The translations under genes were made by a program, and so were the position numbers. Of a stretch of DNA of 27,430 nucleotides, positions 1-27,430 are shown one piece after another (within the stretch, counting starts at the first letter, position 1; each line of letters opens with the position of its first letter). Under the pieces are notes generated by a model. That model was not told the origin of the DNA. It saw only the letters and a program-made list of their open reading frames with translations, and ran no database searches. The stretch comes from Clostridia bacterium. GTDB taxonomy: Bacteria; Bacillota; Clostridia; Christensenellales; Aristaeellaceae. Location: the NCBI GenBank assembly GCA_045639455.1, contig JAZUDA010000045.1, positions 1 to 27,430 on the forward strand. The letters run 5' to 3'.

Positions 1-1188
1 AACGAGCCGTTTCTGCCCCGTTTCGGCGGTCATTTTTCCTGCGAATGGACACCCGCGAAGGTGCTGCAAATTTATGAAGAGGACCGATTGTCCTTTGACG
101 CCGCCGATTTGTTCCTTGACCTTTGCGACTATATCACGGCACGTCTGACCGGAACCGTGACACGTTCCCGCAACAGTGCCTCCTTCAAGGGACTCTGGTC
201 ACCGGACGGGGGTGACCTTTCCGAGGATTATCTGAATGACGCGGCACCCGGCTTCGGCACCGCGTACCGGGAAAAGGTTCAGCAGGGGAAAGTAGTTCCC
301 GCCGGTGGGAAGAGCGGTACGCTCTCCGATAAAGCCGCCGCGTGGCTTGGCCTGCCGGCCGGCATCGCAGTATCCGGCGGCATGATGGATGGGCATGCGG
401 GCGTTGTCGGGCTTGGGTTGTCGAAACCCGGCGATATGGCCGTCATCATCGGCACCAGCAACGCCATTCCGTTCCTGTGCGACCGATACCTTGAGGTTCC
501 CGGCTTGTTCGGCATCGCAGACGGCGGCATTGTTCCCGGACTGACTGCCTACACCGCGGGGCAGATTGCCACCGGCGACATGCTTTCCTGGAGCGTGGAA
601 ACGCTTGCCCGTCCCGAAGATTACGCGGATGCTGAACGGGAAGGTATTTCCCTGCACACGCTTTTCGGACGTAGAGCTGAGGCGGATTGCCCCGAAAAAT
701 GCCCCTTGACCTGTCTCGATTGGTGGAACGGCAGCCGCTGTATTCTGTCCGACCCGGGATTGAGCGGCGTGATATGGGGATTGCGGCTGGATACGAAGCC
801 GCACACCGTCTACTGCGCCATGGTGCAAAGCATCGCCTGCGGCACCCGGATGATCATGGACCGTTTGGGTGAGTACGGCCTCGGTGTCGGCCGGGTGGTC
901 TGCTGCGGCGGTATTCCCATGAAGAATCCCTTCCTGATGCAGCAGTACGCTGAGCTGCTTGGGCGCGAGGTTTACGCCGCCACGGAAAGCGACTGCAGCG
1001 CCCTGGGCATGGCGGTATGCGCCGCCTGTGCCTCGGGTGTATACCCCAATCTCACGGAATGCATGGCACACATGAGCCATCATCAATATACCCTTTACTC
1101 CCCTACGCGGGATAAAGTCGCCAATTACGAGGCGCTGTATACCCGCTACCGGAAACTGTATTCTTTGCTGGGCAATGCCCGATTGTAA
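1..1188 (+). CDS. FGGY-family carbohydrate kinase, ribulokinase-like (5' partial)
   Basis: Frame 1 is open from base 1 (NEPFLPRFGGHFSCEWTPAKVLQ...), so the gene starts left of the window, not at 61. FGGY motifs: DLCDYITARLTG, GMMDGHAG, IIGTSN, DWWNGSRC, CCGGIPMKNPFLMQQYA, SALGMAVCAA. Confidence 0.85.
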   Translation, partial: NEPFLPRFGGHFSCEWTPAKVLQIYEEDRLSFDAADLFLDLCDYITARLTGTVTRSRNSASFKGLWSPDGGDLSEDYLNDAAPGFGTAYREKVQQGKVVPAGGKSGTLSDKAAAWLGLPAGIAVSGGMMDGHAGVVGLGLSKPGDMAVIIGTSNAIPFLCDRYLEVPGLFGIADGGIVPGLTAYTAGQIATGDMLSWSVETLARPEDYADAEREGISLHTLFGRRAEADCPEKCPLTCLDWWNGSRCILSDPGLSGVIWGLRLDTKPHTVYCAMVQSIACGTRMIMDRLGEYGLGVGRVVCCGGIPMKNPFLMQQYAELLGREVYAATESDCSALGMAVCAACASGVYPNLTECMAHMSHHQYTLYSPTRDKVANYEALYTRYRKLYSLLGNARL

Positions 1189-1200
1189 GGAGGAAATCCC

Positions 1201-2688
1201 ATGAGCAAAAAACCGAATGTCCTGTTTCTTCTGACTGATGACCAACGTTACGGCACCATCCACGCGTTGGGTAATGAGGAAATCAACACCCCCAACCTGG
1301 ACAAGCTGGTTCACCGCGGCACCAGCTTCATCAACGCGCACATTCCAGGCGGCACCATCAGCGCCGTCTGCATGCCCTCCCGCGCCATGCTCAACTCCTC
1401 CCGCACGCTGTTCCACCTGGAGGATTGCGGCAAGAACATCCCCGCGGGCGAGGTCACCATGGGTGAGAATTTCCTGAAGAACGGCTATCATTCCGCCGGC
1501 ATCGGCAAGTGGCACAACGGTGTGGCCAGCTATGCCCGCTCCTTTGATAACGGTGCCAATATTTTCTTCGGCGGCATGTGGGATCACTGGAACGTGCCGG
1601 TAAACGATTTCAAGCCGGACGGTCAGTACACCAAGGAAATCAAGTTCACCCCCAATTTCACCCAGAATGAGGATCCTGTTACCGTCCGTGCCGAACGGAT
1701 CAACGCGGGTGTCCATTCCACGGAACTGTTCACGGAATCCTGCGTGAAGTACATTGAGGAATACGATTCCGACAAGCCTTTCTTCGCCTATCTTTCCTTC
1801 CTTGCTCCCCACGACCCCCCCACCATGCCGGAAGAATTCAAGCACATGTATGACCCGGAGAAAATCACCCTGCCCCCCAACTTTATGGAAATGCCGGCGG
1901 TGACCTACGGCTGGGCCGCCAAGGGCCGTGACGAGAACACGGAAGCCTACCCGCGCCGCGCCGATAAAATCCGTCAGCATATCGCCGATTACTATGCCAT
2001 GATCAGCCACATTGATTGGAGCATCGGCAAGGTACTGGACGCGTTGGAGAAGAAGGGCATGATGGAGAACACCATCATCGTCATGTGCGGTGACAACGGT
2101 CTGGCCATCGGTCAGCACGGGCTCATGGGCAAGCAGAACCTGTATGAGCACTCCGTAAAGGTGCCGCTTGTCATGTGCGGCCCCGGAATCCCGCAGGATC
2201 AGATCAACAACCAATACGTATACCTGATGGATATCTACCCCACCCTGTGTGACCTGTGCGGCATCGATATTCCCGAATCCGTGGAGGGCATTTCCTTCGC
2301 GCCTATGTTCACCAAGCCGGATTATGTGACCCGTGAGGATCTGTACCTGGCCTTCCAGGCCCGCATCCGCGGCGTCATCTCCGGCAAGTACAAGCTGCTG
2401 GAGTACCGTACCGAGGACATCAAGCTGACCCAGCTGTTCAACCTGGAGGACGACCCTTGGGAACAGTACAACCTGTTTGACATGGCAGGCACGGACGAAA
2501 TCGTTGCCGAGCTGCGCAAAAAGCTGTTCGCGCTCCGCGACCAGTGGGACGATGAGGACATTCTGCTGGGCCAGCAGTATTGGCAGCAGTACCGCCAGTA
2601 CGAGGAGGCCGCCGTCCACGGTGTCGGCAAGCCCATGGGTGCGGACATGCATGCCCAGGTTAATTCCTGGGGAACGAACAAGAAGTAA
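1201..2688 (+). CDS. Sulfatase (Cys-type, formylglycine-dependent), cytoplasmic
   Basis: KPNVLFLLTDDQR N-terminus, CxPSR signature (VCMPSRAML), GKWH, APHDP, GDNG, GKQNLYE, LFNLEDDPWE. RBS AAGGAGG at 1187-1193. No signal peptide. Confidence 0.93.
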   Translation: MSKKPNVLFLLTDDQRYGTIHALGNEEINTPNLDKLVHRGTSFINAHIPGGTISAVCMPSRAMLNSSRTLFHLEDCGKNIPAGEVTMGENFLKNGYHSAGIGKWHNGVASYARSFDNGANIFFGGMWDHWNVPVNDFKPDGQYTKEIKFTPNFTQNEDPVTVRAERINAGVHSTELFTESCVKYIEEYDSDKPFFAYLSFLAPHDPPTMPEEFKHMYDPEKITLPPNFMEMPAVTYGWAAKGRDENTEAYPRRADKIRQHIADYYAMISHIDWSIGKVLDALEKKGMMENTIIVMCGDNGLAIGQHGLMGKQNLYEHSVKVPLVMCGPGIPQDQINNQYVYLMDIYPTLCDLCGIDIPESVEGISFAPMFTKPDYVTREDLYLAFQARIRGVISGKYKLLEYRTEDIKLTQLFNLEDDPWEQYNLFDMAGTDEIVAELRKKLFALRDQWDDEDILLGQQYWQQYRQYEEAAVHGVGKPMGADMHAQVNSWGTNKK

Positions 2689-2713
2689 TTTTCCATCTGC
2701 TACCCAATAATCA

Positions 2714-2843
2714 GGAGGTAGCAAGCGATGGCAAGAAAGAATATCGTACGAAGGATCTGTGCTTTGAGTACTACCGCAAATGCATGGATCACGCCATGCT
2801 GGTCAATAACGACACCGTAATGGGACGACACGGCAATTATTGA
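2714..2843 (+). pseudogene. Frameshifted, truncated gene stub (MARKNIV / TKDLCFEYYRKCMDHAMLVNNDTVMGRHGNY*)
   Basis: Strong RBS AGGAGG, then ATG at 2728. The in-frame ORF stops at 2820 (30 aa). A shifted frame from 2748 has host-like codon usage (AAG GAT CTG TGC TTT GAG TAC TAC CGC) and stops at 2841-2843. Confidence 0.4.
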
Positions 2844-2870
2844 TTTCTTCCCCGGCAATCGTGCTGTTTA

Positions 2871-2899
2871 TTGACATTTTCTGTCATGCGTGCTATAGT
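2871..2899 (+). promoter_or_regulatory. sigmaA promoter for the ABC cassette
   Basis: TTGACA (2871-2876), 17 bp spacer, TGc-TATAGT (extended -10, 2894-2899), about 90 bp upstream of the permease ATG. Confidence 0.8.
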
Positions 2900-2990
2900 A
2901 AATTTAAGTGAGAAGTGTTTGTCGCTACATTTTCGGTCACCGTACCGTGCGCCAATCGTTTGATTACAAAATATAGAAAAGAGGAGTAGT

Positions 2991-3956
2991 ATGAGTACAA
3001 GCGGAGCAGTAAGAAAGATTCCCTTGAAAAAGCGGATACACAACGGCCTTATCTATATTTACAAGCATCCGTTGCTGTATCTAATGATGATTCCGGGCCT
3101 TTTCTTCCTATTTTTGTACAAATTTTGGCCGCTCTACGGCATCCAGATGGCATTCCGAAAGTACAGCATCTATGCAGGGAACAATCCCATGGATTCCATC
3201 GCAAAAAGTCCCTGGGTTGGCATGAAATACTTCAACAAGCTATGGAATTCCTCGCAGTTCAGCCTGGTTCTCAAAAACACGCTGATTATCAACGGGCTGA
3301 AGATTCTTTTTCTCTTCCCGTTGCCGGTCATCTGTGCAATCATGCTGAATGAGGTGCGGAGTGTCAAGTACAAGAAGTTCCTGCAAACCTCAATCTATAT
3401 TCCGTATTTCTTCTCATGGGTTATGATTTTCGGTGTTTTCTATTCTCTGCTGGGCTCCTATGGCATGGTCAATGAACTCATTACCGCTCTCGGCGGAAAC
3501 AGAATCCGCTTCTTTACGGACACCAAGATGTTCCGTGGATTGCTTGTTTTTACGGAAGGTTGGCGCGAAGTCGGATATAATACAGTAATCTACTACGCCG
3601 CTATTGTCGGCATTGATACGACACTATATGAAGCAGCCAAGGTGGACGGCGCGAATAAATGGCAGCAGATTTGGCACGTGACTATTCCCGGTATCCTGCC
3701 TACCGTTGTCCTGATGCTAATTCTCAAGGTCGGTCACATTCTTGATACCGGCTTTGAGCAGGTTTTGGTGTTCTATAATGCAGCTGTCTACGATGTCGGT
3801 GATATCATCCAGACGTATGTCTATCGGTTGGGCATGGGCAAGATGGACTTCTCTCAAGCAACAGCCCTCGGCCTCTTCAACTCGGTCGTTGCCTTTATTT
3901 TGATTGTCGGTGCCAACACGGTCAGTCAGAAGACGCTGCACCGCAGCATCTGGTAA
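2991..3956 (+). CDS. Carbohydrate ABC transporter permease 1 (CUT1, LplB/YteP-like)
   Basis: YLMMIPG, PWVGMKYF, PYFFSWV, EAA loop LYEAAKVDGANKWQQIWHVTIP, DIIQTYVYRLG. RBS GAGGAG. Confidence 0.93.
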   Translation: MSTSGAVRKIPLKKRIHNGLIYIYKHPLLYLMMIPGLFFLFLYKFWPLYGIQMAFRKYSIYAGNNPMDSIAKSPWVGMKYFNKLWNSSQFSLVLKNTLIINGLKILFLFPLPVICAIMLNEVRSVKYKKFLQTSIYIPYFFSWVMIFGVFYSLLGSYGMVNELITALGGNRIRFFTDTKMFRGLLVFTEGWREVGYNTVIYYAAIVGIDTTLYEAAKVDGANKWQQIWHVTIPGILPTVVLMLILKVGHILDTGFEQVLVFYNAAVYDVGDIIQTYVYRLGMGKMDFSQATALGLFNSVVAFILIVGANTVSQKTLHRSIW

Positions 3957-3971
3957 GAACAGGAGGACCGT

Positions 3972-4892
3972 ATGAAAAAAGCAGAACAGCTCAATCGTAT
4001 TCCCCGCGATGGCAGTGAGAAGGTTGCTATCGCCATTTCAGAGATTACGCTTACCATTTTAGCGCTGGTTGCTATTCTTCCCTGTCTGAATCTGTTTTGT
4101 AAGGCAGTCAGTGAAGGTACTGCCGTCACATCAGGCCGGGTTTATTTCTGGCCCAACGGAGTGCAGACAGAAACCGTCAATTACGTTCTTACGGAAACCA
4201 GCTTCTTCAAATCGCTGAAGAATACCGTCATTATCACCGTTCTTGGAACGCTGATTTCCATGATTACTACCATCACCACCGCGTATCCTCTGTCCAAGCA
4301 GGAGTTGACAGGCCGCCGTTTCCTTACTCTGCTGTATGTGATTTCCATGGTATTCTTCGGGGGCATTGTTCCCGCGTACATGGTTGTTTCCACGCTGGGT
4401 TTGCTGGATACCTACTGGGCATGCATTCTTCCCTTCGCAATCGTGCAGTTCAATATGTTCATCGTCAAGAACTACTTTGAAGGGCTTCCCGGTGAAGTTA
4501 TTGAGTCGGCTGCTATTGACGGTGCCAATGATATTCGAACCTTGGTTTCAGTTGTTGTACCGATGTCCGTGCCCGTCATCGCGACCGTATCCCTCCTGTA
4601 TGCGGTAAACTACTGGAACAATTACTTCCACGCTATGATGTATACCACAAGCACCAGCATGAAAACCATGCAGTTGTACCTGTACGACATCATCAACAAC
4701 AGTCAGGCGTTTGCGGAGAACCTGTACGGAAACGGTGTCGGCGCAAATCAGGGTACCTTCTCCCTGAATATCACCACTGATGGCATGGTCGCCGCGGCTG
4801 TGGCACTTTCAATTATTCCTATCGTTCTGGCCTATCCTTTTGTGCAGCGCTTTATGGTCAAGGGTATTACCGTAGGCTCTGTAAAGGGTTGA
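3972..4892 (+). CDS. Carbohydrate ABC transporter permease 2 (CUT1, LplC/YtcP-like)
   Basis: TAYPLS, FFGGIVPAY, EAA loop IESAAIDGAND, YWNNYF, C-terminal YPFVQRFMVKGITVGSVKG. RBS AGGAGG. Confidence 0.93.
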   Translation: MKKAEQLNRIPRDGSEKVAIAISEITLTILALVAILPCLNLFCKAVSEGTAVTSGRVYFWPNGVQTETVNYVLTETSFFKSLKNTVIITVLGTLISMITTITTAYPLSKQELTGRRFLTLLYVISMVFFGGIVPAYMVVSTLGLLDTYWACILPFAIVQFNMFIVKNYFEGLPGEVIESAAIDGANDIRTLVSVVVPMSVPVIATVSLLYAVNYWNNYFHAMMYTTSTSMKTMQLYLYDIINNSQAFAENLYGNGVGANQGTFSLNITTDGMVAAAVALSIIPIVLAYPFVQRFMVKGITVGSVKG

Positions 4893-4901
4893 TTTCATTT
4901 G

Positions 4902-4936
4902 CTTATGTGCCGCGCAAGCGGCAAATAATACATAAG
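4902..4936 (+). other. Intercistronic stem-loop before the binding-protein gene
   Basis: CTTATGT-GCCGC-GCAA-GCGGC-AAATAAT-ACATAAG: a GNRA-capped stem whose outer 3' arm overlaps the AAGGAGG RBS. Confidence 0.6.
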
Positions 4937-4947
4937 GAGGTTCCCCT

Positions 4948-6456
4948 ATGAAGAAGATCCTGTCTTTGGTCCTGGCAATCGTGCTTGTGATGAGCCTGTT
5001 TGCCTCCGCCTCCGCCGAGCTGCTCGGGCCCGGCAACGTCACCCTGCACCGTCTGGGAGTTAACGTTGGCTTTGATCCCAACGATGACCTAAACGGTAAA
5101 AACATGCAGGAATACACTGGCTACACTGTAGAATACTATGTCCCTCCCGTCCAGGATGGCGACAACAAGATTCTGATGGACGTAGCCAGCAAGAATGCTC
5201 CCTACGACATCATGAAAGTCAGCCCCAATCTGTGGCGCACCCTGCTGGCTGCTGATCTGCTGATGCCCCTGGATGACCTGCTGAACGAATATGGCCAGAA
5301 CATCCTGGCCGGCGCCAGCCAGGAAGCCTGGGATGCCTGCAAGGCTGAAGACGGCAAGATTTATGGCATGCCCAGCATGTACCCCTACGACGAAGAAATC
5401 ACCACCTTCATGGCTGCCAGATGGGACCTGATGTCTGCCGCCGGTATTGAAAAGATTCCCGAGACCATCGATGAGTTCTATGATACACTGGTTGCTCTGA
5501 AGAAGTTCTACGGCGACGAGTACATCATTTTCTGCGGCCCCTATATGCCTGCCACCGAAGGCGGTACTTCTAACTGGGTTATCCCGAGAACCATCGCCTG
5601 CGCGTTCGGCATCTACAATGAGTGGATGGTTGACGACAACGGCAAGGTTATCTACATGACCGAAGCTGACGGCTTTGTCGACATGATTGAGTTCCTGTCC
5701 AAGCTGTACAACGAGGGCCTGATTGACCCCGACTGGGCCGTCAACAGCGACAGCGCCGTTAACGAGAAGTTCAGCTCCGGCAAGGCCATTATCGCCTGCT
5801 CCAACCGTTCCGGCGTAAACCTGACCACTCCCGCTCAGATGAGCCAGCTCGGCCTTGATTGGGACGACCTGTGCTACATCGGCGCTCTGAAGGGCACCAA
5901 GTACGAAACCAAGTACATGGAAACCGACTCCATCAGCGGCGTTGTTTGCATTCCCCGTTCCGCTGCGCATCCTGAGGATGCCGTCAATTACATCAAGCTG
6001 TGCATTGATAACCAGCTGGAACTGAACCTGGGTATCGAAGGCACTCACTGGTACTATGATGAGGCCGGTAAGTTCGTTCCCATCAATCCCATCTTCTCCA
6101 ACGAACGCGGCAACTCCTACTGGTACAACGACTCCCTGAACTACTTCGACTGGAAGATTCAGTGGCCGACCCGTATCCGTAAGAGCGATGCCCAGTGGGC
6201 CGCTTTCAACGCTGTAACCATCGAAGGCGACAAGAGCGTATTCGTAAAGAGCGAGTTCAAGTTCATGCCCGCTACCGAAGCCTATGCCGAGAACAACACC
6301 GCGCTGTTCAAGGCGATGCAGGACTTCATCCTTCAGGTTATGGCCGGTGCCCGCACTGTCAACGATCTGCCCGCCTTCCAGAAGGATTGGGCGAACGAGG
6401 GTGGCGAGGACGTTCGTGCCGAGCTGCAGGCCTACTATGATGGCCTGGCCAAGTAA
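4948..6456 (+). CDS. Extracellular solute-binding protein of the sugar ABC transporter (LplA-like)
   Basis: Signal peptide MKKILSLVLAIVLVMSLFASASA|E, then LLMPLDDLL, DGKIYGMP, RWDLMSAAGIEKIPETIDEFYDTLVALK, KLYNEGLIDPD. Adjacent to the permeases. Strongly biased, highly-expressed-type codon usage. Confidence 0.92.
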   Translation: MKKILSLVLAIVLVMSLFASASAELLGPGNVTLHRLGVNVGFDPNDDLNGKNMQEYTGYTVEYYVPPVQDGDNKILMDVASKNAPYDIMKVSPNLWRTLLAADLLMPLDDLLNEYGQNILAGASQEAWDACKAEDGKIYGMPSMYPYDEEITTFMAARWDLMSAAGIEKIPETIDEFYDTLVALKKFYGDEYIIFCGPYMPATEGGTSNWVIPRTIACAFGIYNEWMVDDNGKVIYMTEADGFVDMIEFLSKLYNEGLIDPDWAVNSDSAVNEKFSSGKAIIACSNRSGVNLTTPAQMSQLGLDWDDLCYIGALKGTKYETKYMETDSISGVVCIPRSAAHPEDAVNYIKLCIDNQLELNLGIEGTHWYYDEAGKFVPINPIFSNERGNSYWYNDSLNYFDWKIQWPTRIRKSDAQWAAFNAVTIEGDKSVFVKSEFKFMPATEAYAENNTALFKAMQDFILQVMAGARTVNDLPAFQKDWANEGGEDVRAELQAYYDGLAK

Positions 6457-6487
6457 TCCATATCTACACTGATTCCCATTCGGGGAT

Positions 6488-6520
6488 GGGGCGGCCGCGC
6501 ATGTGGCCGCCCCTTTTGTT
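6488..6520 (+). terminator. Rho-independent terminator
   Basis: GGGGCGGCCGC-GCAT-GTGGCCGCCCC followed by TTTTGTT. Confidence 0.85.
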
Positions 6521-6597
6521 ACCTCTTTTATACCGGTGTTCGGTTTGCGTTGACGCTGTTGGAGGAAAGACAGAGGAATAAAAAAACAGCATTCGAT

Positions 6598-6626
6598 TTT
6601 ACAAGGTGATGCTGTGGTGATATAAT
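6598..6626 (+). promoter_or_regulatory. sigmaA promoter for the CHR pair
   Basis: TTTACA, 17 bp spacer, TGa-TATAAT. Confidence 0.7.
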
Positions 6627-6693
6627 AGGCAGGTTGAGGTAAGGGAAATAAAAAAACACCTTCCCCTGCCGTCACATAAGAGAGGGGCACAGT

Positions 6694-7257
6694 ATGGAAA
6701 AAGGAAACCTTCCCCGGGCGTGGCATATTTTCAAAACATTCCTGAAATTCGGTTGTTTCACCTTCGGCGGCGGATGGAGCATAATCGCGCAGATTCAGAA
6801 AGAGTATGTAGAAAAACTGCACTGGATTACCGATGAGGAGCTGCTGGACTATACCTCGGTTGGGCGTTCCGTACCCGGGCTGATGGTCGGCAACGCCAGC
6901 CTGCTGTTCGGCTATCATGCAGCCGGTTTCCCTGGGGCGTTCGCCGCGCTGTTCGGCGTTACGATTCCGCCGTTTCTGATTATGATTGGGGTCACCTTTC
7001 TGTACGGGCTGGTAAAGGACAATCCGTATGTGGCAAAAGCCATGATGGGCGTCCGCGCCGCGGTGGTGCCCATCATCCTTAGTGCGCTGGTTAAGCTGTT
7101 CAAGTCCGGCATGAAGAATTGGTTCTGCTACTTGATTGCCATCGGTGCCATGGTGCTGTGTCTGTTCTCCGGCATCAGCAATGTGGTGATTGTGGTGATG
7201 GGTGCCGCCGCCGGTCTGGCATACATGGAGGTGAAGTCTCGTCATGGTTTATCTTGA
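6694..7257 (+). CDS. chrA: Short-chain chromate-ion (CHR) transporter, subunit 1
   Basis: FLKFGCFTFGGG, VEKLHWITDEE, GRSVPG, FGYHAAGFPGA. Overlaps the next gene by 14 bp. Confidence 0.9.
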   Translation: MEKGNLPRAWHIFKTFLKFGCFTFGGGWSIIAQIQKEYVEKLHWITDEELLDYTSVGRSVPGLMVGNASLLFGYHAAGFPGAFAALFGVTIPPFLIMIGVTFLYGLVKDNPYVAKAMMGVRAAVVPIILSALVKLFKSGMKNWFCYLIAIGAMVLCLFSGISNVVIVVMGAAAGLAYMEVKSRHGLS

Positions 7258-7783
7258 GTTGTTTCTATCCTTCCTGATGATCGGCTTCACCAGCTTCGGC
7301 GGAATGTCCATGATTCCTCTGATTAACGATGAAATGCTCTCCCACGGCTGGATGACCGCCCAGGAGGTGGCCGATATCGTGGCCATCGCGGAAATGACAC
7401 CCGGCCCGTTGGGGCTGAACTGCGCCACCTTTGCCGGTTCCCGTACCGCGGGCGTCCTGGGCGCTTTGGTTGCTTCCATCGGTGTGCTGGTGCCCACACT
7501 GACGGTATGCCTGGTGGCGGCGATTTTCCTGGAGAAATTCAAAGAAAGCCGGCTGATGAATCACGCGTTATTCGGCATCCGGCCCGTGTGCATCGGCATG
7601 ATTGCCGCCGTCATTGTCCAGCAGTGCATGACCAATTACGCCGGTGTCTGGCTGGGCTTTGTTTCCTGGCAGGCGCTGATTATCGGCGCGATATCGCTGT
7701 TTCTCCTCTTCAAGCTCAAGTGGAACGTACCCAAGACCATTTTGGTCGCGGCCGTTCTCGGGCTGATACTGGGATCAATCTGA
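7244..7783 (+). CDS. chrA: Short-chain chromate-ion (CHR) transporter, subunit 2
   Basis: FLMIGFTSFGG, HGWMTAQEVADIVAIAEMTPGPLGLNCATFAG, FGIRPVCIGMI. Confidence 0.9.
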   Translation: MVYLELFLSFLMIGFTSFGGMSMIPLINDEMLSHGWMTAQEVADIVAIAEMTPGPLGLNCATFAGSRTAGVLGALVASIGVLVPTLTVCLVAAIFLEKFKESRLMNHALFGIRPVCIGMIAAVIVQQCMTNYAGVWLGFVSWQALIIGAISLFLLFKLKWNVPKTILVAAVLGLILGSI

Positions 7784-7800
7784 TTTTTTCACAAGGCACA

Positions 7801-7837
7801 GAAAAGCCGGATGGCAGGCTCATCATCCGGCTTTTTC
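7801..7837. terminator. Bidirectional terminator between convergent CHR and WYL genes
   Basis: GAAAAGCCGGATG...CATCCGGCTTTTTC. Confidence 0.85.
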
Positions 7838-7838
7838 G

Positions 7839-8765
7839 TTATTCATTTTTCCGGAAATCCACCAGGTATTCCTCGTAACGCCTGCACCAGTAATCGAAGG
7901 ATACGTCATCCGCGGTGACCGTGACCCGGATGACATCCGCGTTCACTCGCTCCGCCTCCGTCTCCATACCGAACCAGTCAAAAACATCGTTCAGAGCGTT
8001 CTGCTTTGCGAGGAAGGTATGCTTCCTGGCGGCACCGTTGTACATGAAGGGATGGACATTCACATATTTTTGCAGATCGATGCCGTTTTCGCAACCCTCG
8101 ATTTCCGTCAGTTCCTTGGCAGGCTCCTCCGTCAGCTGAATATCCATAATCCGTTCAACACGGAAGTGGGAAATGTTGTCGTACTTGTCCACATTGCCCA
8201 GGAGGTAATACCGGCCGTTGGTGGTGAGGATATCGTAGGGATTCACCAGATATTCCCGTGGCGTGCCGTCCTCCCGGCAGCGGTAGTGAAGCTTTTTGTC
8301 GATATCATAGTTGCCGTAGTAGAAAAGCACCTTTTTCTCCCCGGCAATTGCCTCATGCAGCACATCCAGCGAGAAAAGAAACTGCGGATTGGCCGGACGC
8401 AGCTGACTGTTGTCCTGATTCGCAGCATACCAGCTGCCGCCCAGCAGAGAGACCTTTCGAATCATTTCGTCCCGCTGGGCCGCCGTAATGCCGGGTGCGG
8501 TGCGCAGGATATCCACCAGCAGGTTCAGTTCCGCCGGGCAGAAATCATGCTCGTAATACCAGCCCTTGTCAAAGCAGACCGGATACCCGGCCTCGACCAG
8601 ATCGTCCAGATTTTTCCGGATGCTTTTCCGGACGTAGGTCTTGCCCGTTTCCTTCTCCACAAGGTCGATAATATCCTGCTGGCGGACCCGATGATCCTCG
8701 TCCGTATATTTCTTGAGGATTTCCAAAATGGCATATCCTTCCTGCTTATGCGTCCCGGCTGCCAT
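7839..8765 (-). CDS. WYL-domain transcriptional regulator (N-terminal wHTH)
   Basis: Start reassigned to MAAGTHK at 8765 (RBS AGGCGGGTG). AILEILKKYTDEDH...QDIIDLVE wHTH region; WYL core YLVNPYDILTTNGRYYLLGNVDKYDNISHFRVERIMDI; C-terminal FDWFG. Confidence 0.88.
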   Translation of the reverse strand: MAAGTHKQEGYAILEILKKYTDEDHRVRQQDIIDLVEKETGKTYVRKSIRKNLDDLVEAGYPVCFDKGWYYEHDFCPAELNLLVDILRTAPGITAAQRDEMIRKVSLLGGSWYAANQDNSQLRPANPQFLFSLDVLHEAIAGEKKVLFYYGNYDIDKKLHYRCREDGTPREYLVNPYDILTTNGRYYLLGNVDKYDNISHFRVERIMDIQLTEEPAKELTEIEGCENGIDLQKYVNVHPFMYNGAARKHTFLAKQNALNDVFDWFGMETEAERVNADVIRVTVTADDVSFDYWCRRYEEYLVDFRKNE

Positions 8766-8797
8766 GACGCTCACCCGCCTTGTTATATGATGTATTA

Positions 8798-8826
8798 AGG
8801 ATACCACACTTCCCGGCGACTCGCAA
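8798..8826 (-). promoter_or_regulatory. sigmaA promoter for the WYL gene
   Basis: Minus strand TTGCGA, 17 bp spacer, TGg-TATCCT. Confidence 0.5.
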
Positions 8827-8901
8827 CAGCGAAGTGGCCCAGCCGCGGGTTGATGTAACCGTTTGGGGACATTTCTATCTTTGTGCAGCCTTTTGAAAAA
8901 C

Positions 8902-8937
8902 AAAAAAAGCTCCGACAAGAATCTGTCGGAGCTTTTT
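8902..8937 (-). terminator. Rho-independent terminator after the CsoR-family gene
   Basis: AAAAAAAGCTCCGACA-agaatc-TGTCGGAGCTTTTT. Confidence 0.85.
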
Positions 8938-8944
8938 CCTTTTA

Positions 8945-9217
8945 TTACTGCATATTGGCGAAGCGTTCGATTGCCTTGGCGAATTTCTGAAGCGCCTCGG
9001 TATCGCCCGCTGCCACCGCGTCACGGACGCAGTGATTGATATGGCCCTCCAGGATTACCTGTCCTGCCTTGTTCAGCGCAGATTTGGCGGCGCTAATCTG
9101 GCTGAGCACATCCTCGCACGGCACGTCCTCATCAATCATCCGGTTGATTGCCTCTATCTGCCCGATAATCCGTTTCAGGCGGTTGTGCAGCTTTTCTCTG
9201 TCCATGCATTGTACCAT
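8945..9217 (-). CDS. CsoR/RcnR-family metal-sensing transcriptional repressor
   Basis: NRLKRIIGQIEAINRMI, VPCEDVLSQISAAKSAL, LEGHINHCV (Cys/His/Cys ligand pattern). Start placed at MVQC, 8 nt after GGAGG; 9238 is an alternative start. Confidence 0.88.
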   Translation of the reverse strand: MVQCMDREKLHNRLKRIIGQIEAINRMIDEDVPCEDVLSQISAAKSALNKAGQVILEGHINHCVRDAVAAGDTEALQKFAKAIERFANMQ

Positions 9218-9252
9218 CGTCATTGCCTCCAAATCCATCTATTCAGAATAAA

Positions 9253-10128
9253 TCACGCTTCCCGTGCGGATACAAGCTCGCTGACAAGGGCTGAAGCGAT
9301 AATCAGCACCGCGCCCACAATTCCCAGCGCCGTCAGCCGTTCCCCCAGTATCAGTGCGGACAGAAGCAGCGCGGACACCGGATCGATATAGCTGAGTACC
9401 GCGATGGACTGTGCCCGGATCCCGCCCATGCCACCAAAATACAGAGCGTAGGCGATGCCCGTATGCACCACGCCCACAACCAGTACCAATGCGCCCACCG
9501 CGGGGGTAATGGCAACGCCCGTGAACTGCCCGGTAAGGAGCAGATATGGTACCATCACAACGGCGGCAGAGGACAACTGAGTCACCGTCTTTTCGCCCGC
9601 GTCCACCGGGGGCAGGAATTTGTTCAGAATGACTACCATCGCGTACAGGGCCGCGGCGCCCAGCCCGAACAGGATGCCCCGGATATCGCCCACGCTGCCA
9701 TCCTGCTCCAACAGGCCGGAAACCAGCACCATGCCGAGCAGGGAGAACGCCGCACACAGCAGCTTTTTCCCGGTCAGACGCTCGTGGAACAGCAGCGGGG
9801 ACAGCAGGATTACCATGGTAGGCTGCATATAGTAGCACAGCGTCGCCACGGCGACCGAGGTGTAATTATACGCCTCAAAGAGCAGAATCCAGTTGAAGCC
9901 CATGGCGCCGCCGGAAAGCATCATCAGCGCGCGCGTTTTGCTGTCGGCAGCGAAGCGAATCCGCTTCCCGCGAAAAAGTGCGAACAGCAGCAGGGTGACC
10001 GCGCCCAGAAGCCCGCGGATGAATGCCAGCACGCCCGAGGGGACCGGAATATACCTGCGAAAGATCCCAATGGTGCCGAAAATCAGCATGGAGCCGGTCA
10101 TCATCAGGTAGGAGCGGGCGTTTTTCAT
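9253..10128 (-). CDS. EamA/DMT-family transporter
   Basis: About 10 hydrophobic segments; IFGTIGIF, NWILLFEAYNYTSVAVATLCYYMQP, LSYIDPVSA, ILGERLT. Confidence 0.92.
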   Translation of the reverse strand: MKNARSYLMMTGSMLIFGTIGIFRRYIPVPSGVLAFIRGLLGAVTLLLFALFRGKRIRFAADSKTRALMMLSGGAMGFNWILLFEAYNYTSVAVATLCYYMQPTMVILLSPLLFHERLTGKKLLCAAFSLLGMVLVSGLLEQDGSVGDIRGILFGLGAAALYAMVVILNKFLPPVDAGEKTVTQLSSAAVVMVPYLLLTGQFTGVAITPAVGALVLVVGVVHTGIAYALYFGGMGGIRAQSIAVLSYIDPVSALLLSALILGERLTALGIVGAVLIIASALVSELVSAREA

Positions 10129-10134
10129 ATTGTC

Positions 10135-10614
10135 TTACTCCTTCGCCAGATTTGTCAAAGTGTCACCGGTCAGGCGGTAGGTAGTCCAGTCGCTCATCGG
10201 TTCCGCACCCAGGGACAGATAAAAATCAATGCTGGGCTTGTTCCAGTCCAGACACCACCATTCCAGCCGCCCGCAGCCACGCCCCACAGCGATTTTCGCC
10301 AGCTGCTTCAGCAGGCCTTTCCCGTAGCCGCGGCCGCGGTACTCCGGCAGGACGAACAAATCCTCCAGATACAGACCTGCCCTGCCGAGGAAGGTGGAGA
10401 AATTATGGAAGAACAGTGCGAAGCCCACCGGCTTCCCTTCCGACAGAACGAAAAGCACCTCTGCCTTCTTCTTTTCAAAAATCCATTCTGTCAGCAGTTC
10501 CTCATCCGCAATCACCTGATCGGCCATTTTTTCGTACGCCGCCAGGTTCTTGATAAACCGCAGAATCACCGGAACATCATCTTGGTTCGCGAATCGGAAC
10601 GTCATCTCACGCAC
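10135..10614 (-). CDS. GNAT N-acetyltransferase (polyamine/SSAT-like)
   Basis: GFALFFHNFSTFLGRAGLYLEDLFVLPEYRGRGYGK, RLEWWCLDWNKPSIDFY. Confidence 0.92.
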   Translation of the reverse strand: MREMTFRFANQDDVPVILRFIKNLAAYEKMADQVIADEELLTEWIFEKKKAEVLFVLSEGKPVGFALFFHNFSTFLGRAGLYLEDLFVLPEYRGRGYGKGLLKQLAKIAVGRGCGRLEWWCLDWNKPSIDFYLSLGAEPMSDWTTYRLTGDTLTNLAKE

Positions 10615-10675
10615 AGGGGTTCTCCCTTCAGGGCGTATGCCCGGCCTTCTTCATACCTGTCCGGGACGCATTCAT

Positions 10676-10704
10676 GTTGTACCATTTCCCCGCGGGTTTG
10701 TCAA
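10676..10704 (-). promoter_or_regulatory. Probable sigmaA promoter for GNAT-DMT-CsoR
   Basis: Minus strand TTGACA (overlaps the hydrolase TGA stop), 17 bp spacer, TGg-TACAAC. The -10 lacks the final T. Confidence 0.5.
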
Positions 10705-11324
10705 TTCTTCCGTTGTCCGTTCTTTTCTTCCGTCAGCCACCCGTCCAGGAACGCCATCTGCTCCGGCGTATGGAACCAGTGCTCCCCGCCCGGCATGACC
10801 CGCAGCTCCGCGCCTGTTTGCTCAGCGAAGGCGCGGACGGTATCGTAACTCTGCAGGTGATCCTTTTCGCCGTACAGGACGCAGGTCGGCGTAAGCCAGC
10901 GGTTGGGCGTATTTCTTACGCGGCACAGCACATTCCAGGACAGCTTTTCCCCGAAAGCCGTTTCAACGGTACCTTTTTCCCGCAGTTCCTGCTCCGTTAC
11001 CCCTGCCCAGCCCATCATGTCCAGAATCAGCCGCTCCATATTGACGATGGGCGATATAAAATACGCCCGCTCAACGGGCGCGTCGGAAAGCGACATCATG
11101 GCATACCAGGCGCCAATGCTGTTTGCCACCATGGTTACGGAATCATACGCCTGAAAAATTGGCGCAAAAAGGGCCGGGAATGCTTCCGCCGTTTCCAAGG
11201 GCGCGGCAGGCTCATATTCAAGCCCGATTACATCCGCGTCCGGAAACAGCGGCCGGTAGTGTTCTGCCTCACCGGCATTCCCGCCCTTTCCGTGGATATA
11301 GACAATTGCTTGTTTTCTGTTCAT
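10701..11324 (-). CDS. Alpha/beta-fold hydrolase (esterase-like)
   Basis: IVYIHGKGG oxyanion region, nucleophile motif ANSIG, YGEKD, GGEHWF catalytic His. Start placed at MNRKQ (11324); the ORF-track extension to 11372 is not needed. Confidence 0.85.
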   Translation of the reverse strand: MNRKQAIVYIHGKGGNAGEAEHYRPLFPDADVIGLEYEPAAPLETAEAFPALFAPIFQAYDSVTMVANSIGAWYAMMSLSDAPVERAYFISPIVNMERLILDMMGWAGVTEQELREKGTVETAFGEKLSWNVLCRVRNTPNRWLTPTCVLYGEKDHLQSYDTVRAFAEQTGAELRVMPGGEHWFHTPEQMAFLDGWLTEEKNGQRKN

Positions 11325-11378
11325 TTGTTCCGCGTCTTCCTGTTCTTTCTTCGCGGTATTTCCGTCCGGCAAAAAATC

Positions 11379-11588
11379 TTACTTGTCGGATTTTTCCTCG
11401 CCGGGAAACTTGTTTTCACCAATCGTGCCCGCCGCGATTTCAAGCTCGCCCGCCGCGTTGACAAAGCCCAGGTCGTCATCGGACAGCTCCGCGGCGTAAC
11501 GGTTTTCCGTTTCCGCAATCAGCTTCGCCAGGGAGGTATTTTTTTCAAACTTCTGATAATCAAACATCGCGTTCAGTTTCTTTTCCAT
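11379..11588 (-). CDS. 69-aa peptide with a double-glycine-type leader motif (ELSDDDLGFVNAAG); putative PCAT substrate or anti-sigma
   Basis: RBS AAGAAGG 7 nt before ATG 11588. E-L-S-D-D-D-L-x-x-V-x-A-A-G matches the C39 peptidase leader pattern. Directly downstream of an ECF sigma factor and a C39-containing ABC exporter. Confidence 0.8.
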   Translation of the reverse strand: MEKKLNAMFDYQKFEKNTSLAKLIAETENRYAAELSDDDLGFVNAAGELEIAAGTIGENKFPGEEKSDK

Positions 11589-11625
11589 GAAAATGCCTTC
11601 TTTCTTCAATGTGGTTTCACTGATT

Positions 11626-11652
11626 TATACGATACGAAAGGCAAAATGGTTA
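11626..11652 (-). promoter_or_regulatory. Putative ECF-sigma promoter for the peptide gene
   Basis: Minus strand TAAC-catttTgcctttcgtat(17 nt)-CGTATA, matching the AAC-N16/17-CGT pattern of Bacillota ECF sigmas. It overlaps the sigma TAA stop. Confidence 0.55.
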
Positions 11653-12138
11653 ATGCTTTTCAAAATAATCTTTCAGTTTTTTCAACGCGTTGTTCTGCAG
11701 CACCTTTACATAGGCATAGGAGATGCCCATATGCTCGGCGATTTCCTTCAAGGTTTTGCCGGAGTAGTACCGCAGAATGATAATATCCCGTTCCCGCTCA
11801 TCCAGCTTTTTGAGGCCTGATGCCAGCGTCTCCAGCGTCTCCGCGTTGCACACTTCCTCCTCAACATCGGTTCCGTCATCCCGTGTTTCCGGAATTTCCC
11901 CGAATACCTTGCGGGTGCGGAAATAGTCAATCAGTCGGTTGCGGGTAATGGTATAAATCCAGGTGGAAAGGGAGGCCTTCGTTTCGTCAAAGCTGTCGAT
12001 TTTTTCGTACACCTTGACGAATACATCCGCGGCCAGGTCCTCCGCCATCGTGGCGTTATTGATTTTCGAGCGGATATATCCGCACACCTTGCCGTAATAA
12101 TCGCTGTAGATTTTTTCCTTTTGCTCGTCGGTCATCAT
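11650..12138 (-). CDS. ECF-subfamily sigma-70 factor
   Basis: 162 aa. Region 2: AEDLAADVFVKVY, SLSTWIYTITRNRLIDYFR. Region 4: LDERERDIIILRYYSGKTLKEIAEHMGIS. RBS AAGGAGG. Confidence 0.93.
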   Translation of the reverse strand: MMTDEQKEKIYSDYYGKVCGYIRSKINNATMAEDLAADVFVKVYEKIDSFDETKASLSTWIYTITRNRLIDYFRTRKVFGEIPETRDDGTDVEEEVCNAETLETLASGLKKLDERERDIIILRYYSGKTLKEIAEHMGISYAYVKVLQNNALKKLKDYFEKH

Positions 12139-12162
12139 GTCGACATCCCCTCCTTGTATTGA

Positions 12163-14358
12163 TTATGCTTCTTCCACGTCCACCCTCTGACGTTCCACCA
12201 GCTTGGCGAAGGCGCCGTTAAGGGCAATCAATTCTTCATAAGTACCGTCCTCCAGAATCTTTCCCCCGTCCAGGTAGATAATGCGATCGGCATGCTGAAT
12301 GGTGGAAAGGCGGTGGGCAATCACAATTCGCGTACACTTGAGCGCGTCAATCGCCCGGGTGATTTTCCGCTGGGTAATGTTATCCAGCGCGCTGGTGGCC
12401 TCATCAAATATCAGAATCTTCGGGCTGGGGGCAACAGCCCTGGCAATCATCAGCCGCTGCTTCTGCCCGCCGGAAATGCCGCCCTGGCCCTCGCCGATGA
12501 CCGTATGCATTCCCATCGGCATGGCACGGATATCATCCGCGACGGACGCGATTTCCGCCGCCTCCCATGCCCGCTGAAGCCCCATCTGCGGCGCGGTCAG
12601 CACGATGTTGGAATAGATGTCGCCCAGGAACAGCTTGCCGTCCTGCATCACCACGCCGATTTTTCTGCGGAGGGATTCCGGGTCGATTTTGTTGATATCC
12701 TTCTGATCGTAGGCGATTAGGCCCTTCTGCGGCGTTTCAAAGCCCAACAGCAACCGGACCAGCGTACTCTTGCCGCATCCGGTGGGGCCCACAATGGCCA
12801 GATACTCGCCCGGCTTGACCCGCAGGGAAAGGTCGTCAATCACATTGGGCATAGCCTCGTCATAGCGGAAGGAAACGTGGGTCATTTCGATTCCGCCCTG
12901 AAGCTCCGTAATATTTTCCTTCCCGTCATGCACCTCCGGCTCCGCCTCCATAATCGGCTTTGCCATTTCCAGTATCGGGCGGATATTGGCCACCGTCATC
13001 GCGATGGACACAACGGACAGAAAGGCGGACGATACCATACCGTACGCGGAATTGAACGCGTAATAATCCGCCACGCCCACACCGCTTGACAGGGCTGTAG
13101 CATAGAGGATCATTGTACCACCAAGGGAAAGCGCCATGCTGAGGGTACCGCTCAGCTTCAGGAACGCGGGCGGGTTGTAATTCAGCTGCGCCTCACGGGC
13201 ATACTGCCTTGCCCAGCGGGAGAACATCCGTTTTTCCGCGCCCGCCAGCTTGATTTTCTGTATGCCGGTGATGGTGGAATAGGTCAGGCCGCTGGTTTGG
13301 GACGCGACGTCCATCCGTTCCCGGGAAATCTTTGTCTGCAGCAGTGTCGTTGCCAGAGAAAGCGCCAGGGTGGAGGCGGTAATCAGCAAGGACGGCACCA
13401 CAAGGGAGGGTGCAAAGGCAAAAATCTGCCCGATATAAATCAGCGAGAACAGCGATGTCAGCCCCGTCATGCCGATTGTGCTGAACAGGGTGGAGCACAG
13501 CGACTGCACATAGGAGGCTCGCTGCGACAGCTCGCCCGCGGAAAAGCTGCGGAAAAAGGACGGCGGCAGACTCATCATCCGGTTCATAACCGCGGCCTGA
13601 ACGGCGATGTTCTGCTTGATGCCGATTCGGGAATTGATCAGCCCCCGGAAGGCATTGAAGCACAGGCTGCTGACGGAAAAGGCCACCATAAAGACAGCGA
13701 GAGAAATCAGCACCTGCAGGTTGCCGGAATCCAGCACATCGCTGAACAGCCAGCGGGTAAAGAGCGGGGACAGCAGGCCCAGTGCGGAAGACAGCGCCAT
13801 CAGCGTCAGGTACAGGACGATGTCCGACACGCTCAGCTGCTTCACCATGAATTTCAGCAGGTCTGCCACCTTCAGCGGCTTTTGCGGAAGCGGCTCATAA
13901 AAGCAGACTGCCTCCCGGTCCAGCAGTTTCTCGGTTTTCCGGTTCATGCGGCGCCTCTCGCCGGTTTTGAAATTAATCAGCCGGTATCCGGAAAGGTTGT
14001 CCGGAATCAGCGCGACCGCGCTGCCGTCCTCCTTCAAGGTGCCAAGCATGGCACCTACCGCGCAGCGGTACCAGCCTTTTTCCAGCGTGACGGTACGGCT
14101 TTTGATGCCGAAGGGGCGCATGCGGTATTCGATTTGCTCGTCCACCGTCTTGATCCGGTCCGGAAGCTCTTCCGACTTCGGCTTGCAATGGTAAAATTTC
14201 AATATTTCGTCGATGGCAGAGCCGGCGATTTCGTTCTGGCTCAGCGCGTCCCGCAGACGGTTCCCCATCACGGCGTTCGCAATGGAATCTATGGCGTCCG
14301 CAAAATCGGCGTTGTCGGATTCCGCACGGGTACGCAGCTGCTCGTCAAACCAACTCAT
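12163..14358 (-). CDS. NHLP-type export ABC transporter, permease/ATPase subunit with a degenerate C39-like N-terminus
   Basis: N-terminal ~150 aa lacks the QxxxxECG motif; six-TM domain; Walker A GPTGCGKST; signature ISGGQKQR; Walker B ILIFDEATSALD; IAHRLST. Confidence 0.9.
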   Translation of the reverse strand: MSWFDEQLRTRAESDNADFADAIDSIANAVMGNRLRDALSQNEIAGSAIDEILKFYHCKPKSEELPDRIKTVDEQIEYRMRPFGIKSRTVTLEKGWYRCAVGAMLGTLKEDGSAVALIPDNLSGYRLINFKTGERRRMNRKTEKLLDREAVCFYEPLPQKPLKVADLLKFMVKQLSVSDIVLYLTLMALSSALGLLSPLFTRWLFSDVLDSGNLQVLISLAVFMVAFSVSSLCFNAFRGLINSRIGIKQNIAVQAAVMNRMMSLPPSFFRSFSAGELSQRASYVQSLCSTLFSTIGMTGLTSLFSLIYIGQIFAFAPSLVVPSLLITASTLALSLATTLLQTKISRERMDVASQTSGLTYSTITGIQKIKLAGAEKRMFSRWARQYAREAQLNYNPPAFLKLSGTLSMALSLGGTMILYATALSSGVGVADYYAFNSAYGMVSSAFLSVVSIAMTVANIRPILEMAKPIMEAEPEVHDGKENITELQGGIEMTHVSFRYDEAMPNVIDDLSLRVKPGEYLAIVGPTGCGKSTLVRLLLGFETPQKGLIAYDQKDINKIDPESLRRKIGVVMQDGKLFLGDIYSNIVLTAPQMGLQRAWEAAEIASVADDIRAMPMGMHTVIGEGQGGISGGQKQRLMIARAVAPSPKILIFDEATSALDNITQRKITRAIDALKCTRIVIAHRLSTIQHADRIIYLDGGKILEDGTYEELIALNGAFAKLVERQRVDVEEA

Positions 14359-14372
14359 TCGCAGACACCTCC

Positions 14373-16544
14373 TTACTCCGCACTGACCAGTTCGCGGTAC
14401 ATTTCGCTGTTTTCCATCAGCTCCCGATGGGTTCCGCGGTCGATAATCTCGCCCTTGTCCATCACGATGATTTCATCGCAGGAACGGATGGTGGAAAGCC
14501 GGTGGGCGATAACGATGCAGGCAATGCCGCGGTCGCGGATGGCCTTCACTACGCCGTATTCCGTTTTTGCGTCCAGCGCGCTGGTGGCCTCATCCAAAAT
14601 AATCACCGTCGGGTCCTGCGCCAGGGCGCGGGCAATCTCGATTCGCTGCCGCTGGCCGCCGGAAAAGTCCTTGCCGCCCTCCGTCAGCTTATGCCGATAA
14701 CCTTTCGGCCGCTGCATGATATCCTCATGAATCTGCGCGTCCCGGGCCGCCAGGATCATTTCGAAATCCTCGATGCTGTCATCCCACATCTTGATATTAT
14801 CGGCAATCGTATCCTCAAACAGAATGATATCCTGATCCACCACCGCCACAGACCCGCGGAATACGTTTTTCGGGATCTGATTCATTTTTTTGCCGTCAAA
14901 CAAGATTTCGCCGCTCCACGGCTGATACAGCCCGGCAATCAGCTTCGCCATGGTGGATTTGCCGCAACCGGAGCCGCCTACGATGGCCACGCTTTTTCCG
15001 GGTTCGAGGCACATATTGAAATCCTTGATCAGCGGCTCCGCCAGGGGCGAATAGCCAAAGACCACGTGATTCAGTTCGATTTTTCCGGTCAGCTTGCCAT
15101 AGTCGTCCGTATCCTCGTTTTCATTAAAAACGATATCCTCCGGGTATTCCATCACGTCTTCTACCCGCTCCATCTCGGTACGCATTTCCTGCAGCGTCTG
15201 GCCGGCGGAAATCATCGTCTGGGCAGGCGACATAAAGGAGGCAAGGAAACCTTGAGACGCCATAATCATACCGATGGAGAACTCGCCCCGCATGGTCAGC
15301 CACACGCCCAGGAACAGCACCGCGTTGTTGGCAAGCATGGAGACAAACTGGGGAATCATGCCCAGATACTCATTGAGTTTCAGGAATTTCACCTGCTGCG
15401 TATTTACGCCCGCCTGATAGCCGGACCATTTTTTGAAATAGCCGTTTTCAGCACCTGACGCCTTGATGGTTTCGATCATTTCAATACCGGCTACCGTGGC
15501 GGAGGACAGCTTCGCGCTGTCACGCATGGAAACGCGGGTCACGTTAATCCGCTTCTGGGAAATATAGTTTGACACCGCAGCGTTGATAAACAAAGAGGCA
15601 AGCCCGATTACCGTCAGGAAAACGCTGTAGCGCAGCATCACCACCAGATAAAAGACCATCATCACCGAGTTCAGCAGAAGCGGCGCGAAGGTGCCGATCA
15701 GGGTGTTGGCGATAGATGCGTTCGCGCCCTGCCGCCCCTGAATATCCCCTGCCATACGCTGGGAATAGAATTTCATCGGCAGACGGAGGATTTTCCACAT
15801 GTAGGTGGCGTTGCCCACCGCTGCCATCTTGCCGTTAATGCGCAGCGAATAAACCGCCTGCAGAGCGGACATGATAATATCGATCAGGTTGAACGCGCCC
15901 AGCAAAATCAAGAAGGGCGTTATCCACTCCGGATCCGTCCCTGTCAGCAGATGGTCCAGAAAAACCCGTGAAAATCCGGGCTGGACAAACCCCATCAGCG
16001 CCGCGATGACACCTGTCAGCACCGTGAAAGCGATGGCGGTGCCCGTTCCCTTCAGACGTTTTGCCGCGAATTCCTTCATGCTCTTCGGCTTGCCGGAGGG
16101 GACAAACGCCTCCGTAGGCTCAAACTGCAGGCAGATTCCCGTAAAAGCCTCGTCAAACATTTCCATAGAAACGCTGTAGGAGCCCTTCGCCGGGTCATTC
16201 AGCCAGGCTTTCCCGCCTTTGAAGCCGTTGAGCACCACAAAGTGGTTGAAATTCCAGTGAATAATGCAGGGGAAGCTGCCGTGTTCCTTCAGCGCGTCCG
16301 GCTCATACCGGTAGCCCTTCGCCTCCAGGCCGTAGAAGCGGGCAGCCTTGAGGATGTTGCGGGCATTGGAGCCGTCTCTGGACACGCCGCAGTCCTCACG
16401 GACCTGCTCCAGCGGAATCCACTTACGATAATAGGCCAGGATCATGCAAAGGCACGCTGCGCCGCATTCCAGCGCCTCCAGCTGCATCACAACCGGAACA
16501 TTGGCTGTGCCCTTCGTCACCGGCTTTTTGATTTTCTCCGCCAT
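14373..16544 (-). CDS. NHLP-type export ABC transporter with an intact C39 peptidase (PCAT)
   Basis: VMQLEALECGAACL (Gln, catalytic Cys), HWNFNHFVV (His), NDPA (Asp); Walker A GGSGCGKST; FSGGQRQR; IILDEATSALD. Confidence 0.93.
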   Translation of the reverse strand: MAEKIKKPVTKGTANVPVVMQLEALECGAACLCMILAYYRKWIPLEQVREDCGVSRDGSNARNILKAARFYGLEAKGYRYEPDALKEHGSFPCIIHWNFNHFVVLNGFKGGKAWLNDPAKGSYSVSMEMFDEAFTGICLQFEPTEAFVPSGKPKSMKEFAAKRLKGTGTAIAFTVLTGVIAALMGFVQPGFSRVFLDHLLTGTDPEWITPFLILLGAFNLIDIIMSALQAVYSLRINGKMAAVGNATYMWKILRLPMKFYSQRMAGDIQGRQGANASIANTLIGTFAPLLLNSVMMVFYLVVMLRYSVFLTVIGLASLFINAAVSNYISQKRINVTRVSMRDSAKLSSATVAGIEMIETIKASGAENGYFKKWSGYQAGVNTQQVKFLKLNEYLGMIPQFVSMLANNAVLFLGVWLTMRGEFSIGMIMASQGFLASFMSPAQTMISAGQTLQEMRTEMERVEDVMEYPEDIVFNENEDTDDYGKLTGKIELNHVVFGYSPLAEPLIKDFNMCLEPGKSVAIVGGSGCGKSTMAKLIAGLYQPWSGEILFDGKKMNQIPKNVFRGSVAVVDQDIILFEDTIADNIKMWDDSIEDFEMILAARDAQIHEDIMQRPKGYRHKLTEGGKDFSGGQRQRIEIARALAQDPTVIILDEATSALDAKTEYGVVKAIRDRGIACIVIAHRLSTIRSCDEIIVMDKGEIIDRGTHRELMENSEMYRELVSAE

Positions 16545-16554
16545 ATCAGCAACC

Positions 16555-16977
16555 TCAATTCAAAATAAAGGATAAGGGCTTGTAGCTTCGGATAATGACC
16601 TTTCCTTCATAGAAGCCGTCGGGCAGAGCGGAATCCTCCGACAGGACACAGGCGTAGCCCATATCCTCTTTCGCGCCGATTTGCGTGATGACCGCCTCTT
16701 CCGTTTCCCCGAACCGGACGATTTGCCCCTCCCGGATGGAGGAAACATCTTCCGGCGCGATGAAGCAGACCGTGCCACCACCCTCAATGCGGACGGTGGA
16801 CGGCACGGTGCTGTCCACCTGCCCGAAGATGCCCCATACGCAGGCGCCCGCCAGCAAAACAATCACGCTGACCAGCAGCAGCCACACGCCCGGGTTGGAC
16901 ACTCGGATAAAATCATCCAGGTTTTCGGGAGACTTTACTTTATCAAGGCTTTTCTTTCGGAATATTTGTTCACTCAT
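16555..16977 (-). CDS. Miniature NHLP-system secretion (HlyD/MFP-like) accessory protein
   Basis: N-terminus IFRKKSLDKVKSPENLDDFIRVSNPGVWLLL...WGIFG and C-terminus GKVIIRSYKPLSFILN both recall NHLP secretion proteins, but the protein is only 140 aa. RBS AAGGAG. Confidence 0.78.
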   Translation of the reverse strand: MSEQIFRKKSLDKVKSPENLDDFIRVSNPGVWLLLVSVIVLLAGACVWGIFGQVDSTVPSTVRIEGGGTVCFIAPEDVSSIREGQIVRFGETEEAVITQIGAKEDMGYACVLSEDSALPDGFYEGKVIIRSYKPLSFILN

Positions 16978-17058
16978 ACGTCCGTACTCCTTTTATTAAC
17001 AGCGGTCAGCGCCCCTTCGTACACGCGCGGGTGTTTTCCCGATAGACTCGTACAGTTT

Positions 17059-17087
17059 ATTATATATGAATTTTCCCGTCAATTCAA
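17059..17087 (-). promoter_or_regulatory. sigmaA promoter for the exporter-sigma operon
   Basis: Minus strand TTGAAT, 17 bp spacer, TATAAT, just downstream of a terminator. Confidence 0.7.
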
Positions 17088-17110
17088 GAGAAAGCGAGCC
17101 CAGCGCGCGC

Positions 17111-17135
17111 AAAAAAAGCCCGGCGCGCGCCGGGC
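17111..17135 (-). terminator. Rho-independent terminator after the nitroreductase gene
   Basis: Perfect palindrome GCCCGGCGCGCGCCGGGC followed by 7 T on the minus strand. Confidence 0.8.
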
Positions 17136-17155
17136 AAAAGATTCCTGTTTCCGAT

Positions 17156-17938
17156 TCATTCGATGGGAGGCTCGTTCAGATTGTGGTAATACTCCGCCAC
17201 CTTTGTCATTTCCGCCTCTCCGCCCGCGTCCGCGAACAGCGTCCGCCGGAACGCGTAGCCCTTTTGGGCCAGGCAGATTTCCAGTATGCACAGGTAGATG
17301 CCCATGTCAATCCGGTTGAAATAAGACGCGGCCGCGGGTGTCATGATGCCGATTTTGCCGGGTTTTCTGTACCGGTACACCCGTAGGGTATCCGATGTGT
17401 TTTCCACGCGCCAGGGCTGTGAATTGCAAGCGCTGGGGGCAAACCTGGCGATATCCGCGACCTCCATGCTGTCCCCGGTCCATGTTTCCGCCAGCGGTTT
17501 CCGCGCGGCCTTGAACATGTCTTTCCGGTACTTGCTGTCGTCGCAGACCTTGCGGATGGCGATCATAATGACATAGTCCAGTCCGTCCCACGCGGCCTCA
17601 TCCGGCTTGCCGATGCCGTACCACAGGCTGCCGATATGCTGCTGCACCAGATACAAATCCAGCTGCTCGCCCAGGTAGCCCGCGTTCATCAGATAATTCT
17701 CTTTTTTCTCGCTGTAAATCAGGACGCAGTACTCGGCATCATGCTTGAAGCCGATTTTTTCCGCGGGAACGATGCGGATAGCGGTTCGTGTTTCCGGATA
17801 AAGGGACGCGAAACCGTCATACGCCTGCCGGATTCCCTCCAGCTCCTCCGGCGTGATTTTGTCGTTTCCCACGCCCCTGAACAGGTGGAACGACTTTCTC
17901 TTGAAAATCGTCTCGTAATACGCATCCATCGCGCTCAT
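17156..17938 (-). CDS. Nitroreductase-family protein (two-domain, TM1586-like)
   Basis: YETIFKRKSFH, NAGYLGEQLDLYL, GSLWYG, ARFAPSACNSQPW, IDMGI. Start at MSAMD after GGAGGA; GTG 17956 is an alternative. Confidence 0.85.
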   Translation of the reverse strand: MSAMDAYYETIFKRKSFHLFRGVGNDKITPEELEGIRQAYDGFASLYPETRTAIRIVPAEKIGFKHDAEYCVLIYSEKKENYLMNAGYLGEQLDLYLVQQHIGSLWYGIGKPDEAAWDGLDYVIMIAIRKVCDDSKYRKDMFKAARKPLAETWTGDSMEVADIARFAPSACNSQPWRVENTSDTLRVYRYRKPGKIGIMTPAAASYFNRIDMGIYLCILEICLAQKGYAFRRTLFADAGGEAEMTKVAEYYHNLNEPPIE

Positions 17939-17952
17939 TTTCGTTTCCTCCG

Positions 17953-19530
17953 TCACTTTTTCAGAATGACCTCGCCGTTTTTCCCGCCCTGATACGCCCC
18001 GTTCCGGACGGCAGCCTTACCGTTCACATAGACATGCAGGATTCCCTCGGGCGTGGCATCGGGCTTGCCTTCATCCACCTTCAATCCGTTAGGATCAAGA
18101 ATAGTGATATCCGCCTTGTAGCCGGGGCGCAGGTAGCCCCGCTCCCTGATGCCGAACCGGTCCGCCGTGGCACCGGTCATCTTATGCACGATTTTTTCTA
18201 TGGGGATGCCGTACTGCTTCGCCAACAGGAAGAACTGGGGGAAGGTCTGGAAAGCGGCAATATTCTGCATGCCCTTTTCCACCACCCAGGCATCCGTCAT
18301 AAACACAGACAAGTCATCCTCCATCAGGGTGCGGACAATATCGCTGTTGTAATACTTGCCCAGATAAATGCTGCCGCTGCGCCCGGAAAGCTCCACCAGT
18401 TTCAGATAGGTATCCAGATAGGACAAGCCTTCCTTTTCGGCGATTTCGGGCAGTTTTCTGCCCTCATACTCCGGATGATCATCGGAGATGTAGGCGATGA
18501 CGATATCGTCCCAGTCGATGCCCAGGAGCTTCCGATACATGAGAATAGTCAGGGAAAGCTTGAATTTATTGATGGGCTTCTTTGCCGCTTCCGATGAAAG
18601 CGAAGCGTACCACTCCGGATAAACCACTGTGATTACGGACGCGCCGTAATGGAAGGCGTAGTTGTCAAACCCCACAGGCGAGCCCTTTTCGTGCTCGCCA
18701 TGGAACACCTTCAGCATTTTGTCCTTCAGGCCCCAGCTGCGTTTACCCGTGAAAATCAGGTGTGAGTACTCCAACCGGCAGCCGGACTGCCTCATGATAT
18801 CCAGTGCCTCGTCCAGCCCCAGCTCCAGATGCGACTTCTTCGACAGCAGCGGATAATCCGCGCTGATGGCGGAGCAGGCACGGGGATGGATGGTGATGAT
18901 TCCGTCATACTTGGCCACTTCCCGGGCAAAAGCGATGATTTCGTCCTTCTTGGCGTAGCGGTCCGGTTCGTACATGAAGCCGAGCGACCCACCGAACGCG
19001 CCGCCCTCCATGGCCTCCCGAACGTAGGTCAGTTCTTCTTCAATCTGCTTTTCGGTAAACGGGGTGGGGTCGTAGCCCGTCATGCCCGCGCGGACAGAGC
19101 CCTGGCCGATCAGCGGCACCATGTTCACATACAGGTTACCCGCCGCCCGCTTCTTAAAATCCGCAAAGCTGCCGGGATGTGCCACCTCAAACAGGCCGCC
19201 GCCCAGCTTGTCCCGATAGGGCGTATCCGGCTTCATGCCGAAGGGAGAGAAGCTGCAGTTGCCGGTAACCTGCGTAGTGATTCCCTGCAGCAGGAACGGC
19301 TTGTAGTACTTTTCCGCGTCCTCCCGGTCATAAAAGAAATCGTTGTGGGAATGTGCGTCAATCAGGCCGGGGCAGACCATCATGCCTTCGGCGTCAATCA
19401 CTTCGTCCGCGGGAGCGTCAATCGTTCCGCCCACGGAAACGATACGGTCGTCCTCAATCAGAAGATCGCCCTTCACCGGCGCGGACAGGCCTCCGTCATA
19501 CAGCATTCCGTTTTTGAACAGTGTCTTCAT
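17953..19530 (-). CDS. N-acyl-D-amino-acid deacylase (D-aminoacylase)-like amidohydrolase
   Basis: KNGMLYDG, CPGLIDAHSHND, QGITTQVTGNCSFS, IHPR, YSHL, MTDA, KMTGATADRFG, GYLRPGYKADI. RBS GGAGG; start MKTLF at 19530. Confidence 0.9.
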   Translation of the reverse strand: MKTLFKNGMLYDGGLSAPVKGDLLIEDDRIVSVGGTIDAPADEVIDAEGMMVCPGLIDAHSHNDFFYDREDAEKYYKPFLLQGITTQVTGNCSFSPFGMKPDTPYRDKLGGGLFEVAHPGSFADFKKRAAGNLYVNMVPLIGQGSVRAGMTGYDPTPFTEKQIEEELTYVREAMEGGAFGGSLGFMYEPDRYAKKDEIIAFAREVAKYDGIITIHPRACSAISADYPLLSKKSHLELGLDEALDIMRQSGCRLEYSHLIFTGKRSWGLKDKMLKVFHGEHEKGSPVGFDNYAFHYGASVITVVYPEWYASLSSEAAKKPINKFKLSLTILMYRKLLGIDWDDIVIAYISDDHPEYEGRKLPEIAEKEGLSYLDTYLKLVELSGRSGSIYLGKYYNSDIVRTLMEDDLSVFMTDAWVVEKGMQNIAAFQTFPQFFLLAKQYGIPIEKIVHKMTGATADRFGIRERGYLRPGYKADITILDPNGLKVDEGKPDATPEGILHVYVNGKAAVRNGAYQGGKNGEVILKK

Positions 19531-19684
19531 CTTGCATCCTCCAGTTAATCCCAATCTTTTACCCGTATTATATCACATCATTGCAAGCCGATTTTCTTTT
19601 TTCTCAGCAAAAAGCATTTCAATCTGCTGTTTTGTGGTATAATATACCGTAATCGGATAAAAACGGATTCGGAGGGAAACCACC

Positions 19685-20326
19685 ATGACTTATCTTGAAA
19701 ACGGTTCCGACAAAGTACTTTACCATGCTGCGGAGGGCAGAAAAACGGTGCTGCTCATCGGCGACTCCATGATGCGCGGGAGCTGCGAAGCCACAAAGGC
19801 CGCGCTGGCAGATGTGGCAGACGTAATCTTCCCAGGGGAAAACTGCCGGAATTCCCAGTATATCATCACCCGTATCCGCGCCTGGTCGCAGGAGCTGGAC
19901 GGTGAGCATGTGGATTTGGTGCATTTCAACTGCGGCCAGTGGGACACGGGCCATTTCAACCGTGATGAGGACGTGCTGACGCCCATCGACCAGTACGAGC
20001 GCAACATTCACTGCATCATCCGCAATATCCGCCGCCTGTTCCCCAACGCCGCCATCTGCATGGGCACCACCACCCCCATCAATCCGGATGAAAGCTGCCT
20101 GGCAACGGCAAACAATCCCCGTACCCGCAAAGACATCATCGCCTACAACGCGGCCGCTGTCCGCGCCGCGCAGGCCGAAGGCGTGCCGGTAGACGATATT
20201 TTTGCCGCGACGGCGGACTGGCCCACCGACCGGTACATCGATATGTGCCACTTCACCCCTGAAGCCTTCATAGAAATGGGAAACATTGTGGCAGATTACT
20301 TGAGGAAGCAGCTGGAAACGCTGTAA
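19685..20326 (+). CDS. SGNH/GDSL-family hydrolase
   Basis: Block I LLIGDSM, block III HFNCGQWD, block V DxxH (DMCHF). RBS GGAGG. Confidence 0.88.
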   Translation: MTYLENGSDKVLYHAAEGRKTVLLIGDSMMRGSCEATKAALADVADVIFPGENCRNSQYIITRIRAWSQELDGEHVDLVHFNCGQWDTGHFNRDEDVLTPIDQYERNIHCIIRNIRRLFPNAAICMGTTTPINPDESCLATANNPRTRKDIIAYNAAAVRAAQAEGVPVDDIFAATADWPTDRYIDMCHFTPEAFIEMGNIVADYLRKQLETL

Positions 20327-20340
20327 TATGCCTGAACGTG

Positions 20341-20379
20341 AACAGCCCGCCCCGGACATCGCCGGGGTGGGCTGTTTTT
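20341..20379. terminator. Bidirectional terminator between convergent genes
   Basis: AACAGCCCGCCCCGG-acatcg-CCGGGGTGGGCTGTT-TTT. Confidence 0.82.
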
Positions 20380-20399
20380 GTGCGATTGTCATGCCGGCT

Positions 20400-21245
20400 T
20401 CAGCCGTTCAGGATATGCTTCAACACGCGGATGGAGTCCTCCGTTCCCTGCCGCGCGCCTTCGGTTTCGTAATACCGGCTTGTCACCAGTTCCAGGTTGT
20501 ACACGCCGCTGTAGCCCGCGGACCGCAGCGCCTTGATATAGGTGCCGGCAGGCTGCTCCGTCAGGGGATGGTGGGTGTCCAGATCCTTCAGGCTGTGGAT
20601 GTGGGTATGAATCACCCGTTTCAGCACATCGCTGACAGGCACCCCGTCCAAAGGAAGCCGCTCCATCAGCTGATTATATCCGTAGTGCCCAAAGTCCCAG
20701 CACATGCCTACGTTGTCCATATCGGGAAGGGAAGCCTGCAGGGAGGAAATCCGGAGATGATGCTCACTGCCGTCCCAGCGATGAATCCGCTGATTTTCCA
20801 GCGCAATCCGCATCGTCCCCGGATAGCGGCGTGCCGCCTCGGCTGCAAAGCTCTCCAGGCAGGAGGCCGTTTCATCCCTTGTGGCAAGGGAGTGAACCGT
20901 CAGCAGAATCTCCCCCTGCTTTTTCATCATGATTTCGTACATGTCCCGGAAATAATCGAAATGCTCCCTGCCGCTGATTCCCTCCAGCAGTCCGTGGACC
21001 GTCAGATGAATGCCGCAGTTCGTCAGCAGTTTCGCCGCGCGGGCAGCACCCTCCGCCCCGGTCTTTTTGAGAGACAGCATGGACAATTCCATGGACTCGA
21101 TGCCGTTCCCGCGCAGGTCACGAAGCATTGCCTCCACGCCGCCATAGGAGGAGAGCAGCTGTTCCTCCCCCGGGTTGGACGGCTTTCCTAAAACGGTATC
21201 ATACCGTACAGTCATTCCGATCATCTTGTGTTTTTCTCCCTTCAT
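20400..21245 (-). CDS. Sugar-phosphate isomerase/epimerase (xylose-isomerase-like TIM barrel)
   Basis: Metal ligands E (IALEN), D/H (CWDFGH), H (HTHIH), E (YNLEL). ATGA overlap with the upstream gene; ATG 21224 is an alternative start. Confidence 0.82.
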   Translation of the reverse strand: MKGEKHKMIGMTVRYDTVLGKPSNPGEEQLLSSYGGVEAMLRDLRGNGIESMELSMLSLKKTGAEGAARAAKLLTNCGIHLTVHGLLEGISGREHFDYFRDMYEIMMKKQGEILLTVHSLATRDETASCLESFAAEAARRYPGTMRIALENQRIHRWDGSEHHLRISSLQASLPDMDNVGMCWDFGHYGYNQLMERLPLDGVPVSDVLKRVIHTHIHSLKDLDTHHPLTEQPAGTYIKALRSAGYSGVYNLELVTSRYYETEGARQGTEDSIRVLKHILNG

Positions 21246-22036
21246 TCAACATCCAGCAGGACCGTCTCCCCGTGGGCAGGCGACAGCACCGGAAGCCCGG
21301 GTTGCTTTTTCGCGATGATTTGCCGCACCGCCTGGGCGTGGTCTTCCGTCCACATGCTCTTTTCAGACCGGTTCCAGTCGTACAGATGGGCCAGAATCAC
21401 CCGCCGCGGAGCACAGGACAGAAGGAAGTCGCAGAAATCCGCCAGCATTTCGGAGGTGTAGGTCAGCGCCGCCTTCCGGCCCAGCCAGATATGTCCGAAC
21501 ACATCGGCACCCGTAAAACCCGGAAGCCTGTCCCCGTAATCCCGTACATCGCCGGGAAACAGCAGCCGTGTCTTCCCCGCGCAAACCGCGTAGCCGTATT
21601 CCGGAACGGAGTAAAGCTTGCCCTCGAACACATCCGAATGGTTGGACTCAAACACCCGCACCGTGACGCCGCAAAGCGTCAGCTCCTGCCCCGCGTGGAC
21701 AAAGACGCGTTTGGCGCAGTATTCCTTGACAAAGTCCTGCTCCTCCGGGGGCAGAAAGTCCGGGAAGACCCAGGTAATATCCAGCCCGGAGAGGCTCTGA
21801 ATCAATTTTTTATCGTAATGGTCGCCGTGCAGATGCGTCAGCAGCGCGAACCGCACTTCCCCGAACGCCTCCGGGAGCATGTCATCCGCCTGAAGGTGCA
21901 TATCGTCATCCAGGCGGGGATCCAGCGCCCAGCAGACGCCGTTCGTCCGGAACAAATAGCTGGCGTGGCTGATCAAGGTGAAGCAATCCTCACGTGCTTC
22001 CCGAAAAGAGGCAATACATTTTTTCCAATCGTACAT
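21242..22036 (-). CDS. Metallo-beta-lactamase-fold hydrolase
   Basis: HASYLF, LDP, LLTHLHGDHYD (HxHxDH), SNH, FPGD, AHLYD. Start MYDWKK 7 nt after GAAAGG. Confidence 0.85.
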   Translation of the reverse strand: MYDWKKCIASFREAREDCFTLISHASYLFRTNGVCWALDPRLDDDMHLQADDMLPEAFGEVRFALLTHLHGDHYDKKLIQSLSGLDITWVFPDFLPPEEQDFVKEYCAKRVFVHAGQELTLCGVTVRVFESNHSDVFEGKLYSVPEYGYAVCAGKTRLLFPGDVRDYGDRLPGFTGADVFGHIWLGRKAALTYTSEMLADFCDFLLSCAPRRVILAHLYDWNRSEKSMWTEDHAQAVRQIIAKKQPGLPVLSPAHGETVLLDVE

Positions 22037-22083
22037 ATCGTGGCCTTTCATAATCCGCGGACGGTATTTTTCTTCTCATATGG

Positions 22084-22110
22084 ATTATCATATACCGGTA
22101 TCCTTGTCAA
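22084..22110 (-). promoter_or_regulatory. Possible promoter/operator for the MBL-epimerase pair
   Basis: Minus strand TTGACA, 15 bp spacer, GATAAT (sub-optimal spacing). The perfect palindrome ATACCGGTAT (22092-22101) lies in the spacer. Confidence 0.4.
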
Positions 22111-22229
22111 TACCTTTTTCTCAATCCGTGTTTCCGGCAGGAAAAACGCGGCCGGCGGAGAATATATTAAAGAGCTGTTTTCGGCACAGCCGCATACAGT
22201 CGCAGAATGAAATAAAGAGGTGCTGCTTT

Positions 22230-23888
22230 ATGAAGAATGAACAAGCGTTTGCCCAATACGAACTTTGGAAGCAGAATGCCGCCGACAGTGAAATCCGGTC
22301 CCAGCTGACTCAGATGAATGAAGATCAGATTGAGGACGCGTTTTACCGTAGTCTGTCCTTCGGTACCGCCGGCCTGCGCGGCGAAATCGGCGCGGGAACC
22401 AACCGGATGAATATCTACACCGTCGGGAAAGCCACCCAGGGCCTGGCGGATTATCTGAAAAAGAACTACGAAAATCCTTCTGTAGTCATCGGCTACGACA
22501 GCCGTATCAAGAGCGATGTTTTCGCCCGCTGCGCCGCGGATGTGCTGAGCGCCAACGGCATCCGGGTCAATATCTGGCCCCGTTTGGAGCCCGTGCCCAC
22601 CGTGTCTTTCGCCACCCGCTACCTGCACGCCAGCGTGGGGATCATGATCACCGCTTCCCACAATCCTTCCAAGTACAACGGCTATAAAGTTTACGGCGAG
22701 GACGGTTGCCAGATTACCAACGAGGCCGCGGACGAAATCACGGCAGCCATCGAGAAGGTCGACCTGTTCACCGGCATCAAGCATGGCGGCAAGGAGTCCG
22801 AACCGATTGGTGAGGATGTGCTGGATGCCTTTATCGCGGAGGTAAAGGGGCAAAGTGTGCTGTTCGGCGAAGATGTCAACAAGGATGTAGCCATCGTATA
22901 CTCCCCCCTGAACGGCACCGGTCTGGAGCCCATTACCCGCACCCTGCGGGAGAACGGGTATACCAATATCACCCTGGTAAAGGAGCAGGAAAAGCCGGAC
23001 GGCAACTTTCCCACCTGCCCCTACCCGAACCCCGAAATCAAGCAGGCAATGGCGCTTGGCATGGAGTACGCCCAGCGCTGCAACGCGGATCTGCTGCTGG
23101 CCACCGACCCGGACTGTGACCGTGTGGGCATTGCCGTTAAGAACGAAGAGGGCGAATATGTGCTGCTGACCGGTAACGAGACCGGTCTGCTGCTGCTGGA
23201 CTATGTCTGCAGCCAGCGTGCGAAGCACGGCAAGATGCCCGCCAACCCCGTGATGGTCAAGACCATCGTCACTATGGATCTGGCGGAACGGATTGCCGCC
23301 TATTACGGCGTGGAAACCCGCAATGTGCTGACCGGGTTCAAATTCATCGGTGAGCAAATCGGTCTGCTGGAAAAGGAAGGCCGGCCTGAGCGGTATATCT
23401 TCGGCTTCGAAGAGAGCTACGGCTACCTCACCGGCACCTATGTGCGCGATAAGGACGGTGTAAACGCCGCCACCCTGATTTGCGAAATGTTCAGCTACTA
23501 CGCCACGCAGGGCATCACCCTGCTGCAGAAGCTGCAGGAGCTGTACAACCGCTTCGGCTATTGCATGAACACGCTCCACTCCTACGAGTTTGAGGGTGCC
23601 GCGGGCTTCACCAAGATGGAGGCCATCATGGCCAAGTTCCACGAAGGTCTGGACACCATCGGTCCCAAGAAGGTGCAAACCGTGCTGGACTACTCCAAGG
23701 GTCTGGACGGCCTGCCCAAGGCGGACGTGCTGAAGTACCTGCTGGAAGGCAATTGTTCCGTTGTTGTCCGTCCCTCCGGTACCGAGCCCAAGCTGAAGGT
23801 CTACATCAGCGTCAGCGCGGAGAACCGGGAGCAGGCGCTGGCAGTCGAGAGGCAGCTGTGCGACGCGCTGAAGGACTACTTCAAATAA
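22230..23888 (+). CDS. pgm: Phosphosugar mutase (phosphoglucomutase/phosphomannomutase)
   Basis: FGTAGLRG, phospho-Ser motif ITASHNP, metal loop ATDPDCDR, GFEESYG, RPSGTEPK. Start at MKNEQ (RBS AGAGGTG), not 21978. Confidence 0.95.
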   Translation: MKNEQAFAQYELWKQNAADSEIRSQLTQMNEDQIEDAFYRSLSFGTAGLRGEIGAGTNRMNIYTVGKATQGLADYLKKNYENPSVVIGYDSRIKSDVFARCAADVLSANGIRVNIWPRLEPVPTVSFATRYLHASVGIMITASHNPSKYNGYKVYGEDGCQITNEAADEITAAIEKVDLFTGIKHGGKESEPIGEDVLDAFIAEVKGQSVLFGEDVNKDVAIVYSPLNGTGLEPITRTLRENGYTNITLVKEQEKPDGNFPTCPYPNPEIKQAMALGMEYAQRCNADLLLATDPDCDRVGIAVKNEEGEYVLLTGNETGLLLLDYVCSQRAKHGKMPANPVMVKTIVTMDLAERIAAYYGVETRNVLTGFKFIGEQIGLLEKEGRPERYIFGFEESYGYLTGTYVRDKDGVNAATLICEMFSYYATQGITLLQKLQELYNRFGYCMNTLHSYEFEGAAGFTKMEAIMAKFHEGLDTIGPKKVQTVLDYSKGLDGLPKADVLKYLLEGNCSVVVRPSGTEPKLKVYISVSAENREQALAVERQLCDALKDYFK

Positions 23889-23901
23889 GCTGATTTAATG
23901 C

Positions 23902-23935
23902 ATGCCCGCAAGGTCTTTCCCTGCGGGCATTTTTT
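23902..23935 (+). terminator. Rho-independent terminator/attenuator between pgm and manA
   Basis: ATGCCCGCA...TGCGGGCAT-TTTTT. Confidence 0.7.
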
Positions 23936-23947
23936 ACGGTGATATAT

Positions 23948-24907
23948 ATGGAGCAAATTGTTTCTTCGCTTCTTCCGTTCAAGACCGTTCCCGCCTTCCG
24001 GTCCGGCTCGCTGACCCCCTGGGGCGGCGAAAAACTGAATACGCTGTATCACAAAAGCGCCCCGCCGGAAACGCCCGGCGAAAGCCTGGAGGTCAGCTGC
24101 ATCCCCGGGTTGGAAAGCATGGACTCTCAAGGCAACACGCTGCCGGAGATGATTGACCGTTTCGGTGAACGGCTGGTAGGCGGATACGCCGGGAAGCCCT
24201 TTCCCCTGCTGCTGAAAATCATCGACGCGCGGGAGGCTCTTTCCGTACAGGTGCATCCGGACAACGGATACGCCGCCCGCGAGGGCAAGCTGGGCAAGAC
24301 CGAGGCGTGGCTGATTCTGGACGCCGCGCCGGGGGCGGAGCTGATATACGGCCTGCAGCCCGGTGTGACCCATGCTCAGCTGGAGGCTGCCTTCACCGTG
24401 GGCGGCCCTGTGTCCGGTCTTCTGCGCCGCGTACCGGTGAAGGCAGGGGATGTGGTGTATATCCCCGCGGGCTGTGTGCACGCCATTGGCGCGGGCATCA
24501 CCCTGTACGAGATTCAGCAATCCTCCGACATCACCTACCGTTTCTACGACTGGGACCGTCGCGATAAGGCAGGAAATGCCCGCCCCCTGCACATTCGGCA
24601 GGCGCTGGAGGTGACGGACGTTTCCTTCCGGCAGGAACCGCTGAAAAGCAGCGGTGCCCCGGTGGACAAGGTCATCGCGAATGAGTATTTCTCCCTTTTT
24701 CTGCTGAACGTGAATGGTCGGATCGGGCTGCCGCCTGTGCCGGATTTCGGCATGGTGACATCCTTTGCCGACAGCCTGACACTGCTGTGTGGGGAATCCA
24801 GGCTGACACTGAACAACGGCGAGACTGCCTTTCTCCCCCGCGGGTGTGACTGTACCCTGTCCGGCAGTGGTACGGCCGCCCTGTCCATGCCCGCCCCCGC
24901 ACGGTGA
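23948..24907 (+). CDS. manA: Class I mannose-6-phosphate isomerase
   Basis: PWGGEKL, GESLE, PLLLKIIDAREALSVQVHPD, GKTEAW, IPAGCVHAIG, EIQQSSDITYRFYDWDR. Confidence 0.92.
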   Translation: MEQIVSSLLPFKTVPAFRSGSLTPWGGEKLNTLYHKSAPPETPGESLEVSCIPGLESMDSQGNTLPEMIDRFGERLVGGYAGKPFPLLLKIIDAREALSVQVHPDNGYAAREGKLGKTEAWLILDAAPGAELIYGLQPGVTHAQLEAAFTVGGPVSGLLRRVPVKAGDVVYIPAGCVHAIGAGITLYEIQQSSDITYRFYDWDRRDKAGNARPLHIRQALEVTDVSFRQEPLKSSGAPVDKVIANEYFSLFLLNVNGRIGLPPVPDFGMVTSFADSLTLLCGESRLTLNNGETAFLPRGCDCTLSGSGTAALSMPAPAR

Positions 24908-25083
24908 TTATGCATTTTTCCCCGGAATGTATGTTTCCGGGGCTGAAATGTAATTATCCAGAAACAGTTCATGTAACTGAACAATCCTGTATTTTTCTAT
25001 GTTATTTCCCTATTCCAGAAGAAATATCCGGCATATACATTCCCATGTAACCGTCGAATTATGCATCATTTGCATATTGATTG

Positions 25084-25139
25084 AAATAGGCCCTGCCTCC
25101 GATGCGACCGGTGCATACGGAAACAGGGCCCTTATTTTT
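25084..25139. terminator. Long hairpin, probably terminating the convergent GNAT transcript
   Basis: AAATA-GGCCCTG..TCCG-ATGC-gaccggt-GCAT-a-CGGA..CAGGGCC..TATTT. Confidence 0.5.
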
Positions 25140-25152
25140 GTGCCGGTGGGGG

Positions 25153-25623
25153 TTACAGGATTGTCTCCATGCCCACCTTTTGCGGCTTCAAGCCGCATTT
25201 TTCATAGAAACGCATGGCAGGCTCGTTAAAGGCCCATACGTTCAGCGTCACATTGTAGCACCCGGACGCGCGGGCGAAATCCACCACATACGCGTACAGT
25301 GCTTGGCCGATGTGCTGCCCGCGGCGTTGTTCATCCACGCACAGGTCATCGATATACAGCGTCTTGATATCGGTCATAATATTATGCCCGATATACTGCT
25401 GGAAAATGCAGAACGCGTAGCCCAGCACATGATTTTCCTCATCCAGCGCCGCGAAAATCGGACGGGTGTCATCCCGGAGGATTTCCAGCAGTTCCTTATC
25501 CGTGTATTTTTTGGCATCTGCCCGGAAAAGATCCGGTCGGCCCTCATGATGCACATTCAATACCTGTCGAAGCAGTTCGTTGATGCCATCGACATGTTCA
25601 GCCGTTGCCCGCACGATTTTCAT
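25153..25623 (-). CDS. GNAT N-acetyltransferase
   Basis: LYIDDLCVDEQRRGQHIGQALY, VTLNVWAFNEPAMRFYEKCG. Start MKIVRA 7 nt after GAGGGGG. Confidence 0.92.
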   Translation of the reverse strand: MKIVRATAEHVDGINELLRQVLNVHHEGRPDLFRADAKKYTDKELLEILRDDTRPIFAALDEENHVLGYAFCIFQQYIGHNIMTDIKTLYIDDLCVDEQRRGQHIGQALYAYVVDFARASGCYNVTLNVWAFNEPAMRFYEKCGLKPQKVGMETIL

Positions 25624-25675
25624 TGTCCGTCCCCCTCTTTTTTTCCCGCTCGCGGCAGCCTCCGCGCGCACCTTC

Positions 25676-25704
25676 AGCATACGTCAACCCGGTTCTTTTG
25701 TCAA
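25676..25704 (-). promoter_or_regulatory. sigmaA promoter for the GNAT gene
   Basis: Minus strand TTGACA, 17 bp spacer, TATGCT. Confidence 0.7.
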
Positions 25705-25721
25705 GAAAGAACCCCGTTATG

Positions 25722-25735
25722 GGAACGATTGTTCG
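25722..25735. promoter_or_regulatory. Candidate LexA/DinR SOS box
   Basis: GGAAC-GATT-GTTCG versus the Bacillota consensus CGAAC-RNRY-GTTCG. Confidence 0.45.
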
Positions 25736-25767
25736 CCTATAATAGGAAAGTATTTTTTGCAAAAGGC

Positions 25768-25796
25768 TTGAAATGTAGCAGGTGATATGATACAGT
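25768..25796 (+). promoter_or_regulatory. sigmaA promoter for comM
   Basis: TTGAAA, 17 bp spacer, TGa-TACAGT. Confidence 0.55.
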
Positions 25797-25909
25797 AAAT
25801 GCGTTTCACGATGATCCCTGCCCGTTCTGGCGGCTATTTTTCGCCGGATTCATCGTGCAGACGGTAAAAGTTGTATCGAAAGTGTATTGTCAGGAGGGGG
25901 TGAGAAGTC

Positions 25910-27430
25910 ATGCTGTCCCGCGCGTTGGGGTTTGGTCTGAACGGTGTGGAGGGGTTCCCTGTTACGGTTGAGGTGAACCTGTCCGCCGGCAAGCCCCGCT
26001 TTGATATCGTCGGATTGCCGGATGCCTCCGTGCGCGAAAGTCAGGACCGTGTCCGCTCCGCCGTGCAGAATATGGGCTACAAGATGCCCGTCTCCTGGAT
26101 TACGGTCAACCTGGCCCCCGCCGATGTGAAAAAAGAGGGGCCCTGCTTTGACCTACCCATTGCCCTGTGCATTTTAGCGGCCTCCCGGCAGGTCCACCTG
26201 CGCGAGTTGGACAGGATTCTTCTGATGGGAGAGCTGTCCCTGGACGGCACGATTATGCCTGTCACCGGCGCTCTGCCCCGCGCCATCGCCGCCAAGGAGC
26301 AGGGCATTGCCTGCGTTCTTTGCTCTCGCGACAACGCGAAGGAAATTCAGTGCATCGAAGGTCTGAACGTTTATCCCTGCCGCACCCTGAAAGAAGCGGT
26401 GGAGCATTTGTCCGGCCTGTGTCCCATTCTTCCCCAGATTCAGGTCAGCTATGAGGAAATCATGACCCGTCCCCAGACGGGCACCATTGATCTGTGCCAG
26501 GTCAAGGGGCAAACCAACGCCAAGAAGGCGCTGGAGGTGGCGGCCGCCGGCGGACACAATATGCTGATGGTCGGCGTCCCCGGCAGCGGAAAAACCATGC
26601 TGGCCAGGTGTCTGCCCGGCATTCTGCCTTCCATGAGCTTTGAAGAGGCGCTGGAGGTCACGCGGATTCACTCCGCCGCGGGCGTGCTGGAAAGCGGTAC
26701 CGGCCTGCTGACGACCCGTCCCTTCCGCAGCCCCCATCATTCCGCCTCCATGGCGTCCATGATTGGCGGCGGTGCGAACGCCCGTCCCGGCGAGGTCTCG
26801 CTGAGCCACAACGGCGTACTGTTTCTGGATGAGCTGCCGGAATTTTCCCGCCCCACCCTGGAGGCCATGCGTCAGCCGCTGGAGGATGGCTTTGTCACCG
26901 TATCCCGCGTGCAGCAGTCTGCCCGCTATCAGGCGCGGTGCATGCTGATTGCCTCCATGAACCCCTGTCCCTGCGGCTACTATGGCAGCCAGACCCGGCC
27001 CTGCCGCTGCACCCAGCATGACATTCGCCGCTATCTGGACCGGATTTCCGGCCCGCTGCTGGACCGCATCGACATTCAGATTGAGGTGGACGCGCTGAAC
27101 GTGGAGGATATCCAATCCGCCGCGCCTGCGGAAACCTCCGCCACCGTGCGGGAGCGGGTGGAAAAGGCCCGCATGCTTCAGCGGGAGCGTTACAAGGCGG
27201 ACGGCATTTTCTGCAACGCCCAACTGACCAACACCCTGATTGAAAAATACTGCGCGCTGGACGCTTCCTCCGCCGCCATTCTGGCAGCCGCGCAAAAGAA
27301 GCTGAACATGTCCATGCGCGCCTATACCCGCACGCTGAAGGTGGCCCGTACCCTGGCGGACCTTCGAGGCGCCGCGCAAATCGGTCCGCAAGATATCGCC
27401 AGTGCCGGGTCCTACCGGGCTCTTGATTCC
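25910..27430 (+). CDS. comM: ComM/YifB Mg-chelatase-like AAA+ ATPase (3' partial; absent from the ORF track because its stop is outside the window)
   Basis: Hand translation from ATG 25910: MLSRALGFGLNGVEGFPVTVEV...IVGLPDASVRESQDRVRSA...ITVNLAPADVKKEGPCFDLPIA; Walker A GVPGSGKTMLA; RPFRSPHHS; GEVSLSHNGVLFLDELPEF; ASMNPCPCGYYG...CRC; ISGPLLDRIDI; ends ...TLADL...YRALDS. RBS AGGAGG/GGGGTGA. Confidence 0.95.
   Translation, partial: MLSRALGFGLNGVEGFPVTVEVNLSAGKPRFDIVGLPDASVRESQDRVRSAVQNMGYKMPVSWITVNLAPADVKKEGPCFDLPIALCILAASRQVHLRELDRILLMGELSLDGTIMPVTGALPRAIAAKEQGIACVLCSRDNAKEIQCIEGLNVYPCRTLKEAVEHLSGLCPILPQIQVSYEEIMTRPQTGTIDLCQVKGQTNAKKALEVAAAGGHNMLMVGVPGSGKTMLARCLPGILPSMSFEEALEVTRIHSAAGVLESGTGLLTTRPFRSPHHSASMASMIGGGANARPGEVSLSHNGVLFLDELPEFSRPTLEAMRQPLEDGFVTVSRVQQSARYQARCMLIASMNPCPCGYYGSQTRPCRCTQHDIRRYLDRISGPLLDRIDIQIEVDALNVEDIQSAAPAETSATVRERVEKARMLQRERYKADGIFCNAQLTNTLIEKYCALDASSAAILAAAQKKLNMSMRAYTRTLKVARTLADLRGAAQIGPQDIASAGSYRALDS

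What the first reader, a model, noticed from the sequence alone, without database searches (positions are those of the whole stretch)
11379..17087. Candidate novel system: NHLP-type peptide exporter wired to an ECF sigma factor and a leader-bearing small protein, with no RiPP tailoring enzymes
Seen: one insulated minus-strand unit (terminator 17111-17135, sigmaA promoter 17059-17087). It runs mini-MFP, C39-active ABC, C39-dead ABC, ECF sigma, then a 69-aa peptide with ELSDDDLxxVxAAG; gaps are 10, 14, 24 and 61 bp. There is no YcaO, LanM, radical SAM or immunity gene and no conventional membrane anti-sigma. Established: this transporter trio normally serves NHLP/Nif11-leader RiPP clusters, and ECF sigmas are usually followed by their anti-sigma gene. 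Inference: the peptide fills both the anti-sigma position and the exporter-substrate role. The PCAT could cleave or export it to release the sigma (like FlgM export freeing FliA) or emit a 22-aa signal, making this a secretion-coupled regulatory circuit rather than a bacteriocin locus. A substrate or modifying enzyme encoded elsewhere in the genome cannot be excluded from this window.
Basis: partly seen in the sequence, partly recalled or inferred. Interest (0 to 1): 0.88.

Follow-up and report, generated by a model that had tools for sequence, protein, structure and literature searches.

The report
Sigma-controlled peptide export hub
This gut Clostridia locus holds a peptide-cutting export pump, its own sigma factor and a small protein carrying a look-alike export tag; the sigma factor appears to switch on pump cargo genes scattered over the genome, and the small protein probably ties that switch to the pump, a link not found in the literature searched.

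Summary
The five minus-strand genes, the 10/14/24/61-bp gaps, the upstream terminator and the sigmaA-type promoter are all there. TIGR03796 passes its cut-off, TIGR03797 falls just below, and only the first 54 positions of TIGR03794 match.

New here:
- The 69-aa protein belongs to a large unnamed family (1,235 clusters at 50% identity). Its 47-aa N-terminus is conserved; its tail is hypervariable, acidic and Cys-free.
- The dedicated ECF sigma lies next to it in 57 of 68 informative loci, in either gene order.
- All 10 tested genomes with an unlinked pair carry a TIGR03796 pump elsewhere. Background is 6 of 150.
- An ECF-type promoter (TAGCC-N16-CGTATAAA) precedes the small-protein gene. It also precedes double-glycine cargo genes elsewhere in this genome, in other loci and in Butyrivibrio.
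- This genome holds at least 9 more GG-leader genes, so the peptide is not the only substrate.

The small protein keeps the LahT recognition register (V-4, L-7, L-12) but has invariant Ala-Ala where cargo has Gly-Gly. AlphaFold gives weak support for its N-terminal hairpin docking on sigma.

The best reading (about 0.45) is an exporter-coupled anti-sigma. Rivals are an autoinducer or a partner-switch route.

This scan noted the same family before on other DNA.

The parts
17108..17135 (-). Intrinsic terminator of the upstream nitroreductase-like gene; it marks the 5' boundary of the unit
   Evidence: 7 G-C pairs followed by a T run; sequence read
17059..17087 (-). SigmaA-type promoter (TTGAAT-17-TATAAT) of the exporter-sigma operon
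   Evidence: 10 of 12 consensus matches. Similar TTGxxx / (TG)nTATAAT promoters lie upstream of the mini-MFP gene in many homologous loci. No ECF-type motif was found there.
16555..16977 (-). Mini-MFP: 140 aa, one N-terminal membrane helix and a short outer domain
   Evidence: Matches only positions 1-54 of 421 in TIGR03794. Conserved in front of ABC1 in at least 36 loci.
14373..16544 (-). ABC1: LahT-type peptidase-containing ABC exporter (PCAT)
   Evidence: TIGR03796 at 920 bits, above the 853 cut-off. Pfam C39, ABC_membrane and ABC_tran domains. About 72% identical to LahT150 (PDB 6MPZ), with Cys27 aligned. It is the only TIGR03796 match in this assembly.
12163..14358 (-). ABC2: partner permease/ATPase with no detectable peptidase domain
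   Evidence: TIGR03797 at 692 bits, just below the 709 cut-off. Residues 1-170 have no Pfam or PDB sequence match.
11650..12138 (-). Dedicated ECF sigma factor
   Evidence: TIGR02937 and Sigma70_r2/r4. The best fold match is B. subtilis SigW. An ortholog (E<=1e-25) occurs in only 2 of 150 genomes of the same order, each time beside the small protein. The family has 1,129 clusters at E<=1e-25.
11620..11663 (-). ECF-type promoter of the small-protein gene. The -35-like TAACC (11652-11648) overlaps the sigma stop codon; the -10-like CGTATAAA lies at 11631-11624.
   Evidence: The motif TAGCC-N16-CGTATAAA is conserved upstream of family members in both gene orders. A PWM scan of the genome gives 6 hits against 0 in a shuffle.
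11379..11588 (-). 69-aa leader-mimic small protein. It has a conserved helical hairpin (residues 1-31), a C39-recognition segment ELSDDDLGFVNAA with Ala-Ala at -2/-1, and a variable acidic tail.
   Evidence: Family alignment A1. 1,235 clusters at 50% identity. No Pfam or NCBIfam match even at E<=10. AlphaFold runs.
10701..11324 (-). Alpha/beta-hydrolase-like gene, possibly co-transcribed with the small-protein gene in this genome only
   Evidence: Weak Abhydrolase_6 match. No terminator in between. An RNA-library contig spans 10675-11545. Not conserved in other loci.

Best explanation
The locus is the hub of a sigma-controlled double-glycine export system.

Shown:
- A sigmaA-type promoter precedes the mini-MFP, the LahT-type PCAT, its partner ABC protein and a dedicated ECF sigma factor.
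- A second, ECF-type promoter (TAGCC-N16-CGTATAAA) lies in the 61-bp gap before the 69-aa gene.
- The same motif precedes GG-leader cargo genes and some secreted-protein genes elsewhere in this genome and in other species.

Inferred:
- This sigma reads that promoter, so its regulon is the pump's cargo plus the small protein.
- The small protein has two working parts. A conserved N-terminal helical hairpin binds and holds sigma. A C39-recognition helix in the exact LahT register, but with Ala-Ala in place of Gly-Gly, is recognised by the pump's peptidase domain.
- When the pump has free capacity it captures, cuts or exports the small protein and sigma is released. When cargo competes for the pump, the small protein accumulates and sigma is held again.
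- Cargo synthesis is thereby matched to export capacity. This works like FlgM/FliA.

My confidence is about 0.8 for the sigma-regulon part and about 0.45 for the anti-sigma and exporter coupling.
For: - Sigma is adjacent to the small-protein gene in 57 of 68 loci with adequate flanks, in both gene orders.
- The sigma ortholog occurs in only 2 of 150 genomes of the same order, and both have the peptide gene next to it.
- Of 9 genomes with an 'orphan' peptide, 8 have the sigma elsewhere.
- All 10 genomes with an unlinked peptide-sigma pair have a TIGR03796 pump elsewhere. Background is 6 of 150.
- The promoter motif sits upstream of at least 45 family genes, 16 of which were not used to build the PWM. 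It also sits upstream of GG-leader cargo genes in L006, L010, L024, L041, L064, L065, L067 and L072.
- Own genome: 6 PWM hits against 0 in a shuffle. They include two GG-leader genes, on C265 and C335.
- Butyrivibrio Su6 and AE2015 have 7-8 pattern hits against 1-2 for the control. These precede the small protein, three GG-leader peptides, small hydrophobic peptides and a lipoprotein.
- The pump operon itself has sigmaA-like promoters.
- No other conserved anti-sigma candidate lies in the neighbourhoods.
- The N-terminus is conserved far beyond the 13 residues that LahT needs (PMC6363468). The tail is 7-50 aa, acidic and near-neutrally evolving.
- AlphaFold on a natural read-through sigma-linker-peptide chain gives pTM 0.69 and hairpin pLDDT 82-93. 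The peptide alone gives 68-85 with no residue at or above 90.
- A metatranscriptome contig covers the peptide gene at depth 10, against 1.7 or less over sigma (weak).
Against: - No contact map or multimer model could be obtained. The AlphaFold comparison uses different sequences and alignments, and an artificial linker.
- The sigma2/sigma4 arrangement in the model matches no solved sigma/anti-sigma complex well (rmsd 8-17 A).
- No family member matches a known anti-sigma domain.
- No natural sigma-peptide fusion was seen.
- Several genomes carry 2 or more paralogous small proteins for a single sigma.
- About 19 of 80 loci, and this genome (C98), carry a STAS / membrane-PP2C / RsbW module that could be the real sigma control.
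- PCATs cut on the cytoplasmic side, so the hairpin would stay in the cell after cleavage.
- The assignment of the promoter to this sigma rests on co-occurrence only.
Confidence: 0.45

Rival explanations
1. Autoinducer circuit. The small protein is an induction-peptide precursor, like ComC, BlpC or PlnA. The PCAT cuts it and exports the variable tail. The tail is sensed outside the cell, for example by the 5TMR_LYT-HAMP-PP2C phosphatase, which acts through STAS and an RsbW-like anti-sigma kinase to free the ECF sigma. The sigma then transcribes the peptide gene and the cargo genes.
For: - The peptide gene lies under the sigma-type promoter, and in the peptide-then-sigma order it is co-transcribed with sigma. 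This is the layout of autoinducing operons.
- The tails are hypervariable, as in pherotypes.
- The protein-language-model search places the family near type-A lantibiotic and ComC precursors.
- Partner-switch genes adjoin about 19 of 80 loci. In L048 and L061 an RsbW-like gene directly follows sigma.
- This genome has STAS plus a 5TMR_LYT-HAMP-SpoIIE-HATPase_c_2 fusion on C98.
Against: - No sensor is conserved next to the pair in most loci.
- PP2C homologs occur in only 9 of 150 genomes of the order and overlap only partly with pump-bearing genomes.
- The model does not explain the conserved 33-aa N-terminal hairpin, which C39 recognition does not need.
- The tails are acidic, disordered-looking and as short as 7 aa.
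- Invariant Ala-Ala in place of Gly-Gly is unexplained.
Confidence: 0.25
2. Exporter-directed leader mimic. The small protein acts on the pump and not on sigma. It would be a slowly cut or uncut pseudo-substrate that gates, primes or plugs the PCAT. It lies next to sigma only because it is that sigma's main target gene.
For: - It keeps the exact LahT recognition register (V-4, L-7, L-12) but has invariant Ala-Ala where co-encoded cargo has Gly-Gly. Known natural sites are GG, GA and GS (PMC6363468).
- It co-occurs with TIGR03796 at genome level in all 10 genomes tested.
Against: - Linkage to sigma (57 of 68) is tighter than linkage to the pump (22 of 41).
- The conserved N-terminal hairpin needs a partner. 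ABC2's N-terminal domain could be that partner, but this is untested.
- AlphaFold confidence for the hairpin rises in the presence of sigma.
Confidence: 0.12
3. Ordinary cargo. The 69-aa protein is simply one more exported peptide or RiPP precursor, perhaps matured by an enzyme encoded elsewhere. The sigma is a plain pathway-specific activator whose control lies elsewhere.
For: - It has a GG-type leader architecture.
- Some homologous loci carry radical-SAM/SPASM genes directly upstream, for example L042 and L019.
- It shares its promoter with cargo genes.
Against: - The maturase is present in only 5-6 of 80 loci, and there it comes with separate Cys-rich Nif11-like precursors.
- The tails have 0.5% Cys, no conserved residue and near-neutral dN/dS.
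- The strict pairing with sigma and the invariant Ala-Ala set it apart from all cargo.
Confidence: 0.1

Closest known systems
LahT and the lah cluster of Lachnospiraceae bacterium C6A11 (LahT150, PDB 6MPZ; Bobeica et al. 2019, PMC6363468)
   Same: ABC1's peptidase domain is about 72% identical to LahT150 and Cys27 aligns. Leaders use the same recognition logic: the last 13 residues, with V-4, L-7 and L-12. One pump serves many diverse leader-tagged cargoes.
   Different: The sigma factor, the Ala-Ala leader-mimic protein and the shared promoter are not mentioned in that paper ('sigma' occurs there only as a statistics symbol). Cargo in this genome is dispersed, not clustered, and no lanthipeptide synthetase is present in the window.
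NHLM export cassette with NHLP/Nif11 precursors (TIGR03794/03796/03797; TIGR03793/03798; Haft et al. 2010, cited from my own knowledge)
   Same: The same two ABC proteins in the same order, preceded by an HlyD-like gene. Nif11-like precursors occur in some sister loci.
   Different: The MFP is reduced to 140 aa. The small protein matches neither leader family. There is no maturase, and a dedicated sigma factor is added.
FlgM/FliA of enterobacteria (anti-sigma exported by the flagellar apparatus; own knowledge)
   Same: The proposed logic is the same. The sigma gene is expressed with the secretion apparatus. The antagonist gene lies under a sigma-dependent promoter. The antagonist carries the apparatus's secretion signal, so sigma activity reports export competence.
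   Different: The proteins are unrelated: an ECF sigma instead of a sigma-28, and an ABC/PCAT exporter instead of a type III one. The binding and export steps are untested here.
MibX/MibW in microbisporicin biosynthesis (summarised in PMC4203916)
   Same: An ECF sigma controls the genes of a ribosomal peptide, and export of the peptide is proposed to release the sigma.
   Different: MibW is a conventional membrane anti-sigma factor. The released signal is the lantibiotic itself. No leader-bearing small protein is paired with the sigma.
Three-component bacteriocin regulation in lactic acid bacteria and streptococci (induction peptide plus histidine kinase plus response regulator; ComC/ComAB, BlpC/BlpAB; e.g. 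PMC5295010, seen in the list only, otherwise own knowledge)
   Same: A GG-leader regulatory peptide shares the PCAT with bacteriocin-like cargo and shares an inducible promoter with them.
   Different: No kinase or response regulator is present. The output is an ECF sigma. The regulatory peptide has a long conserved N-terminal hairpin and Ala-Ala at the cleavage site.

Membership tests
NHLM export cassette (TIGR03796/03797/03794) | ABC1 reaches the TIGR03796 curated cut-off | tested here: met
   920.4 bits against a cut-off of 853.3
NHLM export cassette (TIGR03796/03797/03794) | ABC2 reaches the TIGR03797 curated cut-off | tested here: inconclusive
   692.4 bits against a cut-off of 709.4. It is by far the best family, matching profile positions 26-685 of 686.
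NHLM export cassette (TIGR03796/03797/03794) | Full-length HlyD-type secretion protein (TIGR03794, 421 positions) | tested here: not met
   Only positions 1-54 match: 38.9 bits against a cut-off of 156.2. The protein has 140 aa.
NHLP / Nif11 (N11P) leader peptides | The precursor matches TIGR03793, TIGR03798 or Pfam Nif11 | tested here: not met
   No match for P0001 or for any of 45 family members, even at E<=10
PCAT/AMS peptidase domain (C39) | C39 domain with the catalytic cysteine | tested here: met
   Pfam PF03412, E 7.6e-33. Cys27 aligns with the catalytic Cys27 of LahT147.
Double-glycine leader substrates of PCATs | Hydrophobic residues at -4, -7 and -12 in an acidic helix | tested here: met
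   Counting back from Ala-Ala, ELSDDDLGFVNAA gives V-4, L-7 and L-12. These columns are invariant or nearly invariant in the family. The requirement comes from PMC6363468.
Double-glycine leader substrates of PCATs | Gly-Gly, Gly-Ala or Gly-Ser at -2/-1 | tested here: not met
   In the register set by V-4, L-7 and L-12, invariant Ala45-Ala46 occupy -2/-1 and Gly47 is +1. Cargo in the same loci has GG.
ECF sigma factors | Regions 2 and 4 only; matches TIGR02937 | tested here: met
   TIGR02937 E 3.5e-33, with Sigma70_r2 and Sigma70_r4. Fold matches are to SigW, SigK, SigE and AlgU.
Known anti-sigma factor families | Sequence match of the small protein to a curated anti-sigma domain | tested here: not met
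   No such family among the Pfam or NCBIfam matches at E<=10 for 45 members. Any anti-sigma role would belong to a new family.
Known anti-sigma factor families | Physical binding to, and inhibition of, the cognate sigma | not testable with these tools
   Only indirect evidence: a single-chain AlphaFold fusion with pTM 0.69 and hairpin pLDDT 82-93, against 68-85 for the peptide alone
Three-component bacteriocin quorum sensing | Histidine kinase and response regulator next to the induction-peptide gene | tested here: not met
   None among the window's genes or among the conserved neighbour clusters
Partner-switching sigma control (STAS / PP2C / RsbW) | The module is encoded beside the sigma gene | tested here: not met
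   Absent from the window. Present on contig C98 of the same genome and beside about 19 of 80 sister loci.

The most novel reading that the evidence does not exclude
The 69-aa protein founds a new family of anti-sigma factors that are substrate mimics of an ABC peptide exporter. Its hairpin holds a dedicated ECF sigma, and its Ala-Ala pseudo-leader is captured by the pump's C39 domain. Sigma activity therefore reads out the pump's free capacity and sets the production of a dispersed secretome of double-glycine mini-proteins. This would be a FlgM-like checkpoint in a Gram-positive PCAT system, present in more than 100 species of gut and rumen Clostridia.
Probability: 0.4. Interest if true: 0.85.

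Novelty: new variant of a known kind. Interest (0 to 1): 0.78.

Why it matters
PCAT exporters and their double-glycine cargo are abundant in gut and rumen Clostridia, but how their expression is controlled is largely unknown outside lactic acid bacteria.

This work defines a large, unnamed sigma family and small-protein family, together with a promoter motif. The motif predicts which scattered small genes belong to the pump's secretome. That gives a practical handle for finding exported peptides in uncultured gut bacteria.

If the small protein is an exporter-coupled anti-sigma, it would be the first such checkpoint for an ABC exporter. It would also provide a compact, portable sigma/anti-sigma/promoter set for synthetic circuits. 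The cultured strains Butyrivibrio sp. Su6 and AE2015 carry the whole system, so it can be tested directly.

Tried and rejected
- Block-type alignment for AlphaFold (fusions plus sigma-only plus peptide-only rows). MAFFT placed the peptide rows on the sigma part, so I dropped them and used 8 fusions plus 55 sigma rows.
- Foldseek of the fusion model against the PDB returned only ECF sigma chains at low TM-scores, so it does not settle the docking mode.
- Natural sigma-peptide fusions as a 'Rosetta stone'. None were found among the 120 best sigma homologs (156-181 aa) or the 150 best small-protein representatives (57-150 aa).
- Strict IUPAC promoter pattern over 150 genomes of the order. Hits looked about as frequent as for the reversed control (mostly 0-2 per genome in each column; totals not summed). 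The pattern also misses degenerate sites such as the window's own TAACC, so it cannot serve as a presence test. The PWM was more useful.
- My first regular expression for GG leaders used the wrong spacing and found nothing real. It was corrected.
- Literature searches for an ECF sigma or anti-sigma linked to a PCAT or double-glycine peptide in Clostridia found nothing relevant.
- The ESM Atlas search gave only unnamed clusters plus weak leads to lantibiotic and ComC precursors.
- The bacteriocin/RiPP-precursor reading of the 69-aa protein was considered and judged unlikely (see rivals).
- A terminator directly after the peptide gene was sought and not found.

Full report
**1. The observation**

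The minus strand of window 11379-16977 carries five closely spaced genes:
- a 140-aa protein with one N-terminal membrane helix (16555-16977)
- a 723-aa ABC protein (14373-16544)
- a 731-aa ABC protein (12163-14358)
- a 162-aa sigma factor (11650-12138)
- a 69-aa protein (11379-11588)

The NCBIfam and Pfam scans bear out the expected families.
- TIGR03796 scores 920 bits against a cut-off of 853.
- TIGR03797 scores 692 bits against a cut-off of 709.
- Only positions 1-54 of TIGR03794 match.
- The sigma matches TIGR02937, and ABC1 has a Peptidase_C39 domain.

Upstream lie a strong terminator (17135-17118 plus a T run) and a TTGAAT-17-TATAAT promoter (17087-17059).

Two details need correction.
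- The N-terminal 170 residues of ABC2 show no C39-like domain at all, so 'C39-dead' is not verified.
- No terminator follows the 69-aa gene.

The rest of the window encodes unrelated functions: a sulfatase, a sugar ABC importer, chromate transporters, a CsoR-like repressor, an EamA transporter, a nitroreductase and an amidohydrolase. It holds no maturase, kinase or membrane anti-sigma.

**2. The pump is a LahT ortholog**

The peptidase domain of ABC1 is about 72% identical to LahT150 (PDB 6MPZ): 105 of 146 aligned residues, counted. The catalytic Cys27 aligns.

The LahT paper (PMC6363468) reports the following.
[quoted passage not shown] - Natural sites end in GG, GA or GS.
- The pocket narrows at the cleavage site, so only small residues fit.

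**3. The 69-aa protein belongs to a large unnamed family**

A word-indexed search found 58 relatives. A profile search of 1.84 billion representatives found 1,235 clusters at E<=0.001 and 605 at E<=1e-10, all of them small proteins. A scan of species-representative genomes found relatives in at least 126 species of Oscillospiraceae, Acutalibacteraceae, Lachnospiraceae, Butyrivibrio and Christensenellales.

The alignment shows a conserved 47-aa N-terminus, roughly MEKKLKxLFEYQKFExNxRLAKLIAETExRYAxELSDDDLxxVxAAG, followed by a tail with no conserved column.

Across 49 tails:
- length is 7-50 aa, median 16
- 23% of residues are Asp or Glu
- 0.5% are Cys
- 37 tails are net negative

In five closely related pairs the tail has a much higher dN/dS than the leader.

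No member matches Nif11, NHLP, any anti-sigma family or any other curated family, even at E<=10. A protein-language-model search places the family near unnamed clusters and, more distantly, near type-A lantibiotic and ComC precursors.

**4. Register of the export tag**

Counting back from Ala45-Ala46 puts Val at -4, Leu at -7 and Leu at -12, which is exactly the LahT recognition register. Counting back from Gly47 shifts all three by one position.

Ala45 and Ala46 are invariant, while Gly47 is only about 90% conserved. Cargo peptides in the same loci read V-A/S-G-G in the same columns.

So the family carries Ala-Ala where substrates carry Gly-Gly. Whether a LahT-type domain cuts it is unknown.

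**5. Synteny**

Eighty genome loci plus the window were compared by tblastn and by unbiased clustering of neighbouring ORFs.
- Of 68 loci with at least 1.5 kb on both sides, 57 have the sigma ortholog adjacent: 23 upstream, 33 downstream and 1 divergent.
- Of 41 loci with at least 8 kb on both sides:
  - 22 have the ABC pair
  - 31 have the sigma
  - 21 have both
  - 10 have the sigma only
  - 1 has the pump only
  - 9 have neither

No tailoring enzyme is broadly conserved.

Two accessory sets recur.
- Radical-SAM/SPASM genes occur in 5-6 loci, together with separate Cys-rich Nif11-like precursors.
- A partner-switch set (STAS, HAMP-PP2C, an RsbW-like kinase, MatE-HATPase fusions) occurs in about 19 loci.

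**6. Genome-level links**

- All 10 genomes whose peptide-sigma pair has no pump nearby carry a TIGR03796 protein above the cut-off elsewhere. In a sample of 150 genomes of the window's own order, only 6 do.
- In that sample a sigma ortholog (E<=1e-25) occurs in 2 genomes, both with the peptide gene touching it.
- Pump-bearing genomes without the peptide also exist.
- Of 9 genomes with an 'orphan' peptide, 8 have one sigma ortholog elsewhere, some with their own divergent Ala-Ala peptide beside it.

The implications therefore run one way. The small protein implies the sigma and the pump; the pump does not imply the small protein.

**7. A shared promoter defines a regulon**

Upstream of the mini-MFP gene, many loci show sigmaA-like promoters. 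Upstream of the small-protein gene there is a different conserved element, roughly AAAA..TAGCCATTTT-N-TCGTATAAA, with 16 bases between GCC and CGTATA. It occurs in both gene orders.

In the window this element fills the 61-bp gap (11663-11620), and its -35-like part overlaps the sigma stop codon. The CGTATA -10 resembles the promoters of B. subtilis sigmaW (own knowledge). SigW is also the best fold match of this sigma.

A PWM built from 30 sites gave the following.
- It finds the element before at least 45 family genes, 16 of them outside the training set.
- It also finds it before GG-leader cargo genes in L006, L010 (two genes), L024, L041, L064, L065, L067 and L072.
- In the window's own genome it gives 6 hits against 0 in a shuffled genome:
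  - the small-protein gene
  - a 56-aa class-IIc-like GG-leader peptide on C265
  - a 114-aa Cys-rich GG-leader protein on C335
  - three signal-peptide proteins

In Butyrivibrio sp. Su6 and AE2015 a strict pattern gives 7 and 8 hits, against 1 and 2 for the reversed control. These hits precede the small protein, three GG-leader peptides, two small hydrophobic peptides and a lipoprotein.

In genomes of the order that lack the sigma, the same pattern did not look more frequent than its control: mostly 0-2 hits per genome in each column, totals not summed.

That this sigma reads this promoter is an inference from co-occurrence and position.

**8. The peptide is not the only substrate**

A register-aware scan of the genome finds at least 9 further GG-leader small-protein genes, on C265, C335, C21, C368, C140 (three), C86 and C252. 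Only one TIGR03796 pump is present. The window's pump therefore probably serves a dispersed secretome.

**9. Does the small protein bind sigma?**

No multimer tool was available.

In locus L024 the sigma and the peptide share a reading frame, so a read-through translation gives a natural single chain with a 22-residue linker. Modelled with 8 such fusions and 55 sigma rows, AlphaFold gave:
- pTM 0.69 for 241 residues, of which 56 are disordered
- leader residues 1-15 and 18-31 as two helices with pLDDT 82-93
- the C39-recognition segment and the tail at 63 or below

By my estimate, a pTM this high requires sigma2, sigma4 and the hairpin to be placed relative to one another.

The window's peptide alone, with a deeper alignment, gave mean pLDDT 65, helices at 68-85, no residue at or above 90, and pTM 0.32.

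This is compatible with docking of the hairpin on sigma while the export tag stays free. The evidence is weak, because the sequences and alignments differ, the linker is artificial and no contacts could be read. Foldseek shows the modelled sigma closer to compact, anti-sigma-bound forms (rmsd 8-17 A) than to holoenzyme forms (22-26 A), but it matches none well.

**10. Expression hint**

One metatranscriptome holds an 870-nt contig at depth 10 over window 10675-11545, which covers the peptide gene and the next gene. Depth over the sigma gene is 1.7 or less. Contigs of RNA libraries prove little, but the picture fits a separate promoter before the peptide gene.

**11. Interpretation**

The well-supported part is that the locus is the export-and-control hub of a sigma-dependent double-glycine secretome.

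The role of the small protein is inferred. I favour an exporter-coupled anti-sigma (about 0.45), for these reasons.
- It needs no unseen component in this window.
- It explains the strict pairing with sigma.
- It explains the sigma-type promoter on the peptide gene.
- It explains the conserved hairpin beyond the C39 tag.
- It explains the unconstrained tail.
- It explains the Ala-Ala difference from cargo.

Against it stand the partner-switch modules, the paralogous copies, the cytoplasmic site of PCAT cleavage and the lack of any direct binding evidence.

The rivals are an autoinducer sensed through the partner switch (0.25), a mimic that acts on the pump (0.12), and ordinary cargo (0.10).

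**12. Known relatives and novelty**

The closest known systems are:
- LahT and the NHLM cassette, which share the pump
- FlgM/FliA, which shares the logic
- MibX/MibW, an ECF sigma released upon peptide export (PMC4203916)
- three-component bacteriocin regulation

None of these has a leader-mimic small protein paired with an ECF sigma, and four literature searches found no description of one.

Earlier notes of this scan had already flagged the same small-protein family beside this sigma type, and the exporter-partner-switch pairing, on other DNA. I confirmed those points independently. New here are the promoter and regulon, the genome-level co-occurrence and the fold comparison.

Noticed in passing
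window 11379-11450 (tail of the 69-aa protein): The tail repeats the end of the tag: ..FVNAAG ELEIAAG.. gives a second L-x-I-A-A-G right after the first. Most family members lack this repeat.
   Followed up: no
L092 (G000 contig C98) 1643-4177: The same genome encodes a 99-aa STAS protein directly followed by a membrane protein of 746 aa or more, running off the contig end, with 5TMR_LYT, HAMP, SpoIIE/PP2C and HATPase_c_2 (RsbW-like) domains. It is homologous to the partner-switch genes beside about 19 of 80 sister loci.
   Followed up: partly
L090 2147-2491; L024 near 8039 (minus strand); L064 from 586; L112 and L115: Many cargo proteins behind the shared promoter are small GG-leader proteins with two CxxC pairs (zinc-ribbon-like), not typical bacteriocins. 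Their function is unknown.
   Followed up: no
L093/L114 and L107/L109 (Butyrivibrio Su6 and AE2015): The same promoter motif precedes conserved 25-aa and 45-aa hydrophobic peptide genes that have no leader. They may be immunity-like or membrane-active partners.
   Followed up: no
window 10675-11545: A metatranscriptome contig covers the small-protein gene together with the downstream alpha/beta-hydrolase-like gene (10701-11324), which may belong to the same transcript in this genome. A terminator-like hairpin at 11081-11063 lies inside that reading frame.
   Followed up: partly
L061 2504-5494 and L067 3235-5282: In two loci about 2-3 kb of extra DNA separates the two ABC genes, which are otherwise adjacent. 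In L067 this stretch contains a Nif11-like precursor gene behind the shared promoter motif.
   Followed up: no
window 7839-9238: A WYL-domain protein gene (7839-8918) and a CsoR-type metal-sensing repressor gene (8945-9238) lie downstream on the same strand. They appear unrelated to the export unit.
   Followed up: no

Follow-up and report, generated by a model that had tools for sequence, protein, structure and literature searches.

The 69-codon open reading frame studied here lies in a window of 27,430 nucleotides (the whole stretch of DNA that was analysed). It is a genuine gene, far beyond chance, and its product belongs to a large un-modelled family of three-part small proteins. We propose, with a confidence that falls a little short of even, that the front domain of this peptide binds an ECF-type sigma factor as a small soluble anti-sigma factor, and that a cut after Ala45-Ala46 by the C39 peptidase of an ABC exporter would relieve the inhibition. 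The peptide would then be a double-glycine-type exporter substrate recruited into sigma control.

The peptide gene occupies positions 11379–11588 of the minus strand, stop codon included (ORF list and sequence). Its ATG start is at 11588–11586, its stop codon at 11379–11381, and a ribosome-binding site, GAAGG (11596–11600, minus strand), was read in the sequence 7 nt 5' of the ATG. The gene is the last member of a co-directional block that encodes, in this order, an HlyD-like protein, a C39 ABC protein, a second ABC protein, the sigma factor and the peptide. Three parts were distinguished in the product. Residues 1–33 (11490–11588, minus strand) form a conserved N-terminal domain, delimited by alignments and AlphaFold2, which is the proposed sigma-binding part. 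Residues 34–47 (11448–11489, minus strand), which read ELSDDDLGFVNAAG, are in the alignments a double-glycine-type recognition helix ending in a near-invariant Ala-Ala-Gly. The remaining 22 residues (11382–11447, minus strand) are an acidic, hydrophilic tail, presumed to be exported or discarded and set apart by composition, motifs, dN/dS and low pLDDT. The initial annotation had proposed this reading frame, a leader motif at residues 34–47 and a long helical leader, and all three hold: the frame lies on the minus strand and encodes 69 residues, and the leader comprises two predicted helices and, as a third, that of the cleavage motif (AlphaFold2, run on 146 family sequences, places helices at residues 2–10, 18–31 and 37–46, followed by a disordered tail). 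Its account of the tail needs one correction: the absence of Cys, the single Ser, the single Thr and the three Lys are right, but there are six acidic residues (five Glu and one Asp) and not five, so that the net charge is −3.

A word-indexed search retrieved 58 close homologues of the peptide, all unnamed. In a profile search of 1.84 billion representatives (clusters at 50% identity), 1335 clusters matched the first 47 residues at E ≤ 1e-3; at E ≤ 1e-10 there were still 786. The 150 best matches listed were all small proteins of 57–150 aa, with the domain at the N-terminus or within about 50 residues of it, and natural fusions of the domain with sigma or with other domains were not present among these 150 best representatives. 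One sequence (P0203) joins a sigma N-terminus to the peptide, a chimera that probably arose by deletion or misassembly. The family is present in at least 126 GTDB species. Nearly all the carriers listed belong to the Clostridia of gut and rumen (Oscillospiraceae, Acutalibacteraceae, Lachnospiraceae, Christensenellales), the lone exception being one MAG labelled Bacteroidales, and they include the cultured Hungate isolates Butyrivibrio sp. Su6, Butyrivibrio sp. AE2015 and Lachnospiraceae bacterium AD3010. Where copies were counted, there was about one per genome, unlike expanded cargo families, and the source genome's other double-glycine cargo genes lack the residues 1–33 domain.

Conservation is concentrated in the leader. 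F9, Q12 and L20 are invariant in an alignment of 86 rows (A5) and at least 90% conserved in one of 146 rows (A6); F14, N17 and I24 are at least 90% conserved in both. A45, A46 and G47 are invariant in A5, and in A6 only A45 and G47 remain so, with A46 at least 90% conserved. Residues 1–47 are about as conserved as the sigma factor (mean pairwise distance 0.47 vs 0.50), and in seven close pairs dN/dS was ~0.13 for the leader (residues 1–47) and ~0.38 for the tail. The initial annotation had placed the functional part in the N-terminal segment and suggested that conservation be compared before and after Ala-Ala-Gly. The comparison supports this, the leader being strongly kept and the tail variable. 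A chance ORF was rejected on family size and dN/dS values.

The window peptide has no Pfam or NCBIfam match at E ≤ 0.1, and 146 members compared with Pfam and NCBIfam gave only sub-threshold chance hits, for example to Topoisom_I in 23 members. Nif11-type (TIGR03798) and NHLP (TIGR03793) models were absent from the 25 most-matched families listed for these members at E ≤ 1. Similarity to known anti-sigma domains (ASD classes I–III, FlgM, NepR) was found neither in Pfam and NCBIfam nor among PDB sequences, where a profile search returned only a designed repeat protein and chance matches. The neighbours in a language-model atlas were unnamed clusters, with lantibiotic precursor and ComC clusters at low scores. 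When modelled alone by AlphaFold2, the peptide had a mean pLDDT of 68.6 and a pTM of 0.32, that is, helices without a confident fold. Such a low pTM with three helices fits a protein predicted to fold on a partner. We also modelled the two adjacent genes as a single chain, joined via X and the six upstream in-frame residues. The alignment supplied to this model consisted of 62 sigma homologues only (A4), because MAFFT placed the peptides on the sigma part (A2, A3). The peptide helices had a pLDDT of ~60–80 and the motif and tail <45, about the same as for the peptide alone, and the output, which does not list contacts, gives no readable sign of docking.

The conserved partner gene (11650–12138, minus strand) encodes a 162-aa ECF-type sigma factor (matches to Sigma70_r2, Sigma70_r4 and TIGR02937). 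In 58 of the 71 species-level loci with enough flank, a sigma orthologue is found no more than 500 nt from the peptide gene: upstream, as in the window, in 23, downstream in 34 and divergent in one, with a typical gap of 40–100 nt. When 151 genomes were sampled evenly from the order of the source, the peptide turned up in four and the sigma factor in three of these four; in the fourth, the contig stops ~100 nt behind the peptide gene. The sigma factor was present only in peptide-bearing genomes of this sample (3/3). Adjacency in both orders and genome co-occurrence support the tie to one ECF-type sigma orthologue that had been suspected from the window. That homologues always stand behind an ECF gene is correct in part: the neighbour may lie on either side, and 13 of the 71 loci have no adjacent sigma gene. 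Independence from ECF sigma genes, which would speak against the tie, is weakly indicated by these 13 loci; eight of ten genomes with an orphan peptide carry a sigma orthologue elsewhere (44–68% identity).

Pairwise distances were compared by a mirror-tree approach. Those of residues 1–33 correlated best with those of the sigma factor (r = 0.76), and after controlling for the ABC nucleotide-binding domains the partial r was 0.55 for sigma and 0.57 for sigma region 4, compared with 0.07–0.37 for the exporter domains (0.24 for the N-terminal domain of the second ABC subunit, ABC2). This signal fits co-evolution; genetic linkage alone can also produce it. The peptide is, like an anti-sigma factor, encoded with its cognate sigma (58/71 loci, both orders) and, judging from its sigma-type promoter, co-expressed with it.

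This promoter was recognized through a cross-species motif and spans 11624–11652 (minus strand), with a −35-like element TAACCA at 11652–11647, whose TAA is the stop codon of the sigma gene, and a −10-like element CGTATAAA at 11631–11624. No sigma-70-type promoter was seen upstream of the peptide gene on the minus strand. Across species, T(A/G)GCCA-N15/16-(T)CGTATAAA is found ~30–80 nt 5' of the peptide start codons, in either gene order. Where the sigma gene comes first, the −35 element and the sigma stop codon often share bases; where the peptide gene comes first, the motif stands in front of the peptide-sigma operon. An ECF promoter that heads the operon of its own sigma factor is the usual mark of autoregulation.

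A position weight matrix was built from 34 sites, including that of the window, and applied to the source genome (1.82 Mb, 75% complete), which has a single copy each of the sigma factor, the peptide and the cassette. The window's site was the best hit in the genome (32.7 bits), being itself one of the 34 training sites. Eleven sites reached at least 20 bits, compared with zero or one in five first-order Markov shuffles. The genes behind the other sites encode several signal-peptide proteins as well as four peptides or small proteins with a double-glycine leader, and two of these four have hydrophobic cores like those of bacteriocins. In the loci of other species, 46 sites precede family peptides; of a further 19 sites, at least 11 stand before double-glycine cargo, with Nif11-type precursors among it. 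A second conserved family of long leaders (MKTKxELNALKEEV...GG) also lies behind the same motif. The motif was not found before exporter genes. Judging from the genes that do carry it, this sigma factor appears to govern what the exporter transports, and the sole regulon member common to all these loci is the family peptide.

In a gut metatranscriptome, one contig of 870 nt (~98% identity) covers the downstream hydrolase and the peptide gene and ends 43 nt short of the peptide ATG; the same run gave no contig over most of the sigma gene. Short pieces from other organisms match the motif-coding stretch, 11445–11489. These contigs fit transcription of the family, and prove neither transcription nor a start site.

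The exporter cassette lies upstream of the sigma gene, on the same strand. Its first gene (16555–16977, minus strand) encodes a short HlyD-like adaptor of 140 aa that matches only the first 54 positions of TIGR03794 and keeps its place as the leading cassette gene in other loci. The next (14373–16544, minus strand) encodes an NHLP-type ABC1, a C39-peptidase ABC exporter that is the presumed processing enzyme; it scores above the cut-off of TIGR03796 (920 bits), matches Peptidase_C39 (E = 7.6e-33) and shows the ECG and NHFVVL...NDP motifs in its translation. The third (12163–14358, minus strand) encodes an NHLP-type ABC2, an exporter subunit that lacks a peptidase domain and, at 692 bits, narrowly misses the TIGR03797 cut-off of 709. 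A cassette lies at most 9 kb from the peptide in 21 of the 39 loci with full flanks. Five genomes that have the sigma-peptide pair and no adjacent cassette were tested, and all five have an ABC1 orthologue elsewhere (61–82% identity). In the sample of 151 genomes, exporter orthologues also occur in four further genomes that have neither sigma nor peptide, and the pair therefore looks like a regulatory add-on to a more widespread exporter. ORF clustering over 80 loci recovered as conserved neighbours only the sigma factor, the two ABC subunits, the short adaptor and, in 10 loci, a STAS protein. The same clustering found no conserved kinase, receptor, modifying enzyme, immunity gene or other anti-sigma candidate nearby, and the alpha/beta hydrolase and GNAT genes downstream in the window are not conserved in other loci. 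In some neighbourhoods (L001), a radical SAM enzyme and Nif11-type precursors were seen.

C39 domains recognize only the last ~13 residues of a leader, with hydrophobic residues at −4, −7 and −12, and the documented cleavage pairs are Gly-Gly, Gly-Ala and Gly-Ser; Ala-Ala is not among them (PMC6363468). In the window peptide, V43, L40 and L35 take positions −4, −7 and −12 only if the cut is made after Ala45-Ala46; a cut after Ala46-Gly47 puts the register off by one. A sigma-adjacent variant from strain AD3010 (L089) has Gly-Gly exactly at the family's Ala-Ala positions. As expected of a C39 substrate, the exporter is encoded with the precursor (ABC1 at 14373–16544).

The tails of the family vary from 7 to 50 residues (median 16), are rich in K, E, D, P and N, and contain Cys in only 6 of 85 cases; a few members have long or four-Cys tails (90 aa in P0161, four Cys in L089). 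Several subfamily motifs were recognized: [ED][FL]x[IMV]xxGTI[SG]xN directly after Ala-Ala-Gly, which includes the window's tail (it begins with the subclade motif E-L-E-I-A-A-G-T-I-G-E-N), WYGxDN..GxFEPGSR..W and GGITGDFIGNYA. These motifs argue for a role of the exported part in at least some subfamilies. The tail had been described as a variable tag, and it is variable in both sequence and length; it is not a free tag, given the subfamily motifs and a dN/dS of ~0.38, which indicates a relaxed but constrained sequence. The further remark that it is unlike cationic class II bacteriocins and a poor substrate for lanthipeptide or azole chemistry agrees with the hydrophilic and almost Cys-free character of the tails (6/85), which do not resemble bacteriocin or RiPP cores. 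Neither a cationic, hydrophobic or Cys/Ser/Thr-rich core nor an immunity or modifying gene, the features of class II bacteriocins and RiPPs, was found.

These observations can be assembled as follows. Residues 1–33 are conserved, dispensable for C39 and missing from other cargo, and so should serve something beyond cleavage; the sigma factor is proposed as their partner since it is the sole partner that always travels with the domain. Residues 1–33 would bind the sigma factor and hold it inactive, folding on binding in the manner of FlgM and NepR, and through the recognition helix the peptide would also be processed by the exporter's C39 domain. A cut there after Ala45-Ala46 would send the tail into the channel and leave a fragment of 46 residues. 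The fragment would end in ...Val-Asn-Ala-Ala-COOH, which resembles ClpXP tags of the ssrA/RseA/RsiW type, and its degradation by a Clp-type protease would free the sigma factor. An extra degradation step must be assumed because all the conserved residues stay in the intracellular fragment, and the invariant Ala-Ala could provide the degron. There is precedent for ssrA-like degrons on anti-sigma factors (bioRxiv 10.1101/491043), and cleaved RsiW is degraded by Clp (PMC8767453). With a free exporter the anti-sigma factor would be destroyed and the cargo genes would be on; with a saturated or absent exporter it would accumulate and they would be off. With the peptide gene itself under the control of the sigma factor, the circuit would amount to negative feedback that is read out through exporter capacity. 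The reality of the gene, its pattern of conservation, its partners, the promoter motif and the regulon are shown; that the peptide binds sigma, where it is cut, that a degron is exposed and which way the regulation runs are the steps that we infer. The complete scheme, a soluble mini anti-sigma factor with an exporter cleavage tag, whose C39 cut exposes an ssrA-like end and leads to Clp removal and capacity-set transcription, is put forward tentatively, and we would sooner doubt it than assume it. In our literature search, a sigma or anti-sigma factor linked to double-glycine peptides or C39 exporters was not found, and the main text of the ECF re-classification paper mentions no such context.

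Several observations count against an anti-sigma role. Ala-Ala is not a documented C39 site, the peptide is without similarity to known anti-sigma domains, and the tail is not neutral (dN/dS ~0.38, subfamily motifs, long or four-Cys tails). The 13 of 71 loci without an adjacent sigma gene weigh in the same direction, as do the possible origin of the mirror-tree signal in linkage, the extra degradation step that the scheme requires, and the low pLDDT of the peptide in the single-chain model, from which no docking can be read. Exporters of this class normally have substrates (NHLP, Nif11) with long conserved leaders that play no part in sigma control, and the regulon itself includes a second family of conserved long leaders. 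These last two points lead to another explanation, which we consider quite unlikely, namely that the peptide is ordinary cargo with a long leader: residues 1–33 would serve the exporter, by binding the ABC2 N-terminal domain or the short adaptor or by keeping the precursor export-competent, and adjacency to sigma would reflect co-regulation only. Known substrates of the TIGR03796/TIGR03797 class do combine a long, conserved leader with a hypervariable core (Haft et al., 2010, as cited in PMC6363468, for NHLP-class exporters). Nif11-like leaders and the MKTKxELNALKEEV...GG leader occur behind the same promoter motif, some members carry cargo that looks folded (the four-Cys tail of L089, the 90-aa tail of P0161), and the exporter is encoded elsewhere in all five pair genomes that lack an adjacent cassette. 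However, the same genome encodes short-leader cargo without the residues 1–33 domain, so the exporter does not require this domain. In the 151-genome sample the exporter occurs without the peptide and the sigma factor does not, leader distances follow sigma better than the ABC2 N-terminal domain (partial r 0.55 vs 0.24), and a family with about one copy per genome, in which most tails are 10–20 polar residues with no obvious function, does not resemble ordinary cargo.

If the tail matters, it might do so outside the cell. The peptide would then be the precursor of a secreted autoinducer-like signal, its tail released and exported by the C39 ABC exporter, with the sigma factor as its dedicated activator and a loop that is positive or neutral, as for the induction peptides of class II bacteriocin regulons. 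Purifying selection on the tail (dN/dS ~0.38) and subfamily motifs such as WYGxDN..GxFEPGSR..W are in keeping with a signal, and the tail diversity is like pherotype diversity; the layout of leader, cleavage motif and short tail is like that of ComC, BlpC and induction-factor peptides, and ComC and lantibiotic precursor clusters are among the distant look-alikes of the language-model search. The gene also adjoins its own regulator, behind that regulator's promoter, and family members appear in gut metatranscriptome contigs. We nevertheless regard this explanation as unlikely. No histidine kinase, RRNPP/Rgg-type receptor or membrane anti-sigma factor is conserved nearby, and because no receptor gene is, there is nothing to read a secreted signal. 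The tails are very polar, K/E/D/P-rich and down to 7 residues long, whereas known pheromones are amphipathic. A signal would leave the conservation of residues 1–33, which are dispensable for C39 and missing from other cargo, unexplained. That the tail is antimicrobial or modified, as in a bacteriocin or RiPP precursor, is very improbable, despite the double-glycine-type motif, the C39 exporter and the radical SAM enzyme and Nif11-type precursors of some neighbourhoods (L001). The window's tail of 22 aa is acidic, polar and Cys-free, only 6 of 85 tails contain Cys, and no modifying enzyme or immunity gene is conserved, nor are the downstream hydrolase and GNAT genes. A bacteriocin or RiPP core was rejected on tail composition and on the lack of enzymes.

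Much mining effort goes into ABC exporters with a peptidase domain and into their double-glycine cargo (bacteriocins, RiPPs, pheromones); we know of no account of how gut Clostridia match the expression of this cargo to its export. The present work defines an un-modelled peptide family (1335 clusters), its partner sigma factor and a cross-species promoter motif of an exported-peptide regulon, and this motif is a practical tool for finding unannotated secreted peptides in the genomes of Oscillospiraceae and Lachnospiraceae. If the anti-sigma reading is true, the family would represent a new route of ECF control, in which the cytoplasmic peptidase of an exporter is the releasing protease. Besides type III systems, it would give a second case of transcription tied to secretion, in which an FlgM-like checkpoint has been reinvented on a peptidase-containing ABC transporter in Gram-positive gut bacteria. 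The family is directly testable because it is present in cultured Hungate isolates.

Among known systems, the FlgM/sigma-28 (FliA) pair offers the same proposed logic. Like the peptide, FlgM is a small soluble protein, largely unfolded and encoded with its sigma factor. The sigma factor controls the cargo genes of an export machine that also accepts the anti-sigma factor as a substrate, which couples expression to export capacity. The two proteins are unrelated in sequence, and the machine is a type III system there and a C39-peptidase ABC exporter here. FlgM is exported intact; of the peptide, the conserved part would remain in the cell after the cut and would have to be degraded. In the RseA/sigma-E and RsiW/sigma-W cascades, as proposed here, an ECF sigma factor is freed by site-specific cleavage of its anti-sigma factor, and the leftover fragment carries an Ala-Ala or Ala-rich tag for Clp proteases. 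The tag of the RseA fragment is VAA, and the −10 element CGTATA is of the sigma-W type. RseA and RsiW differ in being membrane proteins cut by site-1 and site-2 proteases upon envelope signals; the peptide is soluble, and the C39 domain is the presumed protease. Class II anti-sigma domains such as NepR and CnrY are helical modules of ~45–60 residues that fold on an ECF sigma factor, which makes a two-helix sigma binder of 33–47 aa realistic in size, although no sequence or profile similarity to the peptide was found.

Other systems share the build of the peptide. The Nif11 (N11P)/NHLP precursors that go with TIGR03794/03796/03797 cassettes use the same exporter class (ABC1 scores above the TIGR03796 cut-off) and have a long conserved leader that ends in a LSxxELxxVxGG-like sequence, followed by a hypervariable C-terminal part. 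The present family differs from them in having no match to their profiles among the most-matched families listed, a shorter leader of 47 aa, Ala-Ala-Gly instead of Gly-Gly at its end, no modifying enzyme, one copy per genome tied to a sigma factor and an adaptor of 140 aa. ComC, BlpC and induction-factor peptides are likewise double-glycine-type precursors of a C39 ABC transporter, encoded beside their regulator under an autoregulated promoter, and bacteriocin-like cargo is controlled in both cases. ComC and BlpC are read by a histidine kinase and a response regulator, neither of which is conserved here (80 loci), and they have short leaders and amphipathic cationic mature peptides, in contrast to the long conserved leader and polar tail of this family. 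In conclusion, the nearest systems in logic are FlgM/sigma-28 and the RseA and RsiW cascades, and the nearest in build are the Nif11/NHLP and ComC/BlpC-type peptides.

Outside the window, the genome that carries it contains 10 more sites matching the promoter motif TAGCCA-N15-CGTATAAA; they are found on contigs C21 (positions 2073 and 7089), C265 (7515) and C335 (2080), and on contigs C227, C22, C258, C237 and C68. Unannotated double-glycine-leader peptides or small proteins are encoded downstream of four of these 10 sites, two of the four having hydrophobic bacteriocin-like cores, and several sites are followed by genes for signal-peptide proteins. Together, the motif sites mark a candidate regulon of exported products. 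In another genome (locus L001, 16357-18310), the same motif precedes a Nif11-type precursor gene, and a radical SAM enzyme gene lies immediately downstream of that precursor gene; therefore, the regulon includes modified peptides in some species.

A second conserved long leader family was also observed, with the consensus MKTKxELNALKEEVExLxxKLxELxEDELxxVxGG and widely divergent C-terminal parts of 20-90 aa. Five genes with this leader are arranged in tandem behind the family peptide gene in locus L003 (10239-11814), where a sixth double-glycine peptide of the array has a leader of a different type. The window's own genome has one gene of this second family behind the promoter motif, on C21 near 2117.

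Within the window, one metatranscriptome contig (10718-11545) links most of the peptide gene to the alpha/beta-hydrolase gene downstream of it (10701-11372). No terminator separates the two genes, which may share a transcript at this locus, although the hydrolase is not conserved in other loci. As for the exporter cassette, the adaptor protein (16555-16977) is only 140 aa long, and both this size and its place at the cassette head are conserved in many loci. In the ABC subunit that lacks a peptidase, the N-terminal stretch of about 165 aa (12163-12660) could be a substrate-binding domain.

Lachnospiraceae bacterium AD3010 encodes a sigma-adjacent family member (locus L089, 1124-1432, minus strand) in which a canonical Gly-Gly replaces the family's Ala-Ala and the 50-aa tail carries a CxxC...CxxC pattern, as well as a second, orphan family peptide (locus L061). 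In the metagenomic protein P0203 (126 aa), sigma-factor residues ~1-52 continue, with the reading frame kept, into the family peptide at LFDYQ; this chimera probably reflects either a deletion joining the neighbouring sigma and peptide genes or an assembly artefact.

A STAS (anti-anti-sigma-like) protein is encoded near the family peptide gene in 10 loci in all, for example in L077 (about 7826-8767) and L067 (about 1843-2142). These loci include ones where the usual sigma factor gene does not adjoin the peptide gene, and some of them also encode a small HATPase-like protein. The STAS and HATPase-like neighbours may hint at a partner-switching layer.

Follow-up and report, generated by a model that had tools for sequence, protein, structure and literature searches.

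The segment at 11653-11618 on the minus strand of the window, which lies at the junction between the genes for an ECF-type sigma factor and a short partner peptide, is probably an ECF (group 4) promoter, and from its sequence, conservation and position we infer that it is read by the sigma factor encoded directly beside it (12138-11650). By the window we mean the whole 27,430-nt stretch of DNA analysed here, i.e. positions 1-27,430 of contig JAZUDA010000045.1 of a Clostridia bacterium (GCA_045639455.1), a bin of 1.8 Mb that is 75% complete. The site has the layout of an ECF promoter. That is, it consists of two blocks at fixed spacing, a short distance upstream of a gene, its -10 (TCGTATAAA) has the CGT core of ECF promoters (CGTA or CGTC), and it adjoins a sigma gene with which it co-varies. 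The family consensus does not have the AAC core of ECF -35 elements, and the promoter itself is of an ordinary ECF type with an unusual GCC core in the -35.

The sigma-peptide module and the motif in the window

The sigma gene is preceded on the same strand by three genes (12163-16977; Table 1) that, judged by their family matches, encode an NHLP-type peptide exporter, and is followed by the partner peptide gene and an alpha/beta hydrolase gene. For the hydrolase, ATG 11325, which has AGGAAG 11 nt upstream, is a more probable start than TTG 11372, and a hydrolase homologue was found beside the partner peptide in none of the 80 related loci described below. Downstream of the module lie a chromate-transporter-family gene pair and a WYL-domain regulator gene (6694-7783 (+), 7839-8918 (-)), which are unrelated to it. 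A sigma-70-like promoter in the operon leader is the likely origin of the exporter and sigma transcripts. A scan for terminators found none between the sigma and peptide genes, so that the peptide gene would receive read-through as well as sigma-dependent transcription. Furthermore, no RNA element was returned by Rfam for the sigma-peptide gap or the leader at E-values up to 1, no anti-sigma family of Pfam or NCBIfam was matched in the operon or flanking genes, and no histidine kinase or response regulator is encoded in the operon or in the ten flanking genes (about 8 kb).

Table 1. Features of the sigma-peptide module in the window, and further matches to the promoter motif in the same genome
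Feature	Position	Strand	Evidence or remarks
Sigma-70-like promoter TTGAAT-17-TATAAT, operon leader	17059-17087	-	sigma-70 scan
Mini membrane-fusion protein gene, 140 aa	16977-16555	-	N-terminal match to TIGR03794
C39-peptidase ABC exporter gene	16544-14373	-	TIGR03796, 920 bits
Second ABC subunit gene	14358-12163	-	TIGR03797, 692 bits
ECF-type sigma factor gene, 162 aa, regions 2 and 4 only	12138-11650	-	TIGR02937, 114.6 bits
-35 block TTAACCA	11653-11647	-	5.1 bits; contains the sigma stop codon TAA (11652-11650)
T-tract TTTT directly after the -35 block	11646-11643	-	53-71% T at spacer positions 1-4 among orthologous promoters
-10 block TCGTATAAA, CGTA-type ECF -10	11632-11624	-	19.0 bits
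Conserved (A/G)TG, predicted transcription start region	11620-11618	-	10-12 nt after CGT
Ribosome-binding site AAGAAGG	11602-11596	-	7 nt before ATG 11588
Partner peptide gene, 69 aa	11588-11379	-	ORF; no Pfam or NCBIfam family
Alpha/beta hydrolase gene	11372-10701	-	weak Pfam matches below curated cut-offs
Motif before five other GG-leader peptide genes, same genome	C21:7090, C21:2074, C265:7514, C335:2081, C227:3263	+, +, -, +, -	GTAGCCA-N14-TCGTATA, 16-31 bits
Motif before signal-peptide or lipoprotein-like protein genes, same genome	C258:1611, C227:1093, C22:1886, C195:11561, C237:1890, C68:3873, C84:223		16-28 bits

On the minus strand the 61 nt separating the sigma gene from the peptide gene carry the motif in the form TTAACCA-ttttgcctttcgta-TCGTATAAATCAGTG, in which 14 bases separate the -35 block TTAACCA from the -10 block TCGTATAAA. 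A preliminary description of this DNA had read the same region as GCAT-TAAC-N17-CGTATA and had taken its TAA for the sigma stop, which is correct: the sequence is GCAT TAAC CATTTTGCCTTTCGTAT CGTATA, and the sigma ORF of 162 aa ends with the TAA at 11652-11650. Its expectation that a start near 11620 would leave an untranslated region of about 30 nt with a ribosome-binding site agrees equally well with our result: transcription is predicted to start at around 11620-11618, at the conserved (A/G)TG whose last two positions are T in 73% and G in 80% of the aligned instances, and the leader would then measure about 31 nt, including AAGAAGG, up to ATG 11588.

Within the window, the AAC-N17-CGT pattern occurs 12 times against 10.6 expected, which is chance level, and CC-N16-CGTATA occurs once against 0.4 expected. 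The significance of the motif therefore rests on the orthologues. A position weight matrix derived from 55 distinct instances in orthologues, with the window excluded, gave the window site 24.1 bits; this was the only match of at least 8 bits on either strand of the 27.4 kb. The matrix instances were chosen with a pattern forcing CGTAT and a C-rich -35, so that the corresponding columns are inflated, while the flanking columns, and the k-mer test given below, were unforced. No second match appeared in the operon leader of the window, where the motif had already been said to be missing.

These scores bear on the possibility that the site is a chance resemblance or a functionless remnant, the peptide being transcribed by read-through only. 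The chance-level count of AAC-N17-CGT in the window would suit such a reading, and read-through is likely because no terminator separates the two genes. Against it, the two blocks are conserved in related loci in which spacers and leaders have diverged completely, the window site reaches its score with no input of its own, and shuffled genomes gave no match of at least 18 bits. We regard this explanation as strongly disfavoured and extremely unlikely.

The AAC in the -35 block of the window is there because the sigma gene ends in TAA where its relatives have TAG. The block therefore lacks the conserved G (AACC instead of AGCC) and its score is halved (5.1 bits for TTAACCA vs 10.1 bits for GTAGCCA), which suggests that this copy may be weak; judged by its -35, the window promoter may be weaker than the other copies in its own genome.

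The assembled contigs of four public RNA runs were compared with the region. In one metatranscriptome, an 870-nt contig with 98% identity covers 10675-11545, spanning the hydrolase gene and the greater part of the peptide gene, and depth is zero over 11562-11931, which includes most of the sigma gene. The contig is weakly consistent with a start between the sigma and peptide genes, as it derives from a 98%-identical strain, may reflect DNA carry-over, and stops 73 nt before reaching the predicted start; none of the assembled contigs extends as far as that start. Its extension over both genes suggests that the peptide and hydrolase genes are possibly co-transcribed.

Conservation and placement of the motif

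A scan of one genome per species yielded 80 related loci, from Oscillospiraceae, Lachnospiraceae, Acutalibacteraceae, Butyrivibrio and other Clostridia, which provided 85 upstream regions of peptide genes. The family motif is [G/T]TAGCCA or CTGCCA, followed after 14-15 nt by TCGTATAAAnnnnTG; when the 110 nt preceding the peptide starts are aligned, the -10 takes the form (T/G/C)CGTATAAA and is followed by four bases and then by (A/G)TG. A permissive pattern, xx(A/T)GCCx-N14/15-xCGTAT, was present in 59 of the 85 upstream regions and in 3.5% of 3200 random windows of 160 nt drawn from the same loci. Counting k-mers without any pattern gave the same picture, CGTATA being the top 6-mer, found in 61% of the upstream regions vs 2.8% of the background (22-fold); the related genomes behind all these figures are not independent samples. 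Of the 59 instances, 48 have a spacer of 14 nt between the blocks and 11 have one of 15 nt, and the distance from CGT to the start codon has a median of 42 nt among the orthologous instances. In the core of the family -35, (A/T)GCC(A), the G is conserved at 78% and the two C at 89% and 97%, and the conserved bases include the counterpart of the C in AAC.

It had been proposed that the site belongs to the AAC/CGT promoters of the SigM/W/X type. The CGT part of this assignment stands, the family -10 being of the CGTA type, and the AAC part does not, being peculiar to the window where the family has (A/T)GCC(A). Likewise, the orthologous sigma-peptide gaps did retain a motif, at a spacing of 14-15 nt and in 25 of 29 gaps, in which the AAC core was not kept.

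The alignment also allows the motif to be compared with a housekeeping sigma-A promoter, in which TAGCCA or TTAACC would be a degenerate -35 and TATAAA the -10. Counted against TTGACA-17-TATAAT, TAGCCA-N17-TATAAA has 9 of 12 matches at ideal spacing, and TTAACC-N18-TATAAA in the window likewise reaches 9 of 12. The conservation, however, does not fall on the positions expected for sigma-A. At position -7, 92% of the instances have A and 3% have T, TTG of the -35 is not kept, and the nearly invariant features are the CG preceding TATAAA and a C, not an A, at position 4 of the -35 hexamer. In addition, a sigma-70 scan reported nothing at the site, and the motif is multi-copy only in genomes bearing the module (see below), which would not be expected of a generic promoter. 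The earlier statement that no correctly spaced sigmaA -35 occurs here was essentially right, given the empty scan and the missing -7 T of the TTAACC-N18-TATAAA match. The sigma-A reading is very unlikely, and was rejected on the conservation pattern (A at -7, and CC instead of TTG in the -35).

In most of the 80 loci a sigma homologue adjoins the peptide gene, in either gene order, and the three exporter genes are usually alongside. Where the sigma gene comes first, the motif is found between the two genes in 25 of 29 loci, no more than 84 nt after the sigma stop codon and in most cases starting 0-11 nt past it. In 9 of these 29 loci, the window included, the stop codon itself forms positions 2-4 of the -35 block, which makes the stop-codon promoter a trait common to the closest relatives of the window. 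Where the peptide gene comes first, the motif lies upstream of the gene pair, as in the loci of Butyrivibrio sp. Su6 and AE2015 (L055, L067; ATTGCCG-N14-TCGTATATA), and was never found after the sigma gene (0 of 33 loci). The placement in the two gene orders indicates that the motif follows the peptide gene and not the 3′ end of the sigma gene.

Some loci depart from these arrangements. In three of them (L007:6685, L010:461, L011:5485) the stop-codon promoter is kept and is directly followed by the gene for a membrane protein or for some other double-glycine-leader (GG-leader) peptide; the gene of the partner peptide lies 300-1200 nt further on, with its own copy of the motif in two of the three (not L011). 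Four others (L046, L059, L073, L082) have two copies of the partner peptide gene, flanking or preceding the sigma gene, with tails that differ.

According to the preliminary description, the sigma factor would induce its downstream peptide and not itself. The first half agrees with the 59 of 85 peptide upstream regions that carry the motif, with the qualification that there are other targets (see below). As for the second, auto-regulation at the operon leader was considered and rejected, because none of 35 exporter-operon leaders carries the motif (best score 6.5 bits); in relatives with the peptide gene first, on the other hand, the motif precedes both genes and the sigma gene would there be auto-regulated. 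The window also departs from a classical auto-regulated ECF sigma/anti-sigma operon, as the sigma gene has no copy of the motif ahead of it and no recognisable anti-sigma domain is encoded next to it.

Further genes preceded by the motif

Scanning the genome of the window with the matrix, to which none of its genes had contributed, gave 12 matches of at least 18 bits, as against 0 in three shuffled versions. Among the 14 top distinct sites in this genome, that of the window included, 13 precede genes for exported products, namely the partner peptide, five other GG-leader peptides and about seven signal-peptide proteins (Table 1). Other GG-leader peptide genes had indeed been suggested as a place to look for the motif. 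The five peptides are unrelated in sequence to the window peptide and are likely cargo of the window exporter. The signal-peptide matches suggest that the regulon includes Sec-exported proteins, which are perhaps immunity or accessory factors.

A comparable picture emerged elsewhere. In the 80 related loci, additional matches are mostly found before GG-leader peptide genes, including some whose products have a long Nif11-like leader; three motif-bearing cases in which such a leader ends in GG are L019:13358, L015:633 and L072:6081. These cases suggest that the sigma factor controls both short- and long-leader substrates of the NHLP-type exporter. Two further genomes of the family (G112 and G005) contain 19 strict matches, located upstream of one partner peptide gene, of about 11 genes for other GG-leader peptides and of a set of paralogous secreted-protein genes. 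The paralogous secreted proteins of G112 (L088, L092, L093, L097) have near-identical signal peptides, with the strict motif about 60 nt upstream. Spacers and leaders show no similarity among the regulon sites, which argues for selection on the two blocks and against mere recent copying.

The strict pattern TWGCC-N16-CGTATAWA was then counted in 151 genomes of the family. It was found 36 times in the 26 genomes encoding the peptide (1.38 per genome) and 13 times in the 125 genomes without it (0.10 per genome), while a reversed control gave 47 matches in all 151 genomes (0.31 per genome). All seven genomes with at least two strict matches encode the peptide; these belong to five genera, so that the counts are not fully independent. 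Moreover, the AGCC and TGCC classes of the -35 cluster on the tree of the adjacent sigma factors, to a degree that none of 500 shuffles equalled, and the TGCC clade also has G/C-CGT and 15-nt spacer variants. Such clustering would be expected if sigma factor and promoter had co-evolved, with shared descent contributing to it.

Sequences from Lachnospiraceae, Oscillospiraceae and Acutalibacteraceae are intermingled in the sigma tree (loci L007-L086), which suggests horizontal movement of the module. Single copies occur in bins labelled Bacteroidales and Spirochaetales (L018; protein P0057), where transfer or binning error may be the cause.

The same data bear on whether the site, although real, could be read by some other alternative sigma factor or bound by a DNA-binding regulator instead of being served by the adjacent sigma. 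The genome, 75% complete, does contain at least four other ECF-like sigma genes from which such a factor could be drawn. On the other side, it is the adjacent sigma whose gene neighbours the peptide gene with the motif, in two gene orders and in the majority of the 80 loci, it is its phylogeny that the -35 variant tracks, and the copy number of the motif tracks the presence of the module; in addition, two blocks at fixed spacing about 42 nt before a start codon are the layout of a promoter and not of an operator. Reading by another factor is accordingly rated as unlikely, and recognition by the adjacent sigma factor as the probable explanation.

Under recognition by the adjacent sigma factor, the housekeeping-type promoter in the leader would transcribe the exporter and sigma genes, and the sigma factor would then activate the internal promoter overlapping the sigma stop codon, leading to expression of the peptide gene. 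It would also activate the dispersed promoters that share this motif and precede the genes of GG-leader peptides and signal-peptide proteins, and the GG-leader products would be substrates of the co-encoded C39 ABC exporter. The regulon of exported peptides and the partner peptide family are apparently undescribed: no description of the sigma/peptide/promoter system was found in full-text literature searches, and the recent bacteriocin-mining papers examined make no mention of a sigma factor in this context. The motif thus offers a sequence handle on a regulon widespread in gut and rumen Clostridia, and could be used to find short peptide genes missed by gene callers and bacteriocin miners. 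This suggests, too, that expressing the sigma factor might be a switch for silent peptide arsenals.

The partner peptide and comparison with known systems

The partner peptide is the only conserved partner of the sigma factor that is left unexplained. It matches no family in Pfam or NCBIfam, and in the ESM Atlas it matched only unnamed clusters, with a weak resemblance to the leaders of lantibiotics and ComC. Close homologues number at least 58, and a profile search of 1.8 billion representatives gave 1238 clusters at 50% identity. Residues 1-47, the last three of which are AAG, are strongly conserved, and the tail is acidic and hypervariable. In an AF2 model, whose mean pLDDT of 66 is insufficient for searching by fold, helices span residues 2-14, 18-31 and 37-42 and the tail is disordered. 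The leader is about 30 residues longer than the cargo leaders of the same regulon. A fusion of the peptide to a membrane anti-sigma was looked for and dismissed, the best 150 profile matches being all 57-150 aa in length and hence too short.

The long leader fits a regulatory role, either as an anti-sigma or as an exporter-coupled checkpoint, which would produce the negative feedback suggested in the preliminary description. Tentatively, the peptide might be the missing regulator and not a cargo, with its N-terminal two-helix part binding the sigma factor and its GG leader directing it to cleavage by C39; this is possible rather than probable. Alternatively, the hypervariable tail, which also fits a strain-specific signal, would be a strain-specific pheromone acting without a two-component sensor. 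The conserved partner peptide is thus a candidate for a new kind of control of an ECF sigma factor without a recognisable anti-sigma.

The closest parallel for the promoter is the sigma-W (ECF01) promoter of B. subtilis, TGAAAC-N16-CGTA(TA), with the related SigM/X/V promoters; a CGTA-type -10 is associated with sigma-W, and a T-tract next to the -35 is a described feature of ECF promoters (PMC5758882). Like the sigma-W system, that of the window has two blocks, a CGTA-type -10, a T-tract after the -35, about 16-17 nt from the last C of the -35 core to CGT, and a sigma factor with regions 2 and 4 only. Unlike it, the -35 core is (A/T)GCC(A) and not AAC/TGAAAC, no membrane anti-sigma gene is adjacent, and the regulon consists of exported peptides and not of envelope stress functions; the sigma factor reached the cut-off of no NCBIfam equivalog model, scoring 57.9 bits with that for SigW (TIGR02948; cut-off 243).

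In linking a GG-leader peptide, a C39 ABC exporter and a dedicated sigma factor, the module resembles the streptococcal ComC/ComAB/ComX and BlpC/BlpAB systems, and bacteriocin-like peptides are among the outputs in both. It differs from them in that no kinase or response regulator is encoded within about 8 kb, in that the sigma factor is a canonical ECF and not ComX-like, and in that the 47-aa leader has an extra conserved two-helix N-terminal part. The promoter motif of the window family also differs from the cin-box. The clostridial TcdR/UviA family is similar in that a dedicated alternative sigma factor is encoded beside genes for a secreted antagonistic product. Its members, however, belong to another sigma group and recognize another promoter consensus, and their targets, large toxins or the bacteriocin BCN5, are unlike the GG-leader peptide families served by a dedicated ABC exporter here. 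The control of clostridial bacteriocin or toxin genes by sigma factors of this family has been reviewed (PMC10467148).

Finally, the regulator reading of the peptide would have a functional analogue in FlgM and sigma-28. By this analogy, the partner peptide would likewise be a small, partly disordered protein that is encoded with a sigma factor, handled by an exporter and expressed from a sigma-driven gene. A difference is that C39 would cleave the leader and export the C-terminal part, while the conserved N-terminal part, whose binding to sigma is hypothetical, would stay in the cell. If this regulator reading is true, sigma activity and the synthesis of exported peptides would be coupled to exporter capacity, i.e. 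a checkpoint of the FlgM/sigma-28 kind would operate on a bacteriocin exporter.
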